Under the pieces are notes generated by a model. It saw only the letters and a program-made list of their open reading frames with translations. It did not search any database and was not told the DNA's origin. The position numbers and the translations under genes are program-made. A stretch of DNA of 64,000 nucleotides from an uncultured Oscillospiraceae bacterium (GTDB lineage Bacteria; Bacillota; Clostridia; Oscillospirales; Ruminococcaceae): positions 47-64,046 of the forward strand of contig CAKSKU010000013.1 of assembly GCA_934465295.1 (NCBI GenBank). The letters run 5' to 3'. Below are positions 1 through 64,000 of this stretch, piece by piece; position 1 is the stretch's first letter; each line of letters opens with the position of its first letter.

Positions 1-14
1 TCGTTGACAGCTTT

Positions 15-46
15 ATTATATTACCACTTTTCAAGCGTTTTGTCAA
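15..46 (-). promoter_or_regulatory. sigma-A-type promoter firing leftward out of the window
   Basis: Minus strand: TTGACA (41-46), 17-nt spacer, TGgTAATAT extended -10 (18-26). The target gene lies outside the window. Confidence 0.35.
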
Positions 47-142
47 TACATTTTCCGACATTTTTTGAAATATGTTAAATCTACCCTGTTTTTTTCAATA
101 TTCAGCAATTATTTTAGCCAATTTTAGCATAGATATACATAT

Positions 143-396
143 ATAAAGAAAGCGCATACCCGAAAGGATATGCGCTCTGCTTTTTAAAGTGAACCGCCTT
201 GCCGCCATGTGCAGCATAAAACCCGCACTCAAGCAGGTGGGCAACAGCCCAACAGTTTCACGCTCCCTACGTCCGTGAACCCACACATCTAATGTGGCGG
301 GAGGTCTGCAATCCCCTGTCGGAGTCTGAATCCCTTTAATAATGTGTTGGATTATAAAAACACACTTTATCGGTCAAAGCAGTAGACTCTTTTCTT
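143..396 (-). ncRNA. candidate ~250-nt small RNA, family not recognised
   Basis: Downstream of the DUF1292 gene terminator. It has its own promoter and an intrinsic terminator (stem 151-158/170-177 followed by UUCUUUAUAU). The GC-rich body 185-335 sits in an AT-rich spacer. The only ORF is a 63-aa frame without an SD. Confidence 0.4.
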
Positions 397-403
397 TACT
401 GAT

Positions 404-432
404 ATTATATCACGCCGTTCCCGAAAAATCAA
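404..432 (-). promoter_or_regulatory. promoter of the sRNA candidate
   Basis: Minus strand: TTGATT (427-432), 17-nt spacer, TGaTATAAT (404-412). Confidence 0.5.
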
Positions 433-449
433 TAGAAATTTTCGGAAAA

Positions 450-749
450 TTATTCGTACATATCATTGAGCTTTTCAAGGAACATATTTCCGATGCGCTC
501 ATACTCTTCGTCACTGTCAATAGTAACGAGGATCTCCTCATCGTTTTCATCATATTCAGACTTGAGAACAACAAGCTCAGTATCAGCCTCGATCTCCTTT
601 GTCGGATCTTCATAATAAGGAACGAGAGCATAATAGTGGTCTTCACCTACGTCCATCTCGTCAATCTTTTCAAAAGTCTGCTCTACGCCGTCTTCATCAA
701 CGAGGGTGTAGATATCAGCACCTGAATCCATGTCAAATTCTTCAGCCAT
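450..749 (-). CDS. DUF1292 (UPF0473) family small acidic protein
   Basis: 99 aa, very acidic, with the pattern typical of DUF1292 (YYALVP...EIL). SD AAAGGAGG lies upstream of the ATG. Confidence 0.8.
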   Translation of the reverse strand: MAEEFDMDSGADIYTLVDEDGVEQTFEKIDEMDVGEDHYYALVPYYEDPTKEIEADTELVVLKSEYDENDEEILVTIDSDEEYERIGNMFLEKLNDMYE

Positions 750-806
750 TGTTTTGCCTCCTTTGTATATAGTATGTCTGCTGCAAAATCAGCACTCAAC
801 ATTCTT

Positions 807-835
807 ATTGTACTACAATGTGATCAAATTGTCAA
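807..835 (-). promoter_or_regulatory. promoter of the DUF1292 gene
   Basis: Minus strand: TTGACA (830-835), 17-nt spacer, TACAAT (807-812). Confidence 0.5.
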
Positions 836-893
836 TATGTAAAATTAATAAAAAATCAGCACAAAATATATCTAAGATTTCAGCAGAAAACTG

Positions 894-922
894 TTGACTT
901 TTACTAAACGATATGGTATATT
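894..922 (+). promoter_or_regulatory. promoter of the large non-coding unit
   Basis: TTGACT (894-899), 17-nt spacer, TGgTATATT extended -10 (914-922). Confidence 0.6.
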
Positions 923-1580
923 ATACTCAAGGAAAGAGAAAAAGGTGAAACCAAAAGGTACACCAAATACTCTGACCCAAAGCATTCAGGATAAACGGAA
1001 TGAAAGATCACATAAATCGTCAGTCGGTGCAGGATCTTCACCGGTATCCAATAAAATGAAAATAATGCTTGGAAAGGAAGGACGAGTCCAATGGAATTGA
1101 ATGAAGAGCAGTCTATCGGGAGTACCCTTTGCGGCTCGTGCATAATGACCTTTTAAGGAAAATAAAAGCGGAGTTTAAATGTAAAACATAAGATGTTTCA
1201 CTCCGATGCGATAGTGTATCGAAAACAAAAACTTAAAAGCAAAAAGCTAAGCCGCATATCTCGAAAGTTTCAGCATGGGATATACGGATTTTTTATACCC
1301 TTTTACAAAATCCCGAAGCTTCTCCAACCGAGGGGTACTCTTAGACGAAGAGAGTGTTTACGCCTTAAGGCTTTACATAAAAGGCAATAATTGTGAAAGG
1401 TGATTCCAATGGAATAAAATTTACTGACAAATTTCACAGAAAGGTTTTGAATACCGATGCAGTAAATTTCTGAAAAAGCTGATATAAGACTTATCTGAAA
1501 GAAGTGAAGTCGTATGAAAATTTTGACGAGGTACTTGTACATCTGAAAGATTGGAGTGAGACCACCGGATAATTCAGCTT

Positions 1581-1918
1581 CGCATCTATGATGCATAGGA
1601 TAAAATAAAAATAAGGAGCGATGAACTATGAAAAATCTGAAACGTCGTTTCCATGATCAAAATATCCGATAAATCCATAAGGGAGTGAGTCCAACAGGTT
1701 ACGTCAGCGATGTCCGATAGGACGGGAACTTAAAACAGGATCATCAAATGGTCAAATTCGCATCTTCGATGCACAAAATAAATTTAAGGAGCGATGAACT
1801 ATGAAAAATCTGAAGCGTCGTTTCCATGATGAAAATCTTTGATCAATACCGCAAGGGAGTGAGTCCAACAGGTTACGTCAGCGATGTCCGATAGGACGGG
1901 AACTCAAAACAAATCCAT
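1581..1918 (+). repeat. tandem duplication (~178-nt period) inside the non-coding unit
   Basis: 1581-1740 aligns with 1759-1918. The cores 1613-1660/1786-1833 and 1679-1737/1853-1911 are almost identical, and the linker between them has diverged. Confidence 0.85.
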
Positions 1919-2250
1919 AAAGAAATGAAGAGATCTACAAATGGTAATATATAGGACTTCTCAAAGATTCTGAAAAGTAGGAGTGAATTCCAATGTGCTG
2001 ATTTTCTAAAAAGCCGATTCCATCAAAAATAAAGGAGTGTCCGCATATGTGGAAGCTTGGGATAATGGATAAAGCTATCAGAAATTTCAGGAGGTAAGTC
2101 CAATGAAGCGATAAAAACTGCTCAAACTCATTGAAAGCGAGTGGTGATTATGAAAAATGTTCTCAGATTACTTGGTTTGAAGAAATTCTGAAGAAACGGA
2201 GTGAGACCACCAGAACATTTAAAGGCTTCTTGCCAACTATAAATAAATCA

Positions 2251-2281
2251 AGCAGCTGTCAGGTCGGCAGCTGCTTTTTTA
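2251..2281. terminator. intrinsic terminator, probably bidirectional
   Basis: Stem AGCAGCUG (2251-2258) / CAGCUGCU (2268-2275) followed by a T6 run. It lies 3 nt from the stop of the convergent radical SAM gene. Confidence 0.7.
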
Positions 2282-2283
2282 TA

Positions 2284-3183
2284 TCATTTTATAATTCCGT
2301 TCAGGTCAAAATCAGGCGTGTATTCTTCCTTTGCCGAGGATTTTTCCTGCATAAATCCCTTAAATCCAAGCTCTTCTGCCCTTTTCAGCACGGAATTGTA
2401 TTCAAAAGTGCTTATCCTGCGTGAAATCTCAGGAAATTCCGAGCTTCGGTAAAACGGAGTGTATTGGCTCATCAAACTCAGCAGAATATCCTCCGTCCCC
2501 CAATGCGAAGCGATCTCTTCAAGCACCGCTATCGAATCGTGACGATGACTCGGCAAAGTCAGATGACGAATTATTATCCCCTTTTTCATCAGACCGTCCT
2601 CACCGAACTCAGCCGCACCAACCTGACGAAACATCTCGTCTATCGCCGCACATACGACCTCAAAATAATCCCCTGCCGCCGAATATTTCAACGCAATTTC
2701 ATCATCATAATATTTGAGATCGGGCAAATAAATGTCAATATACCCCTCCAGCATTTTCAGCGTTTCAACCCGTTCATATCCGCCCGTGTTGTAAACTATC
2801 GGTATGTTAAGCTTCCCTTTCACACGCTCCAAAGCCGAAATTATCTGCGGAACAAAATGCGTCGGACTGACAAGATTAATGTTGTGCGCACCTTTTTCCT
2901 GCAATTCGAGAAAAATTTCGCCAAGCCGCTTCTCAGTTATCACCTGCCCGAAATTTTCGGACGAAATTTTGTAGTTCTGGCAAAATACACACTTCAGACT
3001 GCACCCCGAAAAAAATACCGTCCCCGAACCGTTCTCGCCCGATAAACAAGGCTCTTCCCACTTGTGCATATAAGCCTTAGCCGCACGAAGCTCTGCTCCC
3101 TCACCGCAGAATCCAACACCGTTAATTCGGTCAGCGCCGCATTTTCTCGGACAAAGCTCACATTTCGTAAAATCATATTTCAT
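2284..3183 (-). CDS. radical SAM protein (PflX/pyruvate formate-lyase activase-like)
   Basis: 299 aa with an N-terminal CxxxC cluster region (CELCPRKC ... CSLKCVFCQN), typical of COG1313-type radical SAM enzymes. Confidence 0.8.
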   Translation of the reverse strand: MKYDFTKCELCPRKCGADRINGVGFCGEGAELRAAKAYMHKWEEPCLSGENGSGTVFFSGCSLKCVFCQNYKISSENFGQVITEKRLGEIFLELQEKGAHNINLVSPTHFVPQIISALERVKGKLNIPIVYNTGGYERVETLKMLEGYIDIYLPDLKYYDDEIALKYSAAGDYFEVVCAAIDEMFRQVGAAEFGEDGLMKKGIIIRHLTLPSHRHDSIAVLEEIASHWGTEDILLSLMSQYTPFYRSSEFPEISRRISTFEYNSVLKRAEELGFKGFMQEKSSAKEEYTPDFDLNGIIK

Positions 3184-3247
3184 TTTAGTTGCCTCTTTTT
3201 TTAACTAATGTCAGCCCTTTAATATGCTCAATAAATTGGAATTTGTT

Positions 3248-3706
3248 CTACAATAATTTTTCTACTTCAATCAGTAACCTTATTTTCAAATCTTCCAATT
3301 CTATATCAGTAGGACGGTTCTCATCACTATACATTTTCTCCATAGGATACCACCAAACAGGACCTTTTCCATTGTTTCCGTAATTCTCTAAGTCACCGTT
3401 TGCTCTCGGGAATAAATGCCAATGAAGATGCGTATCTCCATTGCCTAACAATTCATAATTCATTTTTTCTGCACCAAAAGCGTTTGAAACTGCTTCTGCA
3501 ACAATAGACATTTCCTCCAAGAATTTCAGCTTTCGTGAATGATCTAAATAAAATAATTCTGTCTTGTGTTCTTTACAAAGAAATAACGTGTAACCTTTAA
3601 AATGCTGATTGTCACCGATAACTACATATCCCGTTTCCAATTCCTTAACGAAGTATGGGTTTGTTCCGTTGTTAATCATCTTAATTCTATCGCATATAAA
3701 GCACAT
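3248..3706 (-). CDS. HIT family hydrolase
   Basis: Histidine triad HLHWHLFPR. The start is set at MCFICDRI, behind SD GGAGGG. Confidence 0.8.
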   Translation of the reverse strand: MCFICDRIKMINNGTNPYFVKELETGYVVIGDNQHFKGYTLFLCKEHKTELFYLDHSRKLKFLEEMSIVAEAVSNAFGAEKMNYELLGNGDTHLHWHLFPRANGDLENYGNNGKGPVWWYPMEKMYSDENRPTDIELEDLKIRLLIEVEKLL

Positions 3707-3924
3707 ACACCAACCCTCCAAACCTCTATTTTTCAGCTAATTACCGCTCAACTGACGGTAAAATAATTATACCATACACCTTTTGAAAAGTCAATTCAAA
3801 CGGAAAGCGCAATGCTCCATTATCCGACCTCTGTAATTATCCCCATAAAAAACAACACCCGTTTGAGTGCTGTGATGAATAAAACTGTTCTGCAAATTGA
3901 AATTTGAAATACAAAGATATAAGG

Positions 3925-4596
3925 TTACTTGTTTACTGCATTTCCAAAATAGTAAAAGTCCTCATGCATTGCATACCAGCCGGTCAGCACTTCATGACGA
4001 ATCCCTTTGTCATCTGTGTATATTAACTGCATTTGCCCCAAATCACCCTGTGCACTCCATGTGCGGTAGAGTCTATGTTTATCCTCATATTGTGTCCAGA
4101 CTTTTTCGTGCCCGCCGAAATTCTCAAAAAAGCTATCATCTGTTACAGTTATCGGTATTACCGTATAGAGTAAATCAAGAGGTATGGTATTTAATACTTT
4201 TACAGAAATATAAGCCGAAAAATCGTCTGACCAGAGAACATCATCAAAACGGCAAAGTACAGCACAGGCTTTACCGATATCATCCGGACTTTCAGCACAG
4301 TCCCATCCGTTTAAGAACATTTGCCACGGTTCAAAAAGCGTAGTGAATGTAGCGCCTAATTCCTCGTCAAAAGGTGCTGTAACCTTGAGTATACGCTTTT
4401 CTCCGATTGTCGGAATATGATTCGTGTAAAGCCATTTTCTGTCTTTGACCGGCTGAGACAATTCTTCATGTTCGCATTCCATCCAAGCCAAGTTGTATCC
4501 AATATCATGTATACCTGCACACTCAATCATCTTTGGCTTTCTATTTTGATTATCTTTCGCAACACGAGATTTGCAACAGGAACATAAAAAATTCAT
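3925..4596 (-). CDS. hypothetical protein
   Basis: Long ORF with no motif recognised. The start is chosen at the internal ATG preceded by GGAGA. The ORF could extend to 4647. Confidence 0.5.
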   Translation of the reverse strand: MNFLCSCCKSRVAKDNQNRKPKMIECAGIHDIGYNLAWMECEHEELSQPVKDRKWLYTNHIPTIGEKRILKVTAPFDEELGATFTTLFEPWQMFLNGWDCAESPDDIGKACAVLCRFDDVLWSDDFSAYISVKVLNTIPLDLLYTVIPITVTDDSFFENFGGHEKVWTQYEDKHRLYRTWSAQGDLGQMQLIYTDDKGIRHEVLTGWYAMHEDFYYFGNAVNK

Positions 4597-4700
4597 TACA
4601 TCATCTCCATTGTAGACAAATATAGAAAATTCCAATTTACCAATCATTTCAAATAACTAAACTCATTATACCAAATTCCACCCACCATTTCAAGTTTTTC

Positions 4701-4729
4701 TTGAAAATAAACATAGCTTCTGTTATAAT
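4701..4729 (+). promoter_or_regulatory. promoter of the SDR/thrE-like genes
   Basis: TTGAAA (4701-4706), 17-nt spacer, TATAAT (4724-4729). Confidence 0.5.
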
Positions 4730-4765
4730 ATATATAAATAGTTCATCGGAAAGGACGGAATAAAT

Positions 4766-5500
4766 ATGTCAGAAACTGTTATCGTCACGGGCGCATCGAG
4801 AGGCATCGGAAAAGCCTGCGCACTCGCATTCGGAAAAAGCGGCGCAGACGTTATCGTAAACTATACAAGATCAAAGGAAAAGGCCGAGGAAGTCTGCGAG
4901 GAAATTTCCAAGCTCGGAGGAAGAGCACTCCCTTTCTGCGCAGATGTAGCCGACAGAAAAGCCGTCGATGAAATGATAGCTTTCGCCCACTCAAATTTCG
5001 GCAGTATAAGCACCCTCGTCAATAACGCAGGCATCGCCGAGCAGATAATGTTCTGCGATATCACCGAGGAAAAATGGGACAGAATGTTCGCTGTCGATGT
5101 GAAAGGCGTTTATAACTGCATACAAGCCGCCCTCCCCGATATGATACACAATAAATCGGGCAGAATAATCAATATCTCCTCAATGTGGGGCATAACGGGT
5201 GCTTCCTGCGAAGTCCACTACTCCGCCGCAAAAGCCGCCGTTATAGGTATGACAAAAGCCCTCGCAAAGGAACTCGGACCATCGGGAATTACCGTCAACG
5301 CAATCGCCCCCGGAGTTATCTCCACCGAAATGAACGGCAATATTTCCGAAGAAATAATGTCCGAACTCAAAGAAGAAACTCCGATCGGACGTATCGGCAC
5401 TCCCGAGGATATCGCCGAGACCGCCATTTTTCTCGCCTCACCCAAAGCCTCGTTCATCACGGGCGAGGTCATCTCTGTAAACGGAGGATTCGTTATCTGA
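4766..5500 (+). CDS. SDR family oxidoreductase (3-oxoacyl-ACP reductase-like)
   Basis: TGASRGIG cofactor motif, NNAG, and YSAAK catalytic motif. 244 aa. Confidence 0.85.
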   Translation: MSETVIVTGASRGIGKACALAFGKSGADVIVNYTRSKEKAEEVCEEISKLGGRALPFCADVADRKAVDEMIAFAHSNFGSISTLVNNAGIAEQIMFCDITEEKWDRMFAVDVKGVYNCIQAALPDMIHNKSGRIINISSMWGITGASCEVHYSAAKAAVIGMTKALAKELGPSGITVNAIAPGVISTEMNGNISEEIMSELKEETPIGRIGTPEDIAETAIFLASPKASFITGEVISVNGGFVI

Positions 5501-6273
5501 TGACAAGTAAAGAACTACTGTCCGTCACTTCGCAGATCGGTATGATGCTCCTCGAAAACGGTGCTGAAATCTACCGTGTCGAGGACAGCGTCGTCCGTAT
5601 CGCCGAAGCCTACGGATATAAGCAGGGCGAACGCTTCGAGATCTTCGCAATACCGCCCACAATAATCATCACCGTGCAGAGCGAAGACGGCACTCCCCTC
5701 ACTATCCAGCGAAATACCAAAACAAGAGTGAACAACCTCGACCGTGTTGACCGCCTGAATAACCTCTCACGCTATATTTGCTCGGAAAAGCCAAGCTTTG
5801 CGACCGTCAATAACTATATCTCGCAGATAAAAAAGCGCAAGACCTATCCTTTCTATGCCGTCGTCATAAGCTATGCCGTCATAGGCGCAACTTTCGCTTT
5901 GTTTTTCGGCGGCGGCTGGCGTGAATCTATCGCAGGCGGAATTATCGCCGCCATAATATGCCTTATAGAAAAAGCCGTCACACAGATCCGCCCGAGCGTA
6001 TTTTTTATGAGCCTGATCTGCTCGCTTTTTACAGCCGCAGCAGCCGTCCTATGCTATTATTTCGGTCTGACAAACGAGTACGACAGCATCATAATCGGCG
6101 CAGCCATGACCCTCGTCCCCGGCGTGACGATAACAAACTGTATGCGTGACTTTATAGCAGGCGACTTCATCGCAGGACTGTATACTCTAATAGAAGCCCT
6201 CCTCGTAGCAATGGGAATGGCAGTAGGCGCAGCATTCGCAATTTCGACCCTAACAAAATTGCTTGGAATATAA
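5500..6273 (+). CDS. threonine/serine exporter family protein (ThrE, DUF1212 part)
   Basis: The ATG overlaps the SDR stop (ATGA). The N-terminal LLENGAEIYRVEDS pattern and multiple TM segments are present. The upstream part of the 362-aa ORF is a frame artefact over the SDR gene. Confidence 0.75.
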   Translation: MTSKELLSVTSQIGMMLLENGAEIYRVEDSVVRIAEAYGYKQGERFEIFAIPPTIIITVQSEDGTPLTIQRNTKTRVNNLDRVDRLNNLSRYICSEKPSFATVNNYISQIKKRKTYPFYAVVISYAVIGATFALFFGGGWRESIAGGIIAAIICLIEKAVTQIRPSVFFMSLICSLFTAAAAVLCYYFGLTNEYDSIIIGAAMTLVPGVTITNCMRDFIAGDFIAGLYTLIEALLVAMGMAVGAAFAISTLTKLLGI

Positions 6274-6454
6274 AATTGCGAAATAACGTCGTAAAACAAT
6301 CGAATAAATCGGGACGGTAAACCCGTCCCCCTACAGATTTTTTTTGAAAAAAGCGTTTTCAAACGAAAAAATATAGATTCTTACCCACGAAAAAATAATT
6401 CCGAATTCCGAATTCATAATTCCGAATTTTAAGAACGGCGGTGTTATAACCAAA

Positions 6455-6910
6455 ATGAACATCCTGAACGACCTCGTCCTGCCTGCATTGTATAGCTTTA
6501 TCGCATCAATAGCATTCGGCATACAGTTCAATATCCGATTTCGCCATATAATAGCCGCAGCAGTCGGCGGAGTCATAAGCCAAGTCATCTTCAACGCAGC
6601 CGAACTCGGCGGCAGCAGCGAACCGCTCTGCTATTTCTTCGCCACCTGTGCAATAGCCGTCTATTCGGAATTTCTCGCAAGAAGGCTGCACGTCCCCGTA
6701 AATATGTACCTCGTCGTAGCGATCATACCGCTCGTCCCCGGAAAACTCATATACCAAGCAATGACAGCACTCATAAACGGCGAAACGCAAAGCTTCGCCG
6801 ACCAGTGTACAGCCGCATTCGCAGCCGCAGGCGCTATCGCAATGGGCATCTTCGCCATTTCCTCAATAGCAAGAGTTTTCCGTGTCGTTATACGCAAAAA
6901 AGGAATATAG
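6455..6910 (+). CDS. threonine/serine exporter family protein (ThrE C-terminal, DUF3815 part)
   Basis: 151 aa with 4-5 TM segments. This is the usual partner of the preceding gene. Confidence 0.7.
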   Translation: MNILNDLVLPALYSFIASIAFGIQFNIRFRHIIAAAVGGVISQVIFNAAELGGSSEPLCYFFATCAIAVYSEFLARRLHVPVNMYLVVAIIPLVPGKLIYQAMTALINGETQSFADQCTAAFAAAGAIAMGIFAISSIARVFRVVIRKKGI

Positions 6911-6914
6911 TATT

Positions 6915-6955
6915 AAACGCTTATCAACCGCAAAATTGATAAGCGTTTATTTTTA
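6915..6955. terminator. bidirectional intrinsic terminator
   Basis: 13-bp stem AAACGCTTATCAA / TTGATAAGCGTTT followed by a T-run, between convergent genes. Confidence 0.7.
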
Positions 6956-7039
6956 CTAAGTCGTATCGGCAAAAACTTGCTTCACGAATTTCTGACATAA
7001 ACAAAGTAAAGTGCGAACCTGCCGCAGGGCTTCCCTGCC

Positions 7040-7813
7040 TCAATTTCCGACTTCAATGCTTATCTCATTGAATTTGTCAAGAATATCATCAATGCCCGTC
7101 TGCTTCTTTTCCTCTTCGGAAAGATTCATCACAGCATTTCCCGAGTGCATCATTACCATTCTGTTGCCATATTCAACAGCGAATCGAAGATTGTGCGTTA
7201 CCATAAGCGTCGTGAGCTGCTTTTCCTTAACGATCTTATCCGTTATCTGCATAAGCGTTTCGGAAGACTTCGGGTCAAGTGCCGCCGTGTGTTCATCGAG
7301 AATGAGCATCTTTATATCGGTCATCGTCGCAATGATAAGTGCCAAAGCCTGACGCTGACCGCCGCTCAATGAACCGACCTTTACGCCCATACGGTTTTCA
7401 AGTCCCATTCCGCACTGTTCAAGCAGGGTCTTGTAATAGTCCACACGCTTTTTGTTTATAACTGGAGAAAGACCATAGGATTTGTTCTTGTTGTCGGAAA
7501 GAGCCATATTTTCAAGTATCGTAAGACTTCCGCACGTTCCCATTTTCGGGTCTTGCAAAACTCTGCCGATAAATTTTGCCCGCTTATATTCGCTCACCTT
7601 GGTGATGTCTTTTCCCTCAAAAACGACCGAGCCGCTGTCGGGCTGCATAGTTCCGCAGGCAAGGTTAAGGAGCGTCGTCTTGCCGCTGCCGTTCGAGCCG
7701 ATAACGGAAATGAAGTCACCCTTGTTCACCTTGAAGCTGAAATCGTTGAAAAGCACGTTTTCATCAACTGTACCCTTGTTGAAAACCTTAACTATGTTAT
7801 TTAGCTGAAGCAT
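7040..7813 (-). CDS. ABC transporter ATP-binding protein (COG1101 type)
   Basis: Walker A GSNGSGKTT, signature LSGGQRQ, Walker B LILDEHTAALD. Confidence 0.9.
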   Translation of the reverse strand: MLQLNNIVKVFNKGTVDENVLFNDFSFKVNKGDFISVIGSNGSGKTTLLNLACGTMQPDSGSVVFEGKDITKVSEYKRAKFIGRVLQDPKMGTCGSLTILENMALSDNKNKSYGLSPVINKKRVDYYKTLLEQCGMGLENRMGVKVGSLSGGQRQALALIIATMTDIKMLILDEHTAALDPKSSETLMQITDKIVKEKQLTTLMVTHNLRFAVEYGNRMVMMHSGNAVMNLSEEEKKQTGIDDILDKFNEISIEVGN

Positions 7814-8726
7814 TGGATGTCCTCCTTCCCTTTAAGCCAAAACCGTTGCTGAACACGAGTGCAGCGGTGAAAATAAGCGCCATAAGGAGCTTCAGATACT
7901 CCGTAGGCAAGCCAAGCGCAAGTGCGACCGACAAACAGCCCTTGTAAAGTATCGAGCCGAGAATTACCATCGTAGTCGCTTTCATAAACGAAACTTTCTT
8001 GAATACACTCAATCCAATAATAACCGAAGCAAGCGCAAGAACTACCATTCCGACACCCATCTGCTGATCGGCAGAACCCTTTGACTGCGCAACTACCGAA
8101 CCTGCAAGAGCCGCAAAACCGTTTCCTATCGCAAGTCCGAGTATCTTTGAAACGCCGTTGTCCTGACCGAGCATCGTCACGAACTTTTCATTGTCGCCCG
8201 TCGCACGGAGAAGCAGTCCCGACTTCGTTTTAAGATAAAGATCAAGCAAAACCTTGCATATGATCACAAGAATAAGCGAAACTATCGTCGTTCTGAGATA
8301 ATATCCGCCGATGCTCTCGGGAATGAGCGCACCGAACGAGCTGTTGAAAATAGTGTCCTTGTTGAAGAACGTAGCAATAGCCTTTCCGCCCGTGCCTTTG
8401 AGAAGCATTACAAGGTTTATCGAAAGACAGCCCGTGTAAATAAGTATTCCGCAGAGCAAAGGACGGATTTTCAGCTTGACATGGAGCAGTCCCGTCACCG
8501 TTCCTGCCACCATTCCCACCGCAAATGCAATGAGCAGACAAAGCCACGGGTTTACACCCTTCATTATAAGTATGCCCGAAAGGATAGCTCCGAGCGGAAA
8601 TGTTCCGTCAACCGAAAGGTCGGGGAAATCGAGTATGCTGTAAGTAATGTAAACTCCGAGAGCCATAAGCGCATACATAAGACCCTCTTCAAGAGTTACT
8701 ATCAGAATATTTAAAATAACGTTCAT
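7797..8726 (-). CDS. ABC transporter permease (COG4120 type)
   Basis: 309 aa polytopic membrane protein, translationally coupled to the ATPase gene. Confidence 0.85.
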   Translation of the reverse strand: MNVILNILIVTLEEGLMYALMALGVYITYSILDFPDLSVDGTFPLGAILSGILIMKGVNPWLCLLIAFAVGMVAGTVTGLLHVKLKIRPLLCGILIYTGCLSINLVMLLKGTGGKAIATFFNKDTIFNSSFGALIPESIGGYYLRTTIVSLILVIICKVLLDLYLKTKSGLLLRATGDNEKFVTMLGQDNGVSKILGLAIGNGFAALAGSVVAQSKGSADQQMGVGMVVLALASVIIGLSVFKKVSFMKATTMVILGSILYKGCLSVALALGLPTEYLKLLMALIFTAALVFSNGFGLKGRRTSNASAK

Positions 8727-8854
8727 ATAATTCCTCCGTAAAAAATCCAGAACCGCCCCTGTCGGTGTTCACGCTGTTTCGCAGCTTAAAACAGCGGAGC
8801 ATTTTCCGCCGCTTTAAGCTGCGAAGCAAATCAATATTCACTTCGCAGTAATAA

Positions 8855-9925
8855 TTATTCTTCGGAAGAAGAACCTGTTGTAACCTTTTCTGCGTCTGCA
8901 TAAGCTTCGGGAAGCTCAATGCCGAACTGTGCAAGAACATCGGTGTTTACAACGGGAGTACCCTCGGAGATAGTTCCGACAGCCATTGTCTGAGGATCAG
9001 CACCGTTGAGAACTTCAAGTCCCATTTCTGCAGTCTTTTCACCGAGTGCAACATAGTCAAGGCTGATAGAAGCGATACAGCCGTTGATTACCTGTTCGAT
9101 CTCCGAGCCGTAAACAGGAATGTTTGCAGCATTAGCCTTTTCAAGAAGAACGGAAAGGTTGCTTACAACGTTGTTGTCGGTGAAGTTATTGATGCAGTCA
9201 ACCTTTGCAGCGAGTGAAGCGGCAGCCTGTGGAATGTCTGCTGCGCCCTGAACGCCCTGGGACTCAATGGAGATTCCGACTGCGCCTGCAACCTCTTCAA
9301 GCTTTGCAAGCTGAGAAACGGAGTTTGCTTCGGAGGTCGTGTAAAGAACGCCGATAGTCTTGACATCGGGTTGGAGTGCCTGAATAAGAGCTACCTGTGC
9401 TTCAAGGTCAAGGATATCAGAAGTACCGATGCAGTTCTTCGAGCCTGCGTCAAGGCTGTCAACAAGACCTGCTGCAACAGGGTCGGAAACCGCTGTGAAG
9501 ATCACAGGTGTCTGTGAGTTCTGTGTTGCGGAGTAAGCGGAAACTGCGGCAGGTGTTGCAATAGCAAAAATAAGGTCATAGTTCTTCGATGCCATATTCT
9601 TTGCGATAGAGTCGCAGGTCGCACTGTCGAAGTTGCCGTCCTGACGGTCGATTGTGATCTTGTCAGCGATGGAGCTTGACATAAGACCGTTTTCAATGCC
9701 CTGATAGCAGTTGTCAAGCGACGGGTGGCTGCCGAACTGGATAACACCGATGGTGTAGCTGTCCTTTTCAGCGGTCGTGTCTGCATCAGCGGCTGCGCTT
9801 GTTTCAGCGTTCGCATCAGCAGCGCCCGTGTCAGCGTTTGCGTCTGTGTTTGTCGATGAACAGCCTGCGAAAGCAAGTGTCATTGCTGCTGCAACTACTG
9901 CAGCCATAATTTTTTTCATCTTCAT
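8855..9925 (-). CDS. ABC transporter substrate-binding lipoprotein (COG2984 type, TrpX-like)
   Basis: Lipobox LAFAGCSS, an Ala/Thr/Asp-rich linker, and a PBP fold pattern. It is the first gene behind the T-box leader. Confidence 0.8.
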   Translation of the reverse strand: MKMKKIMAAVVAAAMTLAFAGCSSTNTDANADTGAADANAETSAAADADTTAEKDSYTIGVIQFGSHPSLDNCYQGIENGLMSSSIADKITIDRQDGNFDSATCDSIAKNMASKNYDLIFAIATPAAVSAYSATQNSQTPVIFTAVSDPVAAGLVDSLDAGSKNCIGTSDILDLEAQVALIQALQPDVKTIGVLYTTSEANSVSQLAKLEEVAGAVGISIESQGVQGAADIPQAAASLAAKVDCINNFTDNNVVSNLSVLLEKANAANIPVYGSEIEQVINGCIASISLDYVALGEKTAEMGLEVLNGADPQTMAVGTISEGTPVVNTDVLAQFGIELPEAYADAEKVTTGSSSEE

Positions 9926-9997
9926 AAAAATCTCTCCTTAATAAAATATAGGAATGAAATATTTCAAACCGCTATTCACACGGTTTTAAACGATAAT

Positions 9998-10250
9998 AAA
10001 AAAAGCCTTGCCCCAAATAACAAGGGGCAAGACTGTAATATCCTGCGGTACCACCCAAATTCGCCCATAAAAGAGCGCACTCGAAAGCATTATAACGTAT
10101 GCAAAACGTTCTTCCTACTTGATTTTCTCGTTCAGTTGACCCTCATAAGTCCATTCACTGAGATATTGCGCACCGCTTTTCACCAACTGCGGCTCTCTGG
10201 AAGCGAATTGATCCCAATTACTAATCTTAATCATCGGTTTACTTCTATAA
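9998..10250 (-). promoter_or_regulatory. T-box riboswitch leader, probable Trp (UGG) specifier
   Basis: Minus strand: AGAGAG and GGUGAAAA stem-I elements; a GAAUGGA specifier-loop context (UGG at 10151-10153); the T-box AAUUUGGGUGGUACCGCAGG (10042-10061); terminator stem plus U7 (9998-10033). Confidence 0.75.
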
Positions 10251-10255
10251 ATTTT

Positions 10256-10283
10256 ATTATAGCACAATTTTATGCGTTGTCAA
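10256..10283 (-). promoter_or_regulatory. promoter of the T-box/ABC operon
   Basis: Minus strand: TTGACA (10278-10283), 16-nt spacer, TGcTATAAT (10256-10264). Confidence 0.55.
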
Positions 10284-10318
10284 GTGGTAACGGAAAAATT
10301 TTTATCAAAAATATTTTT

Positions 10319-11632
10319 TCAGTCGTCAAGGCAAGCATCAAGAGCATCGGTAATGCCGTGTTTGTCCATCTTCTGACCGATAAATACAAGCTTTATCTCA
10401 CGGTCGCCGTAAATCTCGTCCCAATCCTCGGCAATTTCGGGATACTGCTTGAGAAGACGCTTTCTCTCCTTTTCGGGAGCGGAAGCGAACCACTTGCCCG
10501 ACTCGGTGGCGTTGATCTGAACGCCTGCCTGCTCGAAAACATAAGCGTTGTCACGGTCATCGGAGAACCAGAGCATACCCTTGCAGCGGATAACAGACTT
10601 CGGCCAATTCTCAACGAAATCGCCGAACTTGTCCTGATTGAACGGTCTGCGGCGGCGGTAAACGAAAGTACCGATGCCGTATTCCTCAGCTTCGCCCTCT
10701 TCATCGTTGTGTTCGTGGTCATGATGATGTCCGCAGCTGCAATTGCCGAATTCATCATACTTGTGTTCGTGATGCTCATGCTCATCATGGTCGTGTTCAT
10801 CATGGTCATGATCGTGATGATGTTCATGCTCATGATCGTGGTCATCGTCATCATGATCGTGGTGGTGATGATGATGCTCGTGTTCGTCCTCCTCGTCAAC
10901 ACCCTCTTCGTAAGCCTTTGCCCAGCCTGCGGAAGTAACAGCTTCTTCAAAATCATAGGACTTTGTGTCGAGGATATCCGAAACAGCAACTTCGCCGTAG
11001 TTGGCTTCGATTATCTTAGCCTTAGGCTGAAGCGTCCTTATCATAGCCTTGACTCTGCCGAGCTGGTCGGGAGTTACCTTGTCTACCTTGTTGAGGATAA
11101 TAGTCGTGCAGAATTCGATCTGCTGAATGAGAAGATTTGCAATGTCCTCTTCGCCGATATCATCAGCAAGAAGATCATCGCCGCAGCCGAATTCGCTTGC
11201 CATTCTGAGCGCATCGACAACCGTAACGATGTTGTCAAGACGGCAGATAGCAGGGTAACGCTTGTCTACCTTGCCCTCGAGAACGGAAATGGACTGTGCG
11301 ATCGGGAGAGGCTCACAAATACCGCTTGCCTCGATAAGAATATAGTCGAACTTGCCCGTTTCAATAAGGTCTGTGATCTGATTCATCAGATCGACCTTAA
11401 GTGTACAGCAGATACAGCCGTTGGAAAGCGGAACGAGGTTGTCGTCCTTCTGTGTAACAGTGCCGCCCTTCTGGATAAGCTCCGCATCGATGTTTACTTC
11501 GCCGATATCGTTGACGATAACAGCGGTTTTATAACCCTCCTGATTGTTCAGAACGTGGTTGATAAGTGTAGTTTTTCCTGCGCCGAGGTAACCTGTGAGA
11601 AGTGTGATCGGCACGAGTGGTCTTTTTGCCAT
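10319..11632 (-). CDS. COG0523 (CobW/ZigA/YeiR-like) GTP-binding metallochaperone with His/Asp-rich insert
   Basis: P-loop GYLGAGKTTL, a CxCC motif (GCICCTL), and a ~65-aa stretch dominated by H, D and E. The start is set at MAKRPLVP. Confidence 0.85.
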   Translation of the reverse strand: MAKRPLVPITLLTGYLGAGKTTLINHVLNNQEGYKTAVIVNDIGEVNIDAELIQKGGTVTQKDDNLVPLSNGCICCTLKVDLMNQITDLIETGKFDYILIEASGICEPLPIAQSISVLEGKVDKRYPAICRLDNIVTVVDALRMASEFGCGDDLLADDIGEEDIANLLIQQIEFCTTIILNKVDKVTPDQLGRVKAMIRTLQPKAKIIEANYGEVAVSDILDTKSYDFEEAVTSAGWAKAYEEGVDEEDEHEHHHHHHDHDDDDHDHEHEHHHDHDHDEHDHDEHEHHEHKYDEFGNCSCGHHHDHEHNDEEGEAEEYGIGTFVYRRRRPFNQDKFGDFVENWPKSVIRCKGMLWFSDDRDNAYVFEQAGVQINATESGKWFASAPEKERKRLLKQYPEIAEDWDEIYGDREIKLVFIGQKMDKHGITDALDACLDD

Positions 11633-11728
11633 ATATATCATCCTTTCAGAATATTTTTCGTGCAAATTATATTCTACCACAAAGGTTGACATTTTACAAG
11701 GGTTTTCACAGTTATTTCACCAAAAAAT

Positions 11729-12220
11729 TCAAATTCCGTACATTATATCAAGCAGTGAGATCCCTGTTTTCGTGCGAAAAACCTTTTCACGGAACGTCTT
11801 TATGCTCTCCTTTGAAAGCCCGTCCTCATACGCATTGACAAGAAAATCCGCTTCGAGCAATATCTGCCAGTCCAAGCCGTCTACACCCACATAAGTGTGA
11901 TGATGCCCGATAAGAAAGCATACCCTCTCCGCCTCCTCCGGTGATATCTCGGGGAAGCTTTTCATCATTTCGTGCGCATAAGCAGGACCTTCCTGTTCCT
12001 GAAGCTTACCGTCACAGCGTCCGTACTTTTCCTCGCTCGGTCTTATGCCGATGTCGTGCATTATCGAAGCTATTTCAAGAATTTTCAGCGTTTCTGCATC
12101 AAGCTTTTCAAGCACCCCGATAGTGTGCGCATATTCATAAACCTTCGTGAAATGCTGTATACGCTTAGGATCGCCGCAGTCGAATTTCACCATTTCAATT
12201 ATAAGCTTTTCATTGAGCAT
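11729..12220 (-). CDS. HD domain phosphohydrolase
   Basis: HD motif (IMHDIG) plus downstream His residues (GHHH). Start choice is approximate. Confidence 0.7.
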   Translation of the reverse strand: MLNEKLIIEMVKFDCGDPKRIQHFTKVYEYAHTIGVLEKLDAETLKILEIASIMHDIGIRPSEEKYGRCDGKLQEQEGPAYAHEMMKSFPEISPEEAERVCFLIGHHHTYVGVDGLDWQILLEADFLVNAYEDGLSKESIKTFREKVFRTKTGISLLDIMYGI

Positions 12221-12293
12221 AGTCATTCTCCCAAAAAACAAGGCTTCCGCAGATATCGTCCGCAGAAGCCTCATTGCATTGATTTAAATTATC

Positions 12294-14111
12294 TTATCTA
12301 ACCTGATCTTCGTAAGAGCATCTGAGTGCTGCTTCGTTCAGGCACCAGTTAAGGCACTGATCGTCAGGATCGTATTCCTTGCACTTAGCGAGCATTTCTT
12401 CAACATTCTTGTTGAATTCATCATCGGAAGTGGAGTAGATAGCTCTCCAGGAGTAGTCAACGATGCACTTTGCAACCTGCTGCCATACAACCTTAAGGTC
12501 GTCGGACTGTGCAGATTCGGAGTAAGCTGTTGCAAGGGAAACCTTGTAGTTAACAGTGTTCATATATTCCTGTGTATCGTAGCAGCCTGTGTGTTCTCTC
12601 CAGTCAGCAAGGATATCATAGGTAGCGTTGGAACGTCTGCTCTTCCAGTTCTGATAGTTATATGTGTCGCCGTTGGAATCAGGGTTGGAAGCGTCTCTTG
12701 TCCAGGTCGTGTTGTTTACCTGGAACGAACCTTCATCGTATGTACCGCCGCCCCATTCATCAGGCATCTTTGTGCCCTTCTTGTCAGCCTGGCAGGTCTC
12801 ACCGAATTCGGTAAGGCAGGAGTTGCCTTCTTCATCATAGTACCAGCAAAGATCCTTAGGACCGTACCAGTATGTCATATATCCCTCAGGAGTTGCAAGG
12901 TAGTTGATGATAGCCATGCAAAGCTCGGGGTATTCGGTCTTAGAGCCGATAGTCCATACTCTGTTGCCGCCGAGTACGTTCATACCGTAGCAAAGAGGTG
13001 TTGCATCTTCGGGAACAACAGGGTACATTGCCTTGCCTGCTTCAAGATGCTCTTCTGTGTTATAAAGTGCAGAACCTGCATAGTCGAAGATGGAGAAGAA
13101 TGTACCGCCTGCGGTAACCTTTTCAGCCATTTCATTGTAGGTCTGTGTCATAGAGTCGGGGTCGATAAGACCTGCCTGATAAAGTCTGTTGAAGAACTTG
13201 AGCGACTTCATGTAAGGACCGTCTTCCTCACGGGCATCGTGATATGTGCCGTTTTCAACATCGTAAAGACCGAAGCCCATTTCATCGTAGCCATAGTAGC
13301 AGGTTGCGAATGCCTTAACGTACATTACCATATTGCCGTCCCAGTCAGGCCAGAGCGAAGTAGCATAGGTTTCGCTGCCTGTTTCATCGGTCGGGCAGAT
13401 CTCCTTCATCTTTACCATAAGGTCAAAGAAATCGTCCATTGTCTTTACCTCGGGATAGCCGAGTTCCTTGTAAAGATCGTAACGAACATCCATTGTGTAG
13501 AAGAACGCTTCGTGATCCTCAGGGTTGGTAGCGATATTGTGACCGATACCGTAAACAGTTTCACCTGCGCCGAAAGAATTGCTCAGCTGCGCATTGTTCT
13601 GAATAGCGTAAGGCATATGTTCCTTTATGTAAGGACCATAATCGGAAAGGATATCATCTTCGTTCCAGTCGAAGAGAAGTCCGCCGAGAGCAGCTCTCTG
13701 GTAGTTTGTGCCTGTCGAACCGAAAACGACGAGGTCGCCGAGGTCGCCTGCTTCCATTCTTGTATCGAATGCGCCATCGGCTTCGGGGATGATCGTGATC
13801 TCGCAGTTGAACTTGTCCTTTAAGATCTTAGCGAACCAGCCAGTGAGCTTGCCCGAGTAGTTAGCGAGCTGGCTGTAAGCTGTGAGCTGGATGGTCTCAT
13901 CGCCATAAAGCTCGGAGAACGACGGAACATCACCTGTGGAAGAAGCGGAGCTGTCGCTGTTATCCGCTGCGTCACCGTCATTGCCTGCGTCTGCACTTGC
14001 CGATGAGGTTGTTGAAGCTGCATTGTCCGATGTACCGCTGCCGCCGCAGCCTGCCATTGAAGCAGCCATTGCCAGAGCAAGAACTCCGGCTGCAATTTTC
14101 TTGAATTTCAT
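12294..14111 (-). CDS. extracellular solute-binding lipoprotein (large family-1 sugar SBP), orphan
   Basis: Start at MKFKK behind SD AAAGGAGAGAG. Lipobox MAGCGG and a Ser/Ala/Asp linker are present. 605 aa. No cognate permease genes are adjacent. Confidence 0.75.
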   Translation of the reverse strand: MKFKKIAAGVLALAMAASMAGCGGSGTSDNAASTTSSASADAGNDGDAADNSDSSASSTGDVPSFSELYGDETIQLTAYSQLANYSGKLTGWFAKILKDKFNCEITIIPEADGAFDTRMEAGDLGDLVVFGSTGTNYQRAALGGLLFDWNEDDILSDYGPYIKEHMPYAIQNNAQLSNSFGAGETVYGIGHNIATNPEDHEAFFYTMDVRYDLYKELGYPEVKTMDDFFDLMVKMKEICPTDETGSETYATSLWPDWDGNMVMYVKAFATCYYGYDEMGFGLYDVENGTYHDAREEDGPYMKSLKFFNRLYQAGLIDPDSMTQTYNEMAEKVTAGGTFFSIFDYAGSALYNTEEHLEAGKAMYPVVPEDATPLCYGMNVLGGNRVWTIGSKTEYPELCMAIINYLATPEGYMTYWYGPKDLCWYYDEEGNSCLTEFGETCQADKKGTKMPDEWGGGTYDEGSFQVNNTTWTRDASNPDSNGDTYNYQNWKSRRSNATYDILADWREHTGCYDTQEYMNTVNYKVSLATAYSESAQSDDLKVVWQQVAKCIVDYSWRAIYSTSDDEFNKNVEEMLAKCKEYDPDDQCLNWCLNEAALRCSYEDQVR

Positions 14112-14470
14112 ATACTCTCTCCTTTTGAGGATTTTCGCAAAGCAGTTCCGACCACTCTGCAAACGTTTACACTTTGCACAAAAAACACAAACGATCCAAT
14201 CGTTTTGCAAAGCTATTAATTACAATAAAATTATAACATTTTTCAAATATCAAAACAATAACAATATTATATAATATTACCGCCATATTTTTAGCTATAT
14301 TAAACAAACAGCCCGATATCGGTATTAATAAGAATAACACCGGTATCGGGCAGTATATTTTTGCGATTTAACGAGCGGAGCGGGTATGCTCCGTCCGCCG
14401 CAATAAACTCATTTTACCGTAAAAAGGCACGGCAAAACAGAGTTCGGCAAACTGTCAGAGTGATCCCTTA

Positions 14471-15334
14471 TCAGTTCTTCTTCTTAACTACTACAACTAC
14501 TACAACCGCAACGACTACAACTGCAGCAACGATAGCAATGATAACGCCGACATTGGAGGAAGAGGATTCCTCAGCAGGCTGTGTATCAGCAGCAGCGGCT
14601 TCTGTTTCAGCGGCAGCCGTCTCTGCTTCGGTTTCTGCTTCGGTCTCAGCCTCTGTTACAGCCTCTGTTGTTTCAGCTTCTGTAACTTCTTCTGTTGTTT
14701 CAGCTTCGGTAACTTCTTCTGTTTCAGCTTCTGTTGTTTCAGCTTCAACGCCTGTTCCGGAAACTGTGAACTGGAGCTCGATGGAATTCTCCGGCATCAT
14801 GTAGCCGAAAAGACCGTCCTGCTTGCCAAGATCCTCATTCCAGATGTTGATGCACATCGGGCTCATGTATTCCTTTTCATCAGGGCTGAGGTAAGCTTCA
14901 TCAAATGTGTACTTTGTGTTGCCGTCCATAACTACCTTGACATCGGAAATAGTGATGCCTGCGTCAAGAGGGATATCTGTGGAAACGAAAAGGAGGTTGA
15001 GTGTCTCATCTTCACCGAAATCGAAATCAGTAACGGAAACGCTGTATGTACCGTCGCCTGTGATCTCTGCGTCTGTGAATACGCCGCCCTTGTTTACAGC
15101 GATGTTGCCGGGATTTTCCCAGCCTGTGAGCTGATCGAAATAAACCATTCCGTCATCGGAAGTTACGCCCTGACCGTAGGTTGCATCGTTCCAAGCATTT
15201 CTGAATGTGTAGCTTGCGGACTGAACGCCGAGATATGCGTGATAGGAAACCTCATCTGCAGATGCGGGGATAGCAAGTGCGGAAGCTGCGATAGCTGCTG
15301 CACAAGCTGCGCTTAAAAGCTTTGAAAATTTCAT
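14471..15334 (-). CDS. membrane-anchored surface protein with Thr/Glu/Ala repeat linker
   Basis: Signal peptide, a ~190-aa globular domain, (E/T/A) repeat tracts, and a C-terminal TM helix followed by KKKN. Confidence 0.6.
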   Translation of the reverse strand: MKFSKLLSAACAAAIAASALAIPASADEVSYHAYLGVQSASYTFRNAWNDATYGQGVTSDDGMVYFDQLTGWENPGNIAVNKGGVFTDAEITGDGTYSVSVTDFDFGEDETLNLLFVSTDIPLDAGITISDVKVVMDGNTKYTFDEAYLSPDEKEYMSPMCINIWNEDLGKQDGLFGYMMPENSIELQFTVSGTGVEAETTEAETEEVTEAETTEEVTEAETTEAVTEAETEAETEAETAAAETEAAAADTQPAEESSSSNVGVIIAIVAAVVVVAVVVVVVVKKKN

Positions 15335-15616
15335 AATTATTACCTCTCCTAAAGATAAAATTTATTTTTGTACTCCCCTATGAGTACATCAAAGCTAATA
15401 TATCATACTTTTCAAAGCTTGTCAACCGCCATTTTTCACAAATTAACTGTTATTTACGTTAAATTTTGACCTGATTAATAATATCACAATATCATTTTAA
15501 CACATTGTAAATATATTTTTGGTAACATATAACTATATAATTTATTATCGCACGATATCCTCATTATCAAATATACATTTTTAATTGTTTACACGTTGTC
15601 TTTAGAAGGAGAGCCT

Positions 15617-17572
15617 ATGGCTAAAAGAAAGCTTATAGGGGTTCTGACAGCAAACCCCGAGGGAATATATAATCAGCGCATAATGCAGGGTCTGCTTACG
15701 CAGTGTCGGCTGTACGACTATGACGTGGCAGTATTTTCTCCGCTCGTTCAGGTATGCCACTTCTTTAAACCTTATTTAAAAGGCGAATTGAATATATTTG
15801 AGCTTATCAACTTTGACCTTATCGACGGACTTATCATCCCTCCGATACTGCTCTCCGAAAACGAGCAATATCAAAAGCTTGATGAGATCATGAAGTTCAT
15901 CGGTCAAAAAACAACAAAGCCTGTCGTTCTAATCGACTATCCGTACGGCGATCTCCCCATTGTCATAACGGACGACAGAGGAGCCTTTACCAAAATAACC
16001 GCACATATCCTCGATGTACATAAATGTGACCCCGAAAAGGTATATTTTCTTACGGGAATGAAAGGCTATGCCGTTTCCAACGACCGTCTCGGCGGCTGCC
16101 TCGATGAATACTCCTCACGAAATTTAAAATTTAACGAAAACAATATTTTCTACGGTGATTTCTGGTACAGCGGCGGTGAAAAGCTTGCCGATTCTATTGC
16201 ATGCGGCGAAGTTCCTATGCCCGAAGCCGTTATCTGCGCCAGCGACCATATGGCGATAGGACTTATCCACCGCCTTACCGAAAAGGGCATAAAAGTCCCC
16301 GATCAGGTGATCGTTACAGGCTATGATGCGACTACCGAAGCCGCCCTCAACAGCATCACCGTCACAACATACGCACCGGATGTATCCCACGCAGCGGCAT
16401 TGGCAGTAAACAAGCTCCGTTCGTTCATCGATCCCGATGCGCCTGTCCTCGATCCGCCCGATTTTCCCGAAACAGGTCTGAAAATTTGTTCAAGCTGCGG
16501 CTGTCAGGAAAACTATGAATATCTCCGCAGCCGTCTCTACGGTTCACTTTTCAATGTCAATCATAACTACCATAACGGTAAGCTCACCGATTCAAAATAC
16601 GATATCAGCCTTCTTCTCCAAAGCTATATGCTTGAAAACCTCACAAGTGCCGAAAGCATCACGGACGGTCTTGAAAAGATCATCAGCCACGCTTATCTCC
16701 TCGAACCGATCGACAGATTCTGTCTATGCCTTAATGAAAATTTCCTTGACACTTCCGAGCGTCAGGTCAAGGGTTATCCCGATAAAATGGTTCTCGCAGT
16801 TTCCTATAACAATATGCAGCGTGATCATTCGGGTGACTTTGCAGGCTTTGATTTTCGCAGATCCTTTGATACGAAGCTCATGCTCCCTCAGCTCTCCGAA
16901 GAACGCAGCGAGCCGTCCGTCTTCTACTTTATACCCGTTCATTTCAACGAGTATTCAATTGGCTATGCCGTTCTGGAAAGCAGACTTTCAGCATTAAAGA
17001 CAATAAACACGGTAGACGTAAACTGGATACGAAACGTCAATAACTGCCTTGAAATGCTTCGTATCCGTGAGGAAATACTCAAATTCTCCGAGCGTGACGC
17101 AATGACGGGACTTTATAACCGCCGAGGAATGAACGCCTATATCCGTGACGTTTTCTCGAAAGCGGAATACGGCGATAACGTCGTTGCTTTTGTCATTGAT
17201 ATGGACGGACTGAAATCCATAAACGATACCTACGGACACAGCGAGGGCGACTACGGAATAAACTCCGTTGCCGCAGCTGTAAGCAGCGTGACAAGGAACA
17301 ATGAAATATGTATCCGTGCAGGCGGCGATGAATTCTGCCTTATCGGTGTCGGAAAGTATTCTGCCATTGACCTTATCATAAGAACGGAGCGCTTTAATCT
17401 GGCTCTCAACGAAATAAACAAATCTTCGGGAAAGCCTTATGAAATATCAGCCAGCGTCGGAACAGCAATGCGCCTCTTCACCACCGACCTCAATATCGAT
17501 GAGCTTCTCGAAGAAGCGGACGCAAATATGTATAAAAATAAAGTCAGCCGCAAAAAGCAGCGTACAAATTAA
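15617..17572 (+). CDS. diguanylate cyclase with N-terminal LacI-type (PBP1) sugar-binding-like domain
   Basis: The N-terminus resembles the effector domain of LacI/RbsB proteins. The C-terminus carries a GGDEF domain (RAGGDEF). SD AGGAGA lies before the ATG at 15617. Confidence 0.8.
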   Translation: MAKRKLIGVLTANPEGIYNQRIMQGLLTQCRLYDYDVAVFSPLVQVCHFFKPYLKGELNIFELINFDLIDGLIIPPILLSENEQYQKLDEIMKFIGQKTTKPVVLIDYPYGDLPIVITDDRGAFTKITAHILDVHKCDPEKVYFLTGMKGYAVSNDRLGGCLDEYSSRNLKFNENNIFYGDFWYSGGEKLADSIACGEVPMPEAVICASDHMAIGLIHRLTEKGIKVPDQVIVTGYDATTEAALNSITVTTYAPDVSHAAALAVNKLRSFIDPDAPVLDPPDFPETGLKICSSCGCQENYEYLRSRLYGSLFNVNHNYHNGKLTDSKYDISLLLQSYMLENLTSAESITDGLEKIISHAYLLEPIDRFCLCLNENFLDTSERQVKGYPDKMVLAVSYNNMQRDHSGDFAGFDFRRSFDTKLMLPQLSEERSEPSVFYFIPVHFNEYSIGYAVLESRLSALKTINTVDVNWIRNVNNCLEMLRIREEILKFSERDAMTGLYNRRGMNAYIRDVFSKAEYGDNVVAFVIDMDGLKSINDTYGHSEGDYGINSVAAAVSSVTRNNEICIRAGGDEFCLIGVGKYSAIDLIIRTERFNLALNEINKSSGKPYEISASVGTAMRLFTTDLNIDELLEEADANMYKNKVSRKKQRTN

Positions 17573-17587
17573 ATCTCCGTCAAAAAA

Positions 17588-17627
17588 ACTCCGACCAAGC
17601 CTTGACCTGCTCAGTCGGAGTTTTTTT
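17588..17627. terminator. bidirectional intrinsic terminator
   Basis: Stem ACTCCGAC / GTCGGAGT flanked by an A-run and a T-run, between convergent genes. Confidence 0.65.
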
Positions 17628-18225
17628 AATTCTCTTTTACAAGGTCGTATAAATAAGCACCCTCGTCGATCTTCCTCGTCCGGATATTGCTCATTCCAAG
17701 GTGTACATACTTATCACGCTTAAGCTCTGCGTCCGTGTCAAGCATAACGGGGCAGTGCCTTTTTTCGCCCTCTTTAAAAGCGATCTCGAGTGCCTTTCTC
17801 ATAAAGCCCTGACCCTGATACTGCTTGCAGACAACAAGCATTCCCACGAAAATATACGGCTTTTTCGTTTTCTTGAATTTGTCCTCGTAGGATTCGCCGC
17901 CCCGCTTCATGATCTTCAGCATCCTTATTCCGCCGCCAAGCCCTATCGTTTTGAAGATAGCCTTCATAAGCTCCATCCCCGCCGAAACGGGTATCTTGTC
18001 CTTGGAGTATCTGTACGCAACATAAGCTTCGTGCTTCTCGCTTGTGCTGTAAAGGAAGCCTGCTTTTATCATCGCACGGGCATAGCCGCAGATGTATTCC
18101 TTTACGTTTTCCTTGCAGCCGAAAAGATACGCCATTCCCTTTTCGCCGTTTTTATAAGTATAGTCGGCAAAAGCCTCGCCGATCTGCTCAATTTCCTTTT
18201 CCGTCAGTGATGTTACCTTTACCAT
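17626..18225 (-). CDS. GNAT family N-acetyltransferase
   Basis: Acetyl-CoA binding pattern QGQGFMRKALE. Start at MVKV behind SD GGAGG. Confidence 0.75.
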   Translation of the reverse strand: MVKVTSLTEKEIEQIGEAFADYTYKNGEKGMAYLFGCKENVKEYICGYARAMIKAGFLYSTSEKHEAYVAYRYSKDKIPVSAGMELMKAIFKTIGLGGGIRMLKIMKRGGESYEDKFKKTKKPYIFVGMLVVCKQYQGQGFMRKALEIAFKEGEKRHCPVMLDTDAELKRDKYVHLGMSNIRTRKIDEGAYLYDLVKEN

Positions 18226-18238
18226 ATTTACCTCCGGT

Positions 18239-18636
18239 TTATCTGTTTCTTCTGTAACCTTCCGTGTCGGTGTATTCTTCGTGCAAAGCCGCATATTCGT
18301 CCTTGTCGCCGCATATCGCATAGTCGCAGACGCTTCCGTTTCCGCAGGTCGTGCTTCTTATGAGCCGAGTGAGGTCTTGTCTTTGCATACCTTATAATAG
18401 CTGAACAAAGCGATGCAGTCGTATGTACCTGCCGTGCCGTTGTGGAAATTTTTCTTTCCGCCAAGGTCTGTCCGATAGCTTTTCAGGAAGTCCGAATACT
18501 GTCTTTGAACGTCTTCAAAAACCTTTTCCGTTTCGTTCGGATAATGCTCCGCTATCTTTTCGAGAATGACCTTTTTGCAAGCCTTTGAGTAGATGACATG
18601 GCAGCTTCGGTCGAATTCAACTTCGTTATCTTTCAA
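18239..18636 (-). pseudogene. degraded paralog of the adjacent ATC-hydrolase-like gene
   Basis: There is a 93-codon N-terminal part (TTG start behind AAGGAG). A second frame carries a C-terminal CGNGSVCDYAICGD segment that matches GGEVCDYWFIGD of the neighbour. The ~80-aa middle part is missing. Confidence 0.45.
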
Positions 18637-18652
18637 TTTGCAGCTCCTTAAT

Positions 18653-19297
18653 TCACTTCGCCTGCGGACTGTTATCGCCGATGAACCAGTAATCGCAGAC
18701 CTCTCCGCCCGATGCAAGAGTATGCTCACGGATAAGCTTTGCATGCATAAGCCCTGCGGTCAGATAGTCGATGTCGCACATAACTGGGAGAACATCAAGA
18801 TAGCCCTCTTTCCGTGCGAAATCATTGAGCGGACACTTCGTGAAATGGTAGTAAAAGCCCTCCGAATGTTTGGTCTCATCGAAGTTGAAATCCCACGAAA
18901 ATTCCTTGTACTTTGGGTTTTCGTCAAGCCACTGCGCATTCTTTTTCATCATATTTCCGATGCGCTTCATTCCGCTCGGCTTGTTGGCGTTTATTATCAG
19001 ACCCATTGCTTTGAATGCAGGAGCGGAAAGCATTTCGTGAGTTATCTCACGCAGCTCCTCAACGGAAATCTTACCATCGGCGGCTTTCCGGAGCGCAAGG
19101 AAGATAAGGCACTCATACATATTCGATGCCATCGGATTGTCCTTTCCAATATCGTTCGCACGGTTCAGCATATCACGGTAGATACCGTCCGTTTTCTCCA
19201 GAAGCCTTGCTGCCTCATCCTTTCCGAAACGCTTTACAAGACTTTTCTTTATCATCGGCACAAACATTTTCCAGTATTTATTCGTATATTCAAGCAT
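18653..19297 (-). CDS. L-2-amino-thiazoline-4-carboxylic acid hydrolase family protein
   Basis: 214 aa. The C-terminal pattern CDIDY...HTLASGGEVCDY is recalled as characteristic of the ATC hydrolase family. Confidence 0.6.
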   Translation of the reverse strand: MLEYTNKYWKMFVPMIKKSLVKRFGKDEAARLLEKTDGIYRDMLNRANDIGKDNPMASNMYECLIFLALRKAADGKISVEELREITHEMLSAPAFKAMGLIINANKPSGMKRIGNMMKKNAQWLDENPKYKEFSWDFNFDETKHSEGFYYHFTKCPLNDFARKEGYLDVLPVMCDIDYLTAGLMHAKLIREHTLASGGEVCDYWFIGDNSPQAK

Positions 19298-19478
19298 TGC
19301 GTTCTCTCCTCCGCTATTAATAAGTTAGCATAATCTAACTATATTGTTTTATCAAAACCGCTCTTACGGAAAAGCGGCTCTTATGCGAATATTATACCAT
19401 AAACGGCAGAGCTTTGCAACAGCTTTTCCAATAGAACTCAAAGTCTGCCGAAGCTTTCCGACAGACCTTGAAGTAAAA

Positions 19479-22445
19479 TCATTCTCTGTTTTTGAGCACC
19501 TCGGCAGGTGTGATCTTTCCGAGCTTTCTTACGAGGATAGCGGTTATAACATAGTAAACAGCCATTACTCCGACAAAAATGATCGGGTAAACAAAGAACG
19601 GGAAAACGAGGTTTATTCCGCTTGTGACATTCGGGATAAACAGTGGGAACACTTTATCGATGATAAGCTTTGAGAGCGGTATTTCGATAATTGCGCCGAC
19701 TGCAATGAGAAGTGCATTTCCGTTGAGATAAAGCTTCTTCACGTCCTTTGTCTTGTAGCCGAAAATCTTCACGAGCGAGATACCGAACGAAGCACGTTCG
19801 ACCATAACATTCAGCATAAGGAACATTACCGCAAAGAAAATTATGATCGCAACCGAGATGAGCATAACTATCATCGACATCATAAGTTCGGTGAAAACAG
19901 CCGCCGAACGTTCGATATCGGTCTTTGCAGTTGTGCCGTAAAGTCTGCCCTCATCGATATCAAGCGGCTTGTCGGAGAGGAGGCAGTTGTAATAATCATC
20001 GTCCTCACCGAAAAGCTCTCGCATACTGTCGATATCCATAAATACCGTAAGTCCCGCACTCTCATCGCAGACATCGGCAACGGTGAAAGCATAGTCCATC
20101 GAGTTTGCGCTGTCGGTGAGGATAAGCTTATCTCCCGTTGTAACTCCGTAACGCTCAACGACCGATTTGCTTGCGGTGATAAGGCTCTTGCCCTCATGGG
20201 TCTCAGCATTGTAATACTTGTTGTCGCTGTCAATGCCCATTACCGTTACGTCAAGATTATATCCGAGCTGCTCCTTTGAAAGCGACTTCGCAAAGCAGGC
20301 TTCGCCGCCCTCGGGGACTTCCGTTTCGGGATATTTCAGCGTATACATATATTCATATTTAGTATCACGGATAGTATCCTTTCTTACATTTTCGCAAAGG
20401 TAATAGCAGTCAACGCCGAGCATAAGAACGAGGAGCGAGAAAAGCATACTTAAAAGAACGGTTATGCCTGTGCGCATCTCACGGAGCATCTGTCTGATCT
20501 GAAATCTGCGGATAAAGTTCTTGCCTTTGAGCTTAACACTGCTGTAACGTGCGGTCTTCTGCTCATTTCTGATAAGCGAAAGTGCAGTCTGCGAAAGACG
20601 CTTGTTGATAACGAGCGTGTTTACGATGATCGAGATAACAGGAGGCATCACAACGCTGTATATCACAAGGTAAACGGGATAAACGGGCGCAAATTCCGGA
20701 AGTGAAAAATATGCGTAAGTGTCAAGCATCTGATAATCAAGCCCGATCGGTGAAAAGCCTATGAACATACCGATGACGCCGCCGATGAATGCAACGATAG
20801 TCGGCAGGGTTATGTAATGCGCAATGAGATCCTTTTTCTTTGCGCCGAGTGCATAAAGCGCACCGATAACGCTGCTCTCACGCTGTATCTGGTGAATTAC
20901 GAAAACGGAGATAACATAAGCGAAAAGCATCATAAGGATAACGCCGACACCAAGTCCTGCAAGTCTGTTCATGATAACATCGCCTTTTGCGCCTGCGATA
21001 CGAACATTCTCCGCTCTTTTGATAAACATTGTAAGATTGTCAAGCTCAACATCGAAAACCTCGTCAAGAAGCTTGTCGGTTTCGGTCTTAAGCTCTGCAA
21101 TTCCGTCTGCAAGCTCGGAAGCACCGTCATAAGCGTCCTTTGCGCCGTCCGATAATTCCTTTGAACCGTCAAGTGCGTCCTTTGCACCGTCGGAAAGCTC
21201 CTTAGAGCCGTCCAAAGCTTCCTTTGCACCGTCCGAAAGAGCATTTGCCCCGTCAGCAGCGGTGTGAACGCCGTCCGCATACTCCTTTGTGCCGTCATCA
21301 TAAGCCTTTACACCGTCAAGCGAAGCTTTGAGCTGTGTAAGCTCTGCACTCTGAGTCATACCGATAAGCGTATCGAGAGTTTCTGCGTAATTATCGGCTG
21401 TGAGAACGATATTCTGTCCCATTGCCGCAAGGCTCTGCGATGCCTGGGCAAGAAGCGCATCGAAAATTTCGGAAGAACCTCCCGATATCATCTTTCCCGA
21501 CTCATCGAGCGTTTTCATACCGTCCGATAATTCATTCGCACCATCGGAAAGCTCTCCGATACCGCCCGAAAGCTCCTTTGAACCATCGTAAAGGTCGCCG
21601 AGTCCGTCATAAAGGTCATCTGCGCCGTCCGAAAGGTCCTTTATACCGTCTTTAAGCTCCTGCGAACCATCGTAAAGCTCATTGATGCCGTCACGAAGAT
21701 CATCTCGCTTCTGCAAAGCTTCGCCGACCGTTTCAAGATAATATTTGTCGGTAACGTCCTTGTAGTTGAATTCAAAATCCTTTATCGTGTCTTTGAGTTC
21801 TTCATCGGTAGCTTTTCCGTTCAGTCTGTAAGCATAGCAAAGGTCCTCCGCCTGCTGTGAAGTGTCGTTTCTGATATAGTCATACTGCTCATCGGAAACG
21901 AACAGCAGTCCGAAGCCAACGCTTGAAACCGCCGTGTCCGAGAACTTGTCGAACGGAGCGTCATAGTCGGGAGTTGTGCCTATGCCGACGATCTCAAACT
22001 CAATGCCGCCTGCGATAAGCTTGTCGCCGACCGTGAGCGAATGCTCCTCGCAGTAACGCTTTTCTGCGACTGCTTCATTCATATTCTCAGCATATCTGCC
22101 GCTGTCAAGCTTCACGAGGTCGATCTCGTTTCTGTTGCGGAAAACACGGAGCTTCGAGCCGTCCTCGGCAAAAATATCAATGCTGAAATGCTTTTCGAGG
22201 GTAACGCCCATATCGGTGATCTGCTTTTCCTGTTCATCTGTCAGCGTTATAAACACGCCGAACTGACCGTCCTCGACCTTGTTCTTTTCGCCGTGTTCGT
22301 CCGATCTTCTTATAATAGTATCTGCGCTCGCAACGACCGAAACGATAATATACATTCCAAGCACGATAAGCAGAACAAGTGCGATATATCGTGCAAAATT
22401 CGATTTAAGCTCACGCAGGAGCCTTTTTCTAAGTACCTTATTCAT
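19479..22445 (-). CDS. ABC transporter permease, FtsX/MacB type, with YhgE/Pip-like DG-repeat ectodomain
   Basis: 988 aa with two FtsX-like TM bundles. The central part holds coiled repeats such as LSDGAKELxDG. Confidence 0.8.
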   Translation of the reverse strand: MNKVLRKRLLRELKSNFARYIALVLLIVLGMYIIVSVVASADTIIRRSDEHGEKNKVEDGQFGVFITLTDEQEKQITDMGVTLEKHFSIDIFAEDGSKLRVFRNRNEIDLVKLDSGRYAENMNEAVAEKRYCEEHSLTVGDKLIAGGIEFEIVGIGTTPDYDAPFDKFSDTAVSSVGFGLLFVSDEQYDYIRNDTSQQAEDLCYAYRLNGKATDEELKDTIKDFEFNYKDVTDKYYLETVGEALQKRDDLRDGINELYDGSQELKDGIKDLSDGADDLYDGLGDLYDGSKELSGGIGELSDGANELSDGMKTLDESGKMISGGSSEIFDALLAQASQSLAAMGQNIVLTADNYAETLDTLIGMTQSAELTQLKASLDGVKAYDDGTKEYADGVHTAADGANALSDGAKEALDGSKELSDGAKDALDGSKELSDGAKDAYDGASELADGIAELKTETDKLLDEVFDVELDNLTMFIKRAENVRIAGAKGDVIMNRLAGLGVGVILMMLFAYVISVFVIHQIQRESSVIGALYALGAKKKDLIAHYITLPTIVAFIGGVIGMFIGFSPIGLDYQMLDTYAYFSLPEFAPVYPVYLVIYSVVMPPVISIIVNTLVINKRLSQTALSLIRNEQKTARYSSVKLKGKNFIRRFQIRQMLREMRTGITVLLSMLFSLLVLMLGVDCYYLCENVRKDTIRDTKYEYMYTLKYPETEVPEGGEACFAKSLSKEQLGYNLDVTVMGIDSDNKYYNAETHEGKSLITASKSVVERYGVTTGDKLILTDSANSMDYAFTVADVCDESAGLTVFMDIDSMRELFGEDDDYYNCLLSDKPLDIDEGRLYGTTAKTDIERSAAVFTELMMSMIVMLISVAIIIFFAVMFLMLNVMVERASFGISLVKIFGYKTKDVKKLYLNGNALLIAVGAIIEIPLSKLIIDKVFPLFIPNVTSGINLVFPFFVYPIIFVGVMAVYYVITAILVRKLGKITPAEVLKNRE

Positions 22446-23146
22446 TACAGATCCTCCAGCTCGGCAGCAGGTATGCGTGTTTCGTTAAGATAATCCTTTT
22501 TGATAAGTCCGTCCTTGACGATTATTACCTTATGCACCATATTCTTGATAGCGTTGTTGTGCGTTACGATGAGCATTGTCGTGCCGTATTTCTCGTTCAC
22601 CTTTTCAAGCAGAACAAGGATATCACGGGAGGTCTTGGAGTCGAGTGCGCCCGTCGGCTCATCGCACAGAAGCAGCTTCGGATTTTTTATAAGCGCTCTT
22701 GCAATAGCGCATCTCTGCTGCTGACCGCCCGAGAGCTGCGAGGGGAACTTGTTCCTGTGTTCGGAAAGTCCGAGCGTTGTGAGAAGCTCCTCCATATCGA
22801 GCGGCGCATCGGAAAGATATTCGCATACCTGAATGTTCTCCTCTACCGTGAGGTTCGGGACGAGGTTGTAAAACTGGAAAATGAAGCCAAGATTTTCCTT
22901 GCGGTAATCGGCAAGCTTGTCAGGCTTCAAGCCGAAAATTTCCTTTCCGTCAACCTTTACCGAGCCGCTGTCCATTGTGTCCAGTCCGCCTATGCAGTTG
23001 AGCAGCGTTGATTTGCCCGAGCCGCTCGTGCCTTGGATAACGCACATCTGACCCTTTTCAACGCCCGTGCTTACGCCCTTTAAGACTTGGATATAGCTTG
23101 CATCGCTGCCGTAGCTTTTCTTTACATCTTTGATCTCCAGATACAT
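22445..23146 (-). CDS. ABC transporter ATP-binding protein (MacB/LolD-like)
   Basis: Walker A GTSGSGKST, signature LSGGQQQR, Walker B LLLCDEPTGALD. Confidence 0.9.
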   Translation of the reverse strand: MYLEIKDVKKSYGSDASYIQVLKGVSTGVEKGQMCVIQGTSGSGKSTLLNCIGGLDTMDSGSVKVDGKEIFGLKPDKLADYRKENLGFIFQFYNLVPNLTVEENIQVCEYLSDAPLDMEELLTTLGLSEHRNKFPSQLSGGQQQRCAIARALIKNPKLLLCDEPTGALDSKTSRDILVLLEKVNEKYGTTMLIVTHNNAIKNMVHKVIIVKDGLIKKDYLNETRIPAAELEDL

Positions 23147-23167
23147 ATTCTTTCCTCCGAATTTATA

Positions 23168-23338
23168 AAAGTTAGTTTAACATAACATTGTTATGTTGTA
23201 TCCGTAATTTTTGCCGCTCAAAGGCGGCTTGTTTATTATGCAAAAACTTTTAAACCGATTTGCACTGCAAAAGTTAGTTTAACATAACATTGTTATGTTC
23301 GTGCCGTAATTATTGCCGCCCGAAAGCGGCTTTGTTGT
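23168..23338. repeat. two ~70-bp direct repeats, each carrying a TetR-type palindromic operator and a GC hairpin
   Basis: 23168-23237 and 23269-23338 are near-identical. Each contains AACATAACATTGTTATGTT (23179-23197 and 23281-23299). Confidence 0.8.
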
Positions 23339-23964
23339 TAGTCCTCTACTATCATAGTGAACCATATCTTTATCAGAAATTCCATTACTCTCCTCATGTG
23401 GAGCTTGGCTTTTTCCACATCTTTTTCATGCGTCAGAAGATGCGTGTACGCATCAACGCTGATGTGTGTTATCCAGTGGAGCATATATTCATCAACGTGA
23501 TATCCCTGCTTTTTCTGCGCAGCTTTTTCAGCCGAGATACGGAAACCCTGCTCGGTCATATCAACGACTGCATCGACAGCATTTTCGTAATCCGAACCCT
23601 GCGCCTTTGTCAGCAGGAGAATAAACACATCGTAATATCGATACATATATTCAACGAGGGCTTCCAGACTTCCGTGCGTTTCAATGTGGTATTCCGCCGT
23701 CAGCACCGCAGGGTCATCGCTCGCCATCTCCTCGGCATCGTGCGCATAATGCTCGTTCAGCAGCCTGCAAAGCTCCTTGAGCGGCGGGTCAACTATCGCA
23801 GCGAAAAGGTCATTTTTATTCTTGAAAAAGAAATAAAGCGCACCCGTTGTAACGCCTGCATCGGCACATATCTTTCGCAGAGAAGCTTTCATATATCCCT
23901 TTTCGGAGAATTCGGCAAGCGCACTTTTCAGCAGCTTATCTCTTGTTTCAAGCTCGTCACTCAT
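23338..23964 (-). CDS. TetR/AcrR family transcriptional regulator
   Basis: N-terminal HTH (SLRKICADAGVTTGALYFFFKNK). 208 aa. Confidence 0.9.
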   Translation of the reverse strand: MSDELETRDKLLKSALAEFSEKGYMKASLRKICADAGVTTGALYFFFKNKNDLFAAIVDPPLKELCRLLNEHYAHDAEEMASDDPAVLTAEYHIETHGSLEALVEYMYRYYDVFILLLTKAQGSDYENAVDAVVDMTEQGFRISAEKAAQKKQGYHVDEYMLHWITHISVDAYTHLLTHEKDVEKAKLHMRRVMEFLIKIWFTMIVED

Positions 23965-23987
23965 ATTGTCACCGTCCTTTTTGCTTC

Positions 23988-24086
23988 ACATAACATCGTT
24001 ATCTTAGCATAAATACACCCCCCTGTCAATAAGCCTGCGCTAATTTCAGCATTATGCAATATTATTTCGCATAACAGTGTTATGTG
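23988..24086. promoter_or_regulatory. two further operator-like palindromes in the tetR / membrane-protein divergent region
   Basis: ACATAACATCGTTATCT (23988-24004) and GCATAACAGTGTTATGTG (24069-24086) share the ATAACA-N-TGTTAT core. Confidence 0.55.
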
Positions 24087-24202
24087 TATTGTATATTCTG
24101 ACAAATCGCATAAATTCCCCATAACCTTATTGACAGCTGAAAAAATCGGTGCTATAATCCTAATTGGATTAGCAAAAGCTAACCGCCTTGGAGGGATATA
24201 TA

Positions 24203-24886
24203 ATGAATAATAGAAAGAAAACACTCATCATTTCATTCATCTGCGGAATGCTGGGCTGCCTGTGCTTCGGCTCGAGCGACTGGCTGATGATCTACGGCGA
24301 TACAGCTCACAGCGGCAGCCTGTACTGGCTCACGGACGGAGCTGTAAATATCGCACCCCGGAGAAATTCGCTCGCAATGTTCCTTGCTTTCCCGGGAATA
24401 ATTTTCTACGGCATAGGACTTTTCGCCGCCGGAAAATTCATCACCGACAAAAAGAGCTCAGGCATTTATAAAACGCTCAATATCTATGGACTTACACCTT
24501 GGCTCTGCCTGCACCTTTTCTATGTAATGATAATTTATCTCTATTCATGGATGATGAACAACGGCTATGCCGATGCCGCACTTCCGTCCTGCGAAGCTCT
24601 CTTTTCGCATCTTTCGTGGATAGTCATGCTCAGCGAAGTATTTATGCTGCCGCCGTTCATTTACTGGTTCATTCTCCAGATAAAAGGAAAAACGGAGTTC
24701 CCAAAGGCAATGGCGTTCACAAATGTGCTTGTCATTTACGGCGTTCTTTATGCAATAAAAAGCATTATGCCCGACAGCCCGTTCCGCATCGGCTTCACGA
24801 ACGGACTTATGAGCGAAAGTATGATAATATGGTTTGCGATACTGCTTGTGTTCAGCATCAAAAATGGTGATAAAACGAACGCATAA
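24203..24886 (+). CDS. hypothetical polytopic membrane protein
   Basis: About 6 TM segments. SD GGAGGG precedes the ATG at 24203. Confidence 0.6.
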   Translation: MNNRKKTLIISFICGMLGCLCFGSSDWLMIYGDTAHSGSLYWLTDGAVNIAPRRNSLAMFLAFPGIIFYGIGLFAAGKFITDKKSSGIYKTLNIYGLTPWLCLHLFYVMIIYLYSWMMNNGYADAALPSCEALFSHLSWIVMLSEVFMLPPFIYWFILQIKGKTEFPKAMAFTNVLVIYGVLYAIKSIMPDSPFRIGFTNGLMSESMIIWFAILLVFSIKNGDKTNA

Positions 24887-24954
24887 AATAATACCGATAA
24901 CCTCGGACAGAATAAGTTCTGCGTCAGGCACCCCTGACCGAACTTGTTCTGTCC

Positions 24955-25339
24955 GATATTCAGCGTATTTCGCTCGCCACTCGCAATTTTTGAAGCTTCC
25001 GAACACATTCTCTCATAATCGGCGGTCAGAACAAGGCTTTTTCGGTAAAAATATTCGCCTGCGGGAGTAATATTAATTTTTAATCAAAGTGTAGACAAAA
25101 AATCGGCGCAAAAGCCATATATTCGAGCTTTTGCTTGATTTTTTGTACACTTTCAGTTTAAAAATTAATATAAGGCTGAACGTGCGGTTCTTTCGTTCGA
25201 GAAGCGGAAAGCCAAGCTCACGTTCAAGAGCCTGAATTTGCTGTGAGATCGCAGACTGGGATATGAAATTTTCCTCCACCGCTTCGGAAAAGCTGTTAAG
25301 TCGGACGACCGACTGGAAATATTTAAGCTGTCTGAACAT
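24955..25339 (-). pseudogene. LysR-family regulator remnant, interrupted by a MITE and truncated at the 3' end
   Basis: The HTH part MFRQLKYFQSVV...ERKNRTFSL ends at 25174. The reading resumes after the insert as TPAGEYFYRKSL...NIG and then runs into the hairpin at 24905-24954. Only about 95 of about 300 codons remain. Confidence 0.7.
25071..25170. mobile_element. 100-bp MITE-like element with ~34-bp imperfect terminal inverted repeats
   Basis: Ends TATTAATTTTTAATCAAAGTGTAGACAAAAAATC / GATTTTTTGTACACTTTCAGTTTAAAAATTAATA. It is flanked by TAA (25068-25070 and 25171-25173). Removing the element and one TAA restores the LysR frame FSL-TPAG. Confidence 0.75.
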
Positions 25340-25508
25340 CGTGGTATGCTCCTTTTATTATTCTGTGATAATTTTAGCATAACGAGCCTTAAAAATCAAG
25401 CTTCCGCCGCAAAAGTCACCTCGGAGTAACTATGTCACCGAAAAGTGCGTACTTTACATTCGACAAAATCCGTGGTATTATGATATTATAGCGAAAGGGT
25501 GATCTTCA

Positions 25509-26276
25509 GTGACGCACAGCGAGCAGCTTTTGTACCTTATAAAATATCTTCTTGCGGAGGACAGCCGTTACAAAAATATAAGCATACCCGAGGACGAAAA
25601 AGCCCGTTTTGACCTTTTCCGAAGCCTTGTGAATGTCCGTCCGCCGAAGCCTGCGGAGAAGGATTTTCTGCAGGTGCAGGATGAATTTCTGCGTGAGGAA
25701 ATTTCGGCTAAGGGCATTACCGACATCGACGGACTTAAGCCGATCAGCGGAAATATCTATCTTTGGAAGGGCGATATCACAACGCTGAAATGCGGGGCGA
25801 TAGTCAATGCTGCAAACTCGGCAATGCTCGGCTGCTTTCAGCCCTGTCACTCCTGCATAGACAATGCGATACACACATTTTCGGGCGTACAGCTTAGGCT
25901 TGAATGTGCGGAAATAATGCGCAGACAGGGCTGTGACGAACCGACGGGGCAGGCAAAGCTGACCGATGCCTACAATTTGCCATGCGGAAAGATCATACAC
26001 ACGGTCGGACCTATCGTGCAGGGCAGGCTGACGGGCGAACACCGCAGACTGCTTGAAAGCTGCTACCGCTCCTGCCTTGAGCTTGCGTTGGAGAACCACA
26101 TCAGCAGCATTGCGTTCTGCTGTATCTCAACGGGAGTTTTCGGCTTTCCTCAAAAGGAAGCGGCAGAGATAGCTGTTGATACGGTCATCGGATATTCTGA
26201 TAAAATAAAGGTGGCATTTAATGTTTATAAAGAAAGTGACAGCGAAATTTATGGGAAATTACTCGGAAAAACTTGA
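25509..26276 (+). CDS. macrodomain protein-ADP-ribose hydrolase (SirTM-linked type)
   Basis: GDITTLKCGAIVNAANSAMLG macro motif, an N-terminal LLYLIKYLL extension, and a GTG start behind AAGGGTGA. Confidence 0.8.
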   Translation: MTHSEQLLYLIKYLLAEDSRYKNISIPEDEKARFDLFRSLVNVRPPKPAEKDFLQVQDEFLREEISAKGITDIDGLKPISGNIYLWKGDITTLKCGAIVNAANSAMLGCFQPCHSCIDNAIHTFSGVQLRLECAEIMRRQGCDEPTGQAKLTDAYNLPCGKIIHTVGPIVQGRLTGEHRRLLESCYRSCLELALENHISSIAFCCISTGVFGFPQKEAAEIAVDTVIGYSDKIKVAFNVYKESDSEIYGKLLGKT

Positions 26277-27087
26277 AATACTCAAAAGAGAGCTTGACAG
26301 CGCCGACTGCATCCTGATAGGCGCAGGAGCAGGACTTTCCACAGCCGCAGGCTTTACCTATTCGGGCGAGCGCTTTGAAAAAAACTTCGCCGATTTTATT
26401 GAAAAATATGATTTTAAGAATATGTATTCGGGTGGATTTTATCATTTTAAAACTCCCGAGGAATATTGGGCATACTGGTCGAGATATATTTACATCAACC
26501 GCTATTCGGACTGCGATAACGGAACGTATAAAAAGCTGTTGGAGCTTGTTTCGGGCAAGGACTATTTTGTGCTGACCACGAACGTCGACCACCAATTTCA
26601 AAAGACAGGCTTTGATAAAAAGCGGCTTTTCTGCACGCAGGGCGATTATGGACTTTTTCAATGCACGAAGCCTTGCTGTGACAAGACATTCGATAACGAA
26701 GAGATCATTCGCCGAATGTATACCGAGCAGAAGGATATGCGAATCCCGTCCGAGCTTGTTCCGCACTGCCCCGAGTGCGGCAGACCGCTGACAATGAACC
26801 TGCGATGTGACAGCAGCTTTACAGAGGATAACGCCTGGCACGAAGCCTCCGACCGCTATTACGAATTTGTCCGCCGCCATAAAAATATGCACACGCTTTT
26901 TCTGGAGCTTGGGGTCGGCTTCAATACGCCGACTATCATAAAATACCCATTCTGGATAATGACGGTCGAAAACCCTGACTCATTCTATGCCTGCGTAAAT
27001 TCGGGCGAAGCATTCTGCCCCGATGAAATAATTGACCGCTCGGTCTGCATCAACGCCGATATTTCGGAAGTCCTGCGCTCGATTTAA
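26221..27087 (+). CDS. SIR2 family protein, class-M-like (putative ADP-ribosyltransferase sirtuin)
   Basis: GAGAGLSTAAG NAD loop, TTNVDHQF, and a Zn ribbon (CTKPCC...CPECG). TQGDY sits where canonical sirtuins have the catalytic HG. It overlaps the macro gene. Confidence 0.7.
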   Translation: MFIKKVTAKFMGNYSEKLEILKRELDSADCILIGAGAGLSTAAGFTYSGERFEKNFADFIEKYDFKNMYSGGFYHFKTPEEYWAYWSRYIYINRYSDCDNGTYKKLLELVSGKDYFVLTTNVDHQFQKTGFDKKRLFCTQGDYGLFQCTKPCCDKTFDNEEIIRRMYTEQKDMRIPSELVPHCPECGRPLTMNLRCDSSFTEDNAWHEASDRYYEFVRRHKNMHTLFLELGVGFNTPTIIKYPFWIMTVENPDSFYACVNSGEAFCPDEIIDRSVCINADISEVLRSI

Positions 27088-27093
27088 ACCAAA

Positions 27094-27135
27094 CCGCACA
27101 AAGCTTTTTATTCGGCTTTGTGCGGTCAATTTTTT
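27094..27135. terminator. bidirectional intrinsic terminator
   Basis: 11-bp stem CCGCACAAAGC / GCTTTGTGCGG with a T-run, between convergent genes. Confidence 0.65.
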
Positions 27136-28525
27136 ATTGGCTTATGCTTTCCTCTTTTTGCTTCCGGGCAAACTTCTTTGCAGGTCGGCAGCATATAAGC
27201 GCTATGAATATGAGCACGGCTGTCGTAGCAAGGCTAATCGGGTAGGCGGTCATTATCGTGTTGAAGGTCGGTTCTTTGGGAAAGATCATCTTTATCCATG
27301 CAATTCTTACACCGCAGACGCCTATCGTTGTCAGTATCGCAGGGACGAGCGAGATGCCGAAGCCTCGCAGATATCCCGACATGACCTCATAAAGCATACT
27401 GAATGTGTAAGCGGTGAAGATCATTTTCAGACGGACAAAGCCAAGCTCGATGACCTGTGGGTCGTTGTTGAAAACGGCGAGCATATATTTTCCCGAAAGG
27501 AGTACAAGAGCTATTGCCGCTGCCGTCGCTATCGCATCTTCGACAATGCAGATAGCAAGTGTTTTTTTGCAGCGGTCTATCTGCTTTGCACCGTAGTTCT
27601 GTCCGACGAATGTTGTGCAAGCCTGACTGAACGAATTCAGCACATAATATGCGAAGCACTCGATATTGAAAGCCGCACTCGAAGCCGCCATAACTATCTT
27701 GCCGAGGCTGTTTATAGCCGCCTGGATAATGATGTTCGAGAGCGCAAAAACCGCTCCCTGAATACCCGCAGGCAGACCTATCCTCAATATCCTGCCGAGC
27801 GTTTTTAAGTCAATGCGTATCTTTTTCGGTTCAAGCTTAACATAGCTTTCCGATATGATAAGCTTTCGGAAAAGCAGCACCGAGCTTACCGCATTGGAGA
27901 TAACAGTCGCTATCGCAACGCCGTTTACGGTCATTTTCAGCACCGCCACAAAGAAAAGATTGAGCAGGACATTGAGTACGCCCGAAGCCGTGAGTGCGAT
28001 AAGCGGAGTTTTCGTATCGCCGATGCTTCGGAATATCGCCGCTTCAAAATTATACAGCAGTATCACGGGCATTCCGAAAAGATATATCCGCAGATAAAGC
28101 AGAGCCAGCGGAAAAACATCATCGGGAACGTTCAGCGACCGAAGCAGCATTCCCGAAAAAAGCTCACCAAGAACTGCGATGAAAATTCCCCCGAGAACAG
28201 CCACTGCGACCGAGGTATGTACAGCCTTGTGGACGGCTTCCCTGTCGCTCCGTCCTATCGCATTGGCAATGACAACGTTCGCACCGAGGGCGATGCCGAC
28301 GAAAAGGTTGACTATAAGACCTATCACGGGGCTGTTCGCTCCGACCGCTGCGACCGCCGCAGTGCTTTCATCTCCCGTAAAATTTCCGACGACCGCAACA
28401 TCGGAGGCGTTGAAAAGCTGCTCCAGTACCGCCGTCGCCGCAACGGGCAGCGCAAACATCGGCAGTCCTTTCCGGAGAGAGCCGTTCAGCATATCGATCT
28501 GACGGCGCTTGACTTCTTTTTCCAT
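27134..28525 (-). CDS. MATE family efflux transporter
   Basis: 463 aa with 12 TM segments and a typical MATE N-terminus (LPMFALPVAATAVLEQLFNASD). Confidence 0.85.
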   Translation of the reverse strand: MEKEVKRRQIDMLNGSLRKGLPMFALPVAATAVLEQLFNASDVAVVGNFTGDESTAAVAAVGANSPVIGLIVNLFVGIALGANVVIANAIGRSDREAVHKAVHTSVAVAVLGGIFIAVLGELFSGMLLRSLNVPDDVFPLALLYLRIYLFGMPVILLYNFEAAIFRSIGDTKTPLIALTASGVLNVLLNLFFVAVLKMTVNGVAIATVISNAVSSVLLFRKLIISESYVKLEPKKIRIDLKTLGRILRIGLPAGIQGAVFALSNIIIQAAINSLGKIVMAASSAAFNIECFAYYVLNSFSQACTTFVGQNYGAKQIDRCKKTLAICIVEDAIATAAAIALVLLSGKYMLAVFNNDPQVIELGFVRLKMIFTAYTFSMLYEVMSGYLRGFGISLVPAILTTIGVCGVRIAWIKMIFPKEPTFNTIMTAYPISLATTAVLIFIALICCRPAKKFARKQKEESISQ

Positions 28526-28610
28526 TCACATCATTCCTTTTTTCATTTTTCCTTATTCAAGTTATATTATATCACTTGATCTTATAATAGCAAATACTTA
28601 TTAAGAATGG

Positions 28611-28649
28611 CTTATCATAGTTGACAGGAATGATAAGAATGGGTATAAT
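28611..28649. promoter_or_regulatory. LysR-type T-N11-A box overlapping the lysR promoter
   Basis: CTTATCAT-N11-ATGATAAG (28611-28637). TTGACA (28621-28626), 17-nt spacer, TATAAT (28644-28649). Confidence 0.6.
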
Positions 28650-28667
28650 ATAACCGAGGTGAGAGCA

Positions 28668-29549
28668 ATGGATATAAGGCTGCTCCGATATTTTTTAGCG
28701 GTCGCAAGAGAAAAAAACATTACAAAAGCTGCGGAAAGCCTTCATATTTCCCAGCCGTCTTTATCCAAGCAGATAATGGAGCTTGAACAGGAGATCGGAA
28801 AAAAGCTGCTCATCAGAGGGAAAAGGCAGATCACGCTGACCGAGGACGGCATTCTGCTGCGGAAACGTGCGGACGAGATAGTAAGGCTGCTCGAAAAAAC
28901 AGAGCGTGACCTTTCGGCAAACGTTCCCACCCTGAGCGGAGAGGTGACGATAGGCGGAACTCCCACAAAAACCGTGCTGACTGCAGCCGCAGAGCTTCGT
29001 GCGGATAACCCCGATGTGCGTTTTCAGTTTTACAGCAGCGACGCTATTGACGTCATGGAAAAGCTTGAACACGGAAGCCTTGATTTTTCTATCCACCTTG
29101 AACCTATCGATACCGTAAAATATGAGTATATCCCCCTGCACGATCCCTCGCACTGGGGACTGCTTATGATGAAGGACTGTAAGCTTGCCAAAAAGGATCG
29201 CATAGAAAGAGCGGATATCCTGTCCGTTCCGCTGATATTCCACCGCCGTGCAGGCTTGCAAAGGCTCATTTCGCACTGGGCGGAGACCGAGATCGAGAAT
29301 TTCAACGTTGCCGCCACATATAACATCGTGAACGGTTCGCCTACCCGATTTGTAAAAAGCGGACTGGGCTGCTTCCTTTCGACCGAGGATCAGCTTCCCG
29401 AGCAGCTTGATGAAAGCGTATGCTTCCGTCCGCTTGAACCGCCGCTGGAGATCAATTATGCGTTGATATGGAAGCGTTATGCGGCACTTTCAAAAGCTGC
29501 GGCAGCTTATATTGAAAAAGTAAGGCGTATTATTGCCGATAATGATTGA
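28668..29549 (+). CDS. LysR family transcriptional regulator
   Basis: HTH MDIRLLRYFLAVAREKNITKAAESLHISQPSLSKQI. Divergent from the MATE gene. Confidence 0.9.
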   Translation: MDIRLLRYFLAVAREKNITKAAESLHISQPSLSKQIMELEQEIGKKLLIRGKRQITLTEDGILLRKRADEIVRLLEKTERDLSANVPTLSGEVTIGGTPTKTVLTAAAELRADNPDVRFQFYSSDAIDVMEKLEHGSLDFSIHLEPIDTVKYEYIPLHDPSHWGLLMMKDCKLAKKDRIERADILSVPLIFHRRAGLQRLISHWAETEIENFNVAATYNIVNGSPTRFVKSGLGCFLSTEDQLPEQLDESVCFRPLEPPLEINYALIWKRYAALSKAAAAYIEKVRRIIADND

Positions 29550-29684
29550 CCTATGAAAATGCCCGATATGATCTTTTGCTTCATATCGGGCATTTCGTCT
29601 TTATACAAACTTTTTTTACACTTATTTGAAAAAATCCTTGACACTACGATCATTGTAGGGTTTATAATTGTCTTATTCAATGAT

Positions 29685-29963
29685 TTAGGGGAAGTTTTTA
29701 ATGTGAAACCTGCCCGTGTCAAGCCCGTTCAGCAGGTCGGGTCCGTTCGCAGGCTCGGTCTGCACGGTCATCGCAGGATAGAACTGCGCCAGCAGGGGCG
29801 AAATTTTCCACACGGGAGCAGGAGCGCATATCCCGAATGATATTGTTCGGCGGCTTCGGTCGAGTGCCTGCACCTGCTTTGCGATGTTGTCAATTTCGGA
29901 TAAGACTTTTACGGAAAGTTCGGCGGCGAGCTGGCGGAGCTGATATATCTCGGGCATAAGCAC
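29685..29963 (-). pseudogene. LysR-family fragment (linker helix and start of effector domain only)
   Basis: 92 aa. ISFGICAPAPVWKISPLLAQFYP resembles the start of a LysR substrate-binding domain. There is no HTH and no C-terminal half. Confidence 0.4.
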
Positions 29964-30120
29964 ATCTCCTTAGTATAAATAAGTATAAATAATTTTTATA
30001 GCAGTATCAACAAACAGCATTGTACAAAGCTGATATTATAAGGTATAATATAGTCAAGGTCGGGAAACACTATAAACATTATAGCATATCTCGGCAAAGA
30101 AATCAATGTGAGATGATAAG

Positions 30121-30753
30121 ATGGTATTTTATTTTACCGCAACGGGCAACAGCCTTTATGCCGCACGTCAGCTTGACTGCGAATGTTACAGTATTCCGCA
30201 GGAAATGCACGGCGAAATGCTGTACAAAACCGAGACGATCGGCATAGTCTGCCCCGTCTGCGGTCACGAAATGCCGCAGCTTGTCAAGGACTTCATCGCA
30301 CAGACAAGTTTTGTAACGGACTATCTTTATCTTATCCTCACTTACGGAAACCGTCACGGCGGAGCATCGGAGCTTGCGGAGAGATTTGCACAGTCGGTCG
30401 GGAAGCATTTTCGGTACATAAACGTTCTGCTTATGCCCGATAAGTTCGCAAAGTCGGGATATCACGCAGAAAAAAGCGCATTTGTAAATGCCCCCGTGAT
30501 AACAGAGTTCCCCGTCGCACTCGAATGTGAGCTTGCGGAAATAGTAGATACCGAAAATCTCTATGCCGTCATCGGAAAGATAGTGAACGTGAGCGCAGAT
30601 GAAAAAGTGCTCTCGGAAAACGGCAAGATCGACCCGATGAAACTCAACGCACTCATCTTCGACCAGTTCCAATCGGGATATTACGTTGCCGCAGAAAAAG
30701 TCGGTCAGGCTTGGAACGCAGGCAAGGAAATGATGAAAAACGCACAGGAATAA
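30121..30753 (+). CDS. chimeric flavodoxin-like / flavin-reductase-like protein
   Basis: The N-terminal ~105 aa resemble EFR1-type flavodoxin-like proteins (MVFYFTATGNSLY). The C-terminal ~100 aa resemble the C-terminus of flavin reductase-like proteins (PVALECEL...GKIDPMKLN...YY). Confidence 0.5.
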   Translation: MVFYFTATGNSLYAARQLDCECYSIPQEMHGEMLYKTETIGIVCPVCGHEMPQLVKDFIAQTSFVTDYLYLILTYGNRHGGASELAERFAQSVGKHFRYINVLLMPDKFAKSGYHAEKSAFVNAPVITEFPVALECELAEIVDTENLYAVIGKIVNVSADEKVLSENGKIDPMKLNALIFDQFQSGYYVAAEKVGQAWNAGKEMMKNAQE

Positions 30754-30925
30754 TTTCAAATAAAGGCTCGGTACGCATAAAAACTAAAGTTTACGTCCAC
30801 GCTTTTCAAAGGGTGGCAGGGGGTCAAGGGGGACAGCGTCCCCTTGTCGCTTCCGCAGAAGCGAAACTCCCTAAACTAACAGCTAATGCATTGCTGCAAC
30901 AGCGAAATCAGTAACAAATAAAAAA

Positions 30926-31001
30926 GGCGCAATTCACACGAAAAAAGGTAAAACGAACTATGAGAAATCAGTTTCGTAAAACCAATAATGTGAATTGCGC
31001 C
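30926..31001. terminator. long-loop hairpin flanked by A/T runs (bidirectional terminator candidate)
   Basis: 13-bp stem GGCGCAATTCACA / TGTGAATTGCGCC, with A6 upstream and T6 downstream. Confidence 0.45.
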
Positions 31002-31232
31002 AATTCTTTTTTCCTCAAAGAAACTGTCCTTGCAGATAATATATGCGAACAAAGTGAACATATATTATCTGCAACGCAATATGAACAGCTACGTGAAATG
31101 AACGGTAAAGCACCGATCAAAAGTAGTGCCGTCATAAAATACGCAGAACGAAAGAGATAAGCATTTTATACTGACATAGCTTGAACGATATTGGGATATT
31201 ACTGTGACATCAACAATCACATCATAACTGCA

Positions 31233-31955
31233 CTACCGCAAAACAACTTCCCCAAAGAACTGCCAAATCTCGTCAGCGCTGTCAGCCGCCGCACGGATAC
31301 ATACACCCTTTGCGGCATCGGTCGAGGCAAACTCTATCCTCTCACATTCGGGCATGCTCGGCTCTTTGCCGTAAATATACATCATTCCAACGTGCGAACG
31401 ATTTTCAAAGAAACCCGTCCCCGAAAGTGATGTTTCGCTCGGGATAAGCTTCTGATTATCGAGAAAGCAAAGCTTCCCATCAACATATACAGCCGTCCTT
31501 GAACGGTAGCTTGTGAACTCAAAGCGTTCTTTCATTGCAGTTCTTCCGCAGGATAGAATGTCCGTCATCGCAAAGCTGCTGTCCTCCTGCAAATGCACCT
31601 CGGTACGAGTGTCGAAAATACTTCCACCAAACGGTATCACGGGACAGGGCATATAAATAAGGCTTCCGCCGCTTTCAACGGTGATCTTTACACGCTGCGA
31701 TGCGCCAACGCTTTCTGCCTTGAATAGCTTCGTGTAGGACTGCGCCGTGAATTTAAGGCTTGCACCTGACTTGACGGTAAGCTCGATATCATAATGATCG
31801 CCCTCAAGAATACCTGCGCTTGCCGCCATCATCATGACCTCGGTATGGTCATCACGGTAAAAGGGGTTCGCTATCTTCAGCGGCGAGGTGAATTCCGTGT
31901 CGGCAATGACCGTCCGACCGTTTCTGTTCTCGGCGGTAAGCTTTAAGATACTCAT
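31233..31955 (-). CDS. ureD: urease accessory protein UreD
   Basis: 240 aa, last gene of the ure cluster, overlapping the ureG stop. Confidence 0.8.
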
Positions 31956-32563
31956 TTTAAGTCCTCAAAAAGGACGTTTTTCTTTATCCAGTCGATAACA
32001 GCGTCAACGCCGTCAAGGGTCATAAGGTTCGTGAACATAAACGGTCTGTCCCCTCTCATTCGCTTTGAATCGGACGCCATGACTTCAAGGCTCGCACCAA
32101 CGAGCGGCGCAAGATCGGTCTTGTTTATAACGAGCAGATCGGAACGTGTAACGCCCGGACCGCCCTTTCTCGGTATCTTTTCGCCCTGCGCAACATCGAT
32201 AACGTAGATAGAAGCGTCTGCAAGGTCGGGCGAAAACGTTGCGGAGAGGTTGTCGCCGCCGCTTTCGATAAAGATTATCTGAACATCGGGGAAACGTGCA
32301 GCCATTTCATCGACCGCTTCAAGATTCATCGAGCAGTCCTCACGGATAGCAGTATGAGGACAGCCGCCCGTTTCAACGCCGACTATCCTTTCGGGCGGAA
32401 GAGCCGAGTTCTTGATAAGGAATTCAGCGTCCTCCTTTGTGTAAATATCGTTCGTAACAACACAAATGCTGTATTCCTTTGACATTTTTCTTGTAAGGCG
32501 TTCGATAAGTGCGGTCTTGCCTGAACCAACAGGGCCGCCAACGCCGATCTTTACATAAGCCAT
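31952..32563 (-). CDS. ureG: urease accessory GTPase UreG
   Basis: P-loop GPVGSGKT and a CPH motif ([11 protein letters not shown]). Confidence 0.95.
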
Positions 32564-32586
32564 TTTTATTTCTCCCTATCAAAATA

Positions 32587-33264
32587 TCAAGATATATAAA
32601 TTCTCGAATAAAGCTTTTCATGCTCCATTGAACGCAGATCAAAGCCTGCACCGCCGATGCCGAGATCGTCCGTTTCCGCTTTCATCGCAAGCTCCGCCGC
32701 TTTCGGTATCTCCTCTATCGCCTTTGCAAGAGCCGCCTGACCGTCAAGCTGACTTAGCGGAACGAGCTTCGCAGCGTGATTTACCATTGACGAAAGCAGG
32801 CTGTAACAGTACATCGCAACACCGTCATAAACGTCTGCGCCGATATCACGGATAAAAAGTCCGACCGCAACAGGGTGACTTCCGTTCGCTTTGCCCTCGG
32901 CAATATTTTTTCCGTATTCTTCAAGCAGAGGACATTTTCCCATTGCCGCTTCTGTCTTTATCAAACGCCTGCAAAGATTCCTGCTGCCGTTCCGCAGTTC
33001 AAAAGGCGACCTTGCCGCCGCAAAAAGCTCGTCAAGCAGCAGAAAATCATCTCCGAGTGCCGACCTTGCTGCGAAGCCTGCGTCTCCCGTTGGAAGAGTG
33101 TAGAGATAAGCTTTCAGAAACTCCGAAAGGCTGTTTTTGTCCTTGACGATGTTCTTCTGAACGTAGGTCTCCATACCGTTGGAAAGCGTGAACGCACCTA
33201 TCGGGAACAGCGGATCAAGTGCCTGAACGAGCTGCAGAAACGGCATTTTGTCAATGGTGTTCAT
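32587..33264 (-). CDS. ureF: urease accessory protein UreF
   Basis: LLQLVQALDPLFPIGAFTLSNGMETY pattern. The start is uncertain (33264 or 33246). Confidence 0.85.
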   Translation of the reverse strand: MNTIDKMPFLQLVQALDPLFPIGAFTLSNGMETYVQKNIVKDKNSLSEFLKAYLYTLPTGDAGFAARSALGDDFLLLDELFAAARSPFELRNGSRNLCRRLIKTEAAMGKCPLLEEYGKNIAEGKANGSHPVAVGLFIRDIGADVYDGVAMYCYSLLSSMVNHAAKLVPLSQLDGQAALAKAIEEIPKAAELAMKAETDDLGIGGAGFDLRSMEHEKLYSRIYIS

Positions 33265-33772
33265 GATGTCCTTCACCATGGTGATGCTCATGTTCATGAT
33301 GCTCGTGCGAATGCTGAGCATTTCCGTGAGCATCGGTGTGAGCGTGACCCTTACATTCGGTGTAGCCCGTGAATTTTTCGTGGGTCTTTACCGCATTGAA
33401 TCCGAGCTTTTTCAGATACTCAAAAGTCGGTTCATCGTAAGGGCATTTTACATTGTCGTGACCGATAGCAAGCGATAAATGGCGGTTTCCAAGCTCAAAA
33501 CAGAGCCGTCCCATTTCCTCTATCGAACCAATGCTCACGCTGATAAGGTCGGACGGTGCGATCGTGACAACAACAAGCCTGTTTTCGTCCTCATAGATGA
33601 TGTCGTTCTCGTTGAGCGGCTCGCCGATCTTTATTCCGATATCTTCGCCCGAATCTGTGGTCTTGCGGAGAAGCTTTTTATCACGCTCGAACCAATCGAC
33701 CGAAACATATTCTATTTTTTTATCGGTCTTGAAATTTTCGTCAAGCTTTCCGATTATTTTTTCCGTTATCAT
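33251..33772 (-). CDS. ureE: urease accessory nickel chaperone UreE with His-rich tail
   Basis: UreE N-domain pattern. The C-terminal tail is HAHTDAHGNAQHSHEHHEHEHHHGEGHHEHH. Confidence 0.9.
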   Translation of the reverse strand: MITEKIIGKLDENFKTDKKIEYVSVDWFERDKKLLRKTTDSGEDIGIKIGEPLNENDIIYEDENRLVVVTIAPSDLISVSIGSIEEMGRLCFELGNRHLSLAIGHDNVKCPYDEPTFEYLKKLGFNAVKTHEKFTGYTECKGHAHTDAHGNAQHSHEHHEHEHHHGEGHHEHH

Positions 33773-33784
33773 AGGTCATGCTCC

Positions 33785-35497
33785 TTAAAAAAGGTAGTAT
33801 TTCTGCGTAAGAGGAAGCTTTTTCGCCGCTTCGCAGGTTATGAGCTTTCCGTCAACGGTTACACGGTAATTTTCGGGATCGACCTTGATATCGCCCGTTA
33901 CATCGTTGAAGCGCATATCCTTTTTGCCGATATTACGGCAGTTTTTCACGGGGAGAACTATTCTCTGAAGTCCGAGGCGCTCCTTGATGCCGTTTTCAAC
34001 AGCCGCACCCGATACAAAGCTTATGCAGCAGCGCTTTACGGCAAGTCCGTTTGCGCCGAACATCTTTGTGTAAACGACAGGCTGAGGTGTCGGGATAGAA
34101 GCGTTCGCATCACCCATTTTTGAAGCGCAGATAAAGCCGCCCTTGATTATCATTTCGGGCTTTACGCCGAACATTGATGGCTTCCAGAGTACAAGATCGG
34201 CGAATTTTCCGACCTCGACCGAGCCGACATAATCGGCGATGCCGTGCGTGATCGCAGGGTTAATCGTGTATTTTGAAACATAACGCTTTATTCTGAAATT
34301 ATCATTGCGTTCGCTGTCCTCGGGGAGAGTTCCTCGCTGATCTTTCATCTTTGAAGCCGTCTGCCAAGTCCTTGTGATGACCTCGCCGACACGTCCCATT
34401 GCCTGCGAGTCGCTCGACATCATACTGAAAATGCCCATATCGTGGAGAACGTCCTCAGCGGCAATTGTCTCGGGACGTATTCTCGAATCGGCGAAAGCAA
34501 CGTCCTCTGGGACTTTGCTGTCAAGATGATGGCATACCATAAGCATATCAAGATGCTCGTCTATCGTGTTGACGGTGAAAGGCATAGTCGGGTTCGTGGA
34601 CGAGGGAAGAACGTTCGGGAACGCTGCCGCCTTGATAATGTCGGGAGCGTGTCCGCCGCCTGCACCCTCGGTGTGGTAGGTGTGGATAGTTCTGCCGTTT
34701 ATTGCGGCGAGGGTATCCTCTACAAAACCGCCCTCGTTGAGAGTGTCGGTGTGGATAGAGACCTGAACGTCATATTTGTCCGCAACGGTCAGAGCCTTGT
34801 CGATAACGGACGGAGTTGCGCCCCAGTCCTCATGTATCTTCAAGCCGCAAGCACCTGCTTCGACCTGCTCGGTGAGGGTCTCGATGCCGGCGCTGTTGCC
34901 CTTGCCGAGATAGCCGAGGTTCATCGGGTATTCTTCCGAAGCCTCGAGCATTTTTTCAATGTTGAATCTGCCCGGTGAGCAAGTGGTAGCGTTCGTGCCG
35001 TCGGCAGGACCCGTACCGCCGCCTATCATCGTTGTGATGCCCGAATAAAGCGCAGTTTCGATCTGCGTCGGGCTGATGAAGTGGATATGCGTGTCGATGC
35101 CGCCAGCGGTGAGGATAAGTCCCTCGCCTGCGATAGCTTCGGTCGATGCGCCGAAAACGAGCGAGGGCGTAACGCCGTCCATAATGTCGGGGTTGCCAGC
35201 CTTGCCGATGCCGCAGATCTTTCCGTCCTTTATGCCGATATCAGCCTTGTAGATGCCCGTTGAGTCGATAACGACTGCGCTTGTTATCACCGTGTCGGGA
35301 CATTCGCTGTCAGGTACGGAGCAGGACTGTCCCATACCGTCACGGAGCGACTTTCCGCCGCCGAATTTTGCTTCTTCGCCGTAAACGCAGTAGTCCTTTT
35401 CGACCTCGGCGATGAGCGAAGTATCACCCAGACGAATTCTGTCGCCCGTTGTAGGGCCGTACATATCAGCATACTGCTTTCTTGACATTTTGAACAT
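33785..35497 (-). CDS. ureC: urease subunit alpha
   Basis: 570 aa, with the MGQS, HxH (THIHF), KIHEDWG and MVCHHL motifs. The start is placed after the ureAB stop. Confidence 0.95.
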
Positions 35498-35498
35498 T

Positions 35499-36188
35499 TT
35501 ACTCGCCCTCCCCGAACAAGAAACCTTTTTCCTTAGCCTTTGCGATCGCCTTTGCCTTAACATCAGGGTCGTCCATTGCGCCCTGAACAAGATCGTTAAG
35601 TCCGAAGCCGACACGCTTTCCGCCGATAGCGATAAGCTTTACTCGCTTGCTCTCGCCCGGTTCAAAACGCACCGCTGTTCCTGCAGGGATATCAAGGCGC
35701 ATACCGTAAGCAAGTCCTCGGTTGAATTCGAGTGCCTTGTTGACCTCGAAAAAGTGGAAGTGCGAACCGACTTGAATAGGTCTGTCGGCTGTGTTTGTAA
35801 CAGTAAGCTCGGAACTGTCCTTGCCCGAATTTATTTCTATCTCGCCGTCCTCGATAAGAAGCTCGCCGGGGATAATATTGTTGTTCGGCACGATAGGTTC
35901 GTGAACGGTGACAAGCTTAGTTCCGTCGGGAAAAGTCGCTTCAAGCTGAATCTCGTGTATCATTTCGGGTACGCCGTCCATAACATCATCGCAGGTCAGA
36001 AGCTGCTTTCCGATGCTCATAAGCTCGGTAACGGTCCTACCGTCACGGGCAAGTTCGAGCAATTCGGAGGTTATGTAAGCGATAGCCTCGGGGTAGTTGA
36101 GCTTCAATCCCCTCGCCATTCGCTGTTTCGCAAGCTCGCCTGCGGAGTGTATCATCAATCTTTCCTGCTCTCTCGGTGTAAGATGCAT
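35499..36188 (-). CDS. ureAB: fused urease gamma-beta subunit
   Basis: [11 protein letters not shown] (gamma) continues without a stop into IPGE...VGSHFHFFE (beta). 229 aa. Confidence 0.9.
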
Positions 36189-36256
36189 TTTTCTCATTCC
36201 TTTCAGAATATACGCCGAAAATCCGTGCGCAGAATGCGGACGGATAAGCGGTAATT

Positions 36257-36568
36257 TTATTTGTGCATTATAATTTTCTTTACAACGCCGTTCGGATCCT
36301 TTATAAGGACAATTACTGTCCATATAACAAGTCCGAGAGCAACGACAGACAAGCCTAAAAATCCGTCATTTATCATAGACATTGTATCGGGTACGAAAAA
36401 TTCAGCACCCATTTCCATATACTCAACAACAGCGTCAACAAGCCACATCAGTGATGCTCCCCAGTACATACAGCAGAGCGTCCCGATCTTCATTTCACGA
36501 GCCTTGCTGCTTGTGTACCATACAGCCGTTGAAATTACTGCTGCGAATATAGTTATAAGAAGTGTCAT
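36257..36568 (-). CDS. small 3-TM membrane protein, unknown function (paralog of upstream gene)
   Basis: 103 aa. The start overlaps the stop of the preceding gene. [27 protein letters not shown] is similar to the partner. Confidence 0.6.
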
Positions 36569-36954
36569 TATTCTGCACTCTCCTTTGCGGCCTGGTCAGC
36601 TTTCTTTCTTACTGCTGCTCCGATGCATAAAATTCCTGCCCAGACGGCTGTTACAAGCGCCGCCATTGCAACGCCAGATGTCGCAATTTCGTGCAGCATC
36701 ACCTGAGCTGTTTCGGGGTCGTTTGCCGCCGTTAAGAACGGGAAAAACGGAACGACTTCGCCGTGCCAGATATGCTCGAATGCAAGCAGAGCAGAGCCGC
36801 CCCAGAGCATCTTGTTGAGCAGTCCGAGCTTTTCGGAGAATTTGCAGGTGAGTTCCTTTCCCTCACGTTCAGCCTTACATTCGTGCGAATGAAGAACCTT
36901 TTCTGTAATAGTTGTAACGATAGCTTCCGTTACGGGTACGATAAAGCAAGCCAT
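36568..36954 (-). CDS. small membrane protein, unknown function, with His/Cys motifs
   Basis: 128 aa. Contains HSHECK and FEHIWHGE motifs and 2-3 TM segments. It lies between urtE and ureAB. Confidence 0.6.
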   Translation of the reverse strand: MACFIVPVTEAIVTTITEKVLHSHECKAEREGKELTCKFSEKLGLLNKMLWGGSALLAFEHIWHGEVVPFFPFLTAANDPETAQVMLHEIATSGVAMAALVTAVWAGILCIGAAVRKKADQAAKESAE

Positions 36955-36985
36955 AAATAATTCCTCCCTGATAGAAATTAGTGTA

Positions 36986-37678
36986 TTACTCCGTCATAAG
37001 GCGGCGTATCTCATTATGATCGTTTTCGTTCCGTTCGCCCTTGAAGACGATAGAACCCTTTTCCATTACATATATCTCCTCCGCATTTTCAAGCACGAAG
37101 TCGAGATACTGTTCAACGAGCAGCACCGTGATGCCTTTCCACTCGTTTATTCGGCGTATCGCTGCGCCGATGTCCTGAATGATGGACGGCTGAATACCCT
37201 CGGTCGGTTCATCGAGAATGATTATCTTCGGTTCAGCCGCCAATGCCCTCGCAATTGCCAGCTGCTGCTGCTGACCGCCCGAAAGGTCGCCGCCTTTTCT
37301 CTTTGCGAACTTCGGAAGTATCGGAAATAGCTCATAGAGGTAATCGGGAACTTTTCCCTTTCCGCCGAGCGGCTGCAAGCCAAGCTCAATGTTCTCCTGA
37401 ACGGTCATCTGCGGAAAGATATCACGTCCCTGCGGAACATATCCGATGCCGAGCTTTACTCTTTCGTAGGTCGGCATTCTGATAATGTCCTTTCCGTCAA
37501 AAATTATCTTTCCGGAGGGAGTTTTTACAAGTCCCATTATGCTTTTGAGTGTCGTGCTTTTGCCAACGCCGTTTCGACCGATAAGGCTCACTATCTTTCC
37601 TTTCGGAACTTCAAATGAAAGGTCGCTTATGACCTTGCTTTCGCCGTAGCAAGCGTCAATATGTTCAACTTTGAGCAT
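36986..37678 (-). CDS. urtE: urea ABC transporter ATP-binding protein UrtE
   Basis: Walker A GRNGVGKST and signature LSGGQQQ. 230 aa. Fifth gene of the urt set. Confidence 0.85.
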   Translation of the reverse strand: MLKVEHIDACYGESKVISDLSFEVPKGKIVSLIGRNGVGKSTTLKSIMGLVKTPSGKIIFDGKDIIRMPTYERVKLGIGYVPQGRDIFPQMTVQENIELGLQPLGGKGKVPDYLYELFPILPKFAKRKGGDLSGGQQQQLAIARALAAEPKIIILDEPTEGIQPSIIQDIGAAIRRINEWKGITVLLVEQYLDFVLENAEEIYVMEKGSIVFKGERNENDHNEIRRLMTE

Positions 37679-38448
37679 TACTTTTCTCCCCCTCTTCCGA
37701 GATAGACCGCCTGAACGGTCTTGTCGGCAAGAACATCGTTTATGTCGCCCTCCATAAGAATTTTTCCCTCGTGGAGAACGGTAACCGTGTCAGCCGCCTG
37801 CTTTACAAAGTCCATATCGTGTTCGATCACGATAACGGTACATTCATCTTTTATCTTTTTGAGAATTTCACCCGTGCGGAACGTTTCGGGCTTGCCCATT
37901 CCTGCCGCAGGCTCGTCAAGCATTATTATCTCAGGCTTCTGAACGAGCTGCATACCAATTTCGAGCCACTGCTTCTGACCGTGTGCAAGACTTCCTGCAC
38001 GAACGTCCTTTTTGTCGAGAAGACCGACCTTTTCAAGCACTTCGTCAATGCTTTTCAGCTCCTCCTCGGACGGTTTTCCGAAAATCGAATCCATTATGCC
38101 CTTGTGACCCTTGAGCGAAAGTATCATATTGTCAAGCACCGTGAGGTTCACGAAAACGCTCGGCACCTGGAACTTCCTGCCGATACCCTCACGAACGATC
38201 TTGTACTCTTTCATTCCCGTCAAACGCATCGGCTCTCTGCCCTCGGGGTAATACATAATGTTTCCTGCGGTCGGCTTTGTCTTTGCGCAGATAATATCGA
38301 GAAGAGTTGTCTTTCCTGCGCCGTTCGGACCGATGAAAAAGTGTATCGTGTGCCTTTTTACATTTGTACGAACGTCCGTCAGAGCGTAAAATCCGTCAAA
38401 GCATACGGAAATATTTTTTATTTCAAGTACGTTTTCATTGCTTGTCAT
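37678..38448 (-). CDS. urtD: urea ABC transporter ATP-binding protein UrtD
   Basis: Walker A GPNGAGKTT and signature-region LAHGQKQ. 256 aa. Confidence 0.85.
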   Translation of the reverse strand: MTSNENVLEIKNISVCFDGFYALTDVRTNVKRHTIHFFIGPNGAGKTTLLDIICAKTKPTAGNIMYYPEGREPMRLTGMKEYKIVREGIGRKFQVPSVFVNLTVLDNMILSLKGHKGIMDSIFGKPSEEELKSIDEVLEKVGLLDKKDVRAGSLAHGQKQWLEIGMQLVQKPEIIMLDEPAAGMGKPETFRTGEILKKIKDECTVIVIEHDMDFVKQAADTVTVLHEGKILMEGDINDVLADKTVQAVYLGRGGEK

Positions 38449-38464
38449 ACTGCAAACATTCCTT

Positions 38465-39586
38465 TCATGCTTTTACTTTTTCAGCTTCGGCAGAAGTTTC
38501 CTCAGCCTTCGCCTTTTTGTTCTTTCTCGAAGCGATCATCTCGGGGAGCTGATCCTTTACGAATCCAACGATGCCGCCCTTGAAGAAGAGTATCGTTATG
38601 CAGAAAACTGCACCGATGATGTACTGCCAGATCTCAACCATTGCGCCCGAGCTGAGGTTGTATTCGCAAAGGTTGATGAGGAATGCACCGATAACTGCAC
38701 CGATGATAGTTCCTCTGCCGCCGATAGCTACCCAAATTACCATTGTGATGGAATAGGATATCGTCATCTGCGACGGTGTGATGCTGCCGTTGAAGTTTAC
38801 GAAAACTGCGCCTGCGACAGCTGCAATAACTGCGGATAAAACGTAAACGAACGTCTTGTAGCTGCTTACCCTGTAACCCGAGAAATATGTACGGTTCTCG
38901 CCGTCCCTTATTGCGATAAGGAGCTTGCCGAATTTTCTTCCTACAAGGAATTTGCAGAGCGCATAAACACCTATCATTACTGCGAGTGCAACATAGAAAA
39001 GCAGGAACATTCTGCTCTTGTTCGATTCGCCCTTGATACTGCCGAAAATAGATTTTATCTCGGTGATGCCGACATTTCCGTTCGTATAAGGCGAAAGTGC
39101 GATGAAGATCGAATACGCTGCCCAAGTGAGAGCCTGCGAAATAATTGAGAAGTAAACGCCTTTAACTCTGCTCTTGAAGATGAAGTAGCCGATAACGCCC
39201 GAAACAACTGCAGGGACAACGATTATCATTATCAGCGAGAGCGGCAGGTTAAGGAACGGCTTCCAGGCGAGCGGAAGCTCCGTAAGTCCGCCCGTGTGCA
39301 TAAAGTCGGTGATCTTTCCGCCCGTGCTCTGAAGCTTTAAGTACATTGCCATTGCGTAGCCGCCGAGTGCGAAGTAAAGTCCGTGACCGAGGCTAAGGAT
39401 CCCCGTATAGCCCCATATCAGGTCGATTCCCATTGCTGCGATTGCAAAGGCTGTGCATTTGCCGAGGAAAAGAACCGTTGAGCTGTTCATAAGTCCTGCG
39501 GAATACAGCAGCGGCATAACTGCAAGCACGACCGCTATAACGCCGAAGCAGATATTTGAACCCTGTTTTTTTATAAGCTTGTTCAT
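38465..39586 (-). CDS. urtC: urea ABC transporter permease UrtC
   Basis: 373-aa branched-chain-type (LivM-like) permease. Confidence 0.85.
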   Translation of the reverse strand: MNKLIKKQGSNICFGVIAVVLAVMPLLYSAGLMNSSTVLFLGKCTAFAIAAMGIDLIWGYTGILSLGHGLYFALGGYAMAMYLKLQSTGGKITDFMHTGGLTELPLAWKPFLNLPLSLIMIIVVPAVVSGVIGYFIFKSRVKGVYFSIISQALTWAAYSIFIALSPYTNGNVGITEIKSIFGSIKGESNKSRMFLLFYVALAVMIGVYALCKFLVGRKFGKLLIAIRDGENRTYFSGYRVSSYKTFVYVLSAVIAAVAGAVFVNFNGSITPSQMTISYSITMVIWVAIGGRGTIIGAVIGAFLINLCEYNLSSGAMVEIWQYIIGAVFCITILFFKGGIVGFVKDQLPEMIASRKNKKAKAEETSAEAEKVKA

Positions 39587-39603
39587 ATCTCATTCTCCTT
39601 TGG

Positions 39604-40509
39604 TTATTCGTCAAGGCTTCTGCTCTTGATAACGAACAGACCCTGCGGACGCTTCTGAAGAAATACAATAACGATAAGAAGCACGATAGCCTTTGCTATT
39701 GTAGATGAAGTGTAGTTTTCCGTGAAAATGCTTGCCGAACCGATTATCGTCGAGCCAAGCACCGTTCCCAAAAGCTTTCCTACGCCGCCGAGAACGACTG
39801 CCATAAACGAGTTTACGATGTAGCTCTGACCGACCGTTGAATCTATCGAACCGAGAAGTGCAATGGAGCAGCCTGCAATGCCTGCAAGACCCGAACCGAG
39901 CGCGAACGTGATGTTATCGACCTTTCGTGAGTTGATTCCCATACACTGTGCCATCGGTCTGTTCTGCATAACGGCTCTCATCTGCTTGCCGAAGTTCGAC
40001 TTGTACATTATTACCCAGACGATAAGCAGGCAAAGCAGAACCATAAACATAATGAAGATCCTGTTATATGAGAAAGTACAGCCGCCGACCGTTACGCCGC
40101 CTTGTAAAAATGACGGTGCGGTAACGTTAACGCCCTGCGTTCCGAAGATGCTTCGTGCCGCCTGCTGTAAGATAAGGCTGATGCCCCATGTTGCGAGCAG
40201 GCTGTCGATCTCTCTGCCGTAAAGCCTCTGAATGACGAATCTTTCAAGCAGACTTCCAAGCAGGAACGCCGTTCCGAATGCAACAGGGATAGATACTATA
40301 TAGTAAATATCTCTCACGCTTTCGGGAAAAACAGCAGCAAATATCTGCTGTGTAACATAAGTCATATATGCGCCTATCATAACGAATTCGCCGTGCGCCA
40401 TATTGATAACTCTCATAAGTCCGAATGTGACTGCAAGACCTATCGAGGTCAGCAGGATTATCGAACTCAAACTTAATCCGTTAAACAATGTTGATATGAA
40501 CTGTGCCAT
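39604..40509 (-). CDS. urtB: urea ABC transporter permease UrtB
   Basis: LivH-like permease. Start at MAQFISTLFNG. Confidence 0.85.
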   Translation of the reverse strand: MAQFISTLFNGLSLSSIILLTSIGLAVTFGLMRVINMAHGEFVMIGAYMTYVTQQIFAAVFPESVRDIYYIVSIPVAFGTAFLLGSLLERFVIQRLYGREIDSLLATWGISLILQQAARSIFGTQGVNVTAPSFLQGGVTVGGCTFSYNRIFIMFMVLLCLLIVWVIMYKSNFGKQMRAVMQNRPMAQCMGINSRKVDNITFALGSGLAGIAGCSIALLGSIDSTVGQSYIVNSFMAVVLGGVGKLLGTVLGSTIIGSASIFTENYTSSTIAKAIVLLIVIVFLQKRPQGLFVIKSRSLDE

Positions 40510-40540
40510 ACAGATCGTCCTTTCGTGGGAAATATTTTGA

Positions 40541-40586
40541 GTACCCGTGTAAAAAAGCGTCTGCCGCTTTCTTACACGGGTACTCA
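40541..40586 (-). other. intercistronic stem-loop between urtA and urtB
   Basis: 14-bp perfect stem GAGTACCCGTGTAA / TTACACGGGTACTC. Confidence 0.6.
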
Positions 40587-40625
40587 AGCGGATCGCCGTG
40601 AACCGCCTAAGTGCCCAAGTTTTAT

Positions 40626-41906
40626 TTATTCGATAGGCTGGATTCCTGCTTCAACTGCCCAATCATATGTTGTAAGATATGGATCGGGGTCAACAGCTGT
40701 CGGAGTTGAGTAAACTTCGTAGATAAGTCCGTCATCTCTGATCTCGCCGATTCTTACAGGCTTTGTGAGGTGCTGGTTTGTACCGTTGATAGTAACTGTT
40801 CCCTCGGGAGCGTTGAACGAAATATCTCCGCCGGAAATTGCTTCTTTTACAGCGTCAACATCGAAGCTTCCTGCTTTTTCGCAAGCTGCTTTCCAGAGGT
40901 AAACCGCATCGTAAGCTGCTTCAGCAGGGTCGGAGGTTACTCTTGATTCGCCGAACTTAGCCTTGTAAGCTTCAACGAAAGCCTTGTTTTCGGGTGTATC
41001 GGTTGTTTCGTAGTAGTTCCATGAAACCATGTGACCCTTGAGGATATCAGCACCGATAGTTGCAACCTCTTCCTCTGCGATAGAGAACGACATTGTAGGA
41101 TATTCTGCGCTTGTGTAGTTCTTTTCAGCCATCTGCTTGAAGAACGAAACATTGCCCGTGCCGTTAAGTGTGTTGATGATGATCTCAGGCTGTGCAGCTT
41201 CGATCTTGGAGATGATAGCTGCGAAATCGGTCTGATCCATATCGGCATATTCTTCACCGACTACCTCGCCGCCTGCTGCCTTGACCTGCGCTGTGATGAT
41301 CATATTCGCTGTTCTCGGGAAAACGTAGTCCGAACCGAGGAGGAAGAACTTCTTGTAACCCTTATCGAGAAGATACTCGATTGCGGGAACGATCTGCTGG
41401 TTTGGTGCAGCGCCCGTATAAACGATGTTCGGTGACTGCTCCATGCCCTCATACTGAACGGGATACCAGAGAAGTGCGTTGTAATCCTCAAATACAGGCT
41501 TTACAGCCTTTCTGGAGGAAGATGTCCAGCAGCCGAATACTGTTGCGACCTTTTCGCTGTCTATAAGCTTTTCAGCCTTTGTTGCGAAGGTTGAAGGTTC
41601 GGAAGCGCCGTCCTCTTCAACGTAAACGATCTGCTTTCCGAGGACACCGCCTGCGGCATTTATCTCATCGATCGCAAGGACCTCCGCATCTCTTACTGCC
41701 TTTTCGCTGATCGCCATTGAACCTGTCAGCGAGTGAAGAAGTCCGACCTTGACGGTATCATCTCCGCTTGCTGCTGCGGCAGATGTTGTTCCGTCCGTGG
41801 AAGAACCACTGTCCGATGCTGTACTTCCGCAGCCTGCCAATGTCATTGCGAACATTGCCATAGATGCTGCAAGTGCTGCGATCTTTCTTAAACTAACCTT
41901 TTTCAT
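40626..41906 (-). CDS. urtA: urea ABC transporter substrate-binding lipoprotein UrtA
   Basis: Lipobox TLAGCGS and the LHSLTGSMAISE motif typical of UrtA. SD AAAGGAGAA. Confidence 0.85.
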   Translation of the reverse strand: MKKVSLRKIAALAASMAMFAMTLAGCGSTASDSGSSTDGTTSAAAASGDDTVKVGLLHSLTGSMAISEKAVRDAEVLAIDEINAAGGVLGKQIVYVEEDGASEPSTFATKAEKLIDSEKVATVFGCWTSSSRKAVKPVFEDYNALLWYPVQYEGMEQSPNIVYTGAAPNQQIVPAIEYLLDKGYKKFFLLGSDYVFPRTANMIITAQVKAAGGEVVGEEYADMDQTDFAAIISKIEAAQPEIIINTLNGTGNVSFFKQMAEKNYTSAEYPTMSFSIAEEEVATIGADILKGHMVSWNYYETTDTPENKAFVEAYKAKFGESRVTSDPAEAAYDAVYLWKAACEKAGSFDVDAVKEAISGGDISFNAPEGTVTINGTNQHLTKPVRIGEIRDDGLIYEVYSTPTAVDPDPYLTTYDWAVEAGIQPIE

Positions 41907-41993
41907 AATCATTCTCCTTTTTCCTTTTTTGCAAATATAAAAAGCCGACACAAAGCATATCAATGCTTCGTATCGGCTCCATTGCCGTATTGT

Positions 41994-42686
41994 TTAAATG
42001 AGCTTCAGGGCTTCAAGTGCCTTCTCGTTCTCGACTGTACCCTTTTTTTCAAGGATATCATCGCCGAATTTGATTTTCAGGTACTCAATGATAAGCTCTG
42101 CGCATCTGTCCCTGCCTATCCTTGCGGTATTGAGGGTCATATCATAAAGTACGGGGTTCGTCCAGACCTCGCCGCCAGTGTAGTATTTGTAGTAATCCGC
42201 ACGGTATCGGTCGGTCTGATAAATGAGCTTGTGAGCTTCGTCCTCGGTAACTCCGAGAAGATTTGTTATCGACTCCACACATTCCTTTCGGGGTGCTTCA
42301 ACGTAAACACTGACGACATTGTCATAGTCACGAAGAACATGATTTGCGCACTTTCCGATAATGATGCAGGACTGATTTTTTCCAAGCTCCCTGATTATCT
42401 TCGCCTGAATATTGTAAAGATTTACGTCGGAAATGAAGCTTTTCTCGGTCGGCTGAACTATCTCATCGGTGTTCGGAGTCCGCATGAGCCTTTTCAGAAG
42501 ATGATAGCCTCTCAGCTTTTCATCGACCTGAACGAAAAGATCCTTGCTTATTCCGCTGTAATTTGAAGCCATTGCAAGTATCTGGCTGTCATAGCACGGA
42601 ATACCGAGCTGCTTTGAAAGAGCCATTCCGATATGCTTTCCTCCGCTTCCGAAGCCTCTCGCTATGGTAATAACATAACTGTCCAT
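41994..42686 (-). CDS. cytidylate kinase-like family protein
   Basis: P-loop-like ARGFGSGGKHIG. 230 aa. Confidence 0.65.
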   Translation of the reverse strand: MDSYVITIARGFGSGGKHIGMALSKQLGIPCYDSQILAMASNYSGISKDLFVQVDEKLRGYHLLKRLMRTPNTDEIVQPTEKSFISDVNLYNIQAKIIRELGKNQSCIIIGKCANHVLRDYDNVVSVYVEAPRKECVESITNLLGVTEDEAHKLIYQTDRYRADYYKYYTGGEVWTNPVLYDMTLNTARIGRDRCAELIIEYLKIKFGDDILEKKGTVENEKALEALKLI

Positions 42687-42905
42687 TTCGGTCGCTCCCC
42701 TTTCACTTTCCTTTGTTGTGATTAAATTATAGCACGGTGTTCTTGAATATGCTACATTAATTTGCAGATATTTTACCTGTATTTTCAGAGCTTTTAATTT
42801 AATTATGAAATTATGTTAATTCAGAAATTCATTTTGTTCATATTTATAAATGCAAAAAGGCATAAAAATGACCGCTTCACACTGCCGTGAGCGGTCGTAT
42901 CTATA

Positions 42906-43664
42906 TTAATTTAGTGAAGCCTTGTATTCCGACGGAGTAACGCCCGTCACCTCTTTGAATTTTTTCGTGAAATAATCGGGGTCGGCAAACCCGAGCTTCT
43001 CGGAAATTTCATAAGTCCGAAGCGTTCCCTTTTCCAAAAGTGACTTTGCAAACTCGATCCGCAGACGGCTGTAAAACTCGCCGAACGTTATCCCCGTCTC
43101 TTTTATGAAGCATTTGCCAAAATAATCCTTGTTGAGGTTCATAAACTCGGCAGCGTCGCTCATCGTCACGAATTGGTAGATATTATCGCACAAATACGCC
43201 GAAACTGTGCGTATAAACCTGCTCTCCGAGCCTTTTCCGATGCTTTTGAGGACATTTTCCGCCTGTTCGCACAAGTCGTCGCCCCTTTTCGCATCAAGCC
43301 GAGCCTTCACCGCCGAAAGCATCTGCGAAAGCTCCCTTTCGTCCGCAGGCTTCAATATGTAGTCGAGAACGCCGAGCCTCATTCCCTTTCGTGCCGCTTC
43401 AAAATCGGGGCGCTGGCTGAAAAATACCACGCAAGTGCCGCTGTACAGCCGCTTTATCTCCTGCGCAAGTCTTATCCCGTCAAGCTGGGGACGGTTCACC
43501 TCCGTCAGAACGAGATCGGCACCGTTCTTTTTGAGAAAATCGGCAGCCTGCCGCTCGGTCTGCACCGCCGCAGCGACCTCGAAGCCAAATTTTCCCCATA
43601 TTTCCATATTCATATATCTTACGCCCTGATAATAGTCATCATCTGCGATAAGAATACTGTACAT
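42906..43664 (-). CDS. orphan response regulator with AraC-type HTH (YesN-like), Glu at the phospho-acceptor position
   Basis: Receiver domain with ADDD and LKP. It reads LVLTEVNRP where YesN-type proteins have xxxTDxRMP. The C-terminus is an AraC HTH. No kinase gene is adjacent. Confidence 0.75.
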   Translation of the reverse strand: MYSILIADDDYYQGVRYMNMEIWGKFGFEVAAAVQTERQAADFLKKNGADLVLTEVNRPQLDGIRLAQEIKRLYSGTCVVFFSQRPDFEAARKGMRLGVLDYILKPADERELSQMLSAVKARLDAKRGDDLCEQAENVLKSIGKGSESRFIRTVSAYLCDNIYQFVTMSDAAEFMNLNKDYFGKCFIKETGITFGEFYSRLRIEFAKSLLEKGTLRTYEISEKLGFADPDYFTKKFKEVTGVTPSEYKASLN

Positions 43665-43734
43665 TGCGATACTTCCTTTTTTCGGTATGTTTTGTATGCA
43701 TTATACCACATCAAAAGAAGTTTTGCAATTAAAA

Positions 43735-43822
43735 ATTGATAATTGACGATAGATAATTGATAATTGATAATTGATAATTGATAATTGATAATTGATAATT
43801 TTTTCGGGGAACAAAATGTACA
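43735..43822. repeat. array of nine 7-bp units (ATTGATA) plus conserved 25-nt tail
   Basis: 43735-43797 holds 9 heptamers, 7 of them perfect. The tail is ATTTTTTCGGGGAACAAAATGTACA (43798-43822). Confidence 0.9.
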
Positions 43823-43919
43823 TAGTGATTATGGTAACTACAAGTGAAAAAGCGTTCCTTACAATAGCTTATTAATGATCTGACAAAAATTAAATTACTC
43901 GTTGATATACCGTGTCACC

Positions 43920-44603
43920 TTATGCAAATATCTTTCCAAGCTCCTCAAAGCTTTCCGCAGAAGCCGCAATAAGACCTTCATCGGAAATACTGCCGAAGCC
44001 GTAAGCCGCATGAACGAACGGTACAGCCGCCTTGAACGAAGCTGTGCAGTCACCGTCGGTATCACCGACATAAGCCGCACTTATACAGCCGTGCTTTTCC
44101 ATAAGCAGACGTATCGTTATGCTCTTCTGAACTCCCGTATCGCCCCAGCAGAGAAAACCCGAGAAGAATTTTCCGAAACCGCTTGCCTGCAAAAATGCCT
44201 CGATATAGCCTTTCTGGCAATTGCTGACGATAAAAAGCCTATGCTTTTCCGAAAGTGATTTCAGCACAGCCTCCTCGTTCCCGTAAAGCCTACCGCCATA
44301 CTCCGCAACATATTCATTTTCCGTCTGCATACACTTGTCAAGAAGCTTCATCTGCCTGTCCTCGGGCAGCATCGGGAAGAAGTGCCGTGCAAGCTCGTCC
44401 ATCGGCTTTCCCATCGCACGGCGAAGCTCCTCCCCCGTTATCTCAACGCCGTCAAGACAAGGGATATCAGCGTTCTTCACCGCAATATTCCACGAAGCGG
44501 CAACATTGTCCGCACTGTCCCACAGCGTTCCGTCAAGGTCAAAAATTATGCTTTCAACATCAATTCTGTTCATTTTTTCCGGCTTTTCCTTTCGGTGGAT
44601 CAT
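43920..44603 (-). CDS. HAD family hydrolase (phosphatase)
   Basis: DLDGTLWDS motif I and GDTDGD motif IV. The start may be the internal ATG at 44573. Confidence 0.8.
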   Translation of the reverse strand: MIHRKEKPEKMNRIDVESIIFDLDGTLWDSADNVAASWNIAVKNADIPCLDGVEITGEELRRAMGKPMDELARHFFPMLPEDRQMKLLDKCMQTENEYVAEYGGRLYGNEEAVLKSLSEKHRLFIVSNCQKGYIEAFLQASGFGKFFSGFLCWGDTGVQKSITIRLLMEKHGCISAAYVGDTDGDCTASFKAAVPFVHAAYGFGSISDEGLIAASAESFEELGKIFA

Positions 44604-45378
44604 TATCCAATCGTGACTTCAGCAGCTTTATCCCGAGAATGATATCGTTCGTGTAAGCCGCAGCATATTCAATAGTCCTGTCGGCGTTCGGCGCAGACCT
44701 TTTTATCGCCTCAAAAATGCCGTTCCAGTCAGCCGTGCCGCTCTCTATCGGCGAGTGACTGTCGCTCGCACCGTCATTATCGTGAAAATGGAATCCGACT
44801 ATCCTCTTTCCGAGCTTGTTTATCAGCGCAGGGATATCCCAGCCGTTCGCATTCGCATGACCGATATCAACGAGAAAACCGATATCCTTATTTTCCGCAA
44901 GCGAAACAAAATCGGCATAGTCCGCAACAAGGCTGTTGTTGAAGCTGAAACCGACATTCTCAACTGCGATCTTCAAGCCGTGATCTTCCGCCGCTTCCGA
45001 GATAAGCCCCATGCGTTCGGACAGAATAGCCCTCTGCGCAGCGATCTCCTCATAGCTTCTCGGAGAAAGACTGTTCGTGTGGATAACGACATACTCCGCA
45101 CCGAGCTTTTCCGCAAGCGCAAAGCATTCCTTGTACTTTTCGAGCGTGTATTTAAGCTCCGATGAACCCTTCGGCGCAAGCAGACAGCAGCCCTCAATCG
45201 GACAGTGCATACCAAGCCTTATCCCGTTCAGAAAACGCCTGTAAGCCTTAGCCTTATGGAAAGGGATATTGTCATAAAAAAGCTCTAAACCGACATCTTC
45301 AAGCTTGTTTTTCTTTAACTCATCGGCGAGATCAACAAGCTTTTTTCCGCCGAGAGGATATGTGCTGATATTATACAT
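44560..45378 (-). CDS. sugar phosphate isomerase/epimerase (xylose isomerase-like TIM barrel)
   Basis: AP-endonuclease-2/TIM barrel pattern (VVIHTN..., ENVG, HFHDND). SD AAGGAGG. Confidence 0.75.
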   Translation of the reverse strand: MYNISTYPLGGKKLVDLADELKKNKLEDVGLELFYDNIPFHKAKAYRRFLNGIRLGMHCPIEGCCLLAPKGSSELKYTLEKYKECFALAEKLGAEYVVIHTNSLSPRSYEEIAAQRAILSERMGLISEAAEDHGLKIAVENVGFSFNNSLVADYADFVSLAENKDIGFLVDIGHANANGWDIPALINKLGKRIVGFHFHDNDGASDSHSPIESGTADWNGIFEAIKRSAPNADRTIEYAAAYTNDIILGIKLLKSRLDNDPPKGKAGKNEQN

Positions 45379-45388
45379 TTTGTCCTCC

Positions 45389-46312
45389 TTATTTGATACC
45401 CGAAGTTGCAAAGCTCTGCATAAACTGCTTCTGGAAGATGATGAAAATTATGAGCAAAGGCGCAACAACAATAAGCGTAGCCGCACAGGCAGCACTCCAG
45501 TTTGCTCCCGTCTCGGCTGACATCGCAAAAATAGCAAGACCGAGCGTGAGCGGACGCTTGCTCTCCGAGTTTATCATTACGAGCGGCCAGAGGAAGTTGT
45601 TCCACTGGTACGAAGCGGAAACAAGCCCGAATGCGATGTAAACAGGCTTTAAAAGCGGAACATATATCGAGGTGAGCATACGCAGCTTTCCGCAGCCGTC
45701 GATCTTTGCGGCTTCTTCAAGCTCATACGGGATCGTCTTGACCGTCTGGCGCATCATAAGAATGCCCATCGCCGAAGCGAAAAACGGCAGTATAACACCT
45801 ATCCTTGTGTCGGAAAGTCCAAGACTGCTGATGAACTTGTAGTTCGGCATAATGAGAACGTCCGCCGATACCATCATCTGCGTGAGAAAAAGCATAAAGA
45901 GAACGTTTTTCCCGTAAAAATCGATCCTCGCAAAAGCATATCCCGCAAGCGTTATCGATATGAACTGCACGAAAAGCACAGCCGCCACCATTAAGATAGT
46001 GTTAACATAATACTGCCCGAACGGCGCAGAATCGAGGATAGCTTTCACATTATCGAACGTGAGTGCAGAGATGTGAAAAAGCTTGAGTGCATCCGACTGC
46101 GGGACGAGCGCAGTTTTCACGAGCCATATAAACGGAACGAGCGTAACGACCGCAAACGCAAACATTACTATATAGGATATCACAACGAACGGCGTTATCT
46201 CGAATTTCTTCATCGGCTGAGCCTTTTCCGCTTCACGCTCGGCTCTCATTTCACGCAAGCGCTCCGAAATGCGTATCGATAGCGGCTTAACCGCTGTTTT
46301 TTCATTTGACAT
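45389..46312 (-). CDS. carbohydrate ABC transporter permease (MalG-like)
   Basis: EAA loop (EEAAKIDGCGKLRML). Start behind AAGGAG. Confidence 0.85.
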   Translation of the reverse strand: MSNEKTAVKPLSIRISERLREMRAEREAEKAQPMKKFEITPFVVISYIVMFAFAVVTLVPFIWLVKTALVPQSDALKLFHISALTFDNVKAILDSAPFGQYYVNTILMVAAVLFVQFISITLAGYAFARIDFYGKNVLFMLFLTQMMVSADVLIMPNYKFISSLGLSDTRIGVILPFFASAMGILMMRQTVKTIPYELEEAAKIDGCGKLRMLTSIYVPLLKPVYIAFGLVSASYQWNNFLWPLVMINSESKRPLTLGLAIFAMSAETGANWSAACAATLIVVAPLLIIFIIFQKQFMQSFATSGIK

Positions 46313-46325
46313 AAGATCATACTCC

Positions 46326-47258
46326 TTAACTGTAAAAAGTGTTCCTGTCCTGCACAAAGAACTGAACTCCCGTGATGATGAGCAGCATTGCAACGAGAAC
46401 GACCGTAATTGCAGAGGCTCTGCCTGCGTCCCAGAAATCAAAGCCCGTCTGGAAAATGTAGTAGAGAAGCATATTCGTGGTGTTGTTCGGACCGCCCTTT
46501 GTCATAATGTAAAGGTGATCTACCATTTTATAAGCGTTCGTGAGCGAGATTATCGAAACATATATCGTCGTCGGGCGGAGCATCGGCCACGTTATCGAGC
46601 GGAACACCTGCATCGGTGAAGCACCGTCCAGCTTTGCGGCTTCGTACAGTTCCTCCGAAATGCCCTGCAAACCCGAAATGTAAAATATCATCAGATAGCC
46701 TGCCTGCTTCCAGATAAGCATCACGATAATGCCCCATATAGCCGTTTTGGGGTCGGAAAGCACACGCAGGTTCGAGCCGAGCTGTCCGAGAAGTCCGTAG
46801 CTCGGCGTGTAGATGAAAAGCCAAATATTCGCAACCGCTACCATCGGCAGGATAGTCGGGTAAAAGAACGCTGTTCGTGCGAAGCCTTTGCCGAAGCGTA
46901 TCTTGTCTGTGAAAACAGCCATTGCGACCGACAGTGCGATGCTCACGGGAACGGTCACTGCAGCTATAAGCAGATTATTTTTGAACGACTGTATAAAAAC
47001 AGCATCATTCGCAAGCCCCGTATAGTTTTTCAAGCCGATGAACTGCGGAGTTATCACCGAAAGGTTGTCCTTGAAAAAGCTTGACCATATACTGTTTCCT
47101 ATCGGATAAAGCGTAAACATTACAAGAAATATGAACGCAGGCAAAAGCATTGCATAAGCGATAAAGGAGTTCCTGACTTTGCGTTTTCTGTCGGCTTTTG
47201 TGAGAACGATCTTTTCCTTTTTCGTTTTTTTCGTGCGTCCGGGAGTTTTTTCTGACAT
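46326..47258 (-). CDS. carbohydrate ABC transporter permease (MalF-like)
   Basis: EAA loop (YEAAKLDGASPMQVFRSIT). 310 aa. Confidence 0.85.
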   Translation of the reverse strand: MSEKTPGRTKKTKKEKIVLTKADRKRKVRNSFIAYAMLLPAFIFLVMFTLYPIGNSIWSSFFKDNLSVITPQFIGLKNYTGLANDAVFIQSFKNNLLIAAVTVPVSIALSVAMAVFTDKIRFGKGFARTAFFYPTILPMVAVANIWLFIYTPSYGLLGQLGSNLRVLSDPKTAIWGIIVMLIWKQAGYLMIFYISGLQGISEELYEAAKLDGASPMQVFRSITWPMLRPTTIYVSIISLTNAYKMVDHLYIMTKGGPNNTTNMLLYYIFQTGFDFWDAGRASAITVVLVAMLLIITGVQFFVQDRNTFYS

Positions 47259-47492
47259 ATATCGACCAACTTTCAAAAAGTGTAATACTTTGCAGAAAAC
47301 GCCGACATTGACGCGGTAATTTCTACCGTAGCAATTATCAGCGTTTCCCAAAAGGAGAGATTATGAAAAATTCAAAAGGGGGGGATCATTTGAAACTCGC
47401 AGTATCTATCTGCGAACTATTGGAAGAATACCGCTCGGTGACGGTACTCTTTCCGATATGTTTAAAGGAAGAATTTAAGAGAAAGGGAGGTT

Positions 47493-48887
47493 TTACTTAT
47501 ACTGTGCAAGGATAGCGTCAGCCTGCTCCTGAGCCTGCTGCATTGCTGTTTCTGCGTCCATCGAGCCTGTCATTACAGCTTCAACAGCGGTGTCGAGGAT
47601 ATCCTGAACGCTGCCCTGATCGTAAACGGAGAACTCTGCGTGACCGTATTCAAGCTGATCTCTTGCAACGAGCGCCTGCGGGAAATCTGCGGTGTAGTTC
47701 TTCATACGCTCTGTTTCATAGGCTTCGGGTCTTGTTGCAACGTAGCCCGTGTCGATGCTCCACTGCGCAACTCTTTCGGGGTCGTTCGTCATCCACTTGA
47801 TGAATGTGTAAGCTGCCTGTGTCTGCTCTTCGGGAACGTTCTTGAAGAGGTAGAAGTTTCCGCCGCCCGTTGGTGAGCCATAGGATTCATCGGCAGGAAG
47901 CATTGCTGTGCCGAAATCGAATGTTGCGTTCTTCTTGATGTTTGTGAGGTTGCCCGTTGTGTGATAGATCATAGCTGCCTTGCCCTCAAGGAAGTCGGTA
48001 GGTGTGGTCGACCAAGCCGTTGTGCCGGGAGCCTGACAGCCCTTGTCGGAAAGGCTCTTCCAGAAGTTAAGTCCCTTAATGGTTCTCGGGTCGTTGAAGT
48101 AGACCTCTGTACCCGTATCATTCATAAGGTTGAAGCCGTTCTGCTGGTTGCAGAATGTCTGGAGCATCCAGTAAGCATAGCCTGCCTTGTCAGAGGGTAT
48201 CTGGATACCGTATCTTGTTGTCACGCCGTTTTCTGCCTTGGTGAGCTTCTGAGCATAATCTTCAAGCTCTGCCCATGTCTTTGGCGGTGTTTCGGGGTCA
48301 AGACCAACTTCTCTGTAAGCGTCCTTGTTGTAGTAAAGGATAATTGTGCTTCTCTGCCACGGGATTCCGTAGGTGAGATCGCCGCAGCGGCTGTTTTCCA
48401 TAAATCCGTCATAGAAGCCGTTCAGCCATTCCTTGTCCTCGTCCGATGTCGCAAATGTATCAAAGTCATAGATCGCATCCATCGAAAGCAGCGAGTAAAG
48501 GTCGATCGAGAACATCAGCGCAATAGCAGGTGTGTTGCCCGACTTTATAGCCGCCTGGACCTTTGTACGGGTCTCGGCATAAGTTCCTGCGTAAACAGGG
48601 TTAACGGTGATGTTCGGATATTTCTCGTGGAATTCATCGCAGAGGTTGCTGATAAGAACGTCAGGACCGCCGCCTACGGAAACGGGGAAGTACATATCAA
48701 GTGTTACATTTTCTGATGAAGTGTCAGTGCTGTCAGCTGTCGTGTCTGCCGAAGCAGCTTCGGCTGTTGTCTTTTCCTGCGCAGATGTTGAAGCTGACGA
48801 ATCTCCGTTTGAGCTTGAGCAGCCTGCCAGAACGGAAAGGCTCATTATGCCTGCGAGGACAGAAGTAAGTATCTTTTTCTTGTTCAT
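47493..48887 (-). CDS. carbohydrate ABC transporter substrate-binding lipoprotein
   Basis: Lipobox LAGCSS followed by a family-1 SBP pattern. 464 aa. Confidence 0.85.
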   Translation of the reverse strand: MNKKKILTSVLAGIMSLSVLAGCSSSNGDSSASTSAQEKTTAEAASADTTADSTDTSSENVTLDMYFPVSVGGGPDVLISNLCDEFHEKYPNITVNPVYAGTYAETRTKVQAAIKSGNTPAIALMFSIDLYSLLSMDAIYDFDTFATSDEDKEWLNGFYDGFMENSRCGDLTYGIPWQRSTIILYYNKDAYREVGLDPETPPKTWAELEDYAQKLTKAENGVTTRYGIQIPSDKAGYAYWMLQTFCNQQNGFNLMNDTGTEVYFNDPRTIKGLNFWKSLSDKGCQAPGTTAWSTTPTDFLEGKAAMIYHTTGNLTNIKKNATFDFGTAMLPADESYGSPTGGGNFYLFKNVPEEQTQAAYTFIKWMTNDPERVAQWSIDTGYVATRPEAYETERMKNYTADFPQALVARDQLEYGHAEFSVYDQGSVQDILDTAVEAVMTGSMDAETAMQQAQEQADAILAQYK

Positions 48888-49122
48888 CTTTGGATTACGC
48901 TCCTTAAATTATTTGTAGTCGTTTTGAACTTACGGGCTTATAATATCACCGTCAAGGGTCAAAGTCAACGGATTTTACAAGCATTTATCCTGCGTTTACT
49001 TACATTTTAAACATATAAAAAATACCATTTTGCGATAGATCCGCCGCATTTTCGCCCTTTTCAACGCAAATACCGCACAAGCCTTCCAAAAACTGACTTC
49101 ACCGCAACTTTACACGCTTCTA

Positions 49123-49238
49123 ATTGACAATTGACAGTTGATAATTGACAATTGATAGTTGATAGTTGATAGTTGATAGTTAACAGTTAATAGTTATCAG
49201 TTATCAATTGATAATTTTTTCGGGGAACAAAATGTACA
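49123..49238. repeat. array of thirteen 7-bp units (RTTGAYA) plus the same conserved 25-nt tail
   Basis: 49123-49213 holds 13 heptamers. The tail ATTTTTTCGGGGAACAAAATGTACA (49214-49238) is identical to 43798-43822. Confidence 0.9.
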
Positions 49239-49449
49239 CGGTATATAAATGATAAAAACTGTTTTTTGCATTGAAAATCGGGATTTTTTATTTTATGATA
49301 AGATATCATCGGAAAAAGCATTGAAATTTTCGCTCTTGCCGCAGCTTTTGGCAGTATAATTATAATTTTAGGCAGTTTTCTTATAGATTTTTTGCTTTGC
49401 CGCTGTTATTATTATATTCATATAAAATTTTAAACTGAGGTTTGATATT

Positions 49450-50640
49450 ATGGCACAGAATTACAGAAAAACAGTCATCGCCTGCTATCTCGGCTTTGTC
49501 ACGCAGGCAATTGCGGCAAATTTCGCTCCGCTTCTATTTCTCACCTTTCACAATAATTACAGCATACCGCTGGGAAAGATCGCACTTATTTCATCGGTAT
49601 TTTTCGTAACGCAGCTCATCGTCGATGTTCTGTGTGCGAAATTTGCCGATAAGATAGGCTACCGCAGGTGCGTTGTCGGCTCGCAGCTTATGTCAGCCGT
49701 GGGACTCATCGGGCTTGCGTTTCTCCCCGAGCTGCTCCCCGATCCGTTCACGGGGATAATCATAAGCACGGTGATATACGCCGTCGGAAGCGGTCTGACC
49801 GAGGTGCTTGTCAGCCCTATCGTAGAAGCCTGCCCGTTCGAGCATAAAGAAGCTGCGATGAGCCTCCTCCACTCTTTTTACTGCTGGGGTTCGGTCGGAG
49901 TTATACTTATCTCAACGCTGTTTTTCGCCGTTTTCGGCATAGAAAACTGGAAATGGCTCTCCTGTGCGTGGGCGATCATTCCGTTTATCAATATGTTCAA
50001 CTTCACCTCCTGCCCTATCGAACACCCCGTTGAGGACGGCGAGGGAATGGGCATAAAAGGTCTGCTGAAAGTGCCGCTCTTCTGGCTCGCAATAGTTCTT
50101 ATGATATGCGCAGGCGCATCGGAGCTCTCAATGGCGCAGTGGGCGTCTGCCTTTGCAGAGTCCGCACTCGGTCTGTCGAAATCGGTCGGCGATATCGCAG
50201 GACCCTGCCTTTTCGCCGTAACAATGGGAATAAGCCGAACCATCTACGGAAAATACGGCGATAAGCTCGACCTTATGAAATTTATGATAGGCTCGGGCTG
50301 CCTCTGCCTTGTCTGCTATGTGACCGCTTCAACAGCAGGCATACCGATACTCGGACTTCTTGGCTGTGTAATGTGCGGCTTCTCGGTGGGCATTATGTGG
50401 CCGGGCGCAATAAGTATCTGCTCGGCGAAAATACCGTCGGGCGGAACGGCAATGTTCGCCCTGCTCGCAATGGCAGGCGATATGGGCGGCGCACTCGGAC
50501 CCTGGATAGTCGGAAACATCACCCAAAGCGCAGGCGACAATATGCAGAAAGGTATGCTCGCAGGCTGCGTGTTCCCCATCGTGCTGACGATAGTGCTTCT
50601 TATCCTTAAAAATACCAAAAATGCAAAACAACAAAACTGA
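49450..50640 (+). CDS. MFS transporter
   Basis: 396 aa with 12 TM segments. Confidence 0.8.
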   Translation: MAQNYRKTVIACYLGFVTQAIAANFAPLLFLTFHNNYSIPLGKIALISSVFFVTQLIVDVLCAKFADKIGYRRCVVGSQLMSAVGLIGLAFLPELLPDPFTGIIISTVIYAVGSGLTEVLVSPIVEACPFEHKEAAMSLLHSFYCWGSVGVILISTLFFAVFGIENWKWLSCAWAIIPFINMFNFTSCPIEHPVEDGEGMGIKGLLKVPLFWLAIVLMICAGASELSMAQWASAFAESALGLSKSVGDIAGPCLFAVTMGISRTIYGKYGDKLDLMKFMIGSGCLCLVCYVTASTAGIPILGLLGCVMCGFSVGIMWPGAISICSAKIPSGGTAMFALLAMAGDMGGALGPWIVGNITQSAGDNMQKGMLAGCVFPIVLTIVLLILKNTKNAKQQN

Positions 50641-50661
50641 CCGTGAAAAGAGGAAAACCGT

Positions 50662-50952
50662 ATGGAAACAATGCTCCAAAAATGGCTTGCGGATAATAAA
50701 TGCAAATTAGATAAATATGACGTGACTGCCGATAAGCTCGGTGATATCAGCTACGCCGATAAATCATTCGGCTTTGACCTGACTTATAAAGACCGTATGG
50801 CAAGGGTCACATTGACCCACAGCGGCAGACTCTATGCCCACATCATCGAAACCGACAACGCAACGGTTTTCCTGTACGATGACGATGTGCAGTTCAACGC
50901 TTCCGAACTCAACGGCTTTCTGATATGCTTCCTGCAAATACTCGTCGGCTGA
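50662..50952 (+). CDS. hypothetical protein
   Basis: 96-aa ORF 21 nt after the MFS stop. No motif recognised. Confidence 0.4.
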   Translation: METMLQKWLADNKCKLDKYDVTADKLGDISYADKSFGFDLTYKDRMARVTLTHSGRLYAHIIETDNATVFLYDDDVQFNASELNGFLICFLQILVG

Positions 50953-51015
50953 ATCTGACTTTTTCGCCACGGTATTTCAACAAGTGAACTAATTATTATC
51001 AAACTATTTACAAGT

Positions 51016-51093
51016 CATTGTAGAGGACGGGTTTCCCGTCCCGCAGTCACCAATATCGTTCAAAAAACGGGACGGGCGACCCGTCCCCTACGG
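51016..51093. repeat. pair of inverted REP-like hairpin units (GGGACGG-N4-CCCGTCC + CTAC)
   Basis: 51016-51046 (reverse orientation) and 51068-51093. A third unit lies at 6311-6336. Confidence 0.7.
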
Positions 51094-51229
51094 TAAAATA
51101 TAGCAATTAGAAATATATTCACATCAAAAATTCACTATTTTTTTACTCGTTGAAATACCGTGGTTTCATTGTACGGACAGCTTGACATTCCGTGCAGAAT
51201 ATGTTAATATAGTTAGTGTAAGATAACCA

Positions 51230-51844
51230 ATGTGTACGCCGTGTAGTTTCCTGCGGCAGAAATATAAGATACTTTTCGTTCTGAAAGAAGCCAACCGGAA
51301 AGACGGAGATGCCGACCTGTGTGAATTTCTCCTTTCCGAAAGCAGTCCGACCTACCGGAAAACATGGAACAATGTCGCTCGGTGGATAAAAGCTCTCCTC
51401 GTCCAAGGCGATCACCCCGAATATGTCAGCCGCTCGGACAAAAGCTTCTGGCTTCGCAAGGCTGCCGTGATGAATCTGAAAAAGGTTGGCGGCGGTTCTT
51501 CCTCAAACGATGGAACTATCAGGGAATATGCACGGGCGGACAGAGAATTTCTGAAAGAGCAGATCGTTTTGTATCAGCCCGATATCATTATCTGCTGCGG
51601 TCGGGGAAACGGTAAAAATGCGGATATCCTCTGCGATATCATCTTTGAACCGTCGGAGGTCTCGGAGTGGCAAACGCTCACCGATTCCAAATACAACTAC
51701 TTTACCGTAAGACTTGCGGACGGGAAAACAACGCCCGTTGTATCCTTCTATCACCCACAGATATACGGCGGACATAAGCTTTTCCGAAAACGCTATGAGG
51801 AAATGCTCGCTGTCGGCAAGGAACTCGGATTTTACAAAAGGTGA
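51230..51844 (+). CDS. hypothetical protein (possibly uracil-DNA-glycosylase-fold-like)
   Basis: 204 aa. ILFVLKEAN, DIIICCG and SFYHPQ loosely recall UDG-superfamily motif positions. TTGACA-17-TAATAT lies upstream, and there is no clear SD. Confidence 0.45.
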   Translation: MCTPCSFLRQKYKILFVLKEANRKDGDADLCEFLLSESSPTYRKTWNNVARWIKALLVQGDHPEYVSRSDKSFWLRKAAVMNLKKVGGGSSSNDGTIREYARADREFLKEQIVLYQPDIIICCGRGNGKNADILCDIIFEPSEVSEWQTLTDSKYNYFTVRLADGKTTPVVSFYHPQIYGGHKLFRKRYEEMLAVGKELGFYKR

Positions 51845-51847
51845 ACT

Positions 51848-52213
51848 ATGAATATAAACTACATCCACGAACCTACTGACCTTCAATGCGGACAGGCTGT
51901 GCTTGCAATGCTGCTCGGCACATCTGCCGAATATATATGCGAATATCTCGGCAACGACCGTGAGACCGACCTTAAGGAAATGAAGCGTGTTCTTACGGAA
52001 CACGGCATAAAATTCTCCCCCGAGCGCAAACAGGCGCAAACCGTTTCCGACCTTCCGAAATGCGCACTCCTGAGCCTTGAAACTCCCCGATGCTGGCATT
52101 GGTCGCTGTATGCGGACGGCGTTTTCTACGACCCCGAGCATGGCATTCTCAGCGATTTTCCCATTTCGGAAAGAAAATTTTACTGGGAAGTATTTCCCGA
52201 AACAAAATACTGA
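51848..52213 (+). CDS. small papain-fold (peptidase C39-like) protein
   Basis: 121 aa. Contains LQCGQAVLAMLLG (Cys motif) and CWHWS (His). Confidence 0.5.
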   Translation: MNINYIHEPTDLQCGQAVLAMLLGTSAEYICEYLGNDRETDLKEMKRVLTEHGIKFSPERKQAQTVSDLPKCALLSLETPRCWHWSLYADGVFYDPEHGILSDFPISERKFYWEVFPETKY

Positions 52214-52328
52214 TTTTTAATCAAAGTGTAGACAAAAAATCGGCGCAAAATCCATTTAAACCTGTTTTCAACAGCTACGAGATTTTGCTTGATTTTTTGT
52301 ACACTTTCAGTTTAAAAATTAGTATTAG
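52209..52328. mobile_element. second copy of the MITE-like element (~117 bp)
   Basis: It shares both arms with 25071-25170 (TTTTTAATCAAAGTGTAGACAAAAAATCGGCGCAAAA ... TTTTGCTTGATTTTTTGTACACTTTCAGTTTAAAAATTA). The centre has diverged. Confidence 0.75.
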
Positions 52329-52394
52329 ATTATAAAAACCGCCCTGCGAACGGCACAGCATCGTTCGCAGGGCGGCTTTTTGCACCAAATTTCC

Positions 52395-53000
52395 TCAATT
52401 TTCCCTTCCGTTTCCGCAAAGCAGCTTTTTCAGATCGCCGAGCGTCTCGCAGCCGCTTTTTTCACGCATCGAAGCGAGCAGCTTTTTCACATAGCTGTAT
52501 GAATAGAACAGCTTGTCGCATATCTCCTTGCCGTTGTAGCCCTTCATGATGAGTTCTGCGACCCTGCGCTCCGTTTCGGTAAAATTCTCCGTCGGCAAGA
52601 CCTCCTCCGACAGCGCAGTCCCGCTTTGCTTCAGCAGATTGCTTATCCTTGCAAGCAGTATCTTCTGCGAAAACGGCTTCTTGATATAATCCGCCGCACC
52701 GAGCCGAAAGCCGTTCAGCTCGTCCTCCTCGTCCGACATTCCCGTCACGAAAACAACGGGTATATCGGCGCATCGGGGCATCGACTTTATCTCTTTTATC
52801 ACGCTGTAACCGTCGATATCGGGCATTCTTACATCGAGCATTATAAGGTCGGGAAGCTCCTTTTCCGAAAGTGCCTTCAACGCCTCCGCACCGCCCGAAT
52901 AAAGGCTGACGCTGTAACTTACCCCGAGCAGAACGGCAGCATTTTTCAGCATGACCTTATCATCATCAACGACCATTATCCTCTGCTTTTTAGCGTTCAC
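52395..53000 (-). CDS. response regulator, LuxR/NarL-type HTH
   Basis: Receiver (VVDDD, MLDVRMPDIDG, KKP) plus a LuxR HTH. A GTG start behind GGAGAGG overlaps the kinase stop. Confidence 0.8.
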   Translation of the reverse strand: MNAKKQRIMVVDDDKVMLKNAAVLLGVSYSVSLYSGGAEALKALSEKELPDLIMLDVRMPDIDGYSVIKEIKSMPRCADIPVVFVTGMSDEEDELNGFRLGAADYIKKPFSQKILLARISNLLKQSGTALSEEVLPTENFTETERRVAELIMKGYNGKEICDKLFYSYSYVKKLLASMREKSGCETLGDLKKLLCGNGREN

Positions 53001-55368
53001 CCGCACCTCTCCTTTCCATAAACTGTCGGAACAGCTTTTCTGCGCTGACAAAATCAAGCTCGTCAACAAATTCAATGATATAGTTCAGATTTCTTATGTT
53101 ATCCTCGTCCGTCTCGGTCGAAATGAGCCGTTTGAGATCATTCTGCGTTTCAAGCCAGATATGCTCCTCGATGCCCTTTTGTATCTGCGCTTCAATGTTG
53201 ACATCGCTCGGGATATCGGGCGATGGGCATATCCTCTCAGCCATCTCCGAAATAAACAGCTTCATTCCCTCTGCCGCTCGCTCCCACTCGAAAATGAGCA
53301 GCTCACGGGCGTGTCCAGCATAAGCCGTATCACCGCAGCCGAGCCGCCTTTCAAGCTCCTCCGCCGACCTGTACAATGCCGATGCGCCAATGCCCTTTGC
53401 GGCTGATTTCAGCGAATGTATCTCAAAAATAAGACTCTCGCTGCCGCTTTCAAACATTCTTTCCACCTTTTCACGGCTGCCATCATAGCCGTCCGCAAAA
53501 ATCTCCGCAAGCGAGCAGAAGCGTGTGATGCTGCCACTGAGATAGCTAAGCCCCGATTCAAGATCGATATCGTATTTTTTAAGGCTCTCACAAAGCCTGC
53601 GGAACTCCTCCTGAGAAAGCCCATCCTCAGCCGCTCCGTTCACCATCACCTTGTCGGGCGGAAGAAGCGATATGAGCGTCTTTTCAAGCGTATGCCACCT
53701 CACGGGCTTGGAAAGATAAGCGCAGAAGCCTGCGGAAAGGAATTTCTCCTCCGACCCCGAAAGAGCCTCCGCCGTCAGCGCAATAACGGGAACGCTCTCG
53801 GGAAGTCCGTTCTCACGCATTATCCGAAGCGTCTGTATGCCGTCCGTAACGGGCATCATATAATCGAGAAGGATAAGATCGTAATCGGCTTTTTTTACAG
53901 CCTCCGCAGCGGCTTCCCCGTCCGATGCCGTGTCAACGGTTATCATCGTCCGCTCAAGCAGCAGGCTTATCACACGGAGATTTTCAGCATTGTCGTCAAC
54001 GGCAAGTATGCGGCATTCGGGTGCGATAAAGCTGTCCGAGCAAGTCCTTCCGCTTACCGTCAGCGATATCTCGCCAACGGGAGAGCTGTCGCATATTTTC
54101 TGCGGTATCTCTATCCCGAAGGTGCTGCCCTTTCCCTCCTCGCTTTCCGCAATGAGCCGTCCGCCCATGCTGTCCGCAAGATCCTTCGATATCGCAAGCC
54201 CGAGGCCCGTTCCCTCAACGGCAAATTCAACAGCGTTCCTTCCCCTGCCGAAAACCTCAAATATATGCTCCAGCTCCGACGAGGGTATCCCTATCCCCGT
54301 GTCGGAAACGGTTATCCGCAGGAGTGCCTTGCCCTCGTCCTCACCGCTCGGAACAGTCCCGGCGGAAAGCTTCACACTCCCCGAAGCCGTGTATTTCACC
54401 GCATTCGAGATAAAGTTCGTCACGATCTGCCGCAAGTGATTTTTGTCTCCCTCGAGCATCGACATCATTTCGGGCGATATCTCCGCCGTGAAATCAAGTC
54501 CCTTTTTTCCGCAAAGCTCACTTCCCGTCGAAGCCAGCTCCGATATCAGCGAATCGGTTCGGTAAGGCTTTTCGACAGTCATAAGCTTCCCCGATTCGAT
54601 CTGTGTGACATCAAGGATATTGTTTATTATCGAAAGCAGCAGATCGCCTGCGCTCTGTATCTTCGTGGTGTATTCAAGCATCTCCCCACGGTCGGAGGTG
54701 CGTGTTATAAGCTCGTTCATTCCGAGGATAACATTGACGGGCGTCCTTATCTCATGGCTCATATTCGCAAGGAAAATGCCCTTTGCCTTGCTGCTGCGGT
54801 GCGCCTCCTTCATCGCCGCATTGTACATTCTTATCTGGAAAAACATAGCCGCCCCGAGAGCCGCCGAGGATACGCATATCCCCGTGATGATATCGCCGAC
54901 TATCCCCTTTTCATCGGGAAAAGCCGTCACGAGCCGAGGGTATCGGTAAGCCGCAGCACAGCAGCCAACATATATCACTATCTCAGCAAGAGCGCATACG
55001 ATGCCCGTTTTTCCCTCGAGCATAAACAGCGTGAACACCGCCGCAAATACAAAAAAGCAAGGCATACCGCTTTCATATCCGCCTGCGGTGAAGAACATTA
55101 TCGGGAAAAGCAGCATGAATACCAGCGTGACCGTTATTACGTAGCAGGGTCGGTATTTCCCCGTCCGAGCGGAATAAACGAGCAAGGCGGCAGAAAATAC
55201 CGCAGACGAAAGCAGCACCGCGCTGTTGAGCGCCGAAGCCCCGTTTATCAGCGAAGCCGCAAATATAACAAGGCTCACCAAGCAGCCCGTGACCGCAAGC
55301 AGATTGAAAATCCTCGCCTTGAAATCAATATTCGGCGAAAAGAGCCTTTCCTTTATCCTTCTGAACAT
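52990..55368 (-). CDS. hybrid sensor histidine kinase (TM sensor, HisKA, HATPase_c, REC, HPt)
   Basis: H-box SHEIRTPVN, N/G boxes, receiver (LLDYMMPVTDG), and a C-terminal HPt (HSLKSAAKGIGA). Confidence 0.9.
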   Translation of the reverse strand: MFRRIKERLFSPNIDFKARIFNLLAVTGCLVSLVIFAASLINGASALNSAVLLSSAVFSAALLVYSARTGKYRPCYVITVTLVFMLLFPIMFFTAGGYESGMPCFFVFAAVFTLFMLEGKTGIVCALAEIVIYVGCCAAAYRYPRLVTAFPDEKGIVGDIITGICVSSAALGAAMFFQIRMYNAAMKEAHRSSKAKGIFLANMSHEIRTPVNVILGMNELITRTSDRGEMLEYTTKIQSAGDLLLSIINNILDVTQIESGKLMTVEKPYRTDSLISELASTGSELCGKKGLDFTAEISPEMMSMLEGDKNHLRQIVTNFISNAVKYTASGSVKLSAGTVPSGEDEGKALLRITVSDTGIGIPSSELEHIFEVFGRGRNAVEFAVEGTGLGLAISKDLADSMGGRLIAESEEGKGSTFGIEIPQKICDSSPVGEISLTVSGRTCSDSFIAPECRILAVDDNAENLRVISLLLERTMITVDTASDGEAAAEAVKKADYDLILLDYMMPVTDGIQTLRIMRENGLPESVPVIALTAEALSGSEEKFLSAGFCAYLSKPVRWHTLEKTLISLLPPDKVMVNGAAEDGLSQEEFRRLCESLKKYDIDLESGLSYLSGSITRFCSLAEIFADGYDGSREKVERMFESGSESLIFEIHSLKSAAKGIGASALYRSAEELERRLGCGDTAYAGHARELLIFEWERAAEGMKLFISEMAERICPSPDIPSDVNIEAQIQKGIEEHIWLETQNDLKRLISTETDEDNIRNLNYIIEFVDELDFVSAEKLFRQFMERRGAGER

Positions 55369-55514
55369 ACTATCCCCCCTGTTACCTCAATTATATCACA
55401 GCCCGAGCCGTTTCGCAACAATCTTGGAAATAAGTGTCCCTAAGGGACATTGCATTCTTTGCGGTTTTGTATTATAATTATAGTGATGAATACTATCCTT
55501 AAGGGGGAATTTAT

Positions 55515-55916
55515 ATGAATATAAAGAAAATACTCTGCTGTACAGCCGCCGCAGTTATGCTCGCAGGCTGTACAGGTTCGACCGAGCTTGTCGATCCTTC
55601 AACGGTTGACTCGGACGTCCTCTATCTGTATGATGTGAAAAACGGCGCAGTCAAAGTCGGCGAGGACCGGTCGGACAGCGGAGACGAGGGCTTCTGGCTG
55701 CCCGTTTCCGATGATGTCTATGCGGAATTTCAAGACCCCGATGTGGTCGGAGCATGGCGTCCCGATCAGTATTTCGGCAAAAAGCAGCTCGAAAAGGGCT
55801 TTCGTGACGGAAAGATCGCAGCAGATTCAAAATTCACATGGAATGTCGGTGAGGACGGCACTCTGAGCAGTCTTTATCAGGAAAATTACTACGAAAACAA
55901 CAGCGTTACAGGCTGA
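55515..55916 (+). CDS. small lipoprotein, unknown function
   Basis: Lipobox MLAGCTGS. 133 aa. Confidence 0.65.
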   Translation: MNIKKILCCTAAAVMLAGCTGSTELVDPSTVDSDVLYLYDVKNGAVKVGEDRSDSGDEGFWLPVSDDVYAEFQDPDVVGAWRPDQYFGKKQLEKGFRDGKIAADSKFTWNVGEDGTLSSLYQENYYENNSVTG

Positions 55917-55930
55917 AAGGGGGATTTTTT

Positions 55931-58900
55931 ATGCCGTTCTGGCTCGCAGTGCTTCTTCTGATCGTTTCGGCGGCGGGAATTATCCTGTCGGCTGCAAAGA
56001 TCAGCAAAAAACCGATAAAAATACTCGGGATAGTCCTTTCTTCGATCATTTTTGCACTTATGCTCATCTATATAATACTTGTGCTGATATTCGTGTTCAG
56101 AGCAGACGATCCCGACACAGACTCACAGTTCATCGCACAGACCGAATACATGACGGACAACGGAGACGGAACTTTTACATATGATGACGGCGAGATATCG
56201 CTCACCTTTGAAAAGATCTCTCCCGATATCGTGGAGGAAGAGACCGCCCTTGTCCCGTCCGTCATTAACGGCGAAAGCGGCGGCAGAGAGTGGAAAGCCG
56301 TCACCGATAAAGACGGAAAGCCGCAAATCGTTTATGTCACCATCGGAGATACAGCCGTTGCCGCAAAGGTCAACAGTTCCCCCGATGACGCAGGCGCAGA
56401 ATATGCAGCATCGGCTGCGGCTGTTCTCGTAAAGGACAGCTCACCCTACTCAGATGATACGGACGGCACGGAAAGCTCGGGCAAGTACCGCACCGACAGC
56501 GCATCATTCTTCATCGAAGAAGCAAACTGCTTATTGTATTATCCTGCGCAGCTCACAGCTTTCTCCGAAAAGAACGGAAAATATACCTTTCGTGACGAAA
56601 AGAGCAGCGCTGCACTCAAAGTAACGCTTTCCCCGAATAAATATACCTCAATGTCAGAGGTCGAAGGCTTCATAAAAAACTCGGAAAACAGCCTTGTGCT
56701 TGCCTACGGTTCAAACTGGTTCACCTCCGAGATAAGGGAAAAGAGCAGCGTAACTTTTATGTACAGCGGCTTGGGAAGCAAATACATCGTCGAAGCCGAG
56801 CTTAGCTATCCCGAAAAGGATAAAGCCGTTTTTGACAAGCTCCAAAAGCTCATAAAATGCTGCTTCGTCGGCGACGGCGTATGGAAAAGCTCTGCCCGCG
56901 GCGAGGGCTATTCCAAGGACAGCACCGCCTTGTACAGTGACAAATTCAGCAAGGAGCTTGCCGCTTATTACAGCGAAAAATACGGCGTCATTCTCCTCTA
57001 CCCAGAGATTTTTTCCGATGTCGATAAAACGGACGAATTTGTTTTCTTCACCGACCCCGTGACGGGTGCGGAAATAAACCTTTTCAGCGACCCCGACCGC
57101 ATATCGCTAAGCGACTGGCCGCAGACCTACGGCTTTGACGAAAGCTATATCGACGGCGAACACAGAGTAAAGGCAAGCGATATGAGCGGCGGAAGATACG
57201 GCGTAATGTATCTCACCGACAGCGAAAATGTCTGCGCCGTGCTTTCCTATCCCGAAGAATATGCGTGGGTCTATGAGGGCTTTGAAAGCGACCTTACGCT
57301 CACAGCGTCCTCTGCCGAGGTACGCAATACCGAAATGCAGACAGTCTTCATCGAGGAATACGGTGCGCTCATCACTATGCCGCTCCAGTTTGTGCAGACC
57401 TCATTTTATGACGGCGTTATCCGCTATAAGGACGGTCTCAACGGAATGGAAATGACCGTCTCCTTTAAGCCGCTGGGTTCGGATAAGGAGCGTAAAAACC
57501 TCTTCGCCTGCTTTGATGTTGTAGCTGACGATGAGGATATCTTTGTCGGCGACAGCTATATCCGATGGCTTTCCAACAGCGGATTTTTCTACGGCGCAAG
57601 GGGCAGCGATATGAAAGCTCTCATGCAGATAGACGCCCCCAACGCCGAAAAAGCCTACGAAAGCACCCTCCCTCTTTTCAGCGTTGAATTTGTCACAACC
57701 GACAGCAAGGAAGTGACCAAGGCACAGCAGCTTGCCCAAAAGACAGCCGATGTAAAGGATATGTCCGACCCTCCCGAGGAAGCCGAAACGACGACCTCCG
57801 CAAAGATCAGCCACCCCAACAAAAAGCTCGTCTATGACCCCGAATCGGATTATACCTACGCCTCCGCCGACGGTGAATACTGGTACAGCTTTAAACAGGA
57901 CTTCATCGAAGAGAACGGCGAATTTGCCATTGACCCCGACAGCTATGCTTATGGTAAGCACAAGGAGCTTATCACGCATATCCTCGATATCCTCCGATAC
58001 AATAACTATGACGTCGATCAGCTTGCGTGGGAATACTGCAAGACAAGAGGATACAGCTCCTACTATGAGCCGTCAATGCTGACCGAGCTTACCGTCGATA
58101 TGGAGCTGGCTATGCAAAACGCATATCAGGTCAAGAACCCCAAGGATTCCGACCTTGGCAAAGGCGTTCCCTCTGTTCTGGAGGAGATATGCAGGATCCT
58201 TGATATCGAAAAGCCCGATTATGTCCGTGATCTCCCCGAGGAGACCGCCGGGACGACCGCAAAAACGGAAGCCGTCACATCATCTGAAAGCGAGGGAACA
58301 GCCCCCGGGACTTCCTCGTCCGAAAGTCCCGACAGATACAGAATAAACAGCGATACGAGCCATGATGCGCAGTATGGCTACAACAGCAAAATGGCTGACA
58401 CTATCGATAAGATTCTCGCAAAGTACGATGAGACCGACATTGCCGCATATATCTCGGAAACCTACGGCGATGAAACGCTCGCAGCCATCACGGAAGAAAT
58501 GTATATGGGCGGATATGACTATGATTACGGCTACACGACCACCCTCGTCTATATCCTCTCGACCTATCCCAATGATGCAGTCGTGAGCGCAATGGCAAAC
58601 GGCAGATCTCTGCCGAGCGAGCAGGCGTTCCTTTACTTCCCTGCCTACAACGACTACGGAACGGGCTGGGGCGAACCCGATACCTACGGCGAACCCGTCT
58701 GGAGAATTGCAAACCGAGGCGAGCTTGATGAATACGATCTTCTGACCGATACTGCGCTCTGCGGAGATATCTATGACCTCTACGGCAATGTCCTGCTCTG
58801 CCTTACAGGCTCGTCCATGCACGGTCAGAATGTGCCTTTCTGGATAAACGGCTGGGAAAAAGCTCCCGAAAAGGCAGCCTACTGCCGTGACTTTATCGTC

Positions 58901-59170
58901 CCGAAGGCAATAAACTTTATCGATGAATACTGCTCGGAGGATGATGAGTTCACAATGGACTGCCTGAGTGCAGATGCACAGACCGCATCGTTCAGCGCAG
59001 GCGGAAAGGAGCGCACGGGAATCAGATTTACAGCGCACAGCCTTGTCTACAACGGCGACTCCCCGACATTCGACACGATGGAATTTTATCTCGACATCAA
59101 AACGGGCGCACTCTATCGGGTAAGCACCTCGGGCAAAACAGTAACAGTGACCGAGAGTATCTTAGGCTAA
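55931..59170 (+). CDS. large membrane-anchored extracytoplasmic protein, unknown function
   Basis: 1079 aa with two N-terminal TM helices. It has three similar ~150-aa modules and Thr/Ser/Glu linkers. No known domain recognised. Confidence 0.7.
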   Translation: MPFWLAVLLLIVSAAGIILSAAKISKKPIKILGIVLSSIIFALMLIYIILVLIFVFRADDPDTDSQFIAQTEYMTDNGDGTFTYDDGEISLTFEKISPDIVEEETALVPSVINGESGGREWKAVTDKDGKPQIVYVTIGDTAVAAKVNSSPDDAGAEYAASAAAVLVKDSSPYSDDTDGTESSGKYRTDSASFFIEEANCLLYYPAQLTAFSEKNGKYTFRDEKSSAALKVTLSPNKYTSMSEVEGFIKNSENSLVLAYGSNWFTSEIREKSSVTFMYSGLGSKYIVEAELSYPEKDKAVFDKLQKLIKCCFVGDGVWKSSARGEGYSKDSTALYSDKFSKELAAYYSEKYGVILLYPEIFSDVDKTDEFVFFTDPVTGAEINLFSDPDRISLSDWPQTYGFDESYIDGEHRVKASDMSGGRYGVMYLTDSENVCAVLSYPEEYAWVYEGFESDLTLTASSAEVRNTEMQTVFIEEYGALITMPLQFVQTSFYDGVIRYKDGLNGMEMTVSFKPLGSDKERKNLFACFDVVADDEDIFVGDSYIRWLSNSGFFYGARGSDMKALMQIDAPNAEKAYESTLPLFSVEFVTTDSKEVTKAQQLAQKTADVKDMSDPPEEAETTTSAKISHPNKKLVYDPESDYTYASADGEYWYSFKQDFIEENGEFAIDPDSYAYGKHKELITHILDILRYNNYDVDQLAWEYCKTRGYSSYYEPSMLTELTVDMELAMQNAYQVKNPKDSDLGKGVPSVLEEICRILDIEKPDYVRDLPEETAGTTAKTEAVTSSESEGTAPGTSSSESPDRYRINSDTSHDAQYGYNSKMADTIDKILAKYDETDIAAYISETYGDETLAAITEEMYMGGYDYDYGYTTTLVYILSTYPNDAVVSAMANGRSLPSEQAFLYFPAYNDYGTGWGEPDTYGEPVWRIANRGELDEYDLLTDTALCGDIYDLYGNVLLCLTGSSMHGQNVPFWINGWEKAPEKAAYCRDFIVPKAINFIDEYCSEDDEFTMDCLSADAQTASFSAGGKERTGIRFTAHSLVYNGDSPTFDTMEFYLDIKTGALYRVSTSGKTVTVTESILG

Positions 59171-59182
59171 AGGAGACATACT

Positions 59183-60037
59183 ATGGCAAACTATGAATCA
59201 AAACGTATCGGAGCTATCCTGCTGCGTATCATCGTCACCCTGGTGCTTATTATAATAACCATAGCTGCGGCTGTCGGACTGGCGGCTTCCTATGGCTTCG
59301 TTGCAGGTCTGATAGCGGCAGTCATCGGCATAATGATAATTGCCGCAGTCTCAAAAGCAATGAAACGCTCGGGGGCGGACAGCATCGGCAAGGATCTTAT
59401 CCCCGAAATACTCGGCGAAAGCATAGAGCTGACAACATTTTCAGCATCAAAGCACTTTGACCCAGCCGAGCTTAGAAGCACAAACGCCCTGAGCTGCTTT
59501 ACCTCGGCAAACGGCGGCGGATATATCGACGGTGCAGCGAACGGCGTCCATTTTGTCCGCTGCAATGTCACCCTCACCGACCATGTAACGGACGAGATCT
59601 ACAACCCCGACACAGGGCTTTATGAACAGCAGACCTCGGATGCAGCAGTCTTTTCGGGATATGTTATGCGCATCGGGCATGACCTTCCGCAGTATGCAGG
59701 AGTAATGGTCAGCAGCGACTCTCTCGATGCGCCCGCCATCAGCAGAAAGGGCGAAAAGCTGCGCAGCGAAAACGGCTTTTCGATCTATTCCTCAATAGGC
59801 GAAAATATCCCCGTTACGCTCACAGACGGTCTTATTTCTCTCATAAAAGCAGCCGACCGCCCAGCCATCGTGACCGTTACGGAAAAATATCTGTACATCA
59901 TAGCCGCAGCGCCGAAGCCGCAGTTCACAGTCGGTCTGTTCAGCTCAATTAACTCCAACCGTGAAAAAATCCTTGAACAGACAGAAGAGCTTAAACGCAT
60001 AACCGAAAAAGCCGATTTCATCCGATTTGTAAAATAA
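59183..60037 (+). CDS. membrane protein, possibly DUF3137-like
   Basis: 284 aa with two N-terminal TM helices and a soluble domain. The family call is tentative. Confidence 0.55.
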   Translation: MANYESKRIGAILLRIIVTLVLIIITIAAAVGLAASYGFVAGLIAAVIGIMIIAAVSKAMKRSGADSIGKDLIPEILGESIELTTFSASKHFDPAELRSTNALSCFTSANGGGYIDGAANGVHFVRCNVTLTDHVTDEIYNPDTGLYEQQTSDAAVFSGYVMRIGHDLPQYAGVMVSSDSLDAPAISRKGEKLRSENGFSIYSSIGENIPVTLTDGLISLIKAADRPAIVTVTEKYLYIIAAAPKPQFTVGLFSSINSNREKILEQTEELKRITEKADFIRFVK

Positions 60038-60046
60038 ACATAAAAA

Positions 60047-60082
60047 AGCCGATCACTTCAATTACCGTGATCGGCTTTTGTT
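60047..60082. terminator. bidirectional intrinsic terminator
   Basis: Stem AGCCGATCAC / GTGATCGGCT followed by a T-rich tract. Confidence 0.65.
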
Positions 60083-60096
60083 ATAAGCTGATATGT

Positions 60097-61728
60097 TTAC
60101 TTTGCGCTGGCAGCTTTCTTCTTTTCATATACTCTTATAATGAGCAGAACAGCTATCATAAGTGCGATCGAAAGTCCAAGGACTGCAAATACATTCTGCA
60201 CAAAGCCTGCAAAAATGTAGCCGACCAAGCAGACAGCCGCAACCGTGAATGCATATGGGAGCTGTGTCGAAACGTGGTTTACATGGTCGCACTGTGCGCC
60301 CGTCGAAGCCATAATGGTCGTATCGGATATAGGCGAGCAGTGGTCGCCGCAAACTGCGCCTGCAAGACAAGCGGAAATGCAGATAATGACAGTTTTCGGA
60401 ATTTCTCCCGCATCGGAAACACCTGCAAGCTCGGTGCTGAAAATACCTGTTACGATCGGGATAAGGATACCAAAGGTTCCCCATGATGTGCCCGTTGCGA
60501 ATGCAAGTCCGAGTGCAACGATGAAAAGTATGCACGGGAGAAGGATCTGTATTGCGGAAGCACTCTTAACGATGCCCGAAACGAATGCGCCTGCTTCAAG
60601 AAGTCCCGTCATGGTCTTTAATGTCCATGCGAATGTGAGAATGAGTATCGCAGGGACCATCTGCTTGAAGCCCGCAGGTATCGCATTCATGCAGTCCTCA
60701 AATTTAAGTGTGCGTCTTGCGAGGAAGTATATTATGATAATGATGAGTGAAATGATAGAGCCGAGCGAAAGAGCGTAAGCAGCGTCGCAGTTTGCGAATG
60801 CGTTGATGAAGCTCTCTCCGCTGAAAAATCCGCCGCTGTAAATCATGCCCGTAACGCAGCATATGATAAGGATTATTACAGGTATGATAAGATCGATGAC
60901 CTTGCCGTTGCTTGAAACTTTGTTATCTTCATCATTGTAAACAGTGTTGCGTGTGGTGAAAAGATCGCCCTTTGCAGCGTTGTCCTCGTGTATCTTCATA
61001 GGACCGTAATCAATGTTCTGCAGCGATATGAAAATTACCATAACTATCGTGAGAAGTGCATATAAATTATATGGGATGGTGTTGATGAAAAGCTGTATGC
61101 CGTTTACACCCTCAACAGTTCCGCTTACAGCAGCAGCCCACGACGATACGGGAGCGATGATGCAGATAGGCGCAGCCGTTGCGTCAATGATGTATGCGAG
61201 CTTTGAACGTGAAACATTGTGCTTGTCCGTTACGGGGCGCATTACAGAACCGACCGTAAGGCAGTTGAAATAATCGTCCACGAAAATAAGCACACCGAGT
61301 ACGAATGTCGACATACAAGCTCCGACTCTTGTCTTTATGTGCTTTGCAGCCCATTCACCGTATGCCTTGCTTCCGCCTGCCTTGTTCATGAGCGCAACGA
61401 TCGTGCCGAGGACAACGAGGAATATAAGTATTCCGACATTGTAGGAATCCGCAAGGTTTGCGATAAGTCCGTCACGAACGACCGTCGTGAATACGCCCTC
61501 TGCGCCCAGCGAAGCCGATACCGCATAGATAACAGCACCCGTAAGGCTTCCGACAAACAGTGAAGAATAAACTTCCTTTGTGATGAGCGCAAGTCCGATA
61601 GCAACTATCGGCGGAAGAAGCGACCAGAGCGTTCCGACCGCATTTGTGATTGGTGCGGAAATCATACAGCATATAAGAAATGCAAGCATGATGACCGCAA
61701 AGATGATCTTGCTCAGATATTTTTTCAT
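60097..61728 (-). CDS. Na+/H+ antiporter NhaC family protein
   Basis: 543-aa polytopic protein with an NhaC-like pattern. Confidence 0.75.
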   Translation of the reverse strand: MKKYLSKIIFAVIMLAFLICCMISAPITNAVGTLWSLLPPIVAIGLALITKEVYSSLFVGSLTGAVIYAVSASLGAEGVFTTVVRDGLIANLADSYNVGILIFLVVLGTIVALMNKAGGSKAYGEWAAKHIKTRVGACMSTFVLGVLIFVDDYFNCLTVGSVMRPVTDKHNVSRSKLAYIIDATAAPICIIAPVSSWAAAVSGTVEGVNGIQLFINTIPYNLYALLTIVMVIFISLQNIDYGPMKIHEDNAAKGDLFTTRNTVYNDEDNKVSSNGKVIDLIIPVIILIICCVTGMIYSGGFFSGESFINAFANCDAAYALSLGSIISLIIIIIYFLARRTLKFEDCMNAIPAGFKQMVPAILILTFAWTLKTMTGLLEAGAFVSGIVKSASAIQILLPCILFIVALGLAFATGTSWGTFGILIPIVTGIFSTELAGVSDAGEIPKTVIICISACLAGAVCGDHCSPISDTTIMASTGAQCDHVNHVSTQLPYAFTVAAVCLVGYIFAGFVQNVFAVLGLSIALMIAVLLIIRVYEKKKAASAK

Positions 61729-62648
61729 TTTACCTCTCCGTCCATTTCATTTTTTTGTGGTTTATTTGTACCTGCAAGCTGTGCAAGTATTACCGCCGAG
61801 AAAATAAGTACACACCCGAAAAATTCCTTTAAACTAAGCTTTTCACCAAGGATAAGCCAGCCCGAAAGCGCCGCAAACACCGATTCAAGACTCATCAGCA
61901 TCGTCGCAAGCGTCGGGTTCGTATGCTTCTGCCCCAGTATCTGAAGCGTGTACGCCACTCCGCAGGACATTATTCCTGCATAAAGGATAGTTCCGCCTGC
62001 CGCCGTGATATTCGCAATAACAGGCTTTTCAAAGATGAACATGCATATCAGCATTAGAAAACCTGCCGTAAAAAACTGTATGCACGACATCAGAACGCCG
62101 TCCGTGTTCTTTTCGTTGAAGTGATCTATGACCGTTATATGTACGGCAAACGCTATCGCCCCGAAGAAAACGAGCAGATCGCCCGATGAAATTCCGGTAT
62201 CCTGCTTTATGCACAGCAGCCGGAATCCGACCAATGCGATCGCAATGAAAAGCCACATTTTCAGCGGCATCTTCCTGTGCAGGAATATACCTATCAGCGG
62301 AACTATCACAATATAAAGCGCTGTTACAAAACCCGCCTTGCCTGCCGTCGTCTGCGCAATGCCTGCCTGCTGAAAGGAGCTTGCAATGCACAGCACAACA
62401 CCGCAGCATATGCCGCCTATGACCGTGTCCTTCAGCGAATACTCCGCCTTTTCCTTGCCGCTGCGCTTATCGAGAAAGCGGAACAGCATTATCACAGGGA
62501 TGAGAACGATCCCCCCGAGCAAGGTACGCACAGCATTGTATGTGAACGGCTCAACATAATTCATACCCTCGCTTTGAGCAACGAAAGCCGTTCCCCATAT
62601 AAGCGATGTCAGCAGCAGCATAAGACTGCCCTTGAGACTTTTTATCAT
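61725..62648 (-). CDS. DMT (EamA) family transporter
   Basis: 10 TM segments and two EamA repeats. Start at MIKSLKG. Confidence 0.8.
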   Translation of the reverse strand: MIKSLKGSLMLLLTSLIWGTAFVAQSEGMNYVEPFTYNAVRTLLGGIVLIPVIMLFRFLDKRSGKEKAEYSLKDTVIGGICCGVVLCIASSFQQAGIAQTTAGKAGFVTALYIVIVPLIGIFLHRKMPLKMWLFIAIALVGFRLLCIKQDTGISSGDLLVFFGAIAFAVHITVIDHFNEKNTDGVLMSCIQFFTAGFLMLICMFIFEKPVIANITAAGGTILYAGIMSCGVAYTLQILGQKHTNPTLATMLMSLESVFAALSGWLILGEKLSLKEFFGCVLIFSAVILAQLAGTNKPQKNEMDGEVK

Positions 62649-62919
62649 TTTTGCAAGACCTTCCAAGATTTATTGCATAACGCATCAATAAAAATGCGCT
62701 GTTATAAGCTTTTGCCTAATATATAATACTTTATTTTGCAGTCTCTGTCAATGGTTATGAGCAAAAATGAGTAAAAAAGGGGAAAAATATCTTTTTTGGG
62801 CTAAAATGGACTGTATTTTTTGGCTGATAATTACAAATATCTTCGCAAAACCCTTGATTTTCCGTAAAGAAGATGTTACAATTTTATCACGATCAACTTT
62901 TAAGAAAGGAAGTGCAGCT

Positions 62920-63906
62920 ATGCCGCATTCATCAGGAGGAGGCTCTCACAGAGGAGGTTCTCACCGCAGCAGTTCACACAGCTCCCGACGTTCGCATTCT
63001 TCGGGTTCGTCTTATTCCCGAAAGCGTGTCCGCTCATCGTATTTCCCAGGCGCAAGAAGATATGTCTATCTCCGCAAAGGAAAGCCCGAGTATGTCTATG
63101 CGGATCATGATATCACAAAACGTCCCAGTCCGCTGCGCTTTTTCGTTATCATACTGTACCTCCCGTTCCTGTTCGTCTTTTATACCATCTTCAAGGATAC
63201 AATGCTTCCCCCGAAAAAGCTTGCGGCTGACTATGATACCGCAATAGTCGTAAGGGACGAAATAAATGTCCTCGGCGATACCGAAAAACTGAAACGCTCA
63301 CTGGAAGCCTTTTTCAATAAAACAGGCATCACACCTGCCGTCTTCACAGTCCATAACGAGGAGTGGCAGAATACCTACGACGGCCTCGAAAACTATGCCT
63401 ACGACCTCTATGTAAATGCCTTTTCCGATGAAAAGCATTGGCTTATCGTCTATTCCGAACCCGAAAACCCCGACCCATCCTTTAACGACTGGTATTGGGA
63501 GGGTATGCAGGGCGACGATACATCGGAAATACTCACATCGGGAAAAGCCGATAAGTTCGGCTCAAAACTCCAGCGCAGCCTGACGGATAAATCTGTATCA
63601 GTCTCCGATGCAATAAGCCTCTCGTTCGACTACCTTACCCCCGATATAATGTATAAGAGTGTCGACCCCGTTATAGTGATCGTGCTGTTGGTGTTCATCG
63701 GATTTATTGTGATACACGCATTCTTTATGATCTTCTATGACCCCAACAGAAAGTATAGAAATGCGCAGGAAATACCATTGGAAACACCTGCTCCGACCCC
63801 ACAGCAAAATGAGACCTGCCCCTATTGCGGAGCAAGCTATGCCTCGGGTCAGGAAAGATGCCCGAACTGTCAGGCACTGATAGGTGTTGCCGATAAAAAA
63901 GAATGA
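62920..63906 (+). CDS. membrane protein with Ser/His/Arg-rich N-tail, central extracytoplasmic domain and C-terminal zinc ribbon
   Basis: Start behind AAAGGAAG. GGGSHRGGSHRSSSHSSRRSHSS tail, two TM helices, and CPYCG...CPNC at the C-terminus. Confidence 0.6.
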   Translation: MPHSSGGGSHRGGSHRSSSHSSRRSHSSGSSYSRKRVRSSYFPGARRYVYLRKGKPEYVYADHDITKRPSPLRFFVIILYLPFLFVFYTIFKDTMLPPKKLAADYDTAIVVRDEINVLGDTEKLKRSLEAFFNKTGITPAVFTVHNEEWQNTYDGLENYAYDLYVNAFSDEKHWLIVYSEPENPDPSFNDWYWEGMQGDDTSEILTSGKADKFGSKLQRSLTDKSVSVSDAISLSFDYLTPDIMYKSVDPVIVIVLLVFIGFIVIHAFFMIFYDPNRKYRNAQEIPLETPAPTPQQNETCPYCGASYASGQERCPNCQALIGVADKKE

Positions 63907-63952
63907 CCTCACTGCCTTAATAATACTAATACTAAACACCAATAAAATAAAG

Positions 63953-64000
63953 GAAAAAACCTGCGCCGAAATCGCATATATTCAAGATTGTCGGCTTGAT
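63953..64000. mobile_element. partial, divergent third member of the MITE family (cut by window edge)
   Basis: AAAAAACCTGCGCCGAAATCGCATATATTCAAGATTGTCGGCTTGAT aligns at about 75 percent with the central part of 25071-25170. Confidence 0.3.

Follow-up and report, generated by a model that had tools for sequence, protein, structure and literature searches.

Lambda bar is a minigene, in which an SD sequence is followed by AUG, zero to two sense codons and a stop. Short ORFs also occur in the leader-peptide attenuators trp, erm and cat, where translating them remodels overlapping RNA helices, while CsrB and RsmZ are stand-alone sponge RNAs with many SD-like GGA motifs. Minigenes and start-stops such as the axe-txe minigene (PMC8708949) and those of E. 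coli (10.1101/520783) take effect via ribosome or tRNA occupancy, as what they encode is too short to be a functional protein. The yrzI (spyTA) transcript of B. subtilis is a polycistronic small-peptide mRNA, stabilised by ribosomes at a very strong SD that block RNase J1; it specifies up to four peptides, two of them described as a toxin-antidote pair, and its decay depends on translation (PMC12067863). On the hbs mRNA a ribosome at a very strong SD likewise blocks RNase J1 and stabilises the message (PMC5737220). The STAB-SD sequences or 5' stabilisers of B. thuringiensis cryIIIA and B. subtilis hbs bind the 30S subunit or the ribosome and stabilise the RNA (PMC4113751, PMC5737220).

The window analysed here is a 64,000-nucleotide stretch of DNA from an uncultured Oscillospiraceae bacterium. 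Its plus strand carries an interval of about 1.35 kb that forms a single transcription unit bracketed by a promoter and a strong terminator (Table 1). Like yrzI, it is a Firmicute transcript with several tiny ORFs and very strong SD sequences, here six conserved families plus mini-ORFs. Unlike yrzI, it has about ten frames of 2-21 codons, two-codon frames among them, start-less copies of a repeated motif and a 5' domain that folds; nothing in it looks like a toxin peptide, and no similarity to yrzI is seen by eye. The element is a conserved RNA, previously unannotated and missed by gene callers, and it fits no known RNA or protein family. Rfam 15 at the gathering score gave nothing for the element, across the window or in 10 related loci, and at E <= 10 over 750-2400 it gave three chance matches only (14-16 bits). 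The preliminary description of this DNA was thus right that the element is not OLE, ROOL, GOLLD, raiA, RNase P, tmRNA, 6S or SRP RNA.

Table 1. Features of the element and its upstream neighbours, in window coordinates
Feature	Position	Strand	Remarks
6S RNA	187-388	-	Rfam RF00013; downstream of DUF1292 gene
DUF1292 (YrzB-like) gene	450-749	-	Pfam match; divergent from element
Invariant box GCACAAAATATATC	859-872	.	between divergent promoters of element and DUF1292 gene
Sigma-A type promoter	894-922	+	TTGACT-17-TATATT, extended -10 TG; promoter scan
5' leader	929-1070	+	invariant CAAGGAAAG, SD-like AAAGGUGA near 5' end, hairpin
Eight strong motif copies	1071-1090, 1396-1408, 1553-1566, 1679-1707, 1853-1881, 1980-1992, 2089-2102, 2198-2211	+	
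RBS motif of ORF-A, GGAAAGGAAGGACGAGUCCA	1071-1090	+	GAGTCC(A/G)ATGG invariant
ORF-A, 21 codons (MELNEEQSIGSTLCGSCIMTF)	1091-1156	+	open in 15/15; start and stop position unchanged
Hairpins H-a (GGAGU...ACUCC) and H-b (CGAUA-GUG-UAUCG)	1169-1221	+	
3' strands of helices	1231-1342	+	ACUUAAAAG (P3, 1231-1239), AAGCCGCAUA (P2, 1249-1258), CCGAGGGGUACUCUU (P1, 1328-1342)
RBS motif AAAGGUGAUUCCA and mini-ORF B (AUG GAA UAA)	1396-1417	+	motif invariant
Micro-ORF C, 10 codons (MKILTRYLYI)	1514-1546	+	intact 13/15, 10-14 codons
Type-3 start-less motif GGAGUGAGACCACC	1553-1594	+	6 nt past ORF-C stop; followed by hairpin GCAUC-UAU-GAUGC
Tandem duplication, 174 nt x 2	1574-1747, 1748-1921	+	each copy: ORF-D and type-2 module
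Micro-ORF D copy 1, 14 codons (MKNLKRRFHDQNIR)	1628-1672	+	family intact 15/15
Type-2 start-less motif AAGGGAGUGAGUCCAACAGGUUACGUCAG and hairpin GUCC-GAUA-GGAC, copy 1	1679-1723	+	
Micro-ORF D copy 2, 13 codons (MKNLKRRFHDENL)	1801-1842	+	
Type-2 motif and hairpin, copy 2	1853-1897	+	
Micro-ORF F, 10 codons (MVIYRTSQRF)	1941-1973	+	intact 14/15
Type-1 motif GGAGUGAAUUCCA and two-codon mini-ORF G (AUG UGC UGA)	1980-2001	+	6 nt past ORF-F stop
Micro-ORF H, 16 codons (MWKLGIMDKAIRNFRR)	2047-2097	+	intact 15/15, 11-22 codons; stop overlaps next SD
Type-1 motif AGGAGGUAAGUCCA and mini-ORF I (AUG AAG CGA UAA)	2089-2114	+	
Micro-ORF J, 13 codons (MKNVLRLLGLKKF)	2150-2191	+	intact 14/15
Type-3 start-less motif GGAGUGAGACCACC	2198-2234	+	6 nt past ORF-J stop; then AGAACAUUU and hairpin GGC-UUCUU-GCC
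Intrinsic terminator	2250-2282	+	11 bp (6 GC) and T-run; terminator scan

The near-consensus promoter and the strong terminator noted earlier were both recovered by scans, and both are kept in all relatives. In alignments of all lineages the -35 and -10 elements are almost invariant, and the spacing alone would place the transcription start near A929. The terminator stem shows compensatory changes across lineages (GCAGCUG/CAGCUGC, GCGGCUG/CAGCCGC, GAGCUG/CAGCUC and ACGCUG/CAGCGU). Homologous elements were found in uncultured Oscillospiraceae of the gut and rumen, with 15 sequences representing about 11 lineages; all members are uncultured MAGs. The homolog search called for in the preliminary description was run with nhmmer, which finds the element with E-values of 1e-70 to 0 across the 15 sequences; flanking proteins are 70-95% identical. 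The homologous gap measures 1.3-1.8 kb and is left empty or nearly so by gene callers in every other contig, with at most one spurious ORF of about 50 aa.

These comparisons bear on the idea of a decayed gene, or of an assembly or annotation artefact, for which nothing can be cited but the absent annotation. The longest ORFs in the interval are 97 aa, as had been stated, and none is conserved in relatives; homologs with one conserved long ORF, or with a remnant of one, occur in none of the lineages compared. The gene-free unit keeps its promoter, terminator and internal order where the flanking proteins are only 70% identical, and it is present in independent assemblies from NCBI, ENA, JGI and Logan. 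Decay or artefact is in effect refuted by the comparative data, and we assign it a negligible probability.

The only neighbour kept in every lineage is the DUF1292 gene, which is always divergent from the element and whose protein is very acidic. The box GCACAAAATATATC is identical in 10 of 10 aligned sequences. A 6S RNA occupies the corresponding position in seven other lineages. Downstream neighbours vary by lineage (radical SAM, a PF04018 gene, an ABC transporter) and are often convergent. The radical SAM gene adjoins the element only in the close clade, where it is convergent, and lies apart elsewhere; of 80 radical-SAM loci searched with nhmmer, the two closest were the only ones with the element, which is therefore not tied to this gene. 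Since this linkage does not extend to other lineages, a RiPP precursor array for the adjacent radical SAM enzyme was dismissed. A literature search on DUF1292, and on large RNAs and small ORFs in Oscillospiraceae, found nothing relevant.

The element contains a repeated SD-like motif, previously described as about 15 copies. Eight strong copies stand, two of which belong to a species-specific tandem duplication, whereas 15 equal copies do not, the other six or seven sites being ordinary SD sites of micro-ORFs. GGAGTGA occurs seven times in the 64 kb, six of them within the element (five on the plus strand); 70 ordinary gene starts from the window all lack it. TCCAATG has four of its eight occurrences in the element, all on the plus strand. 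GAGTGA is enriched over shuffles of the element (z = 6.7), AGGA is found 16 times on the plus strand of the element versus none on the minus strand, and GGA is counted 34 times versus 23 expected, about one per 40 nt.

Three types of motif can be told apart by what follows the core. It is AUG-NNN-stop in type 1, ACAGGUUAGGUWAG and a hairpin in type 2, and CC(R)GA in type 3; the latter two have no start codon, ACA or CCR taking the position of the type 1 AUG. The modules of the 3' array run in the order of a 9-16-codon ORF, a stop codon, 6-7 nt and then GGAGUGAG(U/A)CC(R). Of 40 C, E, F and J modules, 38 place GGAG 6-7 nt after the stop, and the type-3 motif follows the ORF-J stop at 6 nt in 12 of 12. 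As the preliminary description proposed, the motif is complementary to the 16S tail, at two stretches of its canonical 3' end, CCUCC and GGA. Duplexes predicted with the canonical Firmicutes tail, which may not be the host's, have energies of -12 to -16.5 kcal/mol (-16.0 for the motif of ORF-A, -16.5 for that of mini-ORF I and -13.9 to -14.9 for types 2 and 3), whereas gene starts average -8.1.

The copies at 1553, 1683, 1857 and 2198 had been singled out as keeping the motif without an AUG, and this is correct. Such type 2 and type 3 motifs rank among the most conserved blocks, conserved like the other motifs. They resemble STAB-SD sequences in their SD-like character, their strong complementarity to the 16S 3' end and the lack of a start codon at initiation distance. 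Known STAB-SDs, however, are single and lie in the 5' UTR of a normal gene, whereas at least four start-less copies are internal here, with a much longer conserved sequence, at a fixed 6-7 nt past stop codons and with no long gene. Ribosome binding leaves the specificity of types 2 and 3 beyond the SD (GUCCGACAGGUUAGGU, GACCACC) unaccounted for.

Between the motifs lie the micro-ORFs. Six families (A, C, D, F, H and J, 9-21 codons here) keep start, frame and stop across lineages and are intact in 13-15 of the 15 sequences. They show in-frame indels (3, 6 or 9 nt): such a deletion leaves ORF-A with 20 codons in one lineage, ORF-D has lost 9 nt in one lineage and ORF-J 6 nt in L002/L091. Stops swap identity among UGA, UAA and UAG with their position unchanged. 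Alternative frames over the same spans contain stops in 54-100% of sequences, and the other frames of the ORF-A span in 7-8 of 13. By first, second and third codon position, the three closest independent pairs show 7/10/26 substitutions, and six pairs show 63/72/92; with distant lineages added the bias is weak (90/85/118, p = 0.04). Peptide counterparts of C, D, F and J were found in 3-5 of 6 lineages, compared with 0-2 for minus-strand ORFs. An array of micro-ORFs, one of three options raised earlier, is thus well supported by starts, frames, lengths and stops kept in about 11 lineages, and further by in-frame indels and third-position bias in close comparisons. On these comparisons of sequence evolution, the micro-ORFs are probably translated. 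By a hand count in close pairs, changed codons are synonymous in 14 of 37 cases, so that constraint on peptide sequence would be only weak.

Among the mini-ORFs, mini-ORF B has 2-12 codons in relatives with an unconserved peptide sequence, mini-ORF G has two codons in every lineage (MC, MY, MH, MA, MS) and mini-ORF I has 2-3 codons in all lineages. All 23 of the 23 ORFs behind GAGUGA..CC(R) have exactly two codons, the second being variable, against 10% for control ATGs. Each transcript has 2-4 such frames, all behind one extended motif type. The arrangement is that of a minigene, with SD, AUG, at most two sense codons and stop in every motif-driven ORF; known cases, however, occur singly, within genes or upstream of them, whereas here they are serial within a transcript and conserved between lineages.

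The same observations can be weighed for a small-peptide operon, in which the motif would be a shared, duplicated RBS and the effectors would be ORF-A (21 aa) together with five or six peptides of 9-16 aa, basic or hydrophobic in character; the peptides could bind the very acidic DUF1292 protein. The intact ORFs, in-frame indels and third-position bias in close pairs are what such an operon predicts, as are the conserved residues ([FY]H[DN]LNI in ORF-D, NVL..L in ORF-J and E.Q..S in ORF-A). The modules are paralogous and duplicated as units, and yrzI/spyTA of B. subtilis is a precedent (PMC12067863). But the peptides diverge fast beside near-invariant flanking motifs, no effector can come from two-codon ORFs whose second codon varies, and half of the eight strong motif copies lack a start codon. 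Moreover, ORF-A and ORF-F change in sequence along with their RNA partners, and homology to known peptides is not established. We consider the operon unlikely.

The RNA partners of ORF-A belong to a predicted 5' domain of about 330 nt, in which ORF-A would form one side of the long-range helices P1-P3, enclosing two hairpins. Codons 8-21 would supply the 5' strands, and the partners lie 150-200 nt downstream. RNAduplex found a partner in 1231-1342 in every lineage, with sequences that differ (-21 to -41 kcal/mol; z down to -5.3 for the duplex of ORF-A with this mid region), and independent MFE folds recovered the same architecture; the helices are defined by RNAduplex together with this MFE comparison between lineages. 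The 5' leader has a fold z of -2.15, and double changes occur at its RNAalifold pairs within the close clade. The base of H-a keeps its pairing (GGAGU/ACUCC to GGAAGU/ACUUCC), as does its apical stem (AAACAU/AUGUUU to AAGC/GCUU or GCGGG/CCCC). The hairpin after the type-3 motif at 1553 becomes GCGUU../..AACGC in relatives, and the one after that at 2198 is GGC/GCC, GUGAC/GUCAC or GGUAAU/AUUACC by lineage. Six different stem sequences occupy the type-2 hairpin position across lineages; since MAFFT did not bring these hairpins into register, a positional hairpin test took the place of a formal pair count. Codons 5-10 of ORF-F are complementary to the RBS motif at 2089-2102, and this duplex is predicted in every lineage, with z about -2 to -4 in most. 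RNA pairing accounts for part of the ORF conservation, notably in ORF-A (P1-P3) and ORF-F.

A short ORF of 9-21 codons overlapping helices, as ORF-A does with the mid region and ORF-F with a downstream RBS, recalls leader-peptide attenuators. The element differs from these in that no regulated gene follows, its own terminator being conserved and its neighbours varying, and in that its ORFs are serial, without visible amino-acid or antibiotic logic.

A second option raised earlier was a large structured RNA built from reiterated modules. For the 5' domain and the local hairpins, lineage-specific complementary pairings speak for structure, but an exceptional fold from one reiterated module is not supported: folding z-scores are unremarkable (-0.2 to -2.2), and RNAalifold gave no consensus fold for the C and J modules. 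Both thermodynamic stability as evidence of structure and a single fold for these modules were dropped on these grounds. The size class, the Firmicute host and some long-range structure are shared with OLE, GOLLD, ROOL and raiA, whereas the absent covariance-model match, the weak thermodynamic signal and the conserved frames set the element apart. An ncRNA of that kind, with the frames as by-products and the motif as a structural or multimerisation element, could explain why UCCAAUGGA is quasi-palindromic, with pairing of two start regions predicted in 5 of 10 lineages, why helices and hairpins stay paired through different sequences, and why no gene is called in any lineage. It does not call for starts, stops, frames and two-codon lengths conserved well past structural need, nor for third-position bias, and the C and J modules and the z-scores count against it as well. 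We judge it very unlikely.

The remaining option was a sponge or decoy, whose GGA and GGAG motifs would titrate a CsrA-like protein or, as anti-SD targets, free 30S subunits, the ORFs serving only to evict or recycle ribosomes. Enrichment of GGA, AGGA and GGAG is confined to the sense strand, the start-less motifs are conserved, and the locus is shared with 6S RNA, the RNA polymerase sponge. In our reading of the sequences and folds, type-3 motifs may be presented by a hairpin loop whose closing stem is UCUG/CAGA or AUCUG/CGGAU. As a stand-alone RNA with many SD-like GGA motifs the element does resemble CsrB and RsmZ, and 6S RNA. Its site density, however, is far below that of CsrB/RsmZ, most motifs other than type 3 lie outside simple hairpin loops, and they are linked to start and stop codons; CsrA in Firmicutes is, moreover, antagonised by FliW. 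A sponge is untranslated and has no need of the conserved frames, starts, stops and third-position codon bias that point to translation here. We regard a sponge as quite unlikely.

The reading that we prefer, at about even probability, is a translated, self-structured RNA in which ribosome engagement outweighs most of the peptide products. Ribosomes would be recruited by the strong RBS-like motifs to translate the tiny frames, and at termination they would pass to the SD-like motif just downstream, there to re-initiate on a two-codon frame or to be held at a start-less site. Translation of an upstream frame would melt the helices that join coding to downstream sequence, such as those between ORF-A and the mid region and between ORF-F and the RBS of mini-ORF I, so that ribosome traffic would propagate along the RNA and remodel it. 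The RNA would be densely bound by ribosomes and hence stable in a Firmicute, for which the yrzI and hbs mRNAs are precedents. Selection would act on ribosome engagement and not on most of the peptides, although those of ORF-A and ORF-D may be functional too. Such a relay has no visible output in a regulated downstream gene; candidate outputs are the sensing or buffering of translation capacity, or a role in trans.

A more novel reading sees in the RNA a decoy messenger that draws in ribosomes, as the counterpart in translation of the 6S RNA next to it in many lineages. The RNA would be abundant and stable and would capture 30S or 70S on extended-SD sites, some start-less and others before two-codon frames. 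Translation-dependent melting of helices would load and release ribosomes according to translational capacity, and the RNA would buffer or report the free-ribosome pool, possibly with the acidic DUF1292 protein. Taken whole, this reading is rather improbable.

If the translated, self-structured RNA is real, a strongly promoted and dedicated RNA is maintained in a widespread group of Oscillospiraceae of the gut and rumen; what is conserved in it are ribosome-binding sites, frames of two codons, and start-less SD traps that are wired into helices. Neither a protein nor a classical ncRNA fold would be involved, and translation itself would be the function of the gene, a new usage. The element would join the short list of large bacterial RNAs without a known role, at loci that gene callers and Rfam both overlook. 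The GGAGUGAGUCC-motif element offers a compact natural test case for termination-reinitiation coupling and for standby or non-productive 30S binding, as well as for minimal-ORF biology and the function of DUF1292/YrzB.

Some smaller points concern the motif and its copies. The type-3 motif can be read as GGA GUG AGA CCN CCN (GVRPP), a tempting reading as variation falls only at the third positions of the two CCN. UGA read-through into a coding type-3 motif was rejected, because the stops are UGA, UAA or UAG, the spacing is 6 or 7 nt and the start codon is inconsistent. ACA as a start in type 2 (ACA GGU UAG) was rejected as well, the stop being unconserved. By eye, no convincing complementarity was seen between the motif and the neighbouring 6S RNA. 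A metagenome scan with a 21-nt conserved block returned four conspecific copies; two further matches inside an unrelated protein gene were discarded. The 174-nt duplication, which corresponds to the repeat families D1, D2 and D5, has two units in all four conspecific contigs, and the unit is single in other species.

Promoter and terminator scans recovered both ends of the 1.35-kb unit (the element) proposed in the preliminary description, the promoter with an extended -10 TG, and the longest ORF between them is indeed 97 aa. The motif reported there is real and local to the interval. Of the seven GGAGTGA copies in the 64-kb window, six lie inside the element (five on the + strand) and none marks any of the window's 70 ordinary gene starts; TCCAATG has four of its eight window occurrences in the element, all on the + strand. 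GAGTGA is enriched against shuffles of the element (z = 6.7), and all 16 occurrences of AGGA fall on the sense strand. The count of about 15 motif copies stood in part: the eight strong copies listed are present and the remaining six or seven are ordinary SD sites, so the figure describes SD-like sites, not equal copies. Duplexes of the motif copies with the 16S 3' tail, which we take to be the canonical Firmicutes sequence because the organism's 16S falls outside the window and which may differ from the host's own, are predicted at -12 to -16.5 kcal/mol, compared with an average of -8.1 kcal/mol (5th percentile -14.6) for gene starts.

Querying genomes with the radical SAM protein gave two loci (L001, L002) with a homologous non-coding stretch, and a metagenome scan with a conserved 21-mer (GGCAATAATTGTGAAAGGTGA) gave four conspecific copies from human gut. 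Two further 21-mer matches (L081 461-481, L085 6816-6836) were rejected as chance matches where an unrelated protein gene (MAIIVKGE...) begins. In contigs found via DUF1292 proteins (72-85% identity), a gap of 1.3-1.5 kb upstream of DUF1292 is gene-free in every case; nhmmer, applied to all these loci but L108, placed the element there each time, and L108 has the synteny of L103. In total, the element and its motif are conserved in 15 sequences from about 11 lineages, all uncultured Oscillospiraceae or 'Ruminococcus sp.' MAGs, with gene callers finding nothing in the gap beyond two isolated ORFs of about 50 aa. These comparative data exclude a pseudogene or artefact.

Closer species retain the order radical SAM, 1.35-kb gap, DUF1292, as seen in contigs with radical SAM relatives. 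Where the radical SAM protein is 70-76% identical, the element lies away from that gene and is still divergent from DUF1292. The downstream gene differs by lineage (radical SAM, a PF04018 gene or an ABC transporter), and linkage to a modifying enzyme did not hold across related loci. Given the variety of downstream genes and the constant divergent DUF1292 gene, the element is autonomous, ancient within the clade and tied to DUF1292 alone. It is not a leader-peptide attenuator, since no regulated gene follows. 6S RNA comes after DUF1292 in 8 of the 11 sources scanned, window included (7 of 10 related loci), separated from it in L103 and L108 by an inserted MFS gene. As read from these contigs, the conserved locus is a micro-ORF RNA divergent from DUF1292 and 6S RNA. 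Between the back-to-back promoters lies a box, GCACAAAATATATC, invariant across all lineages, which could be a shared regulator site or UP element. In six loci the element terminator is followed, on the same strand, by a gene for a PF04018 (VCA0040-like) membrane protein. A HIT-family gene and a 240-aa ORF with no Pfam match are missing from conspecific L082 and L086, a strain-level indel right beside the locus.

Features of the element and its locus (window coordinates unless a locus is named; frames A to J are the micro-ORF families in order along the element, and full peptides are those of the window)
Feature	Position	Strand	Details
Promoter	894-922	+	TTGACT-17-TATATT, extended -10 TG; promoter scan
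Terminator	2250-2282	+	11-bp stem (6 GC), T-run; terminator scan
DUF1292 gene	450-749	-	neighbour
Radical SAM gene	2284-3183	-	neighbour
6S RNA	187-388	-	Rfam; just downstream of DUF1292
6S RNA, related loci	L001 4331-4532; L002 5855-6056; L087 6627-6828; L105 3958-4159; L106 3861-4063; L103 5274-5475; L108 5273-5473
Box	859-872		GCACAAAATATATC
PF04018 gene	L101-L105, L108: ~1190-2045	-
HIT-family gene	3248-3721	-
240-aa ORF	3925-4647	-
Strain-level indel	3184-4764
Tandem duplication	1574-1747; 1748-1921		174 nt
Frame A			21 codons; MELNEEQSIGSTLCGSCIMTF
Frame B			2-12 codons; peptide unconserved
Frame C			10-14 codons; MKILTRYLYI
Frame D			10-14 codons; conserved [FY]H[DN]LNI
Frame E			10 codons; some lineages only
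Frame F			10-12 codons; MVIYRTSQRF
Frame G			exactly 2 codons; MC in window, MY, MH, MA, MS elsewhere
Frame H			11-22 codons; MWKLGIMDKAIRNFRR
Frame I			2-3 codons; MKR
Frame J			9-13 codons; MKNVLRLLGLKKF
Motif type 1			GGAGUGAGUCC(R)-AUG-NNN-stop
Motif type 2			AAGGGAGUGAGUCCGACAGGUUAGGUWAG, then hairpin
Motif type 3	1553-1566; 2198-2211		GAUUGGAGUGAGACCACC(R)GA
Quasi-palindrome	1087-1098; 1403-1414		UCCAAUGGA
T-box leader	10020-10243	-	RF00230, 117.8 bits
5_ureB_sRNA match	35053-35345	+	99 bits

When SD-preceded ATG frames were listed in every sequence, one ordered set emerged, identical in all. Of the 15 sequences, 13-15 carry each of families A, C, D, F, H and J in intact form, which supports the micro-ORF array among the options first proposed. 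The two alternative frames across these spans carry stops in 54-100% of sequences, indels within the frames are of 3, 6 and 9 nt, and the stops switch among UGA, UAA and UAG at constant position. Peptide counterparts of C, D, F and J were found in 3-5 of six other lineages, as against 0-2 of six for other frames and all minus-strand frames. Counted by codon position, substitutions number 90/85/118 when all lineages are taken together (p = 0.04) and 63/72/92 across six pairs that are phylogenetically independent. The three closest pairs, which suffer least from saturation and misalignment, give 7/10/26. A manual count over these three pairs classes 14 of the 37 changed codons as synonymous, a fraction modestly above random expectation, so purifying selection on the amino acids looks weak. 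The comparison shows that the frames are maintained, with weak to moderate selection on the peptides.

Several features follow other rules. Frames starting at GAGUGA..CC(R)AUG have exactly two codons in 23 of 23 cases, with a variable second codon, compared with 10% of the remaining ATGs of these sequences. Between the stop of the preceding 9-14-codon frame and GGAGUGAG lie 6 or 7 nt in all 11 C and all 12 J modules, in 11 of 12 F modules and in 4 of 5 E modules. Motif types 2 and 3 have ACA or CCR at the AUG position of type 1, and despite this start-less state rank among the most conserved alignment blocks. The SD-AUG spacer GAGUCCR is uniform over all modules, unlike that of ordinary genes, and together with GGAG pairs with two parts of the tail, CCUCC and GGA, again assuming the canonical sequence. 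Two-codon length, fixed spacing, start-less motifs and uniform spacer cannot, on this comparison, be explained by peptides. A pure peptide operon, which accounts for the frames, is accordingly unlikely, leaving the two-codon ORFs, the start-less motifs and the lineage-specific ORF/RNA pairings unexplained.

The start-less motifs, together with the sense-strand GGA enrichment, are what a sponge for CsrA or 30S subunits would account for; such a sponge leaves frame conservation unexplained, and we consider it quite unlikely. SD function does not account for the additional sequence conserved in types 2 and 3 (GUCCGACAGGUUAGGU, GACCACC), so a partner, whether protein or RNA, is conceivable. Type 3 can also be read as GGA GUG AGA CCN CCN, with variation at the CCN third positions only, and the following UCA GCN likewise varies at the third position; no start codon accompanies this reading consistently, and the motif lies 6 or 7 nt from the stop before it.

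The array appears to evolve by module duplication. A 174-nt tandem duplication, each unit comprising ORF-D and a type-2 module, is present in the window and four conspecific contigs and gives rise to two of the eight strong copies; all other species have a single unit, and L097 and L093 carry duplicated modules of their own.

The stem after type 2 keeps its place while its sequence varies (GUCC/GGAC, CGGU/ACCG, CGGC/GCCG, CGCU/AGCG, GCUGCG/CGCAGC, CGGCU/AGCCG). A strict positional test detected this hairpin in 9 of 17 cases against a 1.7% background, the other eight beginning two or three nt past the permitted offset. The 5'-domain hairpin H-a occurs as GGAGU/ACUCC or GGAAGU/ACUUCC below an apical stem that varies, and the post-type-3 hairpins and terminator also change with pairing kept. 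ORF-A codons 8-21 are predicted, in each lineage, to form a long duplex with a segment 150-200 nt downstream (GGGAGUACCCUUU/GAGGGGUACUCUU in the window, CAAAGAAUAUCC/GGGUAUUCUUUG in L097, ACAGACAGUCCGCAG/...GGGUUGUCUGU in L103; RNAduplex -21 to -41 kcal/mol, z down to -5.3), and independent MFE folds recovered the same architecture of long-range helices P1-P3. ORF-F codons 5-10 are complementary to the RBS motif of the last mini-ORF, also in every lineage. The structured RNA of the preliminary description is thus borne out in part, by hairpins and long-range pairing, but domain z-scores are modest (-0.2 to -2.2) and RNAalifold found no consensus fold for the C/J modules. That the element is purely a structural ncRNA is very unlikely: the helices would be accounted for, the start/stop rules and third-position bias would not. 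The ORF-A and ORF-B starts share a quasi-palindrome, UCCAAUGGA, which could in principle be an RNA-RNA dimerisation element; in 5 of 10 lineages MFE folds pair these start regions with each other and so close off the entire 5' domain.

The original observation is therefore confirmed and its interpretation partly supported. Anatomy, conservation, frame maintenance, spacing rules and ORF/downstream complementarity are shown by the sequence data and fit a composite RNA, in which a folded 5' domain that contains a 21-codon frame precedes an array of duplicated translation modules. We favour ribosome engagement as the selected property, because the most conserved features are putative sites of ribosome binding, start, stop and unwinding. 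Ribosomes would load at the motifs, and on terminating would be caught by the SD-like motif 6-7 nt downstream, to re-initiate on the two-codon frame or sit at the start-less site. Translation of ORF-A and ORF-F would open the helices containing them. Dense ribosome binding may stabilise the RNA, by analogy with the B. subtilis yrzI polycistronic small-peptide mRNA (PMC12067863) and hbs mRNA (PMC5737220), where ribosomes at very strong SDs block RNase J1. Minimal ORFs that bind ribosomes and yield no product are documented for E. coli (10.1101/520783) and for a toxin-antitoxin operon (PMC8708949).

STAB-SD elements, minigenes/start-stops, yrzI mRNA and sponge RNAs each share single features with the element, but none has the combination. 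Literature searches found no described bacterial RNA of this architecture, and we know of none. Its individual parts resemble known systems in how they would operate, and any function is putative. Rfam 15 gave no match to 750-2400 even at E <= 10 other than three chance hits of 14-16 bits, in line with the preliminary description, which had matched the unit to none of OLE, ROOL, GOLLD, raiA, RNase P, tmRNA, 6S and SRP RNA, and at gathering score the element was unmatched in the window and ten related loci. Elsewhere in the window Rfam matched a T-box leader and the Helicobacter '5_ureB_sRNA', the latter most likely reflecting conserved urease ureB coding sequence, not an sRNA.
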